In this document: piece after piece, positions 1 to 62,841 of the stretch
Numbering within the stretch: the stretch's first letter is position 1
How the letters are laid out: the number at the start of each line of letters is the position of its first letter
Assembly (NCBI GenBank): GCA_964610875.1
Contig: CAZSWP010000021.1
Location: 1 to 62,841, forward strand
Origin: an uncultured archaeon
GTDB taxonomy: Archaea; Asgardarchaeota; Thorarchaeia; Thorarchaeales; Thorarchaeaceae
Direction of reading: 5' to 3'
DNA: 62,841 nt
Translations under genes and position numbers: made by a program
Notes under the pieces: generated by a model
What the model was told of the DNA's origin: nothing
Databases searched by the model: none
What the model saw: only the letters and a program-made list of their open reading frames with translations

Positions 1-1
1 A

Positions 2-736
2 TTTGATGCAAGTTTCACTATGACAATTGAAGCAATCCCTGTGTTAATTCTATTTGGAATAGTCGCTGGTTTAATCTCAATTGTATTCAGTGTCGTACTA
101 ATGGCGACAAGAAATTTCTTCACAATTAAGTTGCCTGATTGGATGGACCCAATTGCTGGATCTGCTATGGCCTGTGTTGTTATCTTCCTAGTATCATTAA
201 TGGCTGCTCCACCTTTGACAGTAGCAGGATGGGGCTATGATGTGATCAATGCATTGGCAGAAGCTCAGTATCCTCTGCTTATTCTTGGAATACTTCTTGT
301 CGGGAAACTATTTGCTTCTTCATTTGTTGTAGCCGGTAGAGTTTCTGGTGGTGTTCTTGCATCTTCTCTCTTTATCGGTGCTACTTTAGGTGCTATCTTT
401 GGTGAGATTTTTTATCCTGAAGCTATTGCAGCTTTCATTGTGCTTGGTATGGGTGCAGTGCTAGCTGCTACCACGAATACTCCTGTAGCTACAAGCATCA
501 TGATGCTTGAGATGAGTGTTGCTTTTGATCTTGTGATTCCATTAGTTCTTTGTGTAGTCATATCATATCTTGTAAGTGGTGGAACATCACTATATGAAGG
601 TCAAAAGATAAGTCGTGTTGATGAGGGTAATGACTTTTACAGTTTGGTAAACATAATTCCAGAGAAATCTCTTTACATTGACTCAGATGCCACGAATAGT
701 AATCTTGAGATCGATGAAGATATTGTAGACGAATAA
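2..736 (+). CDS. ClC-family chloride channel / H+/Cl- antiporter, C-terminal part (5'-truncated by the window)
   Basis: Frame is open from the window start. Multi-TM with ClC-like motifs GWGYDVI, GRVSGGVLASSLFIGATLG, GMGAVLAATTNTP, MMLEMS and SLY. Confidence 0.85.
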   Translation, partial: FDASFTMTIEAIPVLILFGIVAGLISIVFSVVLMATRNFFTIKLPDWMDPIAGSAMACVVIFLVSLMAAPPLTVAGWGYDVINALAEAQYPLLILGILLVGKLFASSFVVAGRVSGGVLASSLFIGATLGAIFGEIFYPEAIAAFIVLGMGAVLAATTNTPVATSIMMLEMSVAFDLVIPLVLCVVISYLVSGGTSLYEGQKISRVDEGNDFYSLVNIIPEKSLYIDSDATNSNLEIDEDIVDE

Positions 737-829
737 AACCCAGAGCAGTGATAATTAGATTACCCCTGAAAGAAGGTTTTTTTGTTTCTAGGTTATGGTT
801 GTGATGCCGCTTTACTAGAGGTTTCTACG

Positions 830-3490
830 ATGAGGAAAGAACTCCTATGCACGCTTCTTGTATTTGTTCTTGCATTTACTCCACTTACTATCTTTGATAT
901 GAAGGTGAAATTTACACCTCATCAAATCCCAAATGGAATTGACCTATCAGAAATACCTGATGAATTTGGTGAAGTTCTTCCAATTATTGCTAAAATCCCA
1001 TCTTTGATTGATAGCACACTCTTAGACACCTTGAATGACTTGGATATCACATTTACTTTGGGTTCTCCAAAGTTTAGTCACGTGAATGAATACTACTTGA
1101 TTGAAGGCACTGCTGATGCTCTAAATAGACTCTTTGAAACAACCGAAATTGAATTCATTGGATTTCAGACTGCTACTGCTAATTTACATTCTACAAGGGA
1201 TGTATCAATTCCTGAAATTAATGCGTCACTAGTTTGGAATGCACTTGATGATTTTGATAGAAATGTTACTGGGGAAGGTATTCTAATTGCAGACCTTGAT
1301 TCTGGAATTGATTGGAATCATCCGGAGTTCTGGTATGCGCACGGTGAAACTTATGATTGGTTTGAAAACTCAGTTGATGGAATCCCTACAAATGGTTCGG
1401 ACTTCATCGACCTTGATAGAAACTCTACATCATCTCCAGATAAGATACTCTACTATCTTGATGAGAATCATAATGGACAATTTGATACTGATGTTGATTG
1501 GATATGGGTTGACAGTAAAGTACAAGATGGTATCCCGAACATTGGAGAACCGTTCTTTGTAGTTAAAGATACAAATCAGAACATGCTCCTAGATGTGGAT
1601 GAGAAATTAGTGATGTTGAACGAATCAAAGACACGATATATCGTAGAAGGTGACGGAACAGCACCACCTAGCAATGTACGATGTTGGGAACGTGGTGTGA
1701 ATCTTACACAAACAACCCATGAGGATACTGATGGACATGGCACAGCCGTAGCAGGAATTCTGCTTGGAGGTCAGGTTGGTTATAGAAAATATGTTGGTGT
1801 TGCACCTGATGCTGAACTCATGATGATTAAAGTTCTTGGCAACACAAATGAAGCATTGACCATTGAAGCAGGACTCACCTATGCATTCACGCATGATGCA
1901 GATGTCATTTTAATTGAGGTTGGTTCTTGGGTATATCAATACTTGGATGGCAGCTCTGAAGCTGAGCATATACTCATAGATACTATTGTGGAATCTGGAG
2001 TTCCCGTAATTGTTCCAAGTGGCAACCTTGGTGGTAAGGAAAAACACGCTCTTTTCAATGTGATTGAGAATACTCATTATGCAGTTGATTTCCATGTTCC
2101 AGTAATGGATTCATCTGCTGATGAAGTTTACATTACTCTTCTATCGGTCAATAACACTGATTTCTCACTCTGCGACTTCAGTCTAACAATGAATTTTCTA
2201 GCTTGGGGAGGGCCTTCACAATTTGTCATCAGCCTATCCCCTGGTAATGGATATCTCTCATTTGGTAGTGCTTCCACAACTTCCTTCGGACCTAACACTT
2301 TGCGAGTCGAGTCCTTCATTTCCACATCACCTAGAGGAACGAAAATGCTTGGGATTTGGATCTATACAACAAGCGGTTCCATTCCAACTACATCATCGCC
2401 CAATGGCCCCCCATATCACAAGCTGAATGTCACTTGTCCTCTTGATACTACATTCCATGCTTACATAGCTGATGATAAGACATCATGGTCTGGGGGTGCA
2501 GTATGGACTACAGATGTATCAAATGCATATCAGATAACTTGGCCCTCTACTGCAGATTCTGCACTCAGTGTTGCAAGCTATCGTACAAGGGCTTTAGTGG
2601 GTGCAACTACGGTTGGTGAAATTGCTTCATTTTCATCCCGTGGTCCACGAATTGACGGGATCCAAAAACAGGGGATTGCAGCTCCTGGTGGATATGACAT
2701 AATTACGACGTTCGCCAATGACTCTAACTGGTATTCGTGGTACAATGGTTATGGTGCATTACCATACGAGGATTCTTTTGGATCTTATCAGCTATTTAGT
2801 GGAACAAGTGCATCTGGACCCCATGTAGCCGGAACGGCAGCGTTGATGCTGCAAGCCAATTCCTCTTGCGGTGCTGAGATTGCCAACATAATCAAAGAAA
2901 ATGCTAGGACTGATTCATATACAGGAAACGTTCCCAATAATGAATGGGGACATGGGAAACTAAATTCCTTTCATTCGGTTCTGGCTGTATATCCGATACC
3001 AGATGTAGAAGCACCATCAATAGGAATACCTGTCTTAACTCCTTCTGAACCAACTTCATTTGATTTTCCCACAATTAATGTGACAGTAACTGATGATTAT
3101 GGAATTAGTTTGGTGCTCTTGGAATTCTTCAACGGGACTCATATATTGAATAATACAATGCAGAATACAAATGGTATATACACATCCAGTCTTCCTCAAA
3201 TCATTTCTGGAACGAATGTTACCTATAGAATTCTTGCAAACGATACTAGTGGTAATTGGGCTTATTCTCCCATCTACTTCTTTGTTGTTGAATCTGATGA
3301 TACAACAACTACGACCTCATCTACAGATACTACAACCAATGATAATACTACAGGTACTTCTACTGATGACACCACAACAATATCTCAAGAGCATCCTGAT
3401 TCACCAGACTATCTTCGTTTGGCAATCTCATTTGGCATAATTTGTGCTTTGGTGATATTATCCTTCTTTGTGTCTAGAAGAAGGTCATAA
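830..3490 (+). CDS. Secreted, C-terminally membrane-anchored S8 subtilase with split catalytic domain (Csp-like)
   Basis: GAGGT SD before ATG 830; signal peptide; triad ADLDSG / HGTAVAG / GTSASGPHVAG; oxyanion SGN; Ig-like domain, Thr-rich linker, TM and SRRRS tail. Confidence 0.92.
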   Translation: MRKELLCTLLVFVLAFTPLTIFDMKVKFTPHQIPNGIDLSEIPDEFGEVLPIIAKIPSLIDSTLLDTLNDLDITFTLGSPKFSHVNEYYLIEGTADALNRLFETTEIEFIGFQTATANLHSTRDVSIPEINASLVWNALDDFDRNVTGEGILIADLDSGIDWNHPEFWYAHGETYDWFENSVDGIPTNGSDFIDLDRNSTSSPDKILYYLDENHNGQFDTDVDWIWVDSKVQDGIPNIGEPFFVVKDTNQNMLLDVDEKLVMLNESKTRYIVEGDGTAPPSNVRCWERGVNLTQTTHEDTDGHGTAVAGILLGGQVGYRKYVGVAPDAELMMIKVLGNTNEALTIEAGLTYAFTHDADVILIEVGSWVYQYLDGSSEAEHILIDTIVESGVPVIVPSGNLGGKEKHALFNVIENTHYAVDFHVPVMDSSADEVYITLLSVNNTDFSLCDFSLTMNFLAWGGPSQFVISLSPGNGYLSFGSASTTSFGPNTLRVESFISTSPRGTKMLGIWIYTTSGSIPTTSSPNGPPYHKLNVTCPLDTTFHAYIADDKTSWSGGAVWTTDVSNAYQITWPSTADSALSVASYRTRALVGATTVGEIASFSSRGPRIDGIQKQGIAAPGGYDIITTFANDSNWYSWYNGYGALPYEDSFGSYQLFSGTSASGPHVAGTAALMLQANSSCGAEIANIIKENARTDSYTGNVPNNEWGHGKLNSFHSVLAVYPIPDVEAPSIGIPVLTPSEPTSFDFPTINVTVTDDYGISLVLLEFFNGTHILNNTMQNTNGIYTSSLPQIISGTNVTYRILANDTSGNWAYSPIYFFVVESDDTTTTTSSTDTTTNDNTTGTSTDDTTTISQEHPDSPDYLRLAISFGIICALVILSFFVSRRRS

Positions 3491-3562
3491 ACCAGCTAGA
3501 TTGGCTTATATGACAACGTTTTTCCTCATGAATTGATGATAATAGTGTGAAGGTAGTATAAC

Positions 3563-3904
3563 ATGAAACAACTGACAAGTTTCGAATTATCATTTAGACA
3601 AGACAGGAAAGAACGTAACATGCCTGTCCAGGTTTTCTTGGATAACGAACATACAGTTGTAGTACTTGATTGCGAATGCTGTCCTGATGCAATTTCAAAC
3701 AAACTCCCTGGTGGAGTCATGATTTCCATCGCAGCAACACTGAGAGATTTCTTTGCGAATAGAGGAATGAAGAATATTAGTGTACAAATGGCAGGTCATG
3801 AAATGTGGCGTACCTATTCGGGCAATTTAAGCAATGACGAAGTAGAAATCATGAGAAGTGCTTTATCTACAAATATCTCGCAATTTCTTAAGAAACGAAA
3901 ATAA
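3563..3904 (+). CDS. Hypothetical protein with CxCC motif
   Basis: 113-aa ORF filling the gap between genes and followed by a hairpin; no recognised family. Confidence 0.7.
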   Translation: MKQLTSFELSFRQDRKERNMPVQVFLDNEHTVVVLDCECCPDAISNKLPGGVMISIAATLRDFFANRGMKNISVQMAGHEMWRTYSGNLSNDEVEIMRSALSTNISQFLKKRK

Positions 3905-3907
3905 AGT

Positions 3908-3940
3908 GAAAAATGGGTGGGAGTTTACCCCACCTCTTTG
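3908..3940. terminator. Hairpin between convergent genes (possible bidirectional terminator)
   Basis: GGTGGG 3916-3921 / CCCACC 3929-3934, A-tract on the left and CTCTTT on the right. Confidence 0.5.
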
Positions 3941-3943
3941 GAA

Positions 3944-5029
3944 CTATTGATGTTCGTCGTAGAACTCTTTCATAAACTCAGCCAGTTTCTTGACACCTTC
4001 AAGTGGCATTGCATTGTAGATTGATGCACGCATGCCTCCGACTGATCTGTGTCCTTTGAGACCAACAAGACCTCTCTTTGTACCTTCTTCAACACATTTC
4101 TGTTCAATTTCTTCACTGGCCATGGTAAATGTCACATTCATCAACGAACGGGAATCTTTCCTAGCATGTCCTTTGTAGAATCCATCAGAAGCATCAATCA
4201 CATCATATAGCAATCTAGCTTTCTCACGATTGAGTTTCTCCATTTCTGAAACTCCACCAAGTTCTTTCAAGCATTCCATTGCCAATTTACACATATAGAC
4301 TGCAAAGACGGGTGGTGTGTTAAACATTGAACCTTTGTTTGCCTGAGTGCTCCACTTGTGTAGTGCAGGACTGTTTTCTGGTACACGTTTTAGGAGGTCT
4401 TCTCTAATGATAACTAGAGTTGTTCCTGCTGGTCCTAGATTTTTCTGAGCACCTCCATATATGACACCATAATCTTTGACATCTCTCACTGCATCCATTA
4501 GATTTGAAGACATATCAGCAACAAGAGGTACATCTTCTGGTACTTTGGGCATGTAATGCCACTCAGTTCCATAGAGTGTATTGTTGGTGGTGATGTGGGC
4601 ATATGCAGCATTCTCACCAAATTCTACATCTCTAGGAATATAGGAGAATTTTTCATCTTCAGAAGAAGCAATGACTTTTACATCTCCATAGAATTTCGCT
4701 TCTTTGATAGCTTTCGTTGACCAACCTCCGGTATTCACATATTCCATTGGTTTGCCTTTGATTTGGAGATTGTGCGGCACCATCCAGAATTGAGTTGATG
4801 CTCCACCTTGAAGCCATAGGATAACGTAATCGCTAGGAATGTCCATTAGCTCTCTAACTAAATCGGTGGCTTGATTGATTTCTGCATCCCATTCTTTTGA
4901 TCGATGAGAAATTTCCATCACTGACATTCCAGTTCCACGGAAATCCAAAAGACTCTCCTGTGCTTTCTTTAAGGCAGACAGTGGGAGAGTAGCTGGACCC
5001 GGATAGAAGTTGTATACTCTCTTCGTCAT
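3944..5029 (-). CDS. serC: Phosphoserine aminotransferase (bacterial-type SerC)
   Basis: YNFYPGPATLP, MSVMEISHRS, LQGGAS, DMSS, GAQKNLGPAG (PLP lysine), NTPP, GLKGHRSVGGMRASIYNA. Confidence 0.96.
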   Translation of the reverse strand: MTKRVYNFYPGPATLPLSALKKAQESLLDFRGTGMSVMEISHRSKEWDAEINQATDLVRELMDIPSDYVILWLQGGASTQFWMVPHNLQIKGKPMEYVNTGGWSTKAIKEAKFYGDVKVIASSEDEKFSYIPRDVEFGENAAYAHITTNNTLYGTEWHYMPKVPEDVPLVADMSSNLMDAVRDVKDYGVIYGGAQKNLGPAGTTLVIIREDLLKRVPENSPALHKWSTQANKGSMFNTPPVFAVYMCKLAMECLKELGGVSEMEKLNREKARLLYDVIDASDGFYKGHARKDSRSLMNVTFTMASEEIEQKCVEEGTKRGLVGLKGHRSVGGMRASIYNAMPLEGVKKLAEFMKEFYDEHQ

Positions 5030-5136
5030 TTTATGCATCATCCAATTTTTTGAGGAAAACTGCTGTAGACTTTATTGTCGACGAGAAGCTCGCATTCATT
5101 CCCTAGTATTAAGGACATCGATGAGTGAAATTATTA

Positions 5137-5186
5137 GAAAAAAAAGAGTTGGAATCGGACTGAATTCAATCAATCCGAAGTTCTAA
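5137..5186 (-). terminator. Hairpin plus U-tract after the DUF1015 gene
   Basis: TCGGA 5155-5159 / TCCGA 5174-5178, followed on the minus strand by T8 (A-tract 5138-5145). Confidence 0.5.
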
Positions 5187-5188
5187 TA

Positions 5189-6520
5189 CTAATCTAGTTT
5201 GTTTATTGTAAATCCGGTCCATACTTTAGGTTGGAAGAAGGTACTCTTTTGTGGCATGCACTCAAAGTTCTTTGAAACCGCCTCTACTTCTTCAACCTTT
5301 GTTGGGTTCATTAAGAATACAGCTTGTGCGTCATCTTTGACTGATTGGATTGCTTCTTCAACCGCATCTCCAATGCCCTTTAGATAGACAACAAATCCGC
5401 CGCCCGTCATCGTCCCCTGTTGTAATTTTTCTTTATCGATACCTAGCATTTTGTCCAGAATAAGTGAATGAAGTATTGTCACATCCAACTGTTTCAGTTC
5501 ATCGGATTTGTCTGGTAGGAGTTCATTCATGACCCTTCTATCTTTGAGAGTGAGGGTATAGAAGTGCCCGTCATCCATAAAGAGACCGAAGGAATGTTTA
5601 CCTTCTTTGAATTCCTCATCCATCAATGAGAACATAGGTTCCTTTTCATCAAAAACAGATACTTCAAAGTATTCCTTCAGCTTCTTCAATACCGCGTCTT
5701 TGTCAAACTCTTCAAGATTTTGAATTAATCGATGAGTTGGCAAAACTACCAAACCCGGATTTGATACATTCACAAATGTTAGCATTCTGTATTTTGCTGA
5801 ATCCAAGTCGGGGTTTTCCTTAGATAATTGAAGAGCTGTCTTATAGCGATGATGTCCATCTGCGATAATTACATACTTATTCTTCATCAATTGGGAAATC
5901 TCTGATGTTTGTTTTTCATCATCAATCTTCCATATTCTATGCCTGACGTCTTCATAGTCTGTAATATCAATAACAGGATTGTCGTTCATGGCTTCTTCTA
6001 AGACCTTATCTACTCCACCTTCATGGTCTGGATAGATTACGAAAATCTGACCGAAGTTTGCCATTGCCTCTCTACAAAGGCTAAGCCGGTCGATAATATC
6101 TTTTGGCAACGTTTCTTCATGTTGTAGTACTCCTGCAAACTCTCCGTCTTTTGGAGCTTCAGTAGCAAACTCCTCCAATTCAATTAGTCCAATGAATCCA
6201 AACCTGAAGAGTTTCTTACCATGAACCTCGAAATTCTGTCCATAAACGTAAAAGGATTCCTTTTCGTCTTGTTTTAGTATATCCCTTTTGATCCATTCAT
6301 GTAGAAGGTCTCTTGCCCTTGTGTACTGATTGTCATTTTCAGTATCAGTGTTTCTTGGTTTATTCTTAATTATCCAAGCTATGTTATAATCAGACATTGA
6401 TTGAATCTTGTCAACTTTTTCTCCCTTGATAATGTCATAAGGAGGTGCAAACACCTTGGAGAGATCTTTAATTTTATCTGGATTATACCTGTACGCCTTG
6501 AATGGGACAACCTTAACCAT
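5189..6520 (-). CDS. DUF1015-family protein (ParB/Srx-like nucleotide-binding fold)
   Basis: PFKAYRY, APPYDII, HEETL, IADGHHRYKTA, LPTHRL, MPQKSTFFQPK; GGAGAT SD before ATG 6520. Confidence 0.9.
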   Translation of the reverse strand: MVKVVPFKAYRYNPDKIKDLSKVFAPPYDIIKGEKVDKIQSMSDYNIAWIIKNKPRNTDTENDNQYTRARDLLHEWIKRDILKQDEKESFYVYGQNFEVHGKKLFRFGFIGLIELEEFATEAPKDGEFAGVLQHEETLPKDIIDRLSLCREAMANFGQIFVIYPDHEGGVDKVLEEAMNDNPVIDITDYEDVRHRIWKIDDEKQTSEISQLMKNKYVIIADGHHRYKTALQLSKENPDLDSAKYRMLTFVNVSNPGLVVLPTHRLIQNLEEFDKDAVLKKLKEYFEVSVFDEKEPMFSLMDEEFKEGKHSFGLFMDDGHFYTLTLKDRRVMNELLPDKSDELKQLDVTILHSLILDKMLGIDKEKLQQGTMTGGGFVVYLKGIGDAVEEAIQSVKDDAQAVFLMNPTKVEEVEAVSKNFECMPQKSTFFQPKVWTGFTINKLD

Positions 6521-6938
6521 AGCAATAATCTCCATCATATGTTAATAGAATCTGACCGGTCGCGTGTGAAGTTGAATCATAAATCTTTCCTTACGAAATA
6601 TTGTTTTTCATATTCCATATTTTTCATCAGCTCGCATTACTATCAAAGAAATAGAATGGATTTATGAAGATGCAAAGAACATTTTAGTTGGAATATATAC
6701 ACAGTAATGCTCTCACTGCGGAGCTGTTCTTGGTATAAGGACTATGCGAGTATACTCTTTATGAAGTGATACAAAACAATATCATCTTTACAACAACTCA
6801 AGAAATGTTATATTTGTTAGTTGAGGATAGACTTTATTATCAAAGACGTAAAAAATCTTAGTTTAAATGGCGCAAACGTCACACTTAAATTCAAATCTGA
6901 TAGGCTGCCGAGAGCCATTACACTTTGAGGGTACCAAT

Positions 6939-7196
6939 ATGGAATTCTGTGAAAAATGTGGCGCATTAATGCTTCCTGTGAAGAAAGATGACAAGCGTAT
7001 TTTGAAATGTAGAGAATGTGGTCATGAGAAAGAAGTTAAGAAGGAGAGCTACAAGGTAGAATTCCGCGTGAAACATTCTCCTCGTGAAAAAATAGTTGTC
7101 GTTGAAGATGAGGAAAGAAGACAGTCTGAAATGTCTGAAGATGAACGCAGAGAGCGCCGTAAAGAGATTCTTGAATACTATGAATCCGAGGATTGA
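6939..7196 (+). CDS. TFS/RpoM (RPB9/A12/C11)-like protein with the N-terminal Zn ribbon only
   Basis: [13 protein letters not shown]...LKCRECGHE; no C-terminal Zn ribbon, charged helical tail instead. Confidence 0.85.
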
Positions 7197-7338
7197 TAAT
7201 CATAAAATCACTGCGAAAAAGCTTTAAGACCAAGGAATGAAGATATTATCTAGTGACGCTGATGGAATCTAGACGTCGCTCTGAATTCTATTCAAGCTTT
7301 GTGTAGTGATGATACTAGAGTCAACTGGAGGTATAGCT

Positions 7339-8196
7339 GTGAACCTTCTATATGATACAAAAAATTACATTCTGAGAAATGGAAATATTGCTGAAAAACT
7401 AAGAATCACGAATGCTGGATTTGATGTCCCTTCTGACACCATCGAGTCTTGGATTAAGGAACTCGAAAGCTTAGTCAACAATGATGGAGGGGTACCTTTT
7501 GATTTTCAAAAAGGGAATCCAAGTTCTGTAAAGGTTACAGCAGAGGTTTTGCCACTCATTTTGAAGTTCGAAGATCAACATTCTGATTTGGTAAAAGGAA
7601 TGATTCAATTTCTTGTTTCAAGACAGAAGAACGATGGCGGGTTTGCCGAAACTCTAAATCTTGATGCTTTGATCGAAGACAAATACGGTTCTACATGGGG
7701 GCGAGATTGGTATCCTGTGGGTAAGAGCATTACATGGTTGACAGGAAAAGCTTTGGAAGCTTTATGTCTTGCAGGATATGAAAACACAGAACGACTACGA
7801 AGAGCTCGTGACTTTCTTATGTACTCTCAAAACGAAGATGGTCATTGGCCCGATTATATAGAAAGGGACGAATCCGATCCGCTTGGTACAGGAAACATTC
7901 TTCCTGCGTTAAGAGAAGTTGATGTGCCTGTTGATAACAAGGTCTATGAGGACGCAAGGGCGGCACTTCTGCATCATCTTGCGTCAGCCGTAGAAAACAA
8001 ATCCGTTTCTGACATGGTTGACTTGACAGCTGTTGGCCCACCTAAGAATGACAAGGAGCGAGAGGTTCTCAGAAAAGGCATGGACCTCATCTCCAAGACA
8101 CAGAATGAAGATGGTGGTTGGTCATTGATGGGTTCAAAGAAGAGCGACCCTGAACTTAGCTCTCTTCTTGCTTATGTTGCCAATAAATGCTGTTGA
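7339..8196 (+). CDS. Prenyltransferase/squalene-cyclase repeat (alpha/alpha barrel) protein
   Basis: QW-type repeats RQKNDGGF, SQNEDGHW, TQNEDGGW; GGAGGT SD before GTG 7339. Confidence 0.8.
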   Translation: MNLLYDTKNYILRNGNIAEKLRITNAGFDVPSDTIESWIKELESLVNNDGGVPFDFQKGNPSSVKVTAEVLPLILKFEDQHSDLVKGMIQFLVSRQKNDGGFAETLNLDALIEDKYGSTWGRDWYPVGKSITWLTGKALEALCLAGYENTERLRRARDFLMYSQNEDGHWPDYIERDESDPLGTGNILPALREVDVPVDNKVYEDARAALLHHLASAVENKSVSDMVDLTAVGPPKNDKEREVLRKGMDLISKTQNEDGGWSLMGSKKSDPELSSLLAYVANKCC

Positions 8197-8214
8197 AGTG
8201 AAAGAGGTATCCAA

Positions 8215-8715
8215 TTGGACAAAGAATTAGCCATCCTTGAACAAGATGGACTATTCGCTGTAGGAGTCTTTACAACTGCAGGTCTCTATGCTACATGTCT
8301 GCCAAGGAAAAATAGAGAAGAAGCCATTGATACTGTGGATGGAAAAGAACTGCTGATCAATAATACACCACCGCGTCTATCTATTTTACGGCTGGTCCAT
8401 GACATAAACAATGGAATGAAAGTGAATTTGAATCATATCAATTTTGATTTTTCAGGACTCTCCGAGAATCATGTGAAAGTACTCAATGTGACATTGAAAA
8501 TTTCGTATGGCACCACTATGCCATATGGCGAAGTTGCAGAGCTTGCAGGTCTACATAGAGCTGCAAGGTTCGTAGGAAATGTCATGAGTAACAATAGATT
8601 TTGTCCAGTTGTTCCCTGTCATAGAGTAGTAGGTAGTACATCTTTAGGTGGATATGGTGGAAGATTGGATATTAAAAAGCGTCTATTAAAAGCAGAACGT
8701 GCATATGCGGATTGA
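8215..8715 (+). CDS. ogt: Methylated-DNA--protein-cysteine methyltransferase (MGMT)
   Basis: YGEVAELAG, AARFVGNVM, active-site PCHRVV, LGGYGG. Confidence 0.93.
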   Translation: MDKELAILEQDGLFAVGVFTTAGLYATCLPRKNREEAIDTVDGKELLINNTPPRLSILRLVHDINNGMKVNLNHINFDFSGLSENHVKVLNVTLKISYGTTMPYGEVAELAGLHRAARFVGNVMSNNRFCPVVPCHRVVGSTSLGGYGGRLDIKKRLLKAERAYAD

Positions 8716-8786
8716 ATTATCATACCCTTTTTATTCACTAATACCGTTTATGCAAGTGGGACCTAACGCGATGGGAGTGTGCCTCC

Positions 8787-9254
8787 TTGAACTTAAAAGT
8801 GAGAAGAAACGACGATATTGTTGAATTGAGGAAAGTGGAATTGGAACCAGTGAGTCCGCCTCTTTTCCGGACCATGATTGGTTATAATTCTTTGAAACGT
8901 TTAGGATATTCAATTTCCTTCATTCGCCCGAAAAAAAGCGTAAGTGGAGATTTTGAGAGAATTCGGTACAATTTCATGGAACGAGGTTCTATGACACGTC
9001 AACTCGAGGATGAGCTTGAACCGGACATGAAGAGGGGCATTCTCAATCAACTACCACGTGGTAATTTCAGTATAGTTCTTCTACTCACACAAATTCCAAG
9101 GCGTGGTGTGAATATTAGGCTTGATAAATTTGAGTATGAGTTCTTGGGTTGTATCTTGATGCGAAATGAAGAAATGCTTGATGTTGTTATGAATACAACT
9201 CCAACACGGGATATCCTCATGCCTGCTTATGAAAAAGCGGAACAGGTAACTTAA
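8787..9254 (+). CDS. Hypothetical protein
   Basis: 155-aa ORF in gene-dense context with a TTG start; no family recognised. Confidence 0.6.
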   Translation: MNLKVRRNDDIVELRKVELEPVSPPLFRTMIGYNSLKRLGYSISFIRPKKSVSGDFERIRYNFMERGSMTRQLEDELEPDMKRGILNQLPRGNFSIVLLLTQIPRRGVNIRLDKFEYEFLGCILMRNEEMLDVVMNTTPTRDILMPAYEKAEQVT

Positions 9255-9266
9255 CCTGCTTAGTAA

Positions 9267-9422
9267 TTAGAGTTGTCTGGTAAATGGTGTAGTTTTGGAT
9301 TCAATCTCTTCAAGTTCTTGTTTCTTTTGTTTTGTTCTATATGCTTGAAGACCTGCTCTTCCAAGCAGAAGAAGAAGTGGCACAACCCACCAAATGATTA
9401 TCATAGTCATGTCGAATTGCAT
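9267..9422 (-). CDS. Small single-TM protein (51 aa), not in the ORF track
   Basis: Manual translation MQFDMTMIIIWWVVPLLLLLGRAGLQAYRTKQKKQELEEIESKTTPFTRQL*: TM followed by a basic/charged tail, fitting the intergenic gap. Confidence 0.65.
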   Translation of the reverse strand: MQFDMTMIIIWWVVPLLLLLGRAGLQAYRTKQKKQELEEIESKTTPFTRQL

Positions 9423-9541
9423 TGTCGTATTCTCTCGGCTTTTTTCGTATTTGAAATTAATTAAGGCTGATGTACTGTGCAGATTTTAAGTCGATTTTTT
9501 TAATGGGATATCCTCTTATCATCATATGCGAGGAGAAGATT

Positions 9542-11218
9542 ATGTCTCGTACTCAGAGTGATGTAATTAAAGAAATTGCCAAGTTTGGTGAGCGGCAATT
9601 TAATGAAACTGGAGCGCAGTTAGTGGAAGTACTCAGAGTAAAGGCTTCAACTCTCAGGAAATATTTCAAGAAGTTGAAGGGTATTAACTACTTGGTTGCT
9701 GTAGTCAGTCTCGATAGAGTGCGAGTGTATTTCTTTAGAATGGATGGGATTATGGCAATTGCTGAGAATATTGATTCTCAAGTATACACAAAATTACGAA
9801 AGAAATCGAAACTAATTAGAAAATTTGAGAAACCAACGCCTCCAACCGAACTTGAACTAAGGATGGAAGCGACTGATGAATTTCAGTCTGCAATTTCAAA
9901 AGCAATAAGAAGAGTTGCGAATTATCTTGGCGAATCTCAAACCGACTTTCCAAATCTCTACCTAGTAAAAGACATACTAAATCATGAAGCACAAAATTTT
10001 GGCCATAAGGTAGTTGAGGATAACACACTATTATTTCAGGAGTCCATTGTCACAACGGATCTTCTCGATGGTATCGCTCTGCGAACAGCTTTCCTAATCC
10101 AAGTTGGTTTCGAAAAAATGCAGAATGAGTCCATCTCCTGCATTGCAAATGGATTTGCATACTCGTTACTAAAAGGCAAAAACCGTGAAAAATGGGGTAT
10201 ATATTGGATAGAGCTAAGTAAAGCTACTCCTTTCGAAAAGCTTGTTTCTCATTTATTGAATCATGCTGCAGTGTATTTAGAATCGGGCTATTCCAGAATT
10301 CTGAGACTATTGAAAGAAGTCGCTCCATCAATCAATGAAGCACAAATGAGTACAGCAATGCAGGTCTTGCATGACTTACATGAAGTATCATTAGGAACAG
10401 AATCAATCCATGTGTTCAATAGTTTCACAAAGGCTCTCCAAAGACCTAGAGAACTTCCAAAGAAGAAACAAGGAATGGACAACATCCATCTTGCTCCAAG
10501 ACTTCTCTGTAATCCTATTCCCTTGGGAATCAATCTATGTTTTTCCACTGACTCAAAGAAAGAAGATTCTTGGCTTTCCATTGATTATCTCAACGGGTAT
10601 GAAGTATTTACTCTTTCAGTTAGTCCTCATGGGTCAAATATGATAACTGAAATTGAGTATATCTTGGATGTTGCTGATATATTTCCAAAAAGTGGGGGAA
10701 TTCAATCCAGAGGTGAATCAATAATCCGCTGGGCGCTAAAGAAAATCGGACTTTCAATGGAACCTTCTCAACTATTTAGAACCAAGCTGCAATTGGAAGA
10801 TTCAGCTACAGTTACGGATGCTGAAAAGGCTGTTCTTGAGCGTTTGATAATCGGTGACTCTAAGATATTGCTTGATACTCTGATAGGCTCTCCTCAAAGA
10901 GTAGAGTCATTAGTCGATTCTGGTCTAATCGTTTTCGTACCTAATTTCAATCATATTGGAATTCGTTCTACACACTTGGTGATGGGGGAGAAATCGCAAG
11001 TCTACGACTCTATATTAGGTAATTCTCTTGAAAGCACAATAATTACCACTGAGGAAAAGTGTGCTGCGATAGTTTCTGCACCTTCTGTATGGGGAAATAG
11101 ACTTCTGGATTCATTTTCAGATTACAACATTGCTCTTTATCCAATTGTCGAAGAGAGTTCTGACAGGTCTATTTTACGTTTTGAAAATTCATTTCCTTTA
11201 CTTCCAGAAACTTCTTGA
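9542..11218 (+). CDS. Hypothetical protein (possible degenerate wHTH/Lrp-RAM-like C-terminus)
   Basis: Long ORF with GAGGAG SD before ATG 9542; C-terminal FVPNFNHIGI resembles the Lrp-type linker (weak). Confidence 0.7.
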   Translation: MSRTQSDVIKEIAKFGERQFNETGAQLVEVLRVKASTLRKYFKKLKGINYLVAVVSLDRVRVYFFRMDGIMAIAENIDSQVYTKLRKKSKLIRKFEKPTPPTELELRMEATDEFQSAISKAIRRVANYLGESQTDFPNLYLVKDILNHEAQNFGHKVVEDNTLLFQESIVTTDLLDGIALRTAFLIQVGFEKMQNESISCIANGFAYSLLKGKNREKWGIYWIELSKATPFEKLVSHLLNHAAVYLESGYSRILRLLKEVAPSINEAQMSTAMQVLHDLHEVSLGTESIHVFNSFTKALQRPRELPKKKQGMDNIHLAPRLLCNPIPLGINLCFSTDSKKEDSWLSIDYLNGYEVFTLSVSPHGSNMITEIEYILDVADIFPKSGGIQSRGESIIRWALKKIGLSMEPSQLFRTKLQLEDSATVTDAEKAVLERLIIGDSKILLDTLIGSPQRVESLVDSGLIVFVPNFNHIGIRSTHLVMGEKSQVYDSILGNSLESTIITTEEKCAAIVSAPSVWGNRLLDSFSDYNIALYPIVEESSDRSILRFENSFPLLPETS

Positions 11219-11237
11219 ATTTAGGCTCTGTTGAACT

Positions 11238-13253
11238 CTATGTGAAAACCTCGTTCACTAGTTCCTGCGCATCAACATAATCTGATGGAATCATTCCGTC
11301 AAATTTGGAGCCTGGATACTTTGTTTCAAACCTCTTAGCAAACTCACGTAGTAAATAACGTATATCAAAGGTTTCCTTGTCCACAATCAAAGTCACAATA
11401 CGATATTCTGTATGCTCCATCATCAATGTGAACCCTTCATGGTTTATTGACCTTAAGAGACCGCTGTGTCCCATCAATTCTGACGTGAAAGTTGTTATTG
11501 CTGAGATAAAACCACTGAGAAGATGACTGTCCATTTTGATTTCAGAATCAAAGTGATGGACAAATTCAGCCAGTGCAGAATTCCTGTGAATAGCCACAAT
11601 TGCGTGTAGATGTGGCAATGGAACTTCTTTTAGTGTACTAGCAGGTTTAAAACCTGCAGCACGATCCATTGACTTTTCAATACCAAGTGCTAATTGTTCC
11701 ATTGCAGTGCTAACTGGTTGTTCAAGTAGTTGAATTCTAAGCTCGGCTTGTTTCTGAATGCGTTTATCTCCTACAAACCTCGCCACGCTGATTACTCGTT
11801 CAATATCCCCCTTCGCTTCGAGGTCCTTATTGGCTAATCTGAGAACATCACTTCGCAATAGCAAACCTTCAGCATAGAGCGATTGCAATCCCTGTTCTTT
11901 CCCGAGTTGGATAAGATCATCAAGATGATAAGCTGCCTTGCCTAGGTATTCCTCATCTTTTTTCTCCATGTACATATCAAGATATGTTCGTGCGAGTTCT
12001 AATTCTGACCTAACTAAGAACTCGAAGATTGAATTCTCTTTAGCGATTTTCAGAACATACTCATATGACTCGATGGCTGTTTTCCATTTCTTTGTTGTAG
12101 AAGCAAAAACACCTACTGCATGGTGATATGCACATTTCTGAAGTGGCCTTTCTGAAGTCCTAGCAATCACTTCAGCTTTGTTTAGATATTCTTCGGCTTC
12201 CTCATATCGATGAAGCCTACTCAACAAGATAGAATAGTACGCAAAAGTTTCTATTGTGCCACTCTGTAATTTTTCTTCAATTTTTAAGGCATCTTTGAAA
12301 TACTTCTGGGAATCTTCGTATTTGCCTAGCATAAGACAAATTTCACCTAGGTTGATTAAGGGATGATATTTTAGCACATCAACTTCCATAAGGTCAAGTG
12401 CTCTCTCAAATGTTTCTAGAGCTTCCTCAAGACGGAGTGAATTCAGTCGTAAGGTTCCGAGATTATTATTCACCATTCCTAGACCAAGATTGAATGACAG
12501 TTCCTCACTGAGCTCTTTCATGCGAAGATAATGTTTTTCTGCTTTTTCAAGATCGCCTCTTAGATTACAGATATTCCCACGAAGAATTTCGCTCAGCCCA
12601 AGGAACATGCGATTATTCTTCTTTTCAGCCATGTCCTCTAGAGTATCAGCTATCCGAGATGCACGGTTTGCTTCTCCTACTTCACGTAATAATGCTCCCA
12701 CAACATACATGGTAAACATGGTTTCTGTTAGAGGTTCCTCAACTTGTTCAGGATATGTTTCCAATAGATTATCAAATTCCATTACGCACATTATAACACT
12801 CGTATCTCTCTCAGCCGCAGCAAGTAACACTTTTACTGTACTGAGTCTAATTTTGTCAGATGGGTTAGAATCATCTTCTACTTTCTCACTCATTATTGAC
12901 ACAATTTCTCGTAAACCATTGACATCCGATAATACGAATAATCCTATAGCTCTTAGACTGAGCGCTTGAATTGCATCAGCCTCTGTCGAAAGGAATAGGG
13001 CTTCAGCTAACCTTCCTCTGAATAGGCAAGCCTGTACTCCCAACTCAATAATATCTTCGTTAGGACTTTTCATACTCTCCTTTGAAGCCAAGTCTATGAC
13101 TGCGTCTGTGAAAGCTTCAAATCTTGATTTCCCCTTCTTCTCTCTCTTAAGAGCTTCTTTCCTTATGTTTTTCCACGGAATACTGTCCCTTTCGAGCATG
13201 AAGTGAAATTCAGGGGGTATTGTCTTAACACTCATGTCCAATTCCATAACCAT
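11238..13253 (-). CDS. TPR-repeat protein with C-terminal longin domain
   Basis: TPR consensus segments (NNLGTL..LEEALETFERAL, INLGEI..YEDSQKYFKDAL); C-terminal Asgard-type longin signature DSHLLSGFISAITTFTSEL...LREFAKRFETKY. Confidence 0.85.
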   Translation of the reverse strand: MVMELDMSVKTIPPEFHFMLERDSIPWKNIRKEALKREKKGKSRFEAFTDAVIDLASKESMKSPNEDIIELGVQACLFRGRLAEALFLSTEADAIQALSLRAIGLFVLSDVNGLREIVSIMSEKVEDDSNPSDKIRLSTVKVLLAAAERDTSVIMCVMEFDNLLETYPEQVEEPLTETMFTMYVVGALLREVGEANRASRIADTLEDMAEKKNNRMFLGLSEILRGNICNLRGDLEKAEKHYLRMKELSEELSFNLGLGMVNNNLGTLRLNSLRLEEALETFERALDLMEVDVLKYHPLINLGEICLMLGKYEDSQKYFKDALKIEEKLQSGTIETFAYYSILLSRLHRYEEAEEYLNKAEVIARTSERPLQKCAYHHAVGVFASTTKKWKTAIESYEYVLKIAKENSIFEFLVRSELELARTYLDMYMEKKDEEYLGKAAYHLDDLIQLGKEQGLQSLYAEGLLLRSDVLRLANKDLEAKGDIERVISVARFVGDKRIQKQAELRIQLLEQPVSTAMEQLALGIEKSMDRAAGFKPASTLKEVPLPHLHAIVAIHRNSALAEFVHHFDSEIKMDSHLLSGFISAITTFTSELMGHSGLLRSINHEGFTLMMEHTEYRIVTLIVDKETFDIRYLLREFAKRFETKYPGSKFDGMIPSDYVDAQELVNEVFT

Positions 13254-13486
13254 CGCTTTCAGTATTGGCTCTTGTGGTCATGTATCAAAGCCATTGCAAT
13301 TTTCAATTCTTTCTACTCAATCATAAATAGGCTCTGGTCTAAGATTACTATTATCCAATATCCCTACAGACTGTTCTTTATGGATGAGAAAATAGTATTG
13401 TGAAGATATATCGCTTTTTTTCTCTCAGGCAAAAGCATATCAATATCAAAAAGATTACGTGGAAATTACTGGTCAGAGGTCGCACA

Positions 13487-16400
13487 ATGAAAACCTTAGA
13501 AATTGCCATATTAATTTTGATTACATCGTCAATGATCATGTTCCCCACTATTGTGCCTCAAACACAAATGAAGCCTCAAGATGTATTTTGGAACAGAGTT
13601 GATTCATCACTCAGATTGGAATTGAAAACACAATCTAAAGAACATACTCTGGCTAGTGACGATGGTATATCTGCCATATTGATTTTTGACAAGGAGTTGG
13701 ATGCTGATAAGATAAAGATGGCTGAATCTGCCGGTGTTGAATTTGTATATAGAAGGCAATCAGTAGTTCACGTGGGGAGGGTATATTCAACCAGAATCAC
13801 CAAAGATGTCGATTTTCAAAAATTGCTGTCATTAGGATTAGAGAAAGCCACATCAGGCAGTAAGCAATTTTTCCCTTCGTTGACAACATCCGTTCCATCT
13901 ACAAACGCTCCACAAGTTTGGGATAATTTGACTATTAATGAGAGCCCTGTTACTGGTTCTGGAGCTCTAATTGCTGTTATTGACACAGGTGCCACTTGGC
14001 TTCATCCCTCCTTCTGGAGACCAAGCACAAATGCTCTAACAATCCTGTATGATGGGAGTAATTATTTCGCGGATCTTGACTCTGACAACTTAATAGACTC
14101 GGATGAAGGACCAATCAATTCTGTGAACAACCAGATACTTCCTGATTTCTCTTATCATAGCGACTACTTGTTTATTGATGTCAGTGATGATGGGATATTC
14201 GAATATGATGAAGGTGATAGGTGGTTAGGTCCCCTAGATCAAGATGGAGATGGTGTTTGCTCTCTGGAGTCCGAACAGGTTGTTTTGCTTGGTGAGTCGA
14301 AGGTCTACAAAATTTATGACCAAAATACCGGTTCTGTTTATGTTCGAGGTGTGAATTTGACACAGGCTACATTGTTGTCTGACACAAATGGGCATGGCAC
14401 ACATGTAGCTTCAACCGCAGCAGGTGGTATTCCTGATATGACATCATATGTAGGAATGGCCCCCGGAGCAGATCTTTTGATTATTGCGAGTCCTCTTGAT
14501 TCAGCTTCAATACTTGATGGAATTTTCTTTGCTGTAGAAAATGAAGCTGACATCATCAATATGTCATTCTCCAGTTATTTGGGATTTCTAGATGGAACTG
14601 ACCCTGAAGACATTGCAATCACAGAGGCATTTCTTAGTGATGGTATCATTTCAACTCTTGCCGCAGGTAATTTAGGTGGTAGGTCTAAACATGCTAGTTT
14701 TAGTGTAGATGGTGGAAGCGAAGCTGGTGCTACCATAAATGTCAACAATCCCTCTCAATACTCATTTCTCAATGTCATCTGGAGAAGCGAAGATGACGAT
14801 GAACATATACTTCTAACGCCACCTAGTGGTGAAGCTATTGATCTTGGTAAATTCTCAGAAGTGGTAGGTAATCCGTATGCACTTGATGACGATGAGCTTT
14901 CAGCTTATGTCTTCATTGATGGAAGTAAAAAGGGATACAATCGACTTATTGTACAGATTTCAACTTCAGACCATGATTGGTCTTCAGGCACATGGACGAT
15001 GAGCTTGTCTAATCCTGAAGGTGCTGAGGTATTCGTTGATGCTTATGTTTGGGACAATAGTTGGTCTGGTACTCAACTAAGATTTACATCAAATGTGAGC
15101 AATGAACGAACTATTAGTTCACCTGGTACCGCTGATTTGGGCGTCACAGTTGCATCATATAATGAAGTTACAGAAGACCTGAGTGCCTCCTCAAGTAAGG
15201 GTCCTCGTATCGATGGTGCAATCAAACCTGAAGTTGCAGGTCCTGGTGATGCAATAAACGCTGCGAGAAATAGTGTTTCATCCCTTTGGACAACACGTAG
15301 TGGAACCAGTATGGCAGCTCCCCATGTTGCAGGACTTGTCGCTCTACTCTTCCAAGCATCTGGAGATGATAATCAATGGCGAATTCTTTCAGCATTATTA
15401 CAAGGCTCAGGGGGTATTGAATCAAATTACTTGGCACCTGACATCGAATGGGGATGGGGTGCAGTAGATTCAGTATGGTCCGTTGAACAACTACTCTATC
15501 CCGAATTCAAGGAGATATATTGGAGTGGGCAACCAGTTCTAGTTGAAGATGAAATACTCTCGACAATAGAACCAAATCAAGATATAATTGAGATTAGATA
15601 CCATCGTGGATTAAACTCCATCTCTATTTGTACAGAGATGCGTGGAGAAGTAGACTTCTCACACTCTGATGATATCTTCATTATAGAGGCAAACACTGAC
15701 AACTCTATGGCAACTGGGAATAATGGTATTGATCTATTACTGAACATATCTGATAATCTGTCAGGTATCTATGAATGGGATGGTTCATCATTCTCAGTTT
15801 CATCGCTCGATGTAGATTGGTATAATATTTCCTCCAGAGTTATTGTTGAGATTGCCGCTGATGAAGCACTATCTGACTGGGAGATCTCTATAATTACTAA
15901 GAATTCAACTGTATCTCTGGCTGATACGACCGATGATAAATTCATAACAAATCAGTGGAGTCCATTGATTGAATCGCTAAAGACCACTAGGGATCCCGAG
16001 GGCTATAACATCACGGTTTCAATTTCTGATAAGGATACTATGGTGGATGACTTCACTATTAATATTAAAGCCACGGATGGCGGTGGTGAAACAATCAAAT
16101 CGAAATCGCAGAGCGGTGTGTCGAATATCGAACTTCGGATTCTATCATCAGAAATCACAACCGATGACTTGCTTAGTCTAAAAATTGAAATAACTGACAA
16201 TAACGCGAATCTAATATTCCCCCTGTCCCCGATGAGTGCGAGTATCAGCAGCATAATTGAAATCTTGTCGTCAACACTTGATACTGAGATAGTACGTGTT
16301 GGACCTTTCATTTCTGAAAGGATATCAGGTCAGATTGTTATAGGTGGCTTTCTATTAGTAGAAGATGTAATCTTATCTCTAGTTTCTACGAATGGATTCA

Positions 16401-16639
16401 CACTGAATTTCACTTTGAATGGCGAAGACGGTATCTATGACTTTGAAATCTCTCCTGGCAATCTTCCTTTAGGTGAATACGAAGTAGTTGTAACTGCTAT
16501 TGGACCTACAGGAGAGGTTTCCAGCAATTTTGCATCTCTGTCTATTGTTCCAGATTATTCGTATGTAATCCTTATTGGGGGTATTGCAGTGGTAGTATTA
16601 GCAATAGTGGTGATAGGAATGAAGCGTTACCGAGGTTAA
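13487..16639 (+). CDS. Secreted, membrane-anchored S8 subtilase with split catalytic domain (paralogue of 830-3490)
   Basis: GAGGT SD; signal peptide; AVIDTG / GHGTHVAS / AAGN / SGTSMAAPHVAG; beta-rich C-terminal domains; TM and MKRYRG tail. Confidence 0.92.
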   Translation: MKTLEIAILILITSSMIMFPTIVPQTQMKPQDVFWNRVDSSLRLELKTQSKEHTLASDDGISAILIFDKELDADKIKMAESAGVEFVYRRQSVVHVGRVYSTRITKDVDFQKLLSLGLEKATSGSKQFFPSLTTSVPSTNAPQVWDNLTINESPVTGSGALIAVIDTGATWLHPSFWRPSTNALTILYDGSNYFADLDSDNLIDSDEGPINSVNNQILPDFSYHSDYLFIDVSDDGIFEYDEGDRWLGPLDQDGDGVCSLESEQVVLLGESKVYKIYDQNTGSVYVRGVNLTQATLLSDTNGHGTHVASTAAGGIPDMTSYVGMAPGADLLIIASPLDSASILDGIFFAVENEADIINMSFSSYLGFLDGTDPEDIAITEAFLSDGIISTLAAGNLGGRSKHASFSVDGGSEAGATINVNNPSQYSFLNVIWRSEDDDEHILLTPPSGEAIDLGKFSEVVGNPYALDDDELSAYVFIDGSKKGYNRLIVQISTSDHDWSSGTWTMSLSNPEGAEVFVDAYVWDNSWSGTQLRFTSNVSNERTISSPGTADLGVTVASYNEVTEDLSASSSKGPRIDGAIKPEVAGPGDAINAARNSVSSLWTTRSGTSMAAPHVAGLVALLFQASGDDNQWRILSALLQGSGGIESNYLAPDIEWGWGAVDSVWSVEQLLYPEFKEIYWSGQPVLVEDEILSTIEPNQDIIEIRYHRGLNSISICTEMRGEVDFSHSDDIFIIEANTDNSMATGNNGIDLLLNISDNLSGIYEWDGSSFSVSSLDVDWYNISSRVIVEIAADEALSDWEISIITKNSTVSLADTTDDKFITNQWSPLIESLKTTRDPEGYNITVSISDKDTMVDDFTINIKATDGGGETIKSKSQSGVSNIELRILSSEITTDDLLSLKIEITDNNANLIFPLSPMSASISSIIEILSSTLDTEIVRVGPFISERISGQIVIGGFLLVEDVILSLVSTNGFTLNFTLNGEDGIYDFEISPGNLPLGEYEVVVTAIGPTGEVSSNFASLSIVPDYSYVILIGGIAVVVLAIVVIGMKRYRG

Positions 16640-16645
16640 AAGAAG

Positions 16646-17926
16646 ATGAACGTGATAATAATTGGCTATGGGCCTGGCGGTGTATCAGCAGCAGTAGCTG
16701 CGAAGACTTTCAATAGAGATGCTGAAGTAAGTATATTGACTGAAGAAGTTTATCCAGCTCATCGCAAACCTGGTTCATCGTTAGCAATCGAATATCCCGA
16801 AACGAGTGATTTGCATATTGAGGATTGTTCACCAAGTTCTTTGAAGAAAAAAGGAATTGAAGTCATATCAAGTGTGACCGTGACGGAAATTGATACTGAC
16901 TCCAAGAAAATTACCTATTCTTTGGATGGTAAAGAGAAACAAATGAATTATGACAAACTGATTTTGGCAACAGGGGGTAAGCCCTCTGTACCAAAAATAG
17001 AGGGTTTCGAACTGTCCGGGGTTTACACTATCCAGAATATGGGTGACACTTCTCAAATTGCGCAAGACATGGAAGGTAAGAATATCTTCTTCATTATTGG
17101 TGCGGGTTTCAGTGGTCTAGAGGTGGCTGAGAAACTCTTAGAACTAGGGAACGAAGTGCATTTGGTCGTTCGTTCTCGTGTCATGCGTAGATTATTGGAG
17201 GAGGAGATGAGCGAAGAGCTTGTTGCAAGGATGCCCCGTACGCTAACCATACACACTGGAGTATCACCCGCAAAACTCAGTGGTGCTTCTTCAGTGGAGA
17301 GGATTGTACTAAATGGGATGGAATATGAAACTGATGCAGTTCTGTTTATGACTGGAGTTAAACCGAATGTGGACCTTGCTAAATCAATAGATGTCAAAAT
17401 TGGGGAATTGGGTGGCATAGTTGTCAATGAATTGATGGAAACTTCTGTATCTGATATCTATGCAGTGGGGGACTGCGTAGAAATGAAGGACTCCTTGACT
17501 GGGAAACCTCAAATGATGCCAATTGGAAGTACAGCTGCTAGAGCCGGAAGACAAGCTGGTGTTGCAGCTGTTGGTGGAACCAAAAATTATGATGACAAGT
17601 ATATACGTTTTCAATATGACCGGATTTTTGGCACAGACATTGTTTGCACAGGTCATTCCTCGGTGACTGCTGAAAAACTAGGAATAAAAACCAAGACCTA
17701 TTCCATTGATGATGAAGCCGAGTACACAAAGATTAGTCTGATAACAGATACATCCGGCAAAATAATTGGGGGTCAAGTTCTAGCACCTCGTTTGGGAGCA
17801 AGAATTGGGTACCAGATTTTCGAACGAATTGAATCTGGTGCAAATATCAATGAGCGTGGTCTCTTAGAATCTCGTCACGAACAATTGAAGGACCTAATGG
17901 AACGAACATTTGGTCCTATTCAATAG
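16646..17926 (+). CDS. FAD/NAD(P)-dependent pyridine nucleotide-disulfide oxidoreductase (NADH oxidase/CoADR-like)
   Basis: IIGYGPGG, LILATG, IIGAGFSGLE, TSVSDIYAVGDC. Confidence 0.9.
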   Translation: MNVIIIGYGPGGVSAAVAAKTFNRDAEVSILTEEVYPAHRKPGSSLAIEYPETSDLHIEDCSPSSLKKKGIEVISSVTVTEIDTDSKKITYSLDGKEKQMNYDKLILATGGKPSVPKIEGFELSGVYTIQNMGDTSQIAQDMEGKNIFFIIGAGFSGLEVAEKLLELGNEVHLVVRSRVMRRLLEEEMSEELVARMPRTLTIHTGVSPAKLSGASSVERIVLNGMEYETDAVLFMTGVKPNVDLAKSIDVKIGELGGIVVNELMETSVSDIYAVGDCVEMKDSLTGKPQMMPIGSTAARAGRQAGVAAVGGTKNYDDKYIRFQYDRIFGTDIVCTGHSSVTAEKLGIKTKTYSIDDEAEYTKISLITDTSGKIIGGQVLAPRLGARIGYQIFERIESGANINERGLLESRHEQLKDLMERTFGPIQ

Positions 17927-20831
17927 ACGGCGGAGATCCATCAGACTCCCATTGAGGTTCCCACTCTCGCTCAGTCACTCTCTTGATTTTTCGTTTTCCA
18001 CCAAACTTCAGGAAAGCAACATATCCGAGTGCTACTCCAACGACACCGAGTAATATTATCATAACATTGAATGACAATTCTGGATCCAACCCTTCCACAG
18101 GAATGAGAATTGAACGTTTTACAATTTTCATATTGCCTTCAGCATCACTGGCAATAATAGTGACATTATAGAAACCCGCTCTCTCCAAGAGAAAAGTGGC
18201 TTGAAACTTATAACCAAGCGATTCGGTAACAGTCAATGAGACTGGTTGGTCATCAACTCTTGTGACGGTCATTAACACATCCAGTAAGGTTTCATCAAAG
18301 ACATATGCTGTTATTTCTGCATTCTCTCCAATCTCTCCATATTGAATTTCCAGTTCTGATATCCTCGGAACATCTGGGATGATCAGCTTTGCGATATTCC
18401 TAAGCAGATTTAGGTTGTCAGCTTCAGATAACGCAGCATCGTATACTGTTGTATCATAGAGAAGTGAACCATCTGAAACTGCTATGACTTTTCCTTTTCC
18501 AGACTGGGCGTAAGCCACAATTGCATACTCTTTTTCGGTAGTAGTCCAAACCAGTCCCTCTGCGCCAGCAACTGAGGGATCAACACTGAATGTACCGCCA
18601 TTCAGGATGTATAGATTCTCAACTCCATCAGTCAGTGAATGATTTTCTACAGTGCCTCCATAATCAACTCCATACACTTCTCCTGTGAATATATCTCCAC
18701 CTTCACCTATCCAATTACGTTCGCATTGAATGCCATACGGTGCCAGAATCTCATTATATGAATCAAAAGCAAACGCAGGTCCACTAGCTGATGAATCAAA
18801 ACCTTCACTCAAAATCAGCAGTATTCCTCCCGCTTCAACAAATGAATGAACTGCTTGAACCTCGGACTCCAAATATGCTAACTCGGTGTCCATAATCATT
18901 AGAACTTCAGTGGTGGATAGTTGAGATGAATCGAACGACACTCTCGTGCCTGCAATTTCATCCCAGTTCTCAGGATATTCCGATGTAACAAATCCTTCCT
19001 TCCTCAGATATTCACTGAAATAATTGTAGTTAGATATGTCATCGGGATCTTCAGCTGAATGATGTCCCATATCTACAATCATTCCGCCTCCATATGTTGT
19101 AACATCAAAAACTAGTTCCATGGAAGCAATGGCGGTATTGTTTTGGACAAGTTGGAGATGTCCGGTATAATGCCCCACAGCCGATAATGGCAAATTCTCA
19201 GGGACTTCCAAGTCTACTTTGAAAAATGAATGTCCAATAGATATTGTGAATTCTTCTACAGTGTCTATGAATTCACTAGCATTTCCAACTGTTCTTACAT
19301 CCGCAACACCATAATTGGATGTGGAGATAACTGTGATACTCTGATTAGGTCTTTCGTCACCAAAGATGAATACTTGTGAAGTGCCAGGTAGAGTTGGATA
19401 TCTCAATGGCGTCATTATTGCAATTGAACCTGATGTTTCTTCAATCATCCTTGATGATTCTGTAACATTCCCAATTCCGTAACCCTGTTCCATTGCATCA
19501 AGACCAAGGTCTGTAGAACCTGCCATCAGAAAAGCTTTCACCTGGGTGGGAGTTAAAGATGGGTGTTTGTCAAGAAGAAGAGCTACAAGACCAGCTATTT
19601 GTGGCGCGGATGCAGATGTACCTGACCACAATGTATAGGTATTTCCATATTGTGTTGTATTAACTCTGGGATAATCCCATGTGTTCGCATCTGGCCAGAT
19701 GCCTGAGAAGACATAAAGACCTGGTGCTAGAATGTCTGGTTTTGCATAATAACCAACTGGCTCAGTGACAGTCCTCACCACTGGCCCTCTGCTGCTGAAT
19801 GACACAACTTCGGTAGTAGATCGAGAACTTCCCACTGTGATAGTTTCGTCTACTATTCCTGGTGAATTGATTGTCATAGCAGCAGGTCCACTATTTCCTG
19901 CAGCGATGACTACTGTCACACCGGCTTCTACAGCTGCTTTTGCTGCCAATGTTGAAGGCTCAACTATGAATCCTCCATCAGACCAATCTCCACCCAGACT
20001 TAGACTGATTATATCAACTCCTTCATCAACTGCAAATTCTATTCCTTCTGCAATTATTGAGTCGTCGCCTGCGCCTGTGGAATCAAGTACCTTCACTCCC
20101 AGAATATCTGCTCCTGGTGCCATCCCTGTATATTTCCCGCCATTAACCACTCCTGACCCGGAAACCAACCATGCACACGCTGTACCATGACCTTCATCAT
20201 CGTATGCATCAATACCATCAGTTTCATTCATATCTGATTCATCATTTACAAGATCATAAAATCCAGAAAGTTTTCCTACAAGGTCTGGATGATCACCCAT
20301 AATACCTGTGTCTAGTATTGCAACAGTCATATCTGATCCATCATAGCCCTCGTTCCAAATTCCTTCAGTTCCTAGAATGATGTCTGAATGGACATAACCA
20401 TTATTTCCGCCGGACTGTGACGGAACATATGTTGCATTAAGAAGAGATATTGAGCGTGTGGTTTCAGGCATAATTGAATGGACTAAATTCTCTTTGGCAA
20501 GTTTGAGTACTTGCTCTGATGTAACTGAAATTGTTGCTACGGGGATAATATGAAAGATATGATGCATCTCAAAATCATCGTTCAATAGATGAACTAGATT
20601 TGCTTCAATTACCTCCTTAGGCAAGTTTTCTTGAAACCGCACGGAGATTTTTACTCTCTGATGCTCCGTAAGTGAACTCAATATATGTGAAAGGTTTTCA
20701 GCTATCTTGTTGTCTTGATTGATGGAATCCTGCACTGTCGGACTTACCTCTATTGGCAGTGGTAGTAGCATAATTGTTACAATAATTAAAGCAACTAAGT
20801 AGTTTTTCTTGCCAGACACTATTCTATACAT
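17916..20831 (-). CDS. Membrane-anchored S8 subtilase with GIFT (GldG/IFT52-like) domain; site-1-protease-like architecture
   Basis: Signal peptide, I9-like prodomain, ILDTG / GHGT / AAGNSG / SGTSAS, Ig-like region, class-I-glutamine-amidotransferase-like GIFT domain (VDMGHH...[13 protein letters not shown]...NEILAPYGI...[11 protein letters not shown]), TM and cytoplasmic tail. Confidence 0.9.
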   Translation of the reverse strand: [971 protein letters not shown]

Positions 20832-21005
20832 CCTAGAAACTCAATCTGATTGGATTCCCATCTTGTTTGAAGTTAAGGTTTTTCTTGTTGGCGAAAATGC
20901 ACCAATGCAATATAGCTCGGAACTTCCGAGAAATGAAAGTAAATGCTTTTTTTCTATAGTACACTTGAACAAGATGAAAATCTTGTATCACGAGCTGTAA
21001 GAAGA

Positions 21006-21296
21006 ATGACTACTAACTCACGAACATACAATCGCCGTCTACAAATCAAGCACTTCTTTGATGACCGCGAAACTGGTCAGACAAGAAGGACTTGGCTTGA
21101 GGTACAACTGGCTCCACCAGTAAAGACACCTGAAGGCTGGGTTAATGACGGTAAGGTTCGACTTTCATTGGGGGAGGACAGAGACATCAAAGGAGCGTTT
21201 CTCCTCTCGATTGATGAAGTCTGTCGACTTCACAAGGCACTGGAACTAATAATTTCAGATCATGAGATAGAAAAGACCAACCTATGGAGCGAGTAG
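21006..21296 (+). CDS. Small beta-rich protein, possibly PC4/Whirly-like ssDNA/RNA-binding fold
   Basis: Several beta strands followed by AFLLSIDEVCRLHKALELII helix; the fold call is inference. Confidence 0.65.
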   Translation: MTTNSRTYNRRLQIKHFFDDRETGQTRRTWLEVQLAPPVKTPEGWVNDGKVRLSLGEDRDIKGAFLLSIDEVCRLHKALELIISDHEIEKTNLWSE

Positions 21297-21417
21297 ACCT
21301 ATAGCATACCGTTCTCATTATCTTGGACGGTATCTTCCGTCTTTTCTAGTTGTTTGAAAACACCCCCAGAACAGATATATCTCATCATCTCTAATGTAAT
21401 CAAGTAGCCTAGGAGGA

Positions 21418-22542
21418 ATGCACTTGATTGGAGCTGAAAACCAATACGCCTTCGAGATTCTAATAGACTTTGGATTTCCAAGTAGTGATTTAGTTGCTGT
21501 ATTACCTTATGCGATACCATTACTTTTTGTCAGTCTTCTACTATTCTTCTATCAAAGACATATGCCACAAGACGATATGAAGAGGAATGTAGTTGTCTTG
21601 GCTACATTAATCTGCTTTGTAGGTGCTTTCTTTCTAGTTCTATACGCTGGATTTGGCTCAGTATGGTGGGGTCCTAATGAATTTACTTTTGGGTCATGGT
21701 GGGCTTTCATAACTGCGCTGCAGGGATTGACAGATGTGATATTCAGCTCTGTCATCATCGGTATTGTATTCCTCACATCCATAACTATTGTCTTCGCATT
21801 TCTTGCTTATTCTGTTGTATCTCCCCCTGACCCTGATTTTGTTGGTCTTCGAGAGGAACTCAAAGAAGCAAAAGTTGAGGCATCTCAAGCTACAGATAGT
21901 GTACAGAAAATTGAAGTTGAAAATAAAAGATTGAATGAATATCTCTCTGAGAGAGAAGACAATCTTAAGGTTCTAGAAGAAGAATTAGAACGTCTGAAAG
22001 AAACAATCGAGGAACGAGAAATTGCAGTTGCCGAAATGGCGACTAAACTATCCGAAGTTTCTGAAGTTCCAGAGATTGATACTGAAACGGAACAAGAATA
22101 TCTTTCCACAATATCTAGGAAAGATGAAACAATTAGCCGATTACAATCAGAACTTGCAGACCTGCGTTTGGTCGCAGAATCTGGTGAGGTTATTACTCCA
22201 GATACACCTGCAAAAGATGAGTCAACAAAAGCGATTCAGGAAAAACTTGAATCTGTACAATCCGTCTTGGAAGACTATAGAAGACGTGCTCGGACAGCAT
22301 CTGAAGTTGCAGATAGTGTCATATCTGATCTTGCTGAACTAATTTCACAGGTTGAAAGCAGCGCATTAGATTCTTCTTCAAAAGAATCCCTTACCAGTCT
22401 AATTGAAAACCTAGGAAGAGCGGTTGGTAGAGTTGCGGGACATGCAACTGACAAAGATGAAGGTCCGAAGGTTGAGATGATTGGAGCAGTAATGATGGTT
22501 CACGAGATTGTTGACGCAATAAAGCATTTGACAAGAAAATGA
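21418..22542 (+). CDS. Membrane-anchored coiled-coil protein (3 TM plus long E/K-rich coiled coil)
   Basis: Three hydrophobic segments in the first ~135 aa, followed by heptad-rich sequence. Confidence 0.8.
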   Translation: MHLIGAENQYAFEILIDFGFPSSDLVAVLPYAIPLLFVSLLLFFYQRHMPQDDMKRNVVVLATLICFVGAFFLVLYAGFGSVWWGPNEFTFGSWWAFITALQGLTDVIFSSVIIGIVFLTSITIVFAFLAYSVVSPPDPDFVGLREELKEAKVEASQATDSVQKIEVENKRLNEYLSEREDNLKVLEEELERLKETIEEREIAVAEMATKLSEVSEVPEIDTETEQEYLSTISRKDETISRLQSELADLRLVAESGEVITPDTPAKDESTKAIQEKLESVQSVLEDYRRRARTASEVADSVISDLAELISQVESSALDSSSKESLTSLIENLGRAVGRVAGHATDKDEGPKVEMIGAVMMVHEIVDAIKHLTRK

Positions 22543-22678
22543 CGAGGAATGTAAGAATTGATTCTCTATGACAGGAATTGTTAACGGATGGATGATTTTA
22601 CTTCCACTACGCATAATCTCACTTTCAATCGTAACCCTTAATAGTACCAAGTTCTCAAGTTTGAACTAATCACAACAC

Positions 22679-22799
22679 TGTAGAGAACGCGCATCAGAGG
22701 AGACGTACTCGAGGCATTATTTCCTCGACTACAAGAGGTATTTTTTGCGTAAGAGAGAATATTCTATATTTCTCCCATTTTACGCCGTGTTACTCTACA
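22679..22799 (+). promoter_or_regulatory. Structured 5' leader (three-way junction) of the 1629-aa subtilase gene
   Basis: TGTAGAGAACGCG 22679-22691 / CGTGTT-A-CTCTACA 22786-22799; TCGAGG/CCTCGA; GCGTAA/TTACGC; TATA-like CTTAATA near 22637. Confidence 0.55.
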
Positions 22800-22827
22800 A
22801 ATACATGTGAGGAGTAGAAAACGGAAT

Positions 22828-25800
22828 ATGAATAGCAATAAGGCTATGGTTCTGCTATTGGTTGCAGTTTTTGCAGTTTCTATGGCATACGTGCCATTTG
22901 CAGCTGTCACACCAACCGCAGCAGCACCAATTGAATCTGCTCCTGCTAGTATGGAACAACAACTCATGGATAAATATGCAAATCAAATCATGAATGATGT
23001 TCCATCGGCAGAGAGAATGGATCCAACCCTAAGGTCATTCATGGAATCCGGTTACCTCGATAGTGACGTAGTAAAGACCTCTAATGACGAGGTCAAAATC
23101 GTCCTATTCTTGTCACCTGATGCTGACTACGCAGCAGTTAAAGAAGTAGTCAACGTCAATTGGCGAATGGATCTAAAACTTGTAGCTGTTATTTCTGGCT
23201 CAATTGCTGACAGAACAGCTCTTAAGATCCTGGAAACAATTAACGGTGTCAAGTACATTCAAGCAGACCGCATGCTTGACTATGTCGAAATTGATGATGT
23301 GGTCGCTCCAGACCAATTCGCAATTGACGATATTGTCGGTGCATCATATGCACAAGCAAAGGGTTACACAGGCGATGGCGTCGTCCTCGGTATTGTTGAC
23401 GATGGTGCCGACTTTAGTGCCCCTGACTTGAAAGATGCAGTCTTTATTGATGAAGATGGTAATCCAGGTTCCTTTGACCCGACCGGACACGGTATAACCG
23501 AGATGGTGGTTGGAAACTATACAAATGTAGCAAATGTCACAGCTTGGCTTGAAGAAGGTAATGTGCTAACTTACAAAGATGGCACTGATTACTATATCAA
23601 TGTCACAGGCTGGGACCCAATGACTAATAATGAAGGTGGTCATAGATCACTCATGGGTCTGCTGCCTCCATATGGCGATGGATATCCATACGGAGCCAAT
23701 ATTGGTTTCATCGGTCTCTATGAATGGGCTTGGGGCATAAACAATGGTTCTGAGTTCGTTTACAATGAGATGTGGAAAGACTGGAAGATTCCAGAACCAG
23801 CTGATGGAGTAAACTACACCTTTGGTTGGGTAATGCAGCAACGTCAGAGCCCATACAACAAGCTCTTCGCTCCTTCAATGATCTACGATGGTGAATTGAT
23901 CATTGACTGGAACGGTACACTAGCTTGGACAATGATGTGGAACTGGGCGTTCTATTATGAGGAAATTGACCTCAACGTGACCGCAGACCGTGATTGGATC
24001 ACAGGCATGATGGACTGGGACTTCACTGATGAAGTCACAAACCTTAACGTATACAAAGTCGGTGATCCTGCAAACACTGCTGATGACATTGTTCTATCAG
24101 CTGACATGGACAATGACGGCGTAGATGACATCGGTATCGGTTCATTATCTTGGGCCTATGACGGTGCAGGTTTCCTAAGCAGCCATCTTGATCCATTAGT
24201 ACCTGGTATCTCTGCTGATAATATGACATGGGCAGCCATGTATAACAGCGGCGGTATTCACGGCACATGGTGTACAAGCGCAATGGCTGGTCGTGCAGTT
24301 TACGATCATGCTCTATATGACAATTCAACAACTTACACACTCGCAGGTATGGCACCTGACGCAAAAGTGATTGCAACAAGAGGCCTTACTTCGGGTTCAG
24401 ATCTGGGTTCACAGTTCTGGGCTGCTGGATTCCATCTAGACACTGATGGTAACTTCACATACACCACAGCTGGCGCAAAGCACAAAGCACACATAATCTC
24501 CAACTCTTGGGGTTATGTCAATGGTGCTTATCTCGACTTAACATATCTAACATTATCTTGGGACTTATTGTCAGTACCCGAAGTGATTAATGCCTCCTAT
24601 CCAGGAACATTATTCTTTGTTTCGGCCGGAAACTCCGGTGGCGATTACATGACCGGAAGTCCACCTGGCGACGCGTTCTCTGTTGTTTCTGTAGGTGGTA
24701 CAATTGCTACCCACATTTACGACGATGTCTATGGTCCTCAAGAACAATATAGCTTGGGCCAAGAAGCATGGTTCGCCTCAAACGGGCCTAACTTCGTTGG
24801 TAGTCCAAAGCCTGATGTAGTTGCACCTGCAATCTTCGGATTCAGTGCTACACCTTCAATCAACGTGTGGAGTGGACTCGGTGACTCATTCTCAGGTTGG
24901 AGTGGTACAAGTCTTGCTTGTCCAATAGCAGTTGGTGTAGGAGCACTCATCGCAGAGGCTCTAATGGATGCCTATTCAATAGCCCCCGAAGACATGAATC
25001 CGCTATGGATTAAGAATGTACTGCTCTCAAGTGCCAAAGATCTTGGTTATGATCCATTCATACAAGGTCATGGTCTAGTAGATGCAGCTGCAGCAATTGA
25101 TGCAATCGACGGTACTAATACGGATGACCTGTACATCACAGCATACAGCTTCGACCACTATGCAGATGCGGTTGCTGATGCTTGGGCATACTGGATTCCT
25201 GATTGGAACCCATTTGGTGTCTGGTTTGATGAGGGATTGACAACACCAGTTGGTCTAGAATCAAGCAGTATCTTCTTCGGAAATGTGCAACGTGATGGAT
25301 CATATTGGGTCAACATGACCCTTGAAAGCTATACTGCTATACCAAACTACTATGACCCAGATGACTTCACCTACGAAGCCTGGTACTGGGAAGTCGACGA
25401 ACAGTTTACATACGAAGTCGAAACAACTTCACAAAACGATACGAACCTACATTACGTCTATCGTGGCGATATGTGGAATATGAGTGCAGAGATGGACTCG
25501 CCTGACTTCACAGCCATGACTGGCGCAAACTATGTAACCATTTCAGCAACCTTTGATGCTGACTATGCTGGCGACATTGGTCTGCGAATCATTGACTACA
25601 ATGATACAAACGCAGATACTGTCACAAACTACTACTACAATGCCACCTATCCTGGTGACTACTTGCAGTGGATTAGTCGTGACACTAACAATGCGAACTC
25701 GCTACATGCCAGATTGTCAGTTCCTGAAGGTACTGGAACAATAGCTGACCTCTTCAATAAGTATCCTTGTGTCTTCCTAGATGATGACAATGCAAACGAG

Positions 25801-27696
25801 ACCCATGGTACCGATGTATTGCTCACATTCACAATCTGGAAGAAGACAACTGATGCCCAAATTGGAGACGATACAAGCAGTCTGAACCACTTCAACTTCA
25901 CGTTGGATGTTGCATCTGATGCCGAATACGGCATCAACCAAGGCACCATCAAAATAACCCATGGTACATGGACTCACATGATTCCATACTCATACATGGT
26001 TACAATGGATGTTGGTGGTGCTGCAGGCGACCTCAATGTCTTAGCTAATGGTACAGCTGATACAACTGTCACACCTTATGACAATCAGAAGTACTTCGCT
26101 TCATACGATATTGACGCTGTTTACAGTATGGATGGCGGTGGTTACAGAACCTTCGTCTTGAATGTTCCAGATGTCGGCTATCCAGCTAACAACATATCGA
26201 CACTCGTTCTCAGAGCTGAGTGGGAGAATCCTGGTACTGTCGTTGACATGTACCTACGTGCACCAACCTATCACCTGCTATGGCAGAGTGACGATGGCTG
26301 GGGCGGACCATTCGACCCAACTCCAACTGAGGACACCAAGAATACACTAGTCTATCAACCAGGTGGTTTGATCAATGGCACATACTACCTCGCAGTAGGA
26401 ATTCACGTCTTTGACGGAGCCGCTGCATGGGAGAATGTGACCCTCACAATCCAATGGTTCAATGATACACACATTCCAGCTCCAACAGTAGATCCACTCT
26501 TCTGGGAGCGTGGTGATGAGGCAAACAAGGCTTCGTTCGACGGTGATGATGTCCTGACTGGAGATCACATTTTCGTATCGAATACTTGGGATGTCGATCA
26601 ACCCGCGAATGTGTCTGAATACGACATTGCTTGGACAAGGATGGCATTCCTGAGTGGTCTTTACGAAGTCAGAACTGGTACATACGCTGATCCTGGTGGA
26701 CTTGATGATTGGCCAATCGCACTGAGCCTCACAGACAACTATGTCTGGGAAGGAATCAAAGGCGATGGCGAAACAGCTATCAAAGCAAACGAAAAAGTAC
26801 AAGTCTCCCTAGACGCTGGAGGTGTTGATCCATCATTCGACGTATACGTTTGGGATGATGCGAACAATGACGGTTTAGTCGGTCTAGATGAGATTGGTGC
26901 TACCGCTCTGCTATCGGTTGACGATGGTGGTGGCGATGCTGACGAATCTGGTTCATTCACTGCAGCAGCAGACATGGATATCGCTATCCGGGTATTCACA
27001 TGGGCTTGGGCCTACCATGCCGGTGCTCAATACATTCTGGAAGTCGATACAAGACAGTCTGTTGACGAGGATAGCACAGATGAATACACTGAATTTGACA
27101 CCTATGACCTAGGTGCTAACTTCACGTACACTGTCATCTTCACTGCTTGGACCTACACTGATGTCGTATTCACATACGAAGTTGGTGCAGTCACCTTCAA
27201 CAACCACTTTGTCCCACAGATAGAAATCACTGCTCCTGAAGCAGATGATGAGTTCACGGACGAAGTAGAGATCACATGGACTGCGTCGGACTACAACTCT
27301 GATGATGAGCATTTCTTCGAAGTACTAGTATCATCAGACGGAGGAACTACATTCCAGCTATTAGCCAAGAATATTACAACACTCACCTACACATGGAATT
27401 CTGAAGGATTCCTGATTGATGAGTATGTTGTGATGGTTCGTGTCTATGACAACGATCCTAACCTGAATCCGAATGCCCTTGCTAACGAGGCATACACGCC
27501 TGGTTACATGAACTATGATATCAGTGGGGCGTTTCTAGCTGGTACTGTTCAACCACAGACAACTACAGAACCAACTGACACAGATACCGGACCAACTACA
27601 CCTCCTGGAATCGATCCTCTATGGATTGGTCTACTTGGTGGTATTGGAATCGGTGTTGTCGTGATTCTGATTCTCTTCCTCGTGAAGAGAAAGTAG
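22828..27696 (+). CDS. Very large cell-surface S8 protease (pyrolysin-like), C-terminal TM anchor
   Basis: Signal peptide; GIVDDG / IHGTWC / SAGNSG / SGTSLACP; ~290-aa insert between Asp and His; many N-x-S/T sequons; Thr/Pro linker, TM and KRK tail. Confidence 0.92.
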   Translation: MNSNKAMVLLLVAVFAVSMAYVPFAAVTPTAAAPIESAPASMEQQLMDKYANQIMNDVPSAERMDPTLRSFMESGYLDSDVVKTSNDEVKIVLFLSPDADYAAVKEVVNVNWRMDLKLVAVISGSIADRTALKILETINGVKYIQADRMLDYVEIDDVVAPDQFAIDDIVGASYAQAKGYTGDGVVLGIVDDGADFSAPDLKDAVFIDEDGNPGSFDPTGHGITEMVVGNYTNVANVTAWLEEGNVLTYKDGTDYYINVTGWDPMTNNEGGHRSLMGLLPPYGDGYPYGANIGFIGLYEWAWGINNGSEFVYNEMWKDWKIPEPADGVNYTFGWVMQQRQSPYNKLFAPSMIYDGELIIDWNGTLAWTMMWNWAFYYEEIDLNVTADRDWITGMMDWDFTDEVTNLNVYKVGDPANTADDIVLSADMDNDGVDDIGIGSLSWAYDGAGFLSSHLDPLVPGISADNMTWAAMYNSGGIHGTWCTSAMAGRAVYDHALYDNSTTYTLAGMAPDAKVIATRGLTSGSDLGSQFWAAGFHLDTDGNFTYTTAGAKHKAHIISNSWGYVNGAYLDLTYLTLSWDLLSVPEVINASYPGTLFFVSAGNSGGDYMTGSPPGDAFSVVSVGGTIATHIYDDVYGPQEQYSLGQEAWFASNGPNFVGSPKPDVVAPAIFGFSATPSINVWSGLGDSFSGWSGTSLACPIAVGVGALIAEALMDAYSIAPEDMNPLWIKNVLLSSAKDLGYDPFIQGHGLVDAAAAIDAIDGTNTDDLYITAYSFDHYADAVADAWAYWIPDWNPFGVWFDEGLTTPVGLESSSIFFGNVQRDGSYWVNMTLESYTAIPNYYDPDDFTYEAWYWEVDEQFTYEVETTSQNDTNLHYVYRGDMWNMSAEMDSPDFTAMTGANYVTISATFDADYAGDIGLRIIDYNDTNADTVTNYYYNATYPGDYLQWISRDTNNANSLHARLSVPEGTGTIADLFNKYPCVFLDDDNANETHGTDVLLTFTIWKKTTDAQIGDDTSSLNHFNFTLDVASDAEYGINQGTIKITHGTWTHMIPYSYMVTMDVGGAAGDLNVLANGTADTTVTPYDNQKYFASYDIDAVYSMDGGGYRTFVLNVPDVGYPANNISTLVLRAEWENPGTVVDMYLRAPTYHLLWQSDDGWGGPFDPTPTEDTKNTLVYQPGGLINGTYYLAVGIHVFDGAAAWENVTLTIQWFNDTHIPAPTVDPLFWERGDEANKASFDGDDVLTGDHIFVSNTWDVDQPANVSEYDIAWTRMAFLSGLYEVRTGTYADPGGLDDWPIALSLTDNYVWEGIKGDGETAIKANEKVQVSLDAGGVDPSFDVYVWDDANNDGLVGLDEIGATALLSVDDGGGDADESGSFTAAADMDIAIRVFTWAWAYHAGAQYILEVDTRQSVDEDSTDEYTEFDTYDLGANFTYTVIFTAWTYTDVVFTYEVGAVTFNNHFVPQIEITAPEADDEFTDEVEITWTASDYNSDDEHFFEVLVSSDGGTTFQLLAKNITTLTYTWNSEGFLIDEYVVMVRVYDNDPNLNPNALANEAYTPGYMNYDISGAFLAGTVQPQTTTEPTDTDTGPTTPPGIDPLWIGLLGGIGIGVVVILILFLVKRK

Positions 27697-27711
27697 TCGA
27701 TCTAGCTTATT

Positions 27712-27750
27712 GGGGACTCATGTCCCCTACCCCCTTTCTTTTTTCATTTT
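27712..27750 (+). terminator. Hairpin plus U-tract terminator
   Basis: GGGGAC-TCAT-GTCCCC followed by CTTTCTTTTTTCATTTT. Confidence 0.7.
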
Positions 27751-27834
27751 AATCAAAATTAGCTGACACTAGCAGTATGCATTACTCAACAAAGAGTGGC
27801 ATTTCAACCCACAAAAGATTGGAAAAAAATGAAT

Positions 27835-28365
27835 CTAGAAAGAGTCTTCTACTGTTATCTGAGATAGGCTACGTCTTGGTCTTGGTGATGGGTCTAATGC
27901 AGGTACACCAACAGGGACCAATGAAACTGGTTTCATCATTGATGGTAGATTAAGGACTTTTACTACTGCATCATCATCAAATGCACCAACCCAGCATCCA
28001 CCAAGCCCCATAAAATAAGTGGACAGTAGAATGGCATATGTTAGTGCTGCAGTATCTTGAATGCAATATAGATTTCTCCCCCTCTCTCCATACTTATCAG
28101 CGGATTCTTCAGGTACAGCACAGACTCCAAAGACCACATCACTGTTTGCTACAACTGCTTGTCCATATGCTGCATCTGCAAGCCTACGGATTTGCTCCTT
28201 ATCTCTTACAATCACGATGCGCCAGGGTTGTTTATTTCCAGCTGATGGAGCTGTGATTGCGGCTTGGAGAATCTCCTGTATCTGCTCTTCAGAAACGGGA
28301 TCTCCAGTAAATTTACGTATTGATTTTCGAATTTTTAGAAAAGAAATTAAATCGTACTTGTTCAT
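27835..28365 (-). CDS. Nitroreductase family protein
   Basis: RKSIRKF, APSAGNKQPW, GLGGCWVGAF. Confidence 0.93.
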   Translation of the reverse strand: MNKYDLISFLKIRKSIRKFTGDPVSEEQIQEILQAAITAPSAGNKQPWRIVIVRDKEQIRRLADAAYGQAVVANSDVVFGVCAVPEESADKYGERGRNLYCIQDTAALTYAILLSTYFMGLGGCWVGAFDDDAVVKVLNLPSMMKPVSLVPVGVPALDPSPRPRRSLSQITVEDSF

Positions 28366-28366
28366 T

Positions 28367-29350
28367 CTAGAGCACCTCTGGATTCACAATATTGGGTGGT
28401 TTTTCTCCACTAAGAGCTTTGATAAGGTTCTCTACACACATATCTCCCATCTTAGTTCTTGTTGTATTCGATGCACTCCCTATATGTGGAAGCACAACAA
28501 CATTTGGGAACGTGAGAAGTACATTCGTCGCTGGAGTTGGTTCTTGTTCAAATACGTCTAGCCCCACTCCTCCAAGATGGTTTTCTTTCAAAACTCTAAC
28601 CAGTGCCTTTTCATCAATGACTGCTCCTCTTGACGTATTGATAAGAAAAGCACCTTTCTTCATGGATATGAGTTCTTCGTAGCCAATCATATTCTTTGTT
28701 TCATCTGTGAGAGGGACATGTATTGATATGAAGTCTGCCTCTTTTAGAAGAGTCTGTAAATCGACTCTTTCCGCTTGTACCTTGTTTTCAACCATTTTCG
28801 TGTACTTGTTTTCCGTTCGAGTAGTATAGAGCACCTTCATATCAAATCCACTACTCCGCAATGTGACAGATGAGCCAATTCTTCCCATACCTACGATACC
28901 AAGAGTGCTACCATAGACATCTGTTCCGACCAACATATTTGGTCCCCAACCTACTTGCCATCTACCGTTCTCGACGTATTTATGCGCCTCCACGATTCTT
29001 CGAGCTGTGGACATGATTAAAGCCCATGCGAGATCCGCAGTTGTTTCTGTCAATACGTCCGGTGTGTTTGTAACAATGATTCCTCTTTCAGTTGCTGCTT
29101 CAACATCAATATTGTCATAACCCACAGCATACTGTGCTATTATTTTCAGATTTGCTAGACCTCTAATTAATTGCCCATCAATCGAATCGGAAAGAAGTGT
29201 GATCAATCCATCAACATCTTTTGCTCTCATACCAATGTCTTCTTTACTAGGTGGTTCATCATGTGGCCATACCTCCGTTTTATACATCTTCTTTAGTATG
29301 TTCAGTCCATCCCCAGGAAATTTTCGCGTGACAAATACAGACTTGCTCAT
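28367..29350 (-). CDS. gyaR: Glyoxylate reductase / D-2-hydroxyacid dehydrogenase
   Basis: AVGYDNID, TNTPDVLTETTAD, GIVGMGRIG, INTSRG, LDVFEQEP, PHIGSA. Confidence 0.9.
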   Translation of the reverse strand: MSKSVFVTRKFPGDGLNILKKMYKTEVWPHDEPPSKEDIGMRAKDVDGLITLLSDSIDGQLIRGLANLKIIAQYAVGYDNIDVEAATERGIIVTNTPDVLTETTADLAWALIMSTARRIVEAHKYVENGRWQVGWGPNMLVGTDVYGSTLGIVGMGRIGSSVTLRSSGFDMKVLYTTRTENKYTKMVENKVQAERVDLQTLLKEADFISIHVPLTDETKNMIGYEELISMKKGAFLINTSRGAVIDEKALVRVLKENHLGGVGLDVFEQEPTPATNVLLTFPNVVVLPHIGSASNTTRTKMGDMCVENLIKALSGEKPPNIVNPEVL

Positions 29351-29506
29351 TGTTACTCCATCCTTGTGTATCTGATTACACCAAGACGTTCTTATGAATT
29401 AATACTAATATAGAAACCAAGATATCTCAGGGATGAGTAACTACCCAGATGAAGGTTAGCATGCGGTGAACCGTTTGCTTATATTATATTCCGAGTAGGA
29501 ATATTC

Positions 29507-29524
29507 TAGGATAGTCTTATCCTA
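29507..29524. promoter_or_regulatory. Palindromic operator candidate TAGGATA-N4-TATCCTA
   Basis: Perfect 7-bp inverted repeat just downstream of the TATA-like TTATATTATA (29479-29488), in front of a wHTH gene. Confidence 0.5.
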
Positions 29525-29553
29525 TGAAATTATGACGGGTGAAGAAGGTGAAC

Positions 29554-29823
29554 ATGTCTGGATTCGAGCTACCTAGAAGTGCCATTATTGTTCTTGATCG
29601 GTTGACTAGTGATGGCCCGATGACACCTAAGGATATCAGCAATAAAGTAGATCTAGCTCCCCGTACGGTTTCCTTTGCTCTTAGGAAGCTGATTGGCCAG
29701 GAACTTTGCAAGAAGATTCCAAATCTTAGAGATATGCGACAACCATTGTATCTTGCAGATGCTGAAAAGGCACGAGAACTTCGAATGAAGTATGAACATG
29801 TCTTCAGACAGATACTCGTATAA
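29554..29823 (+). CDS. Winged-helix (MarR/ArsR-like) transcriptional regulator
   Basis: GPMTPKDISNKVDLAPRTVSFALRKL...PNLRDMRQPLY; AGGTGA SD. Confidence 0.85.
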   Translation: MSGFELPRSAIIVLDRLTSDGPMTPKDISNKVDLAPRTVSFALRKLIGQELCKKIPNLRDMRQPLYLADAEKARELRMKYEHVFRQILV

Positions 29824-29938
29824 TCTGGTGTATTATCGTATAGCCAAAAATGAACAGTGAAATTGTTTTTGGGCTTTTCATGTTTTTACAAATGATTTAT
29901 AGCAACATCAGAGATTTTGTTTTGGTGGTGCATATACA

Positions 29939-30124
29939 TTGGCGCATGAAGGTCTCACACTGTTCTTTGCCATCCTCGGTACCCTTCTGATAATTGCTTA
30001 TGTTTTGGGCCCTGCAAAGGAAGTGCGGTCGGTAAAGAGAACAGAAGGCAAGATTATGCTTGTGCCAACTGGTATTCTATTATTTATTATTGCAGCAATC
30101 GTGTTCTCAGGCATTTTAGGATAG
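29939..30124 (+). CDS. Small 2-TM membrane protein
   Basis: Two hydrophobic helices joined by a basic loop. Confidence 0.7.
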   Translation: MAHEGLTLFFAILGTLLIIAYVLGPAKEVRSVKRTEGKIMLVPTGILLFIIAAIVFSGILG

Positions 30125-30126
30125 CC

Positions 30127-31086
30127 TTAGAATGTCATGTCAAGTATTTTGCAGAATATGGCTGCTGATATTAGGTCAGCTGTGGTTCCAGGATTTAGTA
30201 GATTACCATTACTTCTTAGTATGTCATCAAGTTTTTTCAGTAGGATATCCGAATCATCGATTTCCCGTGTTTCATGAAGTGCTTTTGCTAATGTTTGAAC
30301 CTCTAGAGCTTTTTCATAACCAACTTTCTTAATTATAAGACCATCTGGCTGATTTGCTAGTAACCAAATGAAAGTCTTTACCACCCCTTCTTCGAAATCA
30401 TCAAGTCCTGATACATATGAATTGAGGATGGGGAGGATACTGTTCAGAACAAAATCAAAATGGATTGACCATTCCTTTGCAATTGGATCAACGTCAGCTG
30501 ACAATCTGAAGAGTTCAATAAGACTGGTTCCATCTTCTTCAATATTTTTCAAAGCTTGCGGATTCTCTATATCGTATCTATCATGAATATTGGTCCAATG
30601 TCTTGTATCTCTATTTAGACTGCCTTGCGATTTTATCAAATGGAATCCCTTATAGAGATGAATTGCATCTTGAATTGTTGTAGCTTCTATTAATGCAGCT
30701 AACCATTTCTGAGTTGATTTTACAGACAATTTTCCCTCATCATGAATACAAGCAGCTACACCACAGACAAGAGGTACATCAAGAAGGATAGTTCCCAAAA
30801 TAGTATTTCTTCTATTAAGACCTCCAAATACATCGCTAATGCATGAGTATATCAAATAGCCCAATTGAATCTCTTCTACTTGTATATTACTCTTAGCAAC
30901 TTGACCGCCTTTCTCTGCTGCTCTAAAGAGTCCTTTTCCAAGATATGACGCGCTCGCAAGGAAATGTCTGTATCCAGTATCTGAAAATCGACGTAACCTA
31001 TTCACGTTTCCTGGTTTTGGTGAACTAACTTCGAGAAGTGCTGCAAATTGTGCTGCACTTGCCAACTTCCAAGATATCTCAGACAT
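30127..31086 (-). CDS. citG: Triphosphoribosyl-dephospho-CoA synthase (CitG) family protein
   Basis: LEVSSPKPGNV, NTILG, PDGLIIKK, NPGTTADL. Confidence 0.85.
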   Translation of the reverse strand: MSEISWKLASAAQFAALLEVSSPKPGNVNRLRRFSDTGYRHFLASASYLGKGLFRAAEKGGQVAKSNIQVEEIQLGYLIYSCISDVFGGLNRRNTILGTILLDVPLVCGVAACIHDEGKLSVKSTQKWLAALIEATTIQDAIHLYKGFHLIKSQGSLNRDTRHWTNIHDRYDIENPQALKNIEEDGTSLIELFRLSADVDPIAKEWSIHFDFVLNSILPILNSYVSGLDDFEEGVVKTFIWLLANQPDGLIIKKVGYEKALEVQTLAKALHETREIDDSDILLKKLDDILRSNGNLLNPGTTADLISAAIFCKILDMTF

Positions 31087-31170
31087 AAGCACACTAGCTA
31101 CTATAATCGAATTAAACCAATCGATGATATTTCGAAAGATACTTAGTGACCATTCTTTACTAAACTACTG

Positions 31171-31512
31171 ATGCTCATGAGTCTTTCAGCTAGATTGACA
31201 TTTTCACAGGTTGGCATTTTGACATCAATCATTGTATATCTCGCTGTCAGGGGCTTCTTCGTAGTACTGAATTTTGGTCTTCTCTGGACCCATGTTGGTG
31301 GCTTCTTGAATATTGCTTTGCCTCTTGGACCGGTCATTGTGTTGGGTTTTGCAGCTTGCGTGATATCATACGGATTTTCATATCTAGGATTGTGGTTGAT
31401 GGATCATAATCAGTATATTCTTGGAATTCTAACCATTTTTCTGTCGGTCATAATTATGCCCGGTGCTTTGGCTGTATACTCTTGGGTCTATTTTCCAGTG
31501 TTGTCTGTTTAA
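31171..31512 (+). CDS. Hypothetical 3-TM membrane protein
   Basis: Hydrophobic ORF filling the gap. Confidence 0.6.
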   Translation: MLMSLSARLTFSQVGILTSIIVYLAVRGFFVVLNFGLLWTHVGGFLNIALPLGPVIVLGFAACVISYGFSYLGLWLMDHNQYILGILTIFLSVIIMPGALAVYSWVYFPVLSV

Positions 31513-32255
31513 GATTTTATTATCTCTGGTACTATTTGGGAGGCTCGACCACAAAGAACCAGGTCTGCGATATCATCTCGATTGGTTCCAGCGATATTGA
31601 TAAGAATGATTTTCGCTCCATTATTTTTTGCAAGTTGTGGCAAGAACGCAGCTGGATAAACTGTAAGGCTAGAACCAATCACCAGCATGAGATCCGTTTC
31701 TTTACAGATTTCAACAGCTTCTGACATAGGTTCTTCAGGCATAGGTTCCCCAAACAGGATTGCTTCCGATTTCAATACCCCTCCACATGCATCGCACAAT
31801 GGTGGAATCTCTCCATCCACAACTCTCCTGTGTATTTCTTCTCCTACATAGACTTTCTTACATTCCATACAATATGCCTTTAGATAGTTGCCATGAAGCT
31901 CAATGACGTTGGTGTTCCCTGCAGCTTGATGGAGATTGTCGATATTTTGTGTAATGACTCCCAACAGCTTGCCTCTTGACTCCAATTCAGCCACTGCTTG
32001 ATGTGCAGGATTGGGAGAAGCCTTTAACATTACTTCAGCTAACTCCTGACCCATAGTCCAAAACTTGGAAGGGTCTTGCATAAAGCTCTCGTAAGTGCCG
32101 TATTCATGTGGGTCATATCTATCCCACAGTCCTCCCTCGGAACGAAAGTCCGGGATACCAGAATCTACACTGATTCCAGCTCCAGTGAAGACACAAATCT
32201 TGTTGCTTTCTTCAATCAGCTGTCTTGCTATCTTAATCTCTTCATTAGTGACCAT
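31509..32255 (-). CDS. cobB: NAD-dependent protein deacylase (Sir2)
   Basis: TGAGISVDSGIPDFR, TQNIDNLH, ELHGN, CxxC...CxxC, IGSSLTVYPAA. Confidence 0.95.
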   Translation of the reverse strand: MVTNEEIKIARQLIEESNKICVFTGAGISVDSGIPDFRSEGGLWDRYDPHEYGTYESFMQDPSKFWTMGQELAEVMLKASPNPAHQAVAELESRGKLLGVITQNIDNLHQAAGNTNVIELHGNYLKAYCMECKKVYVGEEIHRRVVDGEIPPLCDACGGVLKSEAILFGEPMPEEPMSEAVEICKETDLMLVIGSSLTVYPAAFLPQLAKNNGAKIILINIAGTNRDDIADLVLCGRASQIVPEIIKS

Positions 32256-32462
32256 AATGATGGTATTGAACATTACTATACATTTCATTTTCGGTATTTT
32301 CTATAGTCAAGTCGAAAAGTTTTTCTTAGGATTTCTTCGAAGACGGCAGGAGTCACTGAGGGAAAGTATCACTAGCCATGATACACCTTTCGGATTCCTC
32401 CGAGATGTTTCTGTACGTGTTTGCCTGTATATTCACTTGGAAATAGGTAGTGTGAAATTACG

Positions 32463-33071
32463 ATGACCGGGAAAAAGATGGATGATAAAGTCGATATGCC
32501 TCTTGATGATGGTGAAGAAAAAAATGAATCTACCAAAGATACATCCACTGAAGATCTCGAAAAGGCATTGGCAGATGAGAAGAAACGCTCTGAAGACCTA
32601 TTTAGTCAGTTACAACGTGTTCAAGCTGATTATGATAATTATAGGAAAAGAATGCTAAGTCGAATGGAAGAAGCTACCAAATTTGCAAGTGAGAAGATAT
32701 TGTTAAAAATTCTAGATGTCTATGACAATCTGGAACGAGCTTTAGAAACTGATTTTGCCGCGGACCCAGAAGCTGCTAAATCTGGTGTAGAAGCAATCCA
32801 GAAGCAGATTGACAAGATTTTTGGTCAAGAAGGCGTAAGACAAATAGAGTCACTAGGTACACAATTTGATCCCTACTATCAACATTCTGTAGGCACCGTG
32901 AACAAAAGTGAAACACCTGATAAAGAGGTTGTTGAAGTGTACCAGAAGGGATACATGCTTCATGAAAAGGTATTACGTCCTGCACTTGTGTGTGTGAATA
33001 GGTACGAAGTCATCTCAAATAATGATGATGAAGAGACCAGTGATGAAACATCAGAGAATGGTGATGAATGA
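32463..33071 (+). CDS. grpE: Nucleotide exchange factor GrpE
   Basis: [41 protein letters not shown]. Confidence 0.95.
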
Positions 33072-34951
33072 TGAGTAAGGTTGTTGGTATTGACTTAGGA
33101 ACTACAAACAGTGGGATTGCCTACATGGAAGGCGGCAAGCCCACAATAATCCCAAATGCTGAAGGGAAACGATTAACTCCCTCAGTTGTAGGGATAACCC
33201 AGAAGGGTGAAATTGTCGTTGGAGAACTAGCGAAGAGACAGGCTGTATCTATGCCAGAGCGGACTGTTAGATCTATCAAACGAAAGATGGGTCAAGATTA
33301 CAAAGTGAAGATCGGTGATAAGGAGTACACTCCTCAAGAGATTTCTGCAATGATTCTTTCCAAACTAAAGAACGATGCTGAAGCATATCTTAATGAACCG
33401 ATCAAACGGGCTGTAATTACAGTTCCAGCATATTTCAATGATAGTCAAAGACAGGCTACAAAAGATGCAGGAAAAATAGCAGGTCTTGAAGTGCTTAGGA
33501 TTGTAAATGAACCAACAGCATCAGCTCTCGCTTATAATCTTGAAAAAGGCGAGGAGTTGAAGGTTCTTGTATACGATCTTGGTGGTGGGACCTTTGACGT
33601 ATCGATTCTAGATATTGGAGAGGATATCTACAAAGTATTGGCAACCAGTGGGAACACTCAACTTGGAGGTGATGACTGGGATAACAGGATTATTGATTGG
33701 ATAGTAAGCGAATTCAAGAATCAGTCAGGTATTGACATTTCTGAAGACCAATCTGCATTGCAACGGATTCGTGATGCGGCTGAGCAAGCTAAAATTGAGC
33801 TCTCCACTGTAATGCAGACAAACATTAATCTCCCATACCTTACAGCTGATGCATCTGGACCAAAACACTTGAACCTGGACTTGTCACGATCAAAGTTTGA
33901 ACAGATGACGGAGGACTTGGTTCAAGCTACAATTGGACCTATCCGTCAAGCCCTATCTGATTCCAAACTCGAACCCGAGCAGATTGACAAGATACTACTG
34001 GTTGGCGGTGCTACACGAATGCCAATGATTCAAAATATCATTCGTGCAATGTTTGGAAAGGAGGGAGATAAGAGTATCAACCCAGATGAGTGCGTTGCAC
34101 TAGGAGCAGCAGCTCAAGCTGGTGTCCTTTCAGGTGAAGAAACCGATATCCTTCTTCTTGATGTCACACCATTGACTTTGAGTATTGAAACTCTCGGTGG
34201 TGTTGCTACACCATTGATTGAAAGAAATACAACTATCCCTGCGAAGAAGAGTAAGGTCTTCTCAACAGCAGCGGACAATCAGACTGCAGTTGATATCCAC
34301 GTCGTTCAAGGCGAGAGACCTATGGCTAAAGATAATATGACTCTCGGACAATTTCAGTTGGTTGGTATTCCCCCTGCTCCTAGAGGTGTACCTCAGATTG
34401 AAGTCACCTTCGACATTGATGCAAATGGAATTGTCAATGTCACTGCAAAAGATAAGGCAACTGGTAACGAACAATCAATTACAATCACAGCTTCCACCAA
34501 TCTTTCAGAAGATGAAGTAAACCGAATGATGGACGATGCTGAAAAGTATAAAGAAGAAGACGAAAAACGGAAAGCACAAGTAGAACTGAAGAACAACGCT
34601 GACCACATGGTGTTTCAAGCTGATAAGATGCTTCGAGATTTCAGCGATAAGATACCGGAAGACCTTAAGAAAGAAACCGAAGAGAAAATCGAGTCACTCA
34701 AAAAAGCTATTGAAGCTGAAGACTACGAGAAACTAGAGAGTGGCACTGAAGATTTGCAACAGACCATCTACAAGATTTCCGAAAAAGTATATGGTGCTCA
34801 AGGACCTGGAGCAGCTGGATTTGATCCAAGTCAGATGACTGGATTTGATCCATCTCAAATGGCTGGTGCTGGGACTACCTCTAAATCAGATGATGAAAAA
34901 GAACCTGATGATGAGGATGTTGTTGACGTGGACTTTGAAGACGTAGAATAA
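33068..34951 (+). CDS. dnaK: Chaperone DnaK (Hsp70)
   Basis: [37 protein letters not shown]. Confidence 0.98.
34817..34861 (+). repeat. 24-nt tandem duplication encoding GFDPSQM x2 in the DnaK C-terminal tail
   Basis: ggatttgatccaagtcagatg / ggatttgatccatctcaaatg. Confidence 0.7.
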
Positions 34952-34977
34952 ATCGGATATGATCAGGGTGCATAGAT

Positions 34978-36012
34978 TTGGCTGAAGATGACTATTATGA
35001 TATTCTAGGTGTTAGTAGAGGTGCTACACAAGATGAGATCAAGAAAGCCTATCGTAAATTAGCTAAGAAACTGCACCCTGATCGTAATCCTGACAAAGAT
35101 GCAGAGGAACAGTTCAAGAAGATCAACGAAGCATATTCTACTTTAGGTGACCCTGAGAAAAGATCCAATTATGATAGGTATGGCACTGCTGATTTTCAAG
35201 GCATCAATATGGATGGATTTAGCTCCATATTTGATGAGATATTCAAAGGCTTTGGTGGCTTCGGTGGTTTCGGGTTTGGAGAAGGTCGTTCAGGACCCCA
35301 GAGAGGTGAAAATCTTCGAATTAGAATTCCTTTGACTTTCGATGAAGCTTTCTTTGGTACAGAAAAGGAGCTTGCCTTCAAAAGAAAAGTTGCATGTGAA
35401 ACCTGTAATGGAAAAGGTGCCGCACCGGGGACATCTGCTACAAGATGCCGTACTTGTGGTGGGCGCGGTCAAGTTATGAGGTCAATGGGTTTCATGTCTG
35501 TTGCACAGACTTGCCCCGCGTGTAGAGGGGTTGGTGAACGGCTAGATACACCCTGTAAAGACTGTAAAGGCACGGGACTAAAAGAAGAACGTACTGAAGT
35601 GAAATTCCCTATACCTGCAGGAATTGAAGACGGAATGGCTCAGAGAGTTCGAGGTGGCGGGAATGCAGGGCCGCGTGGTGGTCCGCATGGTGATCTAATC
35701 GTAGTGTTCTCCGTTGAACCACATGACGATTTCATACGAAGAGGACTACACGTCTATTATGAAACTGATATTCCTTACTCAGTTGCAGTACTTGGTGGCG
35801 AGATTGAAGTCCCTACCATGTGGGGTACTAGTAAGATGAAAGTAAAAGCTGGCACAGAAGGTGGTACTGTCTTACGAATGCGAGAAAAAGGTGTACACTC
35901 AGCTGATGGCAGAAAGGGTGACCAATTAGTCCGTGTGAATATACACATTCCAAAACAACTATCGAAGGAGCAAAAGGAATACCTCGCGCAATTCGATGAA
36001 GTACTTAGTTAG
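34978..36012 (+). CDS. dnaJ: Chaperone DnaJ
   Basis: J domain with HPD, G/F region and four CxxCxGxG motifs. Confidence 0.97.
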   Translation: MAEDDYYDILGVSRGATQDEIKKAYRKLAKKLHPDRNPDKDAEEQFKKINEAYSTLGDPEKRSNYDRYGTADFQGINMDGFSSIFDEIFKGFGGFGGFGFGEGRSGPQRGENLRIRIPLTFDEAFFGTEKELAFKRKVACETCNGKGAAPGTSATRCRTCGGRGQVMRSMGFMSVAQTCPACRGVGERLDTPCKDCKGTGLKEERTEVKFPIPAGIEDGMAQRVRGGGNAGPRGGPHGDLIVVFSVEPHDDFIRRGLHVYYETDIPYSVAVLGGEIEVPTMWGTSKMKVKAGTEGGTVLRMREKGVHSADGRKGDQLVRVNIHIPKQLSKEQKEYLAQFDEVLS

Positions 36013-36578
36013 AATTTCAATGGTTTACACAGACACCCTCTCATTTTTAAATCTGTAAATTGATCTGTGTTAGCTGGTTTTATTATCCATGCAGTATCTG
36101 CACCTCTTCCTGTACCTCCTACACATATTATATCATCATCAACATTTACCAAACCTGCATCTGCTACCATCATTGCAATTTCAGCACATACCTTTGTTCC
36201 TTGTCCAAAAGTACGATACGCATATGCAATAATTTCTGAAACTTCGTACGTTCCAAGTGCTTTTCGAACGCCTCTTGGAACCCCAGCAAAAGCATGTGTT
36301 GTTGTAAGTATTTTAGTTCCCGTTTCTGCAATACGTGTTCTAAACTCTGGTTTCAATTCTTGATGATTTGGTTTTCTAAAACCAGTCTGATGTGTTACCA
36401 CAAGAACTTCTTTGTCAGCTATTGACTCTGCAAAGAGTGCTCCAGTAGCCCCCTCTGTCGTGGCTACGACTATCTTCATGATATGTGGATTCTTCTTAAT
36501 ATAGTCCTTCACAATTCCAAGGACTTTTTCCGAATGTTCAGCGGATGCTTCATCAAAATATTCAGTTTTTATTATCAT
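36009..36578 (-). CDS. Pyruvate-kinase C-terminal-like (DUF1867/MTH1675-type) protein
   Basis: IVVATTEGATG, VVTHQTGF, THAFAG, FGQGTKVCAEIAMM.ADAG, GGTGRGADTA. Confidence 0.85.
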   Translation of the reverse strand: MIIKTEYFDEASAEHSEKVLGIVKDYIKKNPHIMKIVVATTEGATGALFAESIADKEVLVVTHQTGFRKPNHQELKPEFRTRIAETGTKILTTTHAFAGVPRGVRKALGTYEVSEIIAYAYRTFGQGTKVCAEIAMMVADAGLVNVDDDIICVGGTGRGADTAWIIKPANTDQFTDLKMRGCLCKPLKF

Positions 36579-36628
36579 CACGTACACTTTCCTAAAATTT
36601 TACATTCACAATTCTTGATAGGCAATCA

Positions 36629-37072
36629 CTAGTTCTCAGAACTCTTCTGCCAGTTTCTCAAATAATATTCTGCAGTAGCGATTATCACGAATACAATGAG
36701 GGCAGTCCAAAAGTCAACTATTGAGTTTGGAAGGGATGATACAAACCAAGAAGCTGCGATAACAACGATTGCTGTGAAAATAAGACGAATGATGAAACGT
36801 AGATTATCCTTCTCCTCGTCGACATATTCATCAGGTTCCTTTGTTTTACCATATTCTTCTGCAATATCTTCAGGTTCTCCGAGTTCCCCAAGCACGTGCA
36901 TTGCTAGTTCATATCGATCTTCTGTTGGTTGCTTCTGTGTCTTATCTTCCAAAGCAGTGATTATATGGATTCGTAAGTCATCTATCAAATCATCTGTTTC
37001 AAAAGAATCTGGGAGCAGTTTCCTAACTCGATTAAGATAATTCAAGATTAGTTTTTCCACCTTATCACTCAT
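36629..37072 (-). CDS. HAAS/DUF1700-like membrane partner of PadR
   Basis: YLNRVRKLLP...IDDLRIHI...LGELGEPEDIAEEY plus 2 TM; overlaps the padR stop. Confidence 0.8.
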   Translation of the reverse strand: MSDKVEKLILNYLNRVRKLLPDSFETDDLIDDLRIHIITALEDKTQKQPTEDRYELAMHVLGELGEPEDIAEEYGKTKEPDEYVDEEKDNLRFIIRLIFTAIVVIAASWFVSSLPNSIVDFWTALIVFVIIATAEYYLRNWQKSSEN

Positions 37073-37422
37073 TTCTTTAGTTCCTCCAGTTTTTCAAAGA
37101 TATCATTCAAAACAACCGACAGTTCTCGATATACTCTATCTCCTTCACCTGTGAGTACGTAGACTTTTCTTCTAGGTCCAGCTTCTGACTTTTCAGTTCT
37201 TACATCTAGGAGACGGTCTTTTTTCAGTCTATGAAGAATTGGATAAAGTGTCCCCTCTTTCACTTCAAGAAGTCCTTCGGTCTTCTCATCCAATTCTCTT
37301 GCTATTCCATAACCATGAATTCCTTCTTGATGTTGCTTCACAATTGCAAGAACCGCATATTGAAGAAGACCCCTTCTGATTTCAATCTTCCAGCCATGCT
37401 CAAAAGACTGTGTCTTCTTCAA
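37069..37422 (-). CDS. PadR-family transcriptional regulator
   Basis: RRGLLQYAVL, HGYGI, EGTLYPILHRL, GPRRKVYVLT. Confidence 0.93.
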   Translation of the reverse strand: MKKTQSFEHGWKIEIRRGLLQYAVLAIVKQHQEGIHGYGIARELDEKTEGLLEVKEGTLYPILHRLKKDRLLDVRTEKSEAGPRRKVYVLTGEGDRVYRELSVVLNDIFEKLEELKK

Positions 37423-37640
37423 TCAAGCATACCTCACTGTAAACACAGCAATGTGACTCTATTCGTAGCCTTAAGTGTGTCTGTGTTTTTTTGGCTCTGT
37501 AGAATAATTCGGATATCATTTAGATTATACCCCTTTTGTTAGACGATTTATGTAGTTATTTTGTGAATTATTGAGATATTGTAAGCTAAATGATGATTCC
37601 ATCTGACATAGACCAGACTTTTTCTACAGAGCCTGTTTTT

Positions 37641-38999
37641 TTATACTCTATCCACATCATGTCTTCTTGGTGAAACAAGAGATCTTAATTCACGCCACAG
37701 AGTACTCTCATATTCTCTGGGTTCCTTGATTAATAGAAAGAAGAATGAGCCAATAAACCGCAAGGTTGCACTTATAATTAGCATCCAAAAAACTGCAAGA
37801 TATCCTCCAATTTGGAGTGCTAAAGCGTCGCCAATAAAACCACTGATGAGAGAGCCGAATAACAGAATTATTCCAGTGAATGTATTATAAACCGCAATAT
37901 GTGAACCTCTCTCTTCTTTAGGCGCAACATCATAAATGTAAGCTGTGATTGAATTCACTGTGGCAGCAACTGAAAAACCTGCGAGAGCATTTGCTATATA
38001 GATAATATAGACATTGGTCGCAAAAGCGTACATTAATGGTACTAAAAATAGAAGACCCCTTCCCAGTACAATCAATGGCTTTCTACCAACTTTGTCACTA
38101 AGATACCCAAATGGTATTGTGAATATTATAGTGGAGAGTGTCATAATCGCTGATGCTAGAGTTATTTCCAATAGGGAATTCTCTAACCAGATTCTCTGAA
38201 CTACAGTAAAATATGGCCAAGCCATTGACATTGCAAATGAAAAGAAAATTGCAATGAAACAGAATTGACGAAAATCCCCTGGTTGAGATAATAATCTAAG
38301 GAGGGGTGGGTATTCACGTTCTTTACTTCTATCTACCTCTTTTTCCTTAATAGTCAAGGCTATGATGGATGATATAATTCCAAATATTGCCGTGAAATAG
38401 AAAGGAAGATAGTATGCTTCTCTCCAACTCTCTACTGGAGGGAATACGACTGTGCCCAGATCTCCCAGGATGGCCCGCAGAAATGGCAAAATTGCAGGAG
38501 ATACTGCAAGAATCCCTGCTACAACTGTTGCCATCATCGATGCTACACTTGCTACTAGATTCAATCGACTCAGTTCTGTCCCACGTTTGTCCTCATCCAT
38601 CAGTCCTCCGATTAGTGATAGCCAAGTTGGTATCTGAATACTGAAGAGGATTGATTGTACACCGTATAATGCTATCATATGAATTGGTGTTTCTGCCCAA
38701 AGAAATAGAAGTACCATGAAGAGACCTGTAAGAGTACCAAATGCAACAAAGTGTTTGTTTCTGCCTATTTTGTCCGATATAGCTCCCCATGCTGGTTGAA
38801 GGAAGGTTGGTGCTATATTTCCAACACTACGAAACGACCCTATCTCAGCGTATGTGGCACCCATATCTATGATATAGCTATTGAGCATAGAGCTATGCAG
38901 ACCTAAAGCTCCCTGAGTGAGAGCTGCAACCAAGTAGACTTTTGGTGGTAGACGACCAGATTTAGTAGAATCTGCCACATCAGTACTAGGTATTGTCAT
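37641..38999 (-). CDS. MFS transporter
   Basis: About 12 TM; motif A GAISDKIGR and GYLSDKVGRK. Confidence 0.9.
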   Translation of the reverse strand: MTIPSTDVADSTKSGRLPPKVYLVAALTQGALGLHSSMLNSYIIDMGATYAEIGSFRSVGNIAPTFLQPAWGAISDKIGRNKHFVAFGTLTGLFMVLLFLWAETPIHMIALYGVQSILFSIQIPTWLSLIGGLMDEDKRGTELSRLNLVASVASMMATVVAGILAVSPAILPFLRAILGDLGTVVFPPVESWREAYYLPFYFTAIFGIISSIIALTIKEKEVDRSKEREYPPLLRLLSQPGDFRQFCFIAIFFSFAMSMAWPYFTVVQRIWLENSLLEITLASAIMTLSTIIFTIPFGYLSDKVGRKPLIVLGRGLLFLVPLMYAFATNVYIIYIANALAGFSVAATVNSITAYIYDVAPKEERGSHIAVYNTFTGIILLFGSLISGFIGDALALQIGGYLAVFWMLIISATLRFIGSFFFLLIKEPREYESTLWRELRSLVSPRRHDVDRV

Positions 39000-39127
39000 T
39001 ACCTTGGCTCCATTTGCGAGGGCGGTTCTGACCACCTATTAACTCTGTTTACCTGAACAGAGGATTTACAGTGTACACCGACAGTGTTATCTATTGCGTT
39101 CCTAAAGCGCAATTCGTAGTGAGAGTT

Positions 39128-40237
39128 GTGCTCGGTAAGAATGTTTTCAAAAAACGGATTGATCGTGTTATCGAATATGTGAATGAAACAAATACTGATT
39201 TCGCCCTACTGACTCCCTCACCAGGATACCAATACCTAACTGGATCTGCATATGAGATGCATGAGCGTCTTGTTGCACTGTTAATCCCAAAGGATGGCGC
39301 GCCAAGTTTGATAGTTCCAGCTTTTGAGAGATCTGACCACGAGAAGACAACATGGTTGACTAATATTCACACATGGACTGAAGAAGATGACCCCTATGAG
39401 CTATTAGCAGAGCTAATTGACCAAAGCAATGGCGATGTAAAAGCCCTCTTTGATTACCACATGCCTCTTGGTATCTATTGGTCGATAGAGAAGGCTGTTG
39501 GTGGTTTTAAGAACACATACTCGATTGCTCCTCTATTAACAGATATGCGTCTACGCAAATCATCAGAAGAAATTGCATTGATGATGAAGGCTGGAAGAAT
39601 AATACACGAATCTGTTCAAAAAGGGTTCTCACAGGCTCAAGCTGGTATCACTGAGAAGGAGTTGGCAAGTTCAGTTAGTGGAGAAGTAACAAGGCAAGGG
39701 GCAACTCCGACTTTCTTTGCAATCCAGTTTGGTGTAAATAGTGCGATGCCTCATCATCGTCCTGACAACACAGAACTGCAAAAGGGTGACATGGTTCTTA
39801 TGGATTGTGGATGCAGCGTTTCTGGTTATAACACAGATATGACGAGGGTAGGAGTCTTTGGTCAACCGAGTGATGAACAAGACCTAGTGTATCGAATTGT
39901 CTTGGATGCTCTAAAGACAGCTACTGAGAAAATCAAACCTGGTATGGCATGTGGCACTGCTGATGGAATAGCAAGACATGTTATCGAGGAATCAGGCTAT
40001 GGAGATTTCTTCACGCATCGATTAGGTCATGGTATTGGGCTTGAAGTCCATGAGCCTCCCTACATAGTAAGGGGTAATGCTCTCCAACTTGCGAAGGGCA
40101 TGACACATAGTATTGAACCAGGCATATACCTTGAAGGAAAATTTGGAGTCAGAATTGAGGACCTTGTAGGCATTACAGATGATGGAGTAGAACTGCTAAC
40201 ATTCATGCCACATGATTTGATAGAGATGGATGCTTAA
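39128..40237 (+). CDS. Xaa-Pro dipeptidase/aminopeptidase (M24B); start uncertain (39071-39128)
   Basis: DCGC..GYNTDMTR, HRLGHGIGLEVHE, SIEPGIY, GVRIED. Confidence 0.92.
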   Translation: MLGKNVFKKRIDRVIEYVNETNTDFALLTPSPGYQYLTGSAYEMHERLVALLIPKDGAPSLIVPAFERSDHEKTTWLTNIHTWTEEDDPYELLAELIDQSNGDVKALFDYHMPLGIYWSIEKAVGGFKNTYSIAPLLTDMRLRKSSEEIALMMKAGRIIHESVQKGFSQAQAGITEKELASSVSGEVTRQGATPTFFAIQFGVNSAMPHHRPDNTELQKGDMVLMDCGCSVSGYNTDMTRVGVFGQPSDEQDLVYRIVLDALKTATEKIKPGMACGTADGIARHVIEESGYGDFFTHRLGHGIGLEVHEPPYIVRGNALQLAKGMTHSIEPGIYLEGKFGVRIEDLVGITDDGVELLTFMPHDLIEMDA

Positions 40238-40243
40238 GACATT

Positions 40244-40882
40244 TCAATCTGTTTCTTTCTCTTCAGACTTTTCGTCATTCTCACTAGTTGGCTCACTTTC
40301 TGAGTCTTTCTTTGCCATGATCTCATCGAGCTTCTTTCTATCTTCTTCGGACATGCTTTTCATTGCTTCAGCTGATTGTTTTAGCAGCTGTGTAAAGATT
40401 AGAGAGTACAAAGCTGGGAGTGCTGAATATGTTTCCATCCTCTCTTGATATTCTTGTTCTGCTAGGTCTCTTGCTTCTTTTAGTGCCTCCTTTGAAATTT
40501 CTCCCTGACCTATTCCAGGACACTCTTTATCCGTCAGGAAAAATTTTTCCCCATTGTATTCTAGTGGATATGTTCTGCAAGAGATTGGCCGTGCAAATCG
40601 AATATGGCATCCATTTGATTCTTCATGATAGAAGATACAAGCAGTTTGCTCAGGGTCGGATTCCAGAGGTTTTCGGAGTGTTTCAAGTACAAAAGGCTCA
40701 GTTTCAGATTCTGGCATTATCAACCCGAGTCCGTTGATAGCATGTTGAAGATGATTCTGAGCTGTCCAACGTGACAAATCACCAATAGTGACATTCACAC
40801 TCGGTCTTACATGACATGCTTTTGTTGTGCACTTTTGTTCTAAGCATTCGAAACTATACTTCTGTTTTTCACTCATTCTCAT
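40244..40882 (-). CDS. YkgJ-family Cys-cluster (putative Fe/Zn-chelating) protein
   Basis: FEC..C..CH, ACIFY, CHIRFARPISCRTYP, CPGIG. Confidence 0.8.
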   Translation of the reverse strand: MRMSEKQKYSFECLEQKCTTKACHVRPSVNVTIGDLSRWTAQNHLQHAINGLGLIMPESETEPFVLETLRKPLESDPEQTACIFYHEESNGCHIRFARPISCRTYPLEYNGEKFFLTDKECPGIGQGEISKEALKEARDLAEQEYQERMETYSALPALYSLIFTQLLKQSAEAMKSMSEEDRKKLDEIMAKKDSESEPTSENDEKSEEKETD

Positions 40883-41043
40883 AACCTCTAATTGCTGAGA
40901 AGCACATGTGCATCTTAAACTTAATATTTTCGTTTGAAATTTACAGATTACACACGCCGAAAGGTATTTGTCTATTCACACTTGGCGAAGTATAGCAATT
41001 CGACCTAGATTTTCGCCAAAAATCTGGCCCCGGAGCGCGTAAA

Positions 41044-43881
41044 ATGGAACTACACTGGTATAGCAACGACATCGACTATGTATACAAGACCTTGAACACA
41101 TCCGAAGAAGGTCTCAGTACAAAGGAAGCCCAAAAGCGCCTTGATGAATACGGTTACAATGAACTAACAGAAACTGGTGGTATATCTCCACTCCGTATGT
41201 TTCTTAATCAATTCATGGACCCAATGGTCATTATTCTGTTAATTGCTATTATTATATCACTGGCCACATCAATGCTACCTGGCTCTCATGAAGAAGGGGG
41301 CCTTATCGATGCAATTGTAATTACCGCGATTGTGATTTTCAATTCTATCTTTGGCTTCGTTCAAGAATACAAGTCTGAAAAAGCTCTGGAAGCACTAAAA
41401 GAAATGGCTGCCCCCAAAGCCACAGTTATGAGGGACGGTCGTTGGTGCGTAATGGAATCTCGTGAAATTGTCCCTGGCGATGTAGTATCTCTGGAAAGTG
41501 GTGATATGATTCCAGCTGATGGACGTGTCACTTATGCTGTTGGACTCTCTGTTGATGAAGCAGTATTAACAGGCGAGTCACAATCAGTTCGTAAAGTCAA
41601 GGATACAATCCATCTAAACCGTCCTATTATTGGCGATATGAAGAACATGGTATTCCAAGGGACGACAATCACTGCTGGAAAGGGTCGGGCGATTGTGACC
41701 TCCACGGGAATGAAGACTGAGTTTGGGAAGATTGCAGAGATGGTCCAAGAAGGTGAAAAAGATATGACACCTCTCCAATTGGATCTGGATGATCTTGGTA
41801 AGAAACTTGGTGCTTTAATAATTGCAATGTGTATCATTGTGTTTGCTGCTGAGATTATCAGAGATGTTTCTGATAGTCTTATTGAAGAACTAATGGCAGC
41901 AATAGCTCTCGCAGTTTCTGCAATTCCAGAGGGTCTACCCGCAGTAGTCACGATAACTTTAGCCATTGGTGTACAACGGATGGTTCAAGAGAATGCAATT
42001 GTCCGACGATTACCCTCTGTTGAAACACTTGGTTCAACCACAGTCATTTGCTCTGATAAGACGGGCACAATTACAAAGAACGAAATGACTGTCAAAGTTC
42101 TCTATACTGATAGAAAAGAAATCGAAGTTACCGGTGTCGGATACAAACGGGAAGGTCATTTCTTACATGATGGAAAAGCGATTGATGTTCTCAATGATCC
42201 ACATGCCCGTAGATTATTCCAAACAGGTCAGCTATGCTGCAATACCTTACTTCAGGAATCGGAAACAGATACTGCGGATTTTGCTGTTGTAGGAGACCCC
42301 ACTGAGGGTGCTTTACTTGTGCTTGCAGAGAAGGCAGGAATAAGTCATGAAGACACCCTAAGAGAATTCCAGGAGATAACTGAGATCTCTTTTGATTCCG
42401 CACGGAAAAGAATGACTGCAATAACAAAGGACCCTGATGATGAATTAATTGCTTATAGCAAAGGAGCACCTGAAATCTTACTTCCCCTTTGTACAAAGAT
42501 CTTTGAAGATGGCGAGATCAAACCCCTTTCTGATGAACGGAAGAAAGAGATACTTGATATCAATGCAGATTTTGCTCAGAAAGCACTGAGAACTCTAGCA
42601 ATGGCTTATCGCCTCCTTGAATCTGAGATTCCTGATTGGGAACCAGAAAAAGTTGAGAAAGAGCTAATCTTCATTGGTCTTGTTGGTATGATTGATCCCC
42701 CTCGCAGAGAAGTTGAGAAGGCTATCCAAGTATGTAAGGATGCAGGAATTCGTCCCATTATGATCACAGGCGACCATAAATTGACTGCAAAAGCAATTGC
42801 AGTTGATGTAGGTCTTGTTGATGCTAATTGCGAGGTATTAACAGGGAAAGAAATAGATGATATGAACGATGCTGAATTTGAATTAGCAGTTCAAAATTGT
42901 AGTGTATTTGCACGTGTTGCTCCAGAACATAAGCTTCGAATAGTGAGTGTTTTGAAAGCTCAGAATCAAGTTGTCGCTATGACTGGAGATGGGGTCAATG
43001 ACGCACCAGCTATCAAATCCGCTGACGTAGGAATTTCAATGGGTATACGTGGGGCAGATGTCACAAAAGAAGCATCTGATGTAATTCTCACAGATGACAA
43101 TTTTGCCACAATTGTATCTGCTGTTGAGAAAGGTAGGGAGATTTATTCCAATATTAGAAAATTTGTAAGGTTCCTGCTAGCTGCTAACTTTGATGAAGTC
43201 TTCCTTGTCTTTACAGTAATTATGTTGGGACTTCCACTTCCAATTACTGCAATTCAGATTCTCTGGTTAAACTTAGCTACCGATGGATTTCCTGCATTAG
43301 CACTTGGTATAGATCCTCCTGAAGAAGGTGTGATGGACCGTCCACCTCGCAGACCTGGAGCTAAGATGATGGACCGTGGGATGATCACATTCATCCTTGT
43401 GGCTGGATTCGTCGCATTCTTGGCTTCTGTGACTGTCTTCATGGTTTCAATGAATACCTATGGTGGACATATCCCAGGAATTACTGGTCCTGCTCTAACA
43501 GATGTTGAATGGAGAAGTGCAATAGCTCCAACAGGTGTTGCATGGCAAGATGTACTCAAACATGCACGAACAACCGTCTTCGCGAGTGTTGTATCATTTG
43601 AGTTGCTCTTTGTCTGGAATTGCAGGGATGAATATCATCCAGTATGGAGGACAAAAGTGAGAAAATCAGGATATTTGATTGGTGCCGTATTTCTCTCCAT
43701 TGTTTTGACATTGGCTACTATCTACGTGCCTTTCATGCAACCACTCTTTGAAACGATGCCTCTAAATCCACAAGATTGGGTGATTATTATATTGACATCA
43801 CTACCAGCATTATTGATTCCACCACACATCATATTTGGCCATCACAAAGAGGACCGCCTTCGAGTAGAGGAAGTAGATTAG
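41044..43881 (+). CDS. P-type cation-transporting ATPase, type IIA (Ca2+/Mn2+-like)
   Basis: TGES, IPEGLP, CSDKTGT, KGAPE, TGD, GDGVNDAPA, QILWLNLATDGFP. Confidence 0.95.
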   Translation: MELHWYSNDIDYVYKTLNTSEEGLSTKEAQKRLDEYGYNELTETGGISPLRMFLNQFMDPMVIILLIAIIISLATSMLPGSHEEGGLIDAIVITAIVIFNSIFGFVQEYKSEKALEALKEMAAPKATVMRDGRWCVMESREIVPGDVVSLESGDMIPADGRVTYAVGLSVDEAVLTGESQSVRKVKDTIHLNRPIIGDMKNMVFQGTTITAGKGRAIVTSTGMKTEFGKIAEMVQEGEKDMTPLQLDLDDLGKKLGALIIAMCIIVFAAEIIRDVSDSLIEELMAAIALAVSAIPEGLPAVVTITLAIGVQRMVQENAIVRRLPSVETLGSTTVICSDKTGTITKNEMTVKVLYTDRKEIEVTGVGYKREGHFLHDGKAIDVLNDPHARRLFQTGQLCCNTLLQESETDTADFAVVGDPTEGALLVLAEKAGISHEDTLREFQEITEISFDSARKRMTAITKDPDDELIAYSKGAPEILLPLCTKIFEDGEIKPLSDERKKEILDINADFAQKALRTLAMAYRLLESEIPDWEPEKVEKELIFIGLVGMIDPPRREVEKAIQVCKDAGIRPIMITGDHKLTAKAIAVDVGLVDANCEVLTGKEIDDMNDAEFELAVQNCSVFARVAPEHKLRIVSVLKAQNQVVAMTGDGVNDAPAIKSADVGISMGIRGADVTKEASDVILTDDNFATIVSAVEKGREIYSNIRKFVRFLLAANFDEVFLVFTVIMLGLPLPITAIQILWLNLATDGFPALALGIDPPEEGVMDRPPRRPGAKMMDRGMITFILVAGFVAFLASVTVFMVSMNTYGGHIPGITGPALTDVEWRSAIAPTGVAWQDVLKHARTTVFASVVSFELLFVWNCRDEYHPVWRTKVRKSGYLIGAVFLSIVLTLATIYVPFMQPLFETMPLNPQDWVIIILTSLPALLIPPHIIFGHHKEDRLRVEEVD

Positions 43882-44720
43882 GTGGGCATACGTTTTTCGA
43901 GCCAGTTCTCCATATCCTGGAGGACTTGCTCTTTCTCTGGTTCATTGAACACTTCGTGATATAGGTCCTCATAATAGAGCCATGTCTTATCTGGAGATCC
44001 CAGATTCTCAAAGAATTCTTTATTCTTATCTGCGACAACTATTTTATCCTGTCCTGCCTGTTGCACGAGAGTTGGAATTTTGATGAGGGGTGATGCTCTG
44101 AATGCCTTATCAAGAGCACTTAATCCCTCGGCACCAAATCGAGGTGTAACCAATTCATACCTTAGCTCGTCCTCTTTATGTTTCTTCACAACATCCGGGT
44201 CTCTTGAAAGATATTCTAGTGTGACTCCGTTGGATATCATTTTCTTGACATTTAGAAATGATAGAAACTTTGCTAGTATTCTAGTTGCAGTACCTATTGG
44301 CAGCTGTTGTGATACTGCGGGACCTGAGAGTATAATACCATCAACTTCTTTTGGATAGTTCATGATGTAGTTAACAATCCATTGGCCTCCTAATGAATGT
44401 CCATGGACAAAAGTCAGTTTATTCAGATATCTGTCCTTGATTTGCATCACAATGTTGTGAATATCCTCAACATATTCATCAAATCGCATAACATGTCCTT
44501 TCAGTCCTTCATAGTGACCGAAACCTCTCATGTCTGGGGCAAATACTGCAAAACCTCTTTCTGCAAAGTACTCTCCAATACTGTGATGCGCTCTTCCATG
44601 GGAACCAAGACCATGCAGAGTGAGAAGTAATGCACGTGGCTTGTCATCTTCAGGCAACCACGCATTCATGTGCATTCTAACACCATCGTATCCAACATAG
44701 TGACTCTCTTCAAACTTCAT
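43878..44720 (-). CDS. Alpha/beta hydrolase (lysophospholipase/monoacylglycerol lipase-like)
   Basis: HGLGSH, DMRGFG, GHSLGG, QDKIV, YHEVFNE. Confidence 0.9.
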   Translation of the reverse strand: MKFEESHYVGYDGVRMHMNAWLPEDDKPRALLLTLHGLGSHGRAHHSIGEYFAERGFAVFAPDMRGFGHYEGLKGHVMRFDEYVEDIHNIVMQIKDRYLNKLTFVHGHSLGGQWIVNYIMNYPKEVDGIILSGPAVSQQLPIGTATRILAKFLSFLNVKKMISNGVTLEYLSRDPDVVKKHKEDELRYELVTPRFGAEGLSALDKAFRASPLIKIPTLVQQAGQDKIVVADKNKEFFENLGSPDKTWLYYEDLYHEVFNEPEKEQVLQDMENWLEKRMPT

Positions 44721-44785
44721 TTCTCACACAATAGTACCAACTATGAAATTCTGTATTAATGTATTGAATAGGTGCTACATTTTGG

Positions 44786-44834
44786 AAAAGAAAGAAAAAG
44801 GGATGGAGATGACCTTGAAAGACAATCTCCTATC
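44786..44834 (-). terminator. Hairpin plus U-tract after hbd
   Basis: GGAGAT 44805-44810 / ATCTCC 44825-44830, followed on the minus strand by a T-rich run. Confidence 0.55.
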
Positions 44835-44840
44835 TATCCA

Positions 44841-45722
44841 CTAGAATCTCATTGGTTTTGGTTCATCACCGGAATAGTCGTAGAAACCTTTTCCTGCTTT
44901 ACGACCAACCCACCCTGCACGTACCATCTTTCTCAATAATGCTGGAGCCCTATATTTGCTATCCTTGAACTCCTCAACAAAATAATCTGCGATGTAGAGT
45001 AATGTATCAAGACCTACAAAGTCAGCTAATGTCAGCGGTCCCATTGGCCAGTTCAGTCCTAACTTGATGGCAAGATCCATGTCCTCGACAGTAGCCACTC
45101 CTTCCTGAATGGCAAAGATGGCCTCATTGATCGCTGGAACTAGTAATCTGTTCACAGCAAAACCTGGTGCTTCATTTACAAGGACAGTTTTCTTTCCTAC
45201 CTTCTGAGAGACCTCTTCAATGACTTTCACTGTTGTGTCATCTGTTGCTTGTCCTTTAATGATCTCAACGAGTCCCATCACTGGAACTGGGTTGAAGAAA
45301 TGCATACCTATGAACTTTTTAGGTCTCTTGGTGACAGCTGCCATCTGAGTGATACTGATGCTTGAAGTATTCGAAGCAAGAATGGCATGTTCTGGTGCTG
45401 CTTCATCCACATCCTTCCATGTGTCAAGCTTGAGCTGGACAATCTCTGGGATAGCTTCGATTACAAGGTCTGCATCTTTTACAGCTTCTTTCAGATCGAG
45501 CACTCCAGTGATGCGATCCAGAATCTCATCGACTTCCTCTTGAGTTATTCTGCCTTTCTTTATGCCTCTCTCCAGATTTTTCTTGATTGTGTCCATTCCT
45601 TTGTCAATGAATTTCTGGTCAATATCTCTCATATAAACATCATATCCCGCCTGTGCACAGACATGAGCAATACCATTGCCCATCTGTCCTGCTCCTAGGA
45701 CGGTAATTTTCTTGATTTCCAT
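44841..45722 (-). CDS. hbd: 3-hydroxybutyryl-CoA (3-hydroxyacyl-CoA) dehydrogenase
   Basis: LGAGQMGNGIA, EAIPE, SNTSS, GMHFFNPVPVM, PMGPLTLAD. Confidence 0.93.
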   Translation of the reverse strand: MEIKKITVLGAGQMGNGIAHVCAQAGYDVYMRDIDQKFIDKGMDTIKKNLERGIKKGRITQEEVDEILDRITGVLDLKEAVKDADLVIEAIPEIVQLKLDTWKDVDEAAPEHAILASNTSSISITQMAAVTKRPKKFIGMHFFNPVPVMGLVEIIKGQATDDTTVKVIEEVSQKVGKKTVLVNEAPGFAVNRLLVPAINEAIFAIQEGVATVEDMDLAIKLGLNWPMGPLTLADFVGLDTLLYIADYFVEEFKDSKYRAPALLRKMVRAGWVGRKAGKGFYDYSGDEPKPMRF

Positions 45723-45953
45723 TGTAATACTCCTCAAATGTTCCTTCGGATGGTTTTAGTCGATTACTACCTTGTAAATATGTGTGTCGAAGGAACCGTT
45801 CAGAATGAAATTATGAGGTTTTGAGTCTGATTGAATTGCAGACTTCTCTTCAGAAATAAACTGACACACTTGAGCATAAGATTATCTGTTTACACATATG
45901 ACATGTATTGTGATTTTGTGGTGAGGATTCATCTATATGTATCATCCAGCTTC

Positions 45954-46005
45954 TTTATATACAAATATCGATAATGATATCTTTAGTGATATCGCAAAAG
46001 ATATT
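45954..46005 (+). promoter_or_regulatory. TATA box plus four-box operator array with 12-bp period
   Basis: TTTATATA 45954-45961, then AATATC 45964, GATATC 45976, GATATC 45988, GATATT 46000. Confidence 0.7.
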
Positions 46006-46037
46006 CACCGTAGATAAGAACAAAAGGTCGGAACAAT

Positions 46038-46802
46038 ATGGAACGCGGCATGAGGCAGAGGATTAAACGAGCAATAACTCGTTTCAAAAAGAAGGGCGCA
46101 TTGAGTGAAGAAACCGCCCTCCCCCTAAAGGAGTTGGGTCTCCCGACGATGTTGAAATACATCGTCAATTCTCCATTTGGGGAAAACCTTCCCTTTGTCC
46201 AAGTCGGAGACAGTTTCTATCTATCTGAAGAGAAACTTGCGAAAATTGGTGATTTCTCAAAACTATCTCCACAACGTGCATTACGTCCGTGGATAAAACA
46301 TACCTCACGTGTGCCAAGAGGATATCTGAGATATCAGGTTCTTGAAATGCTACGTGATGGTCCATTATCTGGATCTGAAATGACTACCAGAATCGAAGAA
46401 GAAACAGAGGGTCGATGGGTCCCTAGTCCGGGTTCATTATATCCCCTTCTAAAAAAGCTTCGAGAGGACAACATCATTGAAGAACTACCCTTGGAGGAGG
46501 GTATGAAACGATACAAGTTGACTGAGCTCGGCGAGCTACTCTTTGAGGATGAGATGAATGTAGGTGCAAGAATGCGTGAGCGATTTGAATCTGGGCCATT
46601 CACTATTCCTCTCTTCATTGAAATGACTGAGGAAATCAAACCTCTTAGAGATGAGTTTCGAGAGTTTTTCCATATTTCAATGGATTTAAGCGTTGAACTA
46701 TTAGAAAATCCCGATTCTGATGAAGTCAAAAATGTGGTCAAGATACTGAAGTCAGCAAGAAGCAAGTTGGAAAAAATATTAGACGGACTGATCTCGAAAT
46801 AA
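46038..46802 (+). CDS. PadR-family regulator with N-terminal extra domain
   Basis: PRGYLRYQVL, GSE, WVPSPGSLYPLL, KRYKLTELG. Confidence 0.88.
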   Translation: MERGMRQRIKRAITRFKKKGALSEETALPLKELGLPTMLKYIVNSPFGENLPFVQVGDSFYLSEEKLAKIGDFSKLSPQRALRPWIKHTSRVPRGYLRYQVLEMLRDGPLSGSEMTTRIEEETEGRWVPSPGSLYPLLKKLREDNIIEELPLEEGMKRYKLTELGELLFEDEMNVGARMRERFESGPFTIPLFIEMTEEIKPLRDEFREFFHISMDLSVELLENPDSDEVKNVVKILKSARSKLEKILDGLISK

Positions 46803-46837
46803 TCCATTGTACCGACCTCCTCTTTGGAGGTCACGAA

Positions 46838-47527
46838 ATGACTATAGTATTACAAGCAGAAAACCTAACGAAAACTTACCTGCTGGGACAAGTGCCTGTG
46901 AAGGCACTCCGAGGTGCAGACTTCACTGTGGAACAAGGTGAACTTGTCTCAATTCTTGGGCCATCGGGGAGTGGAAAATCAACACTACTCAACCTCATTG
47001 GTGCTCTAGATCGGCCCACAGATGGGGTTCTTCATATTGAAGGTATTGATGTTTCAGAGCTTTCAGATAACGAACTCGCTGAAGCACGTAAGAAAGTTGG
47101 CTTTGTATTTCAATTCTTCAATCTTATACCAAGACTGAATGCTCAAGATAACGTCGAGCTTCCATTAACAATTTCTGGTGTACCGCGAAGGGAGCGAAGG
47201 GCTCTATCTGAGCAGGCACTGGTCAGTGTGGGTCTAGGAGACAGGATGCATCACAAGTCTTCTGAATTAAGTGGTGGAGAACGTCAACGTGTGGCTGTTG
47301 CACGAGCTCTGGTTAATAATCCTACTTTTTTGTTAATGGATGAACCAACTGGGAACTTAGATTCACAAACAGCTCAAGAGATAATGGATTTAGTGATTAA
47401 ATTGAATGAAGAACGAAATGTCACGGTGATTATTGTGACTCATGATTCTGAAGTTGCTGCAAGAACGAAAAGGACTCTTCGCATGAAAGATGGTCTTGTT
47501 GTTTCAGATGAGGTGAATGGACATTGA
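46838..47527 (+). CDS. ABC transporter ATP-binding protein (LolD/MacB type)
   Basis: GPSGSGKST, LSGGERQRVAVARAL, DEPTGNLD, VTHD. Confidence 0.95.
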   Translation: MTIVLQAENLTKTYLLGQVPVKALRGADFTVEQGELVSILGPSGSGKSTLLNLIGALDRPTDGVLHIEGIDVSELSDNELAEARKKVGFVFQFFNLIPRLNAQDNVELPLTISGVPRRERRALSEQALVSVGLGDRMHHKSSELSGGERQRVAVARALVNNPTFLLMDEPTGNLDSQTAQEIMDLVIKLNEERNVTVIIVTHDSEVAARTKRTLRMKDGLVVSDEVNGH

Positions 47528-48795
47528 AAATACGTGATACGCTCTCTTATTCATTCGGTGCTATTAGACTGAGAAAAGTGCGTTCTGGGCTTACTACTCT
47601 TGGAATAGTGATCGGGATTGCTGCAATTGTTGCACTAATGTCTTTTACTGAGGGTTTTGAGGTTGCAATCACAGGTCAATTCCAAGAAGGGTTCTCAACC
47701 GATACTGTAACAGTATCAGCAGGGAGTGGTAGCGCATTTGGAGGATTTGGTGGAGAAACTGATAGCGATTTTGTACTTTATGCAAATGACACAGAACTGT
47801 TGAATGAGTTGGATGGTGTTACGGAATCTGCTGCTACATTAAGTAAGAGTGTCACAGTTGAATTCGAGAACTATGATAGGATATTATCGATGACCGGTGT
47901 AGATTTCCAACTGTATGCAGACCTCTATTCTACCTTCACAGCGGAAGTAGGAGAGATACCTGAGAATCCGTCTAATGAGTCTGCAGTCATTGGTTACAAT
48001 ATCTATGATCCCTATGGAAATGGAACTCTCTCTGTTGAAGTTGGAGATTCTCTAAATGTATATTATACAGTCCGTAATGGTACTGAATTAGTTCCAATCA
48101 ATATATCGGTCACTGTTGTCGGTGTCTTAGAAGAAATAGGCTCTTTTGGTTTCGGCCCTTCCGATTCTGGTATCTATATTCCCATTGAAACAGCAATTGA
48201 CTATTATGATACTGAAGAAGTTAGCCAGATAGTCGTTAAGTTGGAAAGTGATGATGATGCATTCATTGAACAGGTATCAGACGATATCGAAGAATTATTC
48301 CATAATGAAGTCACTGTCACCTCTCCATCAGCGATATTGGATACTTTATCATCAATTCTAGCCACTGTTGAACTTCTACTTGCAGGAATTGCTGGAATTT
48401 CACTCCTTGTTGCGGGCATTGGAATTATGAATATCATGATTGTATCCCTAATGGAACGTACTCGAGAGATTGGGATTTTGAAGGCACTTGGTGCAAAAGC
48501 TCATACTGTCCTTGCGGTATTCTTGGCTGAAGCGTTACTTATTGGTGTGATTGGTGGAAGTCTGGGTATTATGGTTGGAATACTCTTGGCTAATCTCTTT
48601 TCAGGAGGTCTGGGTGGATTTGGTGGCATGCCTGTAATAACCAATTCTACTTCTATGATGATTGCTCCTGTCGTGACACCTACTCTTGCAATAGAGGCTC
48701 TCTTTTTTGGTATTATCGTGAGTGTGATATTCGCACTGTATCCAGCATGGCGTGCTTCGAAATTGACTCCTGTTGATGCATTGAGACATGAATAG
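47524..48795 (+). CDS. ABC transporter permease (MacB/FtsX type)
   Basis: RSGLTTLGIVIGIA, extracellular domain, GIMNIMIVSLMERTREIGILKALGA, YPAWRASKL.PVDALRHE. Confidence 0.95.
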   Translation: MKIRDTLSYSFGAIRLRKVRSGLTTLGIVIGIAAIVALMSFTEGFEVAITGQFQEGFSTDTVTVSAGSGSAFGGFGGETDSDFVLYANDTELLNELDGVTESAATLSKSVTVEFENYDRILSMTGVDFQLYADLYSTFTAEVGEIPENPSNESAVIGYNIYDPYGNGTLSVEVGDSLNVYYTVRNGTELVPINISVTVVGVLEEIGSFGFGPSDSGIYIPIETAIDYYDTEEVSQIVVKLESDDDAFIEQVSDDIEELFHNEVTVTSPSAILDTLSSILATVELLLAGIAGISLLVAGIGIMNIMIVSLMERTREIGILKALGAKAHTVLAVFLAEALLIGVIGGSLGIMVGILLANLFSGGLGGFGGMPVITNSTSMMIAPVVTPTLAIEALFFGIIVSVIFALYPAWRASKLTPVDALRHE

Positions 48796-48805
48796 ACTCG
48801 CTCCT

Positions 48806-48850
48806 ACCCACACCTCACATCGAGGCGTGGGTGCATTCTTTTTTCTCTCT
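48806..48850. terminator. 11-bp hairpin (possibly bidirectional terminator)
   Basis: ACCCACACCTC 48806-48816 / GAGGCGTGGGT 48822-48832, followed by a T-tract on +; the single A.C mismatch is G.U on the minus strand. Confidence 0.65.
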
Positions 48851-48851
48851 A

Positions 48852-49075
48852 GTCGGAGCACTTGTTTTACGGAAAGGTCTGAGCTGTCCTAAGCCAGTTA
48901 TCCGAGATAATATACCCGAGGCAACTCTTGTCCCAGTGGGAGCTTCTCAAGAGTAGGGCCGCCACACCGTTCATTGTAACTTGTACAAACTTGGACACCA
49001 GAGTGATGTACCTCCATAAACGGTAATGGATCGTACTCTGTGAGGTTATTCTATGTGTCTGGTCAACCTCACAAT
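48852..49075 (-). ncRNA. Candidate structured ncRNA of unrecognised family (alternatively a small ORF with a structured leader)
   Basis: GC-richer intergenic stretch with at least five stems and a 9-bp loop pseudoknot; mismatches resolve as G.U only on the minus strand. Confidence 0.5.
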
Positions 49076-49251
49076 ACTATGATTATCTTTTGCTATACAA
49101 AGACCTACAGATGTACATTCTTTATTCAATCATTCACTAAAGAAATGTCCAACTTTGACCAGATCTCTTGTAACTGTTGGCAACCCTCTTTTTTACTTGA
49201 TAACGAAGGTTTAAACATGTAATGCTGAAGTATTCCTAACTCGATAATAAG

Positions 49252-50865
49252 ATGGGCTGTAACATAATGAACTCCACTTCTAGAAGTAGGGCGAAAAACT
49301 ATCCCGTTGTATCAAAAATTCAAGCAGCAAAGAATTTTCTGGCACAGTATAGGTCAGATTTCAATTTACTTCTTGCAGCAACAGTAGCAGTTTCTTTGAC
49401 ATCTTTTCATTACCTCTGGACCATGTTTCAATACACTGGACCTGGTTTCACAATAGATGACTCTTGGATTCATTTTGTCTATGCTCAACGAATCTTTCAA
49501 GGAATACCATGGCAATATTCTCCTGGCTATCCTAGTACTGGATCAACAAGTCCACTATGGTCTGTGATTCTTTCTCTACCTTTTTTCCTATCACAGGAAA
49601 CCAATACCATAATTCTGATGGTCTATTTGATCTCTATCATATTCTATATTGCTTGCACATTCTTAGTGGGAAAATTGATACAATATGTAACTGAAGCTAG
49701 TATATGGGGATATGTTGGAGTTCTTGGATTTATCCTCATCCCAAGGAATACTTGGCTTATGTTATCAGGAATGGAAACTCCATTATTTGTATTCATGCTA
49801 CTTTTGGGCTGTTTCGTGCTCAATTCTGAAAACCACAAGACTGATTTCGTTATTGGGGTGATAATTGGACTTGCTTTCCTATCAAGACCTGAGGGAGGAA
49901 TTATACTGGGCTTTGCAACAGGAGTCCGTTTCCTCTACCTTCTTATTTCAAGGAATATCGATATTGAACGTCTAGTAGCTCATGCTATTATTCCCATGGT
50001 TACATTGATTGTAGCTTCACCATGGATTATTCATTGCTTGCATGTCACTGGCCTTCCACTCCCTGATACATTCTATGTTAAAGCACATGTTCCACAAGCA
50101 TATGAAATCGAAGCATGGAATTTCTGGTGGAATCTTCTCTCAATATCAATGCCTTTCCTCCTATTCGGTACTTTTTCTGGGATTATCCTCTTCTTCAAAA
50201 AACAACCTTATCCATGGATTCTAGCAGTGATGTTGACGCTACTATATCGTCTATCAAGTCCATATGCAGCATTGATTAATAATTTGAGATATCTCGTTCC
50301 AGTCTTTCTTCTTATATTTGTCAGTGCAATTGCGGCCGTTGGTATCATCATTCAACAAGTTCAAAGAAAACTCAAAAAACCTGACATCAATCTTAACCTT
50401 GAAGTAATAGCTATTATTATCACAGTATTCATGTTGATTATTCCATTGATTTCTGGTTATTCTTCTCAATCAATATACTATGCAAAGGCTGTTAGAACCG
50501 TAAATGAACAACATGTTGTAATAGGAAAGTGGCTTAATGAAAACACATCCCAAGATGCGGTCTTTGCTTCTCACGATGCTGGTGCTTTGGTGTATTATGC
50601 AAATCGAACATTCATTGACATTGTAGGTCTCGTAAGTCCAGAGATTGCTCATGGAAATATGACAACTCAAGAGCTTCTCCAATACCTTAAGGATCGCAAT
50701 TGTAGCTATATCGTATCTTTTCCTGGCTTGATTAGTGTGTGGGCAAGACACCTCTCTGGTGCTTATGTTGTTGAACTCTCTGTATATGTGGAGGATCATG
50801 TAGGTGGGGGTCGACCAATGATGAATGTCTATCGCATACTTTGGAATCAAGTAGACTTGCCTTAG
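49252..50865 (+). CDS. GT-C-fold membrane glycosyltransferase (polyprenyl-phosphate-sugar dependent)
   Basis: TIDDSWIHF in the first external loop, GSTSPLW, SGMETPLF, LSRPEG, RYLVP, DAGAL..DIVGL; multi-TM. Confidence 0.8.
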   Translation: MGCNIMNSTSRSRAKNYPVVSKIQAAKNFLAQYRSDFNLLLAATVAVSLTSFHYLWTMFQYTGPGFTIDDSWIHFVYAQRIFQGIPWQYSPGYPSTGSTSPLWSVILSLPFFLSQETNTIILMVYLISIIFYIACTFLVGKLIQYVTEASIWGYVGVLGFILIPRNTWLMLSGMETPLFVFMLLLGCFVLNSENHKTDFVIGVIIGLAFLSRPEGGIILGFATGVRFLYLLISRNIDIERLVAHAIIPMVTLIVASPWIIHCLHVTGLPLPDTFYVKAHVPQAYEIEAWNFWWNLLSISMPFLLFGTFSGIILFFKKQPYPWILAVMLTLLYRLSSPYAALINNLRYLVPVFLLIFVSAIAAVGIIIQQVQRKLKKPDINLNLEVIAIIITVFMLIIPLISGYSSQSIYYAKAVRTVNEQHVVIGKWLNENTSQDAVFASHDAGALVYYANRTFIDIVGLVSPEIAHGNMTTQELLQYLKDRNCSYIVSFPGLISVWARHLSGAYVVELSVYVEDHVGGGRPMMNVYRILWNQVDLP

Positions 50866-50977
50866 TTAACATTAGTAACATTAATACGGTTCCCGGCATG
50901 ACTTGTGGTTGGTGTTAGATTTGTCAAATCGTCCCGTATTTCTTTCAGTACAATACTCCGACCGTGGCTTAACAACG

Positions 50978-51640
50978 ATGGGCCATGAGAAGAAAATGAT
51001 TAGAGAAAAAGATGTGAAATTCGATGATGAAGATGGCTCTCTTGAAGTCACGGATATCCGTATAGTATGGATAAAGAACCCCTCTCGTTGGGGTGGACTG
51101 AAGAAAGCTGGAGCTATTGCTGGAGCAATCGCTGGTGCTGTTGCCGTTGATGCACTTGGTGACTCAATAGGTGGTCGCACAGGAAGAGCTATTAGCAGAG
51201 CCGGCTGGAGGATGGGTGCAGGTGCAGCTGGTCTTGCCATTACCAAGTGGACTATGGACTCATATTACAATAAGGACAAAGATGGTAATACTGAGAGCAT
51301 AGCTTTACCTATTGTGGCTATTAGTCAGGCTACACAGACAGGTGATAGACTGATAGTTGAATTGAAATCTGGGGGCCACATGGACTTCAAATTCAAACAA
51401 AAGAAGGTAATACCCTCCATCATTGCATCAATTTCTTCTGCTCAGAACGAAGGGAAATGCCCATTCTGTGGAACTCAAACCCGTGGTGGAACACAGTGTC
51501 CAAACTGTGGTGCACCAATTGAAGGTGGCGGTGGCGGAACTTCAGGTGACACTTCTGGTGGAGCTGAGTTCTGTACAAACTGTGGGAATCCCGTGCCTGC
51601 GGGTGCTAAGTTCTGCGGTAAATGTGGCAATAGAGTATAA
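50978..51640 (+). CDS. PH/GRAM-like domain with Gly/Ala-rich insert plus double Zn-ribbon modules
   Basis: GSLEVTDIRIVW...IALPIVAISQ; CPFCG..CPNCG and FCTNCG..FCGKCG. Confidence 0.75.
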   Translation: MGHEKKMIREKDVKFDDEDGSLEVTDIRIVWIKNPSRWGGLKKAGAIAGAIAGAVAVDALGDSIGGRTGRAISRAGWRMGAGAAGLAITKWTMDSYYNKDKDGNTESIALPIVAISQATQTGDRLIVELKSGGHMDFKFKQKKVIPSIIASISSAQNEGKCPFCGTQTRGGTQCPNCGAPIEGGGGGTSGDTSGGAEFCTNCGNPVPAGAKFCGKCGNRV

Positions 51641-51651
51641 GGATCCATTAA

Positions 51652-52401
51652 TCAGGTGAAGAGACTCTCTTCGTAGGGTCTCTGCACATCTTTTCCTTTT
51701 TCCTCACCTCCTTGATATTCATACCCTCGGATGATCACTGCAGGGATTGCTTCACCTGCCTGTCCCATTAACAGCTCAGCAGCACTTGCCAACTGATCTA
51801 TTTGACATACAGTTGATGATTGCAATTCTCTTCCATATAGATCTAGCTTTCCTTTGTTATGTTTGAAAGCATTGATACCAGCACAACCCAATGCAATGTT
51901 TACTGCCCCTCTCCTCCAAGGTCTACCTTCCGTATCAGCGATAATGATTGCTATCTCAAACCCTAAATAATTGACAAATTGCTCTCTCAATAGTTCAGCT
52001 GATTTATCGCTATTTAGAGGTAGCATCACATAGCTGTCCGCTGGTGCATTCGAATGGTCTACGCCTGAGAAATTACAGATTAACCCTGACTTGGTCTGTG
52101 TAATGAGTGCTCTTTTTTTTCTGAGTATACGTTTTGACTCATTTAACGCAAGTTCCACTTGGTAAGGATCAAATGCATTTGCTTCTGCAATTTCTAGAGC
52201 GTGTGCTGAAAGACAAATGTCTTGTTTTGATTTATATCTTGCTTCAGCTTTTGAAACAATAGTATGTGCAATGACTAAGATATCCTGTTTTTGAAGTACA
52301 AGCAACTCTTTCTCCATCAGACCTTTGAAGATATTGAACAAATCGGTGCCTTTATTGATAACTGGAATATTATGTACTGGAAAGATATGGATATGATTCA
52401 T
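51652..52401 (-). CDS. cofE: Coenzyme F420-0:gamma-glutamyl ligase
   Basis: AHTIVSKAE, NFSGVDHSN, IIADTEGRPWRRG, DLYGREL, DQLASAAELLMGQAGE. Confidence 0.92.
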   Translation of the reverse strand: MNHIHIFPVHNIPVINKGTDLFNIFKGLMEKELLVLQKQDILVIAHTIVSKAEARYKSKQDICLSAHALEIAEANAFDPYQVELALNESKRILRKKRALITQTKSGLICNFSGVDHSNAPADSYVMLPLNSDKSAELLREQFVNYLGFEIAIIIADTEGRPWRRGAVNIALGCAGINAFKHNKGKLDLYGRELQSSTVCQIDQLASAAELLMGQAGEAIPAVIIRGYEYQGGEEKGKDVQRPYEESLFT

Positions 52402-52650
52402 CAATATACGCTCCTAGCATAGAGTCTTTTGATTTGTTTTCTTTTGAACTTCATCATTAAATTGTATATGGCAAACACGCTCTAGATGCCGTAGATTTGC
52501 ATTTAAGGAACATCTACAGGAAAACGTTATAGGAAAGAACGGATATGACCAAAGAGTCTAGACGGGTAGTTCTTATCCAAAGGGGTAGTAGTAAGAATCG
52601 ATAATCAAACCCCGACTAAACAAAATATGTTACCTCATGGTGAATGACAA

Positions 52651-54615
52651 TTGAGTAAGAAGACTTCCCCAACCGGTGATATCAAGCAAGGAACTATTGC
52701 TAAGTTCATGAGAAAGAGGACCCAGCTTGTTGGTTTCGAGACCGGTCTAAACAAACATACACAGTATGCTATTGAGTTTCTTGACAATGCAATAGATGCA
52801 TTGGAGAGCTGGTGGTGGAAATCGAAAAAGCACCCAAGACTGGATGACCAGCTAGATCCTGAGATTGTAAAGGAGATACGGGAGAAACTAAAACCTACTT
52901 TACATGATTCCATTGCATTGAGTAAGCAGCTGGAAAGAGATTTGAAAGCTGGTAAAGAGATCGAGCTTCCTCAGAGAAGAAAGGAAACACTTGACGAGAG
53001 AGTCAAAAGATTCAGAAAATTCCTTGTTCCATTTAGATCACTCATAAAGAAAAGAGAGCCTTTCGCAGTTATACAAATGACTGAAGTATTCATGCCAGAT
53101 CTTGTGCCTATTGATGATGAGGAAGGTTTCAAGGTCTACGAATTCATCTGCTTTGATAATGGAGTAGGAATGGTTCCTTCAGATCTTGAAAAATATGGTA
53201 TCTATCTTGCATCAAGTAAATCTGAAAAACTACGACAGACCAGAGGAAGTCAAGGCTTTGGTGCTCCCTCTGCATTTAGTGATGCTCAGAATACAACTGG
53301 AAAACCAATCTTTACTGTTTCAAAGCGATTCACCTCAAAGAAAGCCACAGTTGCTGATTTCTATACAACTACTGCGAACACAAAGGATTATGTCGGTGGA
53401 CCTATTGAGATGGATTTACCACTTCGGAATGGCACATTCATTCGATTGAACTATCTCAATATTCAGTATCGCCGTGGTTATGCAGATACCTACGCAGAAA
53501 TGGCTTCATTGCTTAATTCACATGTCACAATAATTTTCATTGATCCGTATGGTGAGGTTCATATTTATCCTCGAAGAGTGAAGCAATTCCCTGACGAACC
53601 AAAATATGCACAGCCTCATCCAGCAAGCATACGAATCGGTGAGTTTCAAGATCTCTTACGAGAAACACAAGAAACGGATCTTCGTGGATTTCTGACTAAA
53701 GCCTTTGTAAGGCTGAGTAGAAATAAGGCTAAGACAATCATTTCTGAAACAAATAAAGAATTACGGCGTCGGCGATTGGACACAATTAAATCATCAACCC
53801 CTACTGATGCATTAAGCAAGACCGAGGTCGAGCTATTGTATAGAGCCTTTTCAAGTCAGGATTATATTGCTCCCCCTACAGACACAGTAGTGCCAGTTGG
53901 AGAAGAGGTCTTTGAACAAACAATTCAGATGGCATACAATCCAGATTTTGTTACAGCTGTGACAAGAAAACCAACTTCTGGAAAAGGCCTTTCATTTGCA
54001 ATAGAAGTATGTATTGCATATGGTGGTGAAATCAAACCTGCAACGTCTGCTCCTATGGTGCTTTGGCGGTTTGTGAATAGAGTGCCAAAACTCAGGGATA
54101 ATAGTGACTGTGCTACATGGAAAGCTGCTGCGATGGTGAACTGGCGGAATTACAAAGTTTCGTCATTTGATAATGGGATTCCAAGGGGTCCAATTATGGT
54201 GTTTATTCATGTCTGTGGGGCATATGTACATGTTATGTTCAAAGGTCAATCTAAACAAGCTCTTGCAGAAGACGAAGTACTGCTTAAAGAAATCAAGCTT
54301 GCTCTTGAAGATGCAGGACGAAAATTCAGGAGATACATAACCAGAAGAGAAACCGCCAAGCGCAAGGCAAGAAGAGCAGGTGTGCTTGCGATGTATGCTG
54401 ACCAATTTGCAGAGAGTCTTACAAATATAGTAAACACTAGTGTTGGGAAGGATCTCTTTGATGCAGAAGTTGTTGCTGGCAAGCTACGAGACTCAATTAC
54501 AGGTTTTCATACAGTTGAAGATGAAGAAGAAACTGAAGATGAAACAACTGTTGATACGGAACTGATTGGTGATGCTTCAATAAGCACTGGTGAAACAAAG
54601 GAAGCAACTAGCTAA
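52651..54615 (+). CDS. top6B: DNA topoisomerase VI subunit B
   Basis: GHKL motifs EFLDNAIDA, DNGVG, RGSQGFG; PHP; H2TH; RFVNRVP; KQAL. Confidence 0.93.
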   Translation: MSKKTSPTGDIKQGTIAKFMRKRTQLVGFETGLNKHTQYAIEFLDNAIDALESWWWKSKKHPRLDDQLDPEIVKEIREKLKPTLHDSIALSKQLERDLKAGKEIELPQRRKETLDERVKRFRKFLVPFRSLIKKREPFAVIQMTEVFMPDLVPIDDEEGFKVYEFICFDNGVGMVPSDLEKYGIYLASSKSEKLRQTRGSQGFGAPSAFSDAQNTTGKPIFTVSKRFTSKKATVADFYTTTANTKDYVGGPIEMDLPLRNGTFIRLNYLNIQYRRGYADTYAEMASLLNSHVTIIFIDPYGEVHIYPRRVKQFPDEPKYAQPHPASIRIGEFQDLLRETQETDLRGFLTKAFVRLSRNKAKTIISETNKELRRRRLDTIKSSTPTDALSKTEVELLYRAFSSQDYIAPPTDTVVPVGEEVFEQTIQMAYNPDFVTAVTRKPTSGKGLSFAIEVCIAYGGEIKPATSAPMVLWRFVNRVPKLRDNSDCATWKAAAMVNWRNYKVSSFDNGIPRGPIMVFIHVCGAYVHVMFKGQSKQALAEDEVLLKEIKLALEDAGRKFRRYITRRETAKRKARRAGVLAMYADQFAESLTNIVNTSVGKDLFDAEVVAGKLRDSITGFHTVEDEEETEDETTVDTELIGDASISTGETKEATS

Positions 54616-54630
54616 GGAGGCCTGTGGCAA

Positions 54631-56982
54631 TTGAGTAAGAAAAAGAAAACCGAATCAATACAGACGACTTTAGGAGATGCAGAAGAAGAGGAACGTAAGA
54701 AGAAGACAGGCCAAAAGAAGTCAACGAAAAAGACTCCTAGGAAGAGTACATCTAAGAGTTCAAAGACTAAGAAATCTTCTACAAAAAAGACAAAGAAAAG
54801 TAAAGAGAAGAAAGCCAAACCCGAATCTGCACTCATGAAAATTCCAGGTATTGGTGAAACACTAGCCCAAAGATTGGCAGATGCTGGTTACGAAACAGTG
54901 GAAAAACTCTCGAAGACAAGCTACAAGACACTATCAAAAAAGGTGGATGGTATCAGCGAAGATGGAGCTAAGAAACTGATTTCAGATGCAAAAGAAAAGA
55001 TGAAAGCATCAAAGAAACCAGCAAAGAAATCTACCAAGAAGAAACCAACAAAAAAAGCGCCCAAAAAGAGTACAAAGCAACCAAAGAAGAGTAAGAAGAA
55101 GACAGTAAAGCCTGAACCAGCACTTCTTGAGATTCCCGGAATCGGCGAAACACTTGCTCACAGATTAGCAGATGCTGGTTATGAAACAGTAGAGAAGTTA
55201 TCGAAAACACGCTACAAAACATTATCCAAGAAAGTAGATGGTGTGAGTGAAGATGGAGCTAAGAAACTTATCTCATCAGCAAAAGATAGTTTGAAGAAAG
55301 AAAAGAAAGAAGAATCAGAAGAAGCAGAAATTGAAGAAAGTCGTCCTTCACTTACTGAAATCTCTGGTGTCGGCAAAAAATTAGAAAAGAACCTATCTGC
55401 TGCGGGTTATGACTCCATTGCTCGTTTATCCAGAGCAAATGTCAGTTCGCTAGCTGACAGAGTTGATGGACTTGGTGAGGATCGTGCGGCTGCATTGGTT
55501 GATGCGGCAAAAGCAATCATGAAGAAAAGGGAAGAAGAAGAGCTTTCAGGTACTGTCAAAATATCCGCGAAGAAATCTGAAGAAAAATCACCTGAGAAGC
55601 CTAAAGAACCAGAGAAAGAAGAAGTAAGATTAGAGGAGTCGAAGGAAACGCCAAAGAAGACAAGTAAAAAGAGAGATACTCCAAAGAAAGAGAAGAAAGC
55701 AGAATCGAAATCACAGAAAAGAAAGACAAAAGCCCCACCAAAGAGAAAGAAGCCAAAGCCAAAAAGAAGCTCTTCTGGTCTACCCGTTCCAGAATCCGTT
55801 TCTGATCTAACCGTCGAAATGAAGAAACGTTGGGCGAAAGCGGCGAAAAGAAAGAAAGATGTTGCTGAAGGGAAAGTGGATGAAGAAGAGTCAGAAATGC
55901 TTGAAACGGTGGAAGTAATGGCACTTGAGGCTGAAGACACTCAAGAAAGACTTGTGGAAACAGCTTCAGATGTTTTGAATGAAACCATGTTGACTGGACG
56001 TCCTGCTTTTGAAATCCCTAGTCGGTCCAGCGATAATATCGTTTGGGATGAAGTGAGAGACCTCTTGCTTCTAGGAATGAAGACCATAAACCGTCCATAT
56101 CACTCTCTTGCTTCTGTTGTTGATGCTACAAGAACAGCTAGGGTGATGGAAATTGTCTTTGAACTCCTTCGCTCCAATCTTCACGCAACAAAACGTGAGG
56201 TATTCTATAGTGATGTGAACCTCTTCAGAGATCAAAAATACAGCGACAAAATTATCGAGGATGTTGCTTCAATGCTACAAGCTACTCGTGATAGTGTCCA
56301 CATTGTGGCATCTGCACGAGGTTCAGCAATGGGGCGAGTGAAGATTCGTGATGGTGGCGATCTTATTGATCTCACTAAGATGGGTACGGGTGGTTGGGCT
56401 GTCACTCCATTTCTTGACCAACTAGAGATAGTAGAAAGCGATGCCGAGTTCATCATTGTTTCTGAGAAGGACGCAGCTGTAATGCGTTTGGCAGAAGCGA
56501 AGTACTGGAATAGGATGCCCTGTATCGTACTGACAGGAAAAGGTTCTGGCGACATCGCTACAAGAGCATTTCTGAAAATGCTAGTCAAGGAACTGGAGAT
56601 TCCCGCATTCGCACTTGTGGACTCTGACCCCTATGGACATTATATCTACTCTGTATTTCTCAGAGGTAGTAAGAGATTGAGCTATGAGTCACCATTCATT
56701 GCTACTCCTGAGTTGAAACTGTTAGGAGTCCTGAGTAGAGACCTTGACAAGTTCAAGATTCCGAAGAGTGTCAGGATTCCTATGGAACCACGAGACATCA
56801 AACGTGTTAGAGAGATGTTGAAGGAACCTTTTGTTAGACAGAACAAAGAGTGGGTTGAGGATCTCAAATTAATGCTATCACTGAAGGAGAAAGCAGAGAT
56901 ACAGGCCTTCGCTAGTCATAGCTTTGAATATCTGACTGATGAATATCTTCCTACTAAACTCGAGACTGGGGATTGGATATAG
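54631..56982 (+). CDS. top6A: DNA topoisomerase VI subunit A with long N-terminal Lys-rich/HhH extension
   Basis: Catalytic TKREVFY, Toprim SEKDA, TGKG, DSDPYG, KAEIQA in the C-terminal ~350 aa. Confidence 0.93.
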   Translation: MSKKKKTESIQTTLGDAEEEERKKKTGQKKSTKKTPRKSTSKSSKTKKSSTKKTKKSKEKKAKPESALMKIPGIGETLAQRLADAGYETVEKLSKTSYKTLSKKVDGISEDGAKKLISDAKEKMKASKKPAKKSTKKKPTKKAPKKSTKQPKKSKKKTVKPEPALLEIPGIGETLAHRLADAGYETVEKLSKTRYKTLSKKVDGVSEDGAKKLISSAKDSLKKEKKEESEEAEIEESRPSLTEISGVGKKLEKNLSAAGYDSIARLSRANVSSLADRVDGLGEDRAAALVDAAKAIMKKREEEELSGTVKISAKKSEEKSPEKPKEPEKEEVRLEESKETPKKTSKKRDTPKKEKKAESKSQKRKTKAPPKRKKPKPKRSSSGLPVPESVSDLTVEMKKRWAKAAKRKKDVAEGKVDEEESEMLETVEVMALEAEDTQERLVETASDVLNETMLTGRPAFEIPSRSSDNIVWDEVRDLLLLGMKTINRPYHSLASVVDATRTARVMEIVFELLRSNLHATKREVFYSDVNLFRDQKYSDKIIEDVASMLQATRDSVHIVASARGSAMGRVKIRDGGDLIDLTKMGTGGWAVTPFLDQLEIVESDAEFIIVSEKDAAVMRLAEAKYWNRMPCIVLTGKGSGDIATRAFLKMLVKELEIPAFALVDSDPYGHYIYSVFLRGSKRLSYESPFIATPELKLLGVLSRDLDKFKIPKSVRIPMEPRDIKRVREMLKEPFVRQNKEWVEDLKLMLSLKEKAEIQAFASHSFEYLTDEYLPTKLETGDWI
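54817..55286 (+). repeat. Internal duplication of a 60-aa HhH-pair module (54817-54996 and 55108-55287; third diverged copy from ~55342)
   Basis: 52 of 60 aa identical by hand count; offset 291 nt. Confidence 0.9.
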
Positions 56983-56994
56983 AAAATAACTAAT

Positions 56995-57204
56995 CTAATC
57001 CCGATTATTCCTTTTTCTTTTGCCACCTATCGGAAGAGGACCAGCTGAGGAACCTATCATTCCCGGTGTGTATGAAGCATCATACACATTCTCACGTCTA
57101 ATATCTCCATCAAATCTCATCCCCTTGAGAAGATATGCAATTACTAATAATACTCCTGCAATTACCACTCCAGCAAGTAATATCTCAATCACAATAGACC
57201 ACAT
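56995..57204 (-). CDS. Small single-TM protein
   Basis: N-terminal TM and basic C-terminal tail. Confidence 0.6.
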   Translation of the reverse strand: MWSIVIEILLAGVVIAGVLLVIAYLLKGMRFDGDIRRENVYDASYTPGMIGSSAGPLPIGGKRKRNNRD

Positions 57205-57290
57205 TGTATTCTTGATGTGAACTAAGACAAGCTTATTGATAATTCACCATAGCGAAACAGTTTCGAAAAATAATTTATGACTGATATTGA

Positions 57291-57896
57291 TTATGTTGTA
57301 TTTTTGATAAGATAGTTTCCCTGGAAACCTGACCAGAGTACCATTGAATAGACTGCAATTTTCTGCATTAGTGCTCCACCAATGAAGAAGATGTGTAATA
57401 GACAGATGGTAGCTACTGCAAACCCAACAAGTGATAGCAAGCTGTTGTATTCTGGATTGATTAGCATTCCAACTGAATAGATGATTATTGCTAGTGAATA
57501 TAGGATAAAGAAGAGGATTGTCGCCCATCCATGTTCAGCTGGATAGACATCACCTGCAAAGATAGCCAGCAAAGAAAGGCAAGGAGCTGCAGCAAAACCC
57601 AGAATAGAACCTATCCAACCAATAGTTTTCACCATTCGGCTATCTGAGAACACCATCTTGATTGCATACCAGAATGGTATTGAGCAGACTGCGGCAGAAG
57701 AACATGCCAAGATGAAGAGGATGTAGTTAAAGAATGCTGGTTGACCATTTATGACTGTCAAGCCAAGTTGGCTGAAGTAATTATCAATGAATGAATATCC
57801 GCCAGGATATATCAGCATATCAATGAAAGTGAAAATCACAAATAGAAGACCACCAAGGATTCCAGCTATTGCTCCAACTTTTTTCCAATCGGTCAT
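57291..57896 (-). CDS. DUF998-like membrane protein
   Basis: YPGGYSFIDNYFSQLG motif, about 6 TM, conserved His (EHGWAT). Confidence 0.75.
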   Translation of the reverse strand: MTDWKKVGAIAGILGGLLFVIFTFIDMLIYPGGYSFIDNYFSQLGLTVINGQPAFFNYILFILACSSAAVCSIPFWYAIKMVFSDSRMVKTIGWIGSILGFAAAPCLSLLAIFAGDVYPAEHGWATILFFILYSLAIIIYSVGMLINPEYNSLLSLVGFAVATICLLHIFFIGGALMQKIAVYSMVLWSGFQGNYLIKNTT

Positions 57897-58070
57897 GATG
57901 AAATCATCCAACAAAAAATAGTGTGTCTATCTCCCTAATAAAAAATTGTTAGATTATACCAATTGAGGTCATGAGTAACTAATTCGCGTTGCTATAGTGA
58001 AACAGCCTTAAGTAATTCTATCCACTTAACTATTATTAAATTATGATAGGAGTCTTAAGGAGGAATAGGT

Positions 58071-58991
58071 TTGCTAGCAAAGGATATTGGAATCCAAGTA
58101 ATCGATGCACATGCTCATTTCATGACTTATAGCACTGTAAAGGAAATTCTTGAGAGATCTCAAGGCCTTGATAAAATTCAGAAAAGAGTATCAAATCTCA
58201 CTGACATGAAGGACTTCAAGCTTCCAGATGAAGACTGGGATGCAGGGAGATCTTGGGTTAGTGAACTCGATAAGTATGGAATAACCTCAATTGGAATGAT
58301 GATTGGTGAAGAGTCTTGGGATGAATTTAATGAAACTCGCAAAGGGTTTCCAGGTAGGTTTCTTGGATATGCAAATATCAATCCAGCTGCAGACAATGCC
58401 GTTGACCTCGTGAAACGAGCCGGTAGTGATGGATTTCAGGGAATAAAGCTCTATCCGAGTTCATGGGATCGTCATGTGTATGATGAGAGTGTCTATCCGA
58501 TTTACGAAGAAGCCCTCGAACAGAAACTCCTTGTCATTCTGCATTTTGGAATAACAATTGGAACCAATGCAAACCTCCGATATGGAAACCCATTAGACAT
58601 CCAAATGCCAGCTCATGACTTTCCAGACCTAAATTTCATGGTTGCTCATTTTGGTGCTGGTTTCTTCAGAGAAGTATTGATGTTGATGTATCAAACAGAT
58701 AATGTACACATGGATTCAAGTGGAAGTAATGCATGGATGACATACCTTCCGTACGATTTGACAATAACCAAAATATTTGAGAACGCACTCAAAGCAGGTG
58801 GTCCCGATCGAATCATTTTCGGTACTGATTCCTCATTCTTCCCAAGGGGCTTTAGATTCAATATTTTGAAAGAGCAGTATAAAGCCGTGAAATCAATATG
58901 TCCTCAGTTCTGCTATTCAGATGATGACATTGACAAGATATTTCGTGCGAACATACTTAGGCTTACAGATTTTAAACCTGCGAAGCTATAG
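58071..58991 (+). CDS. Amidohydrolase-2 family metal-dependent hydrolase
   Basis: IDAHAH, GIKLYP, LHFG, AHFGAG, IIFGTDS. Confidence 0.9.
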   Translation: MLAKDIGIQVIDAHAHFMTYSTVKEILERSQGLDKIQKRVSNLTDMKDFKLPDEDWDAGRSWVSELDKYGITSIGMMIGEESWDEFNETRKGFPGRFLGYANINPAADNAVDLVKRAGSDGFQGIKLYPSSWDRHVYDESVYPIYEEALEQKLLVILHFGITIGTNANLRYGNPLDIQMPAHDFPDLNFMVAHFGAGFFREVLMLMYQTDNVHMDSSGSNAWMTYLPYDLTITKIFENALKAGGPDRIIFGTDSSFFPRGFRFNILKEQYKAVKSICPQFCYSDDDIDKIFRANILRLTDFKPAKL

Positions 58992-59002
58992 CTTCAGAAA
59001 AC

Positions 59003-60259
59003 TCATGCCTTCATGATTTTCTTTTCAAGTCCTCTGAGTTTCTTGGGTTCGTCGCCTTCTCTATACTTCTTTGCAGCTTCTTGATATTTTGTCAAAGCTT
59101 CTCGAGACTCTCCCATCTTTGAAAGACTGTTTCCTTCATCCTCAAGATACTTTCCCCATTCCACAAATGCTTCGCGAACCTTTTGTGCGCATTTTACTCT
59201 CTTCTTGGTGTCTGTCGTGAGCATGAATAATTCCCTTGCTTTCTTGTATTGTACTATCGCCCATTCATATTGTTCTTCTTTCATATGGGATTCTGCTTGC
59301 TGATAGTGAAAGTCTGCCATCGATTCATAACCTTCATCGATTTTCTTGATTGATTCTTCTATCATCTTTTCATTCTTCGCACGTTCATAGAGTTTTTTGG
59401 CTTTCTCAAATTCTGCAATAGCCGCCTCGTGTTCATCTTCTTTTAGTTTCATTTCTCCATGCTCTAGCCGTGCTCGACCCATCGCTTCGTATACATAAGC
59501 AGGATATTCAAACTCATCAGATGAAAGCGCCATACCACAGTTTGTACATAACGGGTCCTCTAATTCCCTCATAGGCTGTTCCAGACCGATTTTCTTAGGT
59601 TTCCCCACAACAATATCGATGAAATCCTTTGATGTTGAACCTCTACCTTTGGGGAAGAGATGTGTTACAGCTTCGCGTGTATCGGTTTCTTCGGAGTCTG
59701 GAAATAGATGTTCCATTGCTTCCCCTGTCGCTATAGCATCATCATCGAGAACAATTGGGGGCTTTACTTCTTTGAATGGCATTCCTTCACGTATCACATC
59801 AGATGTATCCCATTCTAACTCAGCTCTAGGTTCTATAGCAGGGATATCATCTGCTCTTTGTTCAATCTCGGCAACTGGGGTTTCGTCTTTAGATTCTGGG
59901 GTTTCTTCTATAGGTGTAGTGTCCCATTCTAGCGTTTCCCCGGGGGATTCAATTAGTTCTGTTTTTGAATCCCCTTCGACCTTTTCCGATTCTGTTTCAT
60001 GAGTAGATTCTTCACTATCTCCCAAAATTGATGGAGCTAAAGTGTCATCAGTTATTAAATCAGATTCATCTAAAGGAGGAAGGACATCATCTACGTCCTC
60101 TGAATCATTTTTCTCTTGTTCATCTATGGTAAGTTCTGTGTCAGTTATTTCAAAATCATCTGTTGAAACACTGGTTAATCTGGAACCACAGTTAAGACAA
60201 AAGGTGGATCCTTTCCTAACCTTTTTGCCACACTCGGGACATAATATCGTGTCTGACAT
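59003..60259 (-). CDS. Zn-ribbon + acidic disordered region + TPR-like helical repeat protein
   Basis: CPECG..FCLNCG; D/E-rich linker; three TPR-like repeats at the C-terminus. Confidence 0.8.
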   Translation of the reverse strand: MSDTILCPECGKKVRKGSTFCLNCGSRLTSVSTDDFEITDTELTIDEQEKNDSEDVDDVLPPLDESDLITDDTLAPSILGDSEESTHETESEKVEGDSKTELIESPGETLEWDTTPIEETPESKDETPVAEIEQRADDIPAIEPRAELEWDTSDVIREGMPFKEVKPPIVLDDDAIATGEAMEHLFPDSEETDTREAVTHLFPKGRGSTSKDFIDIVVGKPKKIGLEQPMRELEDPLCTNCGMALSSDEFEYPAYVYEAMGRARLEHGEMKLKEDEHEAAIAEFEKAKKLYERAKNEKMIEESIKKIDEGYESMADFHYQQAESHMKEEQYEWAIVQYKKARELFMLTTDTKKRVKCAQKVREAFVEWGKYLEDEGNSLSKMGESREALTKYQEAAKKYREGDEPKKLRGLEKKIMKA

Positions 60260-60375
60260 AGTGATTTATAGCACTTCCATAGATAATTCTCGAATTAGAC
60301 GGTATTCAGGGACTCCACATTAACTCTTACTTAGGGATTGTATATGAAGTAAGCTCGTATATTGAAATAAATTTT

Positions 60376-60996
60376 CTAGAACCAAAGCAAAGCGTAAGTT
60401 GCTCCTGTTACGATAATTGCCAAAAAAATACCTGTAATCGATTGAAGCAGAGTGTGTTGCTTGAGATAAGTGCGTGACCAAACAACAGCAATCCAGATCA
60501 GAATTACTAATGTTGCTGGGAGTCCATAGAGAATAATAAGTGCTGTACCTGGACCTGATGTTCCTGCTCCATGTACCGAAACCTTTGACCACCTAGTTAC
60601 AAGCATAACTGTGGTCGTCACAGTAATGTACGCTGCTGACAATACTCGCATAACGTCGCACTGTAGCATCCAATATGTAAGATATGCTGTAATATAACAC
60701 AAAATTGCAAAGAAGAAATATGGTGTTCTAAGCTCTTGCTCTGAAACATCGAGATCTATGTCACCTTTCCATGCTCTGTAAACTATTGGTACAATTGGTA
60801 ATGCCACCATGAGAATCAAACAGATGAACAGATTTGTTATAGGATTGAGGATTGGACCTAAACCAATTAGTGAAGTATAGGATATGATTGTACCTACGTA
60901 TAGATTGAATAATGGTGCTGGAGTTAGTCTAGATATTATTCTAGCAAGTAGTGTTTTCTTTCCCTCAAGTTCTAGTGTTTCATCGGCATACTTCAA
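60376..60996 (-). CDS. PAP2-like membrane phosphoesterase
   Basis: KVSVHGAG and WSRTYLKQHT motifs; about 6 TM. Confidence 0.75.
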   Translation of the reverse strand: MKYADETLELEGKKTLLARIISRLTPAPLFNLYVGTIISYTSLIGLGPILNPITNLFICLILMVALPIVPIVYRAWKGDIDLDVSEQELRTPYFFFAILCYITAYLTYWMLQCDVMRVLSAAYITVTTTVMLVTRWSKVSVHGAGTSGPGTALIILYGLPATLVILIWIAVVWSRTYLKQHTLLQSITGIFLAIIVTGATYALLWF

Positions 60997-61077
60997 TCTG
61001 AATCAAAAAAATACCATCTATATGGTTCTTGAATGTTCCTCAAATAACGTTTGAGAGCCTAGAGCAAGTAAAATCAA

Positions 61078-61269
61078 TCAGGTATCCTTTGAATCAGAGG
61101 TATCATCTCCCTGTTCAAAGGGGTCAAGTCGCCATCCTGTCCTTTCCATGACATAGGTCATTATGACATTGGCTACCTTGGTTATCTCTCCGAGAGAATC
61201 AAGCAGAATCTCTCTTGTACCCCCCTTGCTACTGCTGAGCAATCCATTATTCATCTCTGAAACAATCAT
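61078..61269 (-). CDS. Short hypothetical ORF or gene remnant
   Basis: Short ORF at the composition boundary with no motifs. Confidence 0.3.
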   Translation of the reverse strand: MIVSEMNNGLLSSSKGGTREILLDSLGEITKVANVIMTYVMERTGWRLDPFEQGDDTSDSKDT

Positions 61270-61374
61270 ATAACTATCTTTGTATAAGCATAAAATCAAA
61301 GGCGGATTTTGAATCAACACGTCGCGCAATAACCAACCTTTTTTTCTTAAGGATCAGTGAATCAAGAACTCTAC

Positions 61375-62208
61375 CTAGAGTTCTGGAATTGTTTCGCGTG
61401 TATGAATCATCTTCCATGCACGCTCTAGGTGCTTCTGTGGAATATGCATCCTGCGGAGCTGTTTATGTGCCTCTCTACCAAGCTTGACCATATGTAGGAG
61501 TAGAGCAGCCTCATAGCGTAGTTGCATGCCAAGGGCACAGGCATCATCCACCACTGTTGGAGTGTCAGGGCGTGGTTGCTCTCCCTCAGGGGGATAGAGT
61601 ACCTCACGGGCTATGCTTGGGTGTATTCCAACGCAGTTTTCCAGTATCTCCACACCGTCAAGAAGGCTAGTGTTCAGAGTACCCTCATCAACAAGCTTGC
61701 GGATGCGCTGGCGAATGCTCTCTGCAAACTCTGAATGATCATCATGCAGCTGAATGTCCTCGACCAGTGTCCAGAGTTCCACATCATCACGCTCTGCAAC
61801 CGTGATGAGCTGCTGTTTTCCTTCCCTGTCCATGCCCATCGCCATATACAGCCTGTGGTCAGTTGTCCGATAGTCAATGGGATGAGGCTTGTACCAGCGG
61901 ACCTTACCGAACCTTCTGCTGTTGAAGATCTTCCTTCCTGCTCGACCTGGAGCTCTTGACAGAGTGATGGTCTTCTCCCACGGTAGGATTGGAAACGCGA
62001 AGTGCAGGCCATCAGGGTTGCCAAGCAGGACCTCGCCCTTAGAGAAGATCATCTGTCCATCCTCCAGTCTGAAGTCCATACGCCGTCGAGTCGCCGTGCC
62101 GTTGAGGACTCCACCGTGTTCTTCCACTTCAATGGTGAGTCTTTCTGTCTCCTCGTCCATCTCTTCAAGAGGTGGTTCGTACTTTATCATAGAATCTGTC
62201 ACTGTCAT
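61375..62208 (-). CDS. Hypothetical protein, high-GC
   Basis: About 277 aa; sampled lines are 55-57% GC versus about 37% upstream. Confidence 0.7.
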   Translation of the reverse strand: MTVTDSMIKYEPPLEEMDEETERLTIEVEEHGGVLNGTATRRRMDFRLEDGQMIFSKGEVLLGNPDGLHFAFPILPWEKTITLSRAPGRAGRKIFNSRRFGKVRWYKPHPIDYRTTDHRLYMAMGMDREGKQQLITVAERDDVELWTLVEDIQLHDDHSEFAESIRQRIRKLVDEGTLNTSLLDGVEILENCVGIHPSIAREVLYPPEGEQPRPDTPTVVDDACALGMQLRYEAALLLHMVKLGREAHKQLRRMHIPQKHLERAWKMIHTRETIPEL

Positions 62209-62346
62209 GCCACACATTGGTATTGGATGTTATAGTATAAGAATACCTCTATCAGTCTACTGTGCTTTCACTCGTAGCCACTATCACTCCAAATCGTCTT
62301 CCTTGGGTGTAAGTTTTCCCTGAATTCTATCAATTAGGTGGATACC

Positions 62347-62586
62347 TCATACCAACAGACTGGCTGTGGCTTCTTCTGTATCACAGACAATCTTCAAGGT
62401 TGGAAGAGAAGAGTCTGTAGATGTCCCATACTTAGTTCCATACTCGGACGGACGGGGAAGCCAGCCAGTATTTTCAAAAATACTGTAGGATGTTCTGCTG
62501 TCAAACTGGATAGAACCCTCTAATCCATTTGGAAGGTCTATCTCAAAGAGTGCTTGTCCACTGTATAGAAGTAGATTGACACTCAT
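62347..62586 (-). CDS. Hypothetical protein
   Basis: 79-aa ORF directly downstream of the preceding minus-strand ORF. Confidence 0.45.
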   Translation of the reverse strand: MSVNLLLYSGQALFEIDLPNGLEGSIQFDSRTSYSIFENTGWLPRPSEYGTKYGTSTDSSLPTLKIVCDTEEATASLLV

Positions 62587-62593
62587 TTTCCCA

Positions 62594-62839
62594 TCAACCA
62601 GTGATATTCACCTGTTCTGTGAAGAAGAACCTGATATTGCCTGTGTCTGCGGAGATGCCTACTCCATGGGCATATATGTCCCCGCCAATCTTGGCATTGT
62701 TGTCATAGTAGAAGTCCGCATTTACCCTATCGCCATTCAAGCCGATACCCACAGACATCGCAGTCCCAATTGTGATGTTGGCATAAGCAATCCCAGCCGC
62801 ATCATAGACATCAAGGAGTGTTGGATTGTCCACGTATCG
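62594..62839 (-). CDS. Beta-rich hypothetical protein, C-terminal part (truncated by the window end)
   Basis: Frame is open to the window edge; G/N/T/I-rich beta-strand pattern. Confidence 0.5.
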   Translation of the reverse strand, partial: RYVDNPTLLDVYDAAGIAYANITIGTAMSVGIGLNGDRVNADFYYDNNAKIGGDIYAHGVGISADTGNIRFFFTEQVNITG

Positions 62840-62841
62840 TA

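What the first reader, a model, noticed from the sequence alone, without database searches (positions are those of the whole stretch)
48852..49075. Unannotated, pseudoknotted ~220-nt structured element on the minus strand: candidate novel ncRNA
Seen (plus-strand coordinates): stem TGTGAGGTT 49039-49047 / AACCTCACA 49065-49073; stem CAGAGT 48999-49004 / ACTCTG 49035-49040 with inner TCCA/TGGA; its loop (49017-49025) pairs over 9 bp with 48965-48973 as a pseudoknot, with two pairs that are G.U only on the minus strand; long-range TGTCCTAAG 48885-48893 / CTTGGACA 48990-48997; ACTCTTG 48924-48930 / CAAGAGT 48948-48954; TTGTA/TACAA; TTATC/GATAA. It ends at an 11-bp hairpin and no gene follows on that strand, so it is not a leader. 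I could not match it to tRNA, SRP, RNase P, common riboswitches or small ribozymes. Inference: a free-standing structured RNA.
Basis: partly seen in the sequence, partly recalled or inferred. Interest (0 to 1): 0.75.

Follow-up and report, generated by a model that had tools for sequence, protein, structure and literature searches.

The report
Mini IS607 transposon carrying guide-RNA scaffold
The folded stretch is the right half of a 221-base, gene-less jumping element, present in dozens of copies in this Asgard archaeon, that keeps a promoter-like box and the guide-RNA scaffold of a TnpB nuclease; it is a variant of a known kind of element, not a new class of RNA.

Summary
The stems are at the stated coordinates, but the boundaries are wrong. 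Window 48966-49186 (minus strand) is a 221-nt non-autonomous IS607 element. It has six near-identical full copies and about 50-60 relatives in this genome (Thorarchaeota, by the labels of relatives), fixed GGGT...GGT ends, and scarless empty sites in related genomes. Its left end matches those of IS607 tnpA elements.

Its 3' 110 nt (49075-48966) lie about 25 nt behind a conserved TATA-like box. They share the hairpin, terminal pseudoknot and long-range stem found at the 3' end of a 730-aa TnpB gene family (55 of 58 loci), with compensatory changes. The mini-elements add their own 5' module (a hairpin and a strongly covarying stem).

The 11-bp hairpin is probably the terminator of the plus-strand ABC operon.

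Best reading: a mobile standalone TnpB guide cassette that targets its own empty site. Expression and TnpB loading are untested. This scan found the same family before, in this genome and others.

The parts
48966..49186 (-). Non-autonomous IS607 mini-element, 221 nt including the fixed terminal letters (GGGT at 49186-49183, GGT at 48968-48966)
   Evidence: Six full copies at 98.6-100% identity with unrelated flanks; contigs of three runs diverge at the same two positions; 61 related copies with fixed ends
49146..49186 (-). Left end: GGGTTGCC start plus two motifs 10 nt apart (49162-49156 degenerate, TTGGACA 49152-49146); inferred TnpA binding sites
   Evidence: Same left end upstream of IS607 tnpA at G000:C18:16147 and 60599 and in Thorarchaeota tnpB elements; binding itself not tested
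49094..49100 (-). TATA-like box (TTGTATA; TTATATA in most relatives)
   Evidence: Found 56-61 nt before stem P2 in 54 of 59 scored copies from several genera
49039..49073 (-). P1 hairpin, found only in the mini-elements (core 49071-49067 with 49045-49041); its loop carries GACAC (49059-49055), complementary to GTGTC (48998-48994)
   Evidence: Hairpin forms in most subfamilies. The loop pairing shows only one-sided G.U changes, so it is suggestive only
48999..49040 (-). P2 stem, 49040-49035 with 49004-48999, found only in the mini-elements
   Evidence: 4 of 6 pairs change on both sides, 97% of cells paired; 42 of 50 distinct copies keep 6/6 pairs across many sequence variants
49013..49030 (-). 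P3 hairpin (49030-49026 with 49017-49013); its loop ACCGTT (49024-49019) pairs with the last six bases 48971-48966, the omegaRNA pseudoknot
   Evidence: Shared with tnpB-linked ends: P3 100% and pseudoknot 96.8% paired in 26 tnpB ends; 93% and 89% in 30 mini-elements
48983..49011 (-). P4 long-range stem, 49011-49007 with 48987-48983, crossing P2
   Evidence: Column pair 80/107 is TA:7, GC:22, CG:1, 100% paired, and the top clean pair of an unbiased scan; all five pairs change on both sides in tnpB ends
48966..48998 (-). Right end: two motifs 10 nt apart (48997-48991, 48987-48981), inverted relative to the left-end motif, then ACAATGAACGG and a fixed T
   Evidence: T follows in 50 of 51 exact ends and 60 of 61 copies
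48946..48965 (-). Host flank that would be read as the ~20-nt guide
   Evidence: Inference from IS607 TnpB rules (PMC10711439; 10.1101/2023.11.20.567912); flank letters are random across copies
48852..48945 (.). Unique GC-rich intergenic flank, not part of the element
   Evidence: No copy in own genome, none in 85 family genomes, fold z -0.77 for 48852-48965
48805..48848 (+). Hairpin plus T tract, probable terminator of the ABC (MacB/FtsX) operon that ends at 48795
   Evidence: Fold z about -5; terminator-like hit; permease domains

Best explanation
A gene-less IS607 mini-transposon that is also a standalone TnpB guide (omegaRNA) cassette. SHOWN: it is a dispersed mobile element that inserts at GGGT without a target duplication; its ends match those of larger elements that encode an IS607 serine recombinase and a 730-aa TnpB with intact RuvC residues; its right end keeps the three helices of the tnpB-linked RNA end, plus an extra covarying 5' module behind a conserved TATA-like box. 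INFERRED: TnpA from the large elements moves it in trans by recombination at the GG(T) core. The TATA box drives a ~110-nt scaffold that reads ~20 nt into the flank. TnpB supplied in trans binds this RNA and cuts the empty allele (GGGT followed by the flank), but not the filled site (CGGT). Repair from a filled copy then restores the element after excision. The added P1/P2 module probably replaces the 5' context that the tnpB mRNA supplies in the parent element. Odds: element identity about 0.97; omegaRNA-derived scaffold about 0.9; still a working trans-acting guide about 0.6.
For: Repeat with sharp ends. Fixed ends with random flanks in 61 copies. Empty sites in three related genomes hold one GGGT (G021, G028, G018). 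Two IS607 tnpA genes over the NF033518 cut-off, with the same left end. The model built from mini-elements alone hits the 3' end of tnpB in 55 of 58 loci. Covariation 0.204 vs 0.125 in mini-elements and 0.279 vs 0.147 in tnpB ends, 0/500 shuffles, slid controls far lower. G.U pairs imply RNA rather than DNA pairing. TATA-like box at a fixed distance. RuvC D498/E610/D703 invariant in 12 TnpBs. The RNA occurs in 17/26 own-family genomes and 0/124 others; 13 of the 17 and 0 of the 9 without it have this TnpB (kin are not independent). Published IS607 rules fit: GG core, G-rich TAM, fixed right-flanking base inside the scaffold, essential pseudoknot (PMC10711439; 10.1101/2023.11.20.567912; PMC6188088).
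Against: No transcript, binding or cleavage data. The 730-aa TnpB scores below the curated TnpB cut-offs (56.5 vs 100 bits for NF040570; 21 vs 350 for IS607_TnpB) and is uncharacterised. No tnpB-linked end reached the score of full mini-elements (24-73 vs 80-120 bits), so compatibility of the remodelled scaffold with TnpB is assumed. The one complete tnpB in this assembly ends in a slightly different right end (CAATCAACGG). Parts of the right end are also constrained as transposase sites.
Confidence: 0.8

Rival explanations
1. Passive mini-transposon (MITE): only the DNA ends matter, and the RNA structure is a relic of the parent's right end.
For: No expression data. Right-end motifs double as inferred TnpA sites, and the GACAC loop motif resembles them. 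Some copies have broken pseudoknot pairs. Four genomes hold the RNA without a detected tnpB.
Against: P2 and P1 are absent from tnpB-linked ends, so they cannot be relics, yet P2 shows many compensatory and G.U variants. The TATA-like box keeps its spacing while the DNA around it diverges.
Confidence: 0.12
2. The remodelled RNA has left its guide role: it acts as a TnpB decoy or regulator, or serves another protein, with the extra pseudoknotted 5' module doing a new job.
For: The 5' module is conserved across genera and was not seen next to tnpB. Mini-elements outnumber tnpB genes about 40 to 2 in this assembly.
Against: The 3' core, its spacing and the fixed terminal T are unchanged from tnpB-linked ends, and co-occurrence with this TnpB is strong.
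Confidence: 0.06
3. A self-splicing or self-cleaving RNA that makes insertions harmless (IStron-like), or the first reader's free-standing 220-nt ncRNA.
For: 16 of 38 full copies lie inside ORFs. Crossed helices are typical of ribozymes.
Against: In-ORF copies show no strand bias (9 sense, 7 antisense) and are depleted against 85% for random GGGT sites. No Rfam ribozyme or intron hit.
Confidence: 0.02

Closest known systems
IS607-family transposons with TnpB and right-end guide RNA (ISXfa1, PMC10711439; C. botulinum CboIStron, 10.1101/2023.11.20.567912; ends in PMC6188088)
   Same: GG-type core without target duplication, G-rich target, short repeated motifs about 10 bp apart near both ends, fixed right-flanking base, loop-to-3'-end pseudoknot, guide taken from the flank.
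   Different: No tnpA, tnpB or group I intron; only 180-230 nt; own archaeal TATA-like box; target GGGT; cognate TnpB is 730 aa and below the curated family cut-offs; extra P1/P2 module.
Mobilised standalone omegaRNAs of OMEGA systems (Altae-Tran et al. 2021, as summarised in PMC10691335)
   Same: Effector-less, transposase-less, multi-copy guide loci in genomes that also hold the effector.
   Different: Here archaeal and IS607/serine-recombinase type, 40-60 copies in about ten subfamilies, with a scaffold remodelled relative to the effector-linked one; trans activity not shown here.
RAGATH-18-derived reRNA of IS607 TnpB (ISFba1, PMC11061315)
   Same: IS607 TnpB guide with stem-loops and pseudoknots.
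   Different: No Rfam match to RAGATH-18 or any other family; shorter scaffold (110 vs 187 nt); different target motif.
Palindrome-associated transposable elements (PATEs) of IS200/IS605
   Same: Gene-less derivatives that keep the ends of a TnpB-family IS (mentioned in 10.1101/2023.11.20.567912).
   Different: PATEs use Y1 transposase hairpin ends; this element has IS607 ends.

Membership tests
IS607-family element (non-autonomous) | Matching GG-type core at both ends, scarless insertion without target duplication | tested here: met
   GGGT...GGT in about 60 of 61 copies; empty orthologous sites hold a single GGGT
IS607-family element (non-autonomous) | Short repeated motifs near both ends, imperfect subterminal inverted repeat | tested here: met
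   Two motifs 10 nt apart at each end, inverted between the ends; as described in PMC6188088
IS607-family element (non-autonomous) | Cognate IS607 serine recombinase with the same ends | tested here: met
   Two tnpA genes, NF033518 175 and 183 bits vs cut-off 110, behind the same left end
IS607-family element (non-autonomous) | Excision and integration by TnpA | not testable with these tools
   Needs a transposition assay
TnpB omegaRNA / reRNA | Scaffold at the right end, homologous to tnpB-linked ends, with variable flank behind it | tested here: met
   Model R1 hits 55 of 58 tnpB 3' ends; alignments A1 and A2
TnpB omegaRNA / reRNA | Pseudoknot between a hairpin loop and the scaffold's 3' end | tested here: met
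   96.8% paired with one double change in tnpB ends; 89% paired in mini-elements
TnpB omegaRNA / reRNA | Cognate TnpB with intact RuvC triad in the genome | tested here: met
   731-aa ORF at G000:C18:22509-24704; D498, E610, D703 invariant; below the curated TnpB cut-offs
TnpB omegaRNA / reRNA | Expressed, bound by TnpB, guides cleavage next to a TAM | not testable with these tools
   Needs RNA-seq and biochemistry
RAGATH-18 or any Rfam family | Covariance-model match at gathering score | tested here: not met
   No hit; best E 0.22, far below gathering
IStron (intron-bearing IS) | Group I intron core and sense-strand bias inside genes | tested here: not met
   No intron match; 9 sense vs 7 antisense in-ORF copies

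The most novel reading that the evidence does not exclude
Thorarchaeota mini-IS607 elements evolved a dedicated, promoter-driven, multiply pseudoknotted ~110-nt guide scaffold, distinct from the one in tnpB mRNA. Dozens of gene-less copies would then each program a scarce, oversized TnpB in trans to defend their own insertion sites, giving a natural compact single-guide architecture for an untested Asgard nuclease.
Probability: 0.5. Interest if true: 0.55.

Novelty: new variant of a known kind. Interest (0 to 1): 0.33.

Why it matters
It explains a recurring 'novel ncRNA' call in Thorarchaeota as a transposon-derived guide RNA. The role of standalone omegaRNAs is stated to be unknown (PMC10691335). 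This family offers a direct test of whether gene-less elements survive by borrowing both TnpA and TnpB. It also predicts the target motif (GGG plus fixed T), the scaffold boundaries and a promoter-driven scaffold for an uncharacterised 730-aa archaeal TnpB.

Tried and rejected
Rfam at gathering and E-value thresholds and ARAGORN: nothing relevant. Flank 48852-48965 as a separate conserved RNA: no homologue; weak hits were chance matches inside genes. Splicing of in-gene copies: no strand bias. Guides aimed at other sites: no 12-nt guide match behind GGGT elsewhere in the assembly. Expression: no RNA holder listed. Empty allele of this exact site: no joint in three contig sets and no exact match in metagenome contigs; these blanks prove nothing. 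The other TnpB-like class in the genome (560-600 aa) has different 3' ends and is not the partner. PDB search gave only weak TranC hits. The first related-loci run with a single protein failed; the alignment run worked. Literature searches for Thorarchaeota with TnpB, and for IS607 MITE guide RNAs in archaea, returned no paper. The P1-loop/GTGTC pairing has no double-sided change and stays tentative.

Full report
Observation. The complementary stretches I checked are at the given coordinates, and the loop 49017-49025 pairs with 48965-48973 over nine positions on the minus strand. As a 224-nt unit the region folds no better than shuffles and has no Rfam or tRNA match. It lies between an ABC permease gene ending at 48795 and a 537-aa ORF starting at 49252, both on the plus strand.

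The real unit is a repeat. A search of the own genome showed that window 48966-49186 occurs as six full copies at 98.6-100% identity with unrelated flanks, plus dozens of more distant copies that share the minus-strand 3' end. Contigs from three microbial-mat runs leave the window sequence at the same two positions. The relatives form subfamilies of 180-230 nt. Across 61 copies the left edge reads GGGT and the right edge GG plus a fixed T, while the flanks are random. The remainder has no copy in the genome, no homologue in 85 family genomes, fold z -0.77, and stems at chance level. The closing hairpin with its plus-strand T tract is best read as the ABC operon's terminator (inference).

It is an IS607 derivative. 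Orthologous empty sites in related genomes hold a single GGGT where the filled allele has GGGT...GGT, so insertion leaves no target duplication. The genome encodes two IS607 transposases over the NCBIfam cut-off. Each lies about 70 nt behind a left end like that of the mini-elements. One begins an 8.6-kb element that ends in a 731-aa TnpB-like gene followed by a matching right end. Relatives of this TnpB are labelled Thorarchaeota; several carry the same left end, with or without tnpA. The taxonomy of the window is inferred from these labels. IS607 elements are described as having GG termini, short repeated motifs and no target duplication (PMC6188088), G-rich targets (10.1101/2023.11.20.567912), and a fixed right-flanking base that belongs to the guide scaffold (PMC10711439). 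All of this fits.

The structured half is a TnpB guide scaffold. Twenty-six tnpB 3' ends share a hairpin (P3), a pseudoknot from its loop to the last six bases, and a long-range stem (P4): 95% of cells paired, covariation 0.279 vs 0.147 in shuffles. The mini-elements keep these helices with the same 11-nt spacing before the pseudoknot strand. They add a 5' hairpin (P1) and a stem (P2) that crosses P4; overall covariation is 0.204 vs 0.125. P2 keeps 6/6 pairs in 42 of 50 distinct copies through many double changes and G.U pairs, and an unbiased column scan recovers P2, P3 and P4 pairs among its best clean pairs. These shuffle controls ignore relatedness, so they are not probabilities. A further pairing of the P1 loop with the base run after P2 is possible but has only one-sided support. 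A model built from mini-elements alone matches the tnpB 3' end in 55 of 58 loci at 24-73 bits, against 80-120 bits for 42 full copies in this genome. It finds the RNA in 17 of 26 own-family genomes and in none of 124 others searched. The loop-to-3'-end pseudoknot is reported as required for IS607 TnpB activity (PMC10711439; 10.1101/2023.11.20.567912).

Mechanism. Shown: mobility, ends, target, homology to tnpB-linked RNA ends, selection on RNA structure, a conserved promoter-like box, and a TnpB with invariant RuvC residues. Inferred: TnpA moves the element in trans; the RNA runs about 20 nt into the flank (48965-48946 here); TnpB uses it to cut the empty allele (GGGT plus flank) and spares the filled one (CGGT); repair from a filled copy keeps the element in place, as shown for CboIStron. 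Not shown: transcription, loading and cleavage. Rivals are a passive MITE, a decoy or repurposed RNA, and a splicing element. The last is disfavoured because in-gene copies show no strand bias and are depleted (16 of 38 vs 85% expected).

Novelty. Mobilised standalone omegaRNAs are already described (PMC10691335). I found no paper on this archaeal IS607 version or on its added 5' module, so I rate it a new variant of a known kind. My reading was recorded before consulting earlier notes. The scan had already reached the same conclusion for other copies in this genome and in other Asgard genomes; these notes are not independent support. Interest 0.33.

Noticed in passing
G000:C2:158611 onward; C15:76658 and C61:13140 (minus): An IS110-like transposase element is inserted at one fixed site inside the right end of the 221-nt subfamily (between the two end motifs), seen in three contig fragments: one mobile element appears to target another.
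   Followed up: partly
L037:647-9230 (G000:C18:16147-24729) and L038: Large IS607 elements carry a giant cargo ORF (1779-aa open frame in L038; split into 471 + 1154 aa in L037) between tnpA and tnpB. It has no Pfam or NCBIfam hit, and homologues lie in 37 of 69 tnpB loci.
   Followed up: partly
G000:C78:1602-3290, C3:148802-150565, C3:15854-17677, C37:33088-34758, C16:30975-32651: A second TnpB-like class (560-600 aa); several loci have a downstream GTTCACTCA-like motif, which resembles the aCas1-associated Asgard TnpBs of PMC10691335. One mini-element (C3:138636) sits inside a remnant of such an end.
   Followed up: no
G000:C2:111565 and 15 other copies: 16 of 38 full copies interrupt ORFs, most with frameshifting lengths; at C2:111565 an intact paralogue exists at C3:18205.
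   Followed up: partly
G000:C13:57417-57883: Two mini-elements of different subfamilies lie back to back, left ends facing, 56 nt apart.
   Followed up: no
L110 and L136 (G003, G108): One insertion is shared at the same site by two genomes about 90% identical and is absent from two others of the genus, so copies persist across species splits.
   Followed up: partly
window:48852-48945: GC-rich unique intergenic stretch of unknown origin between the terminator and the element.
   Followed up: partly
window:54631-56982: Topoisomerase VI subunit A-like ORF of 783 aa with a long lysine-rich N-terminal extension and repeated helix-hairpin-helix-like motifs (by eye).
   Followed up: no
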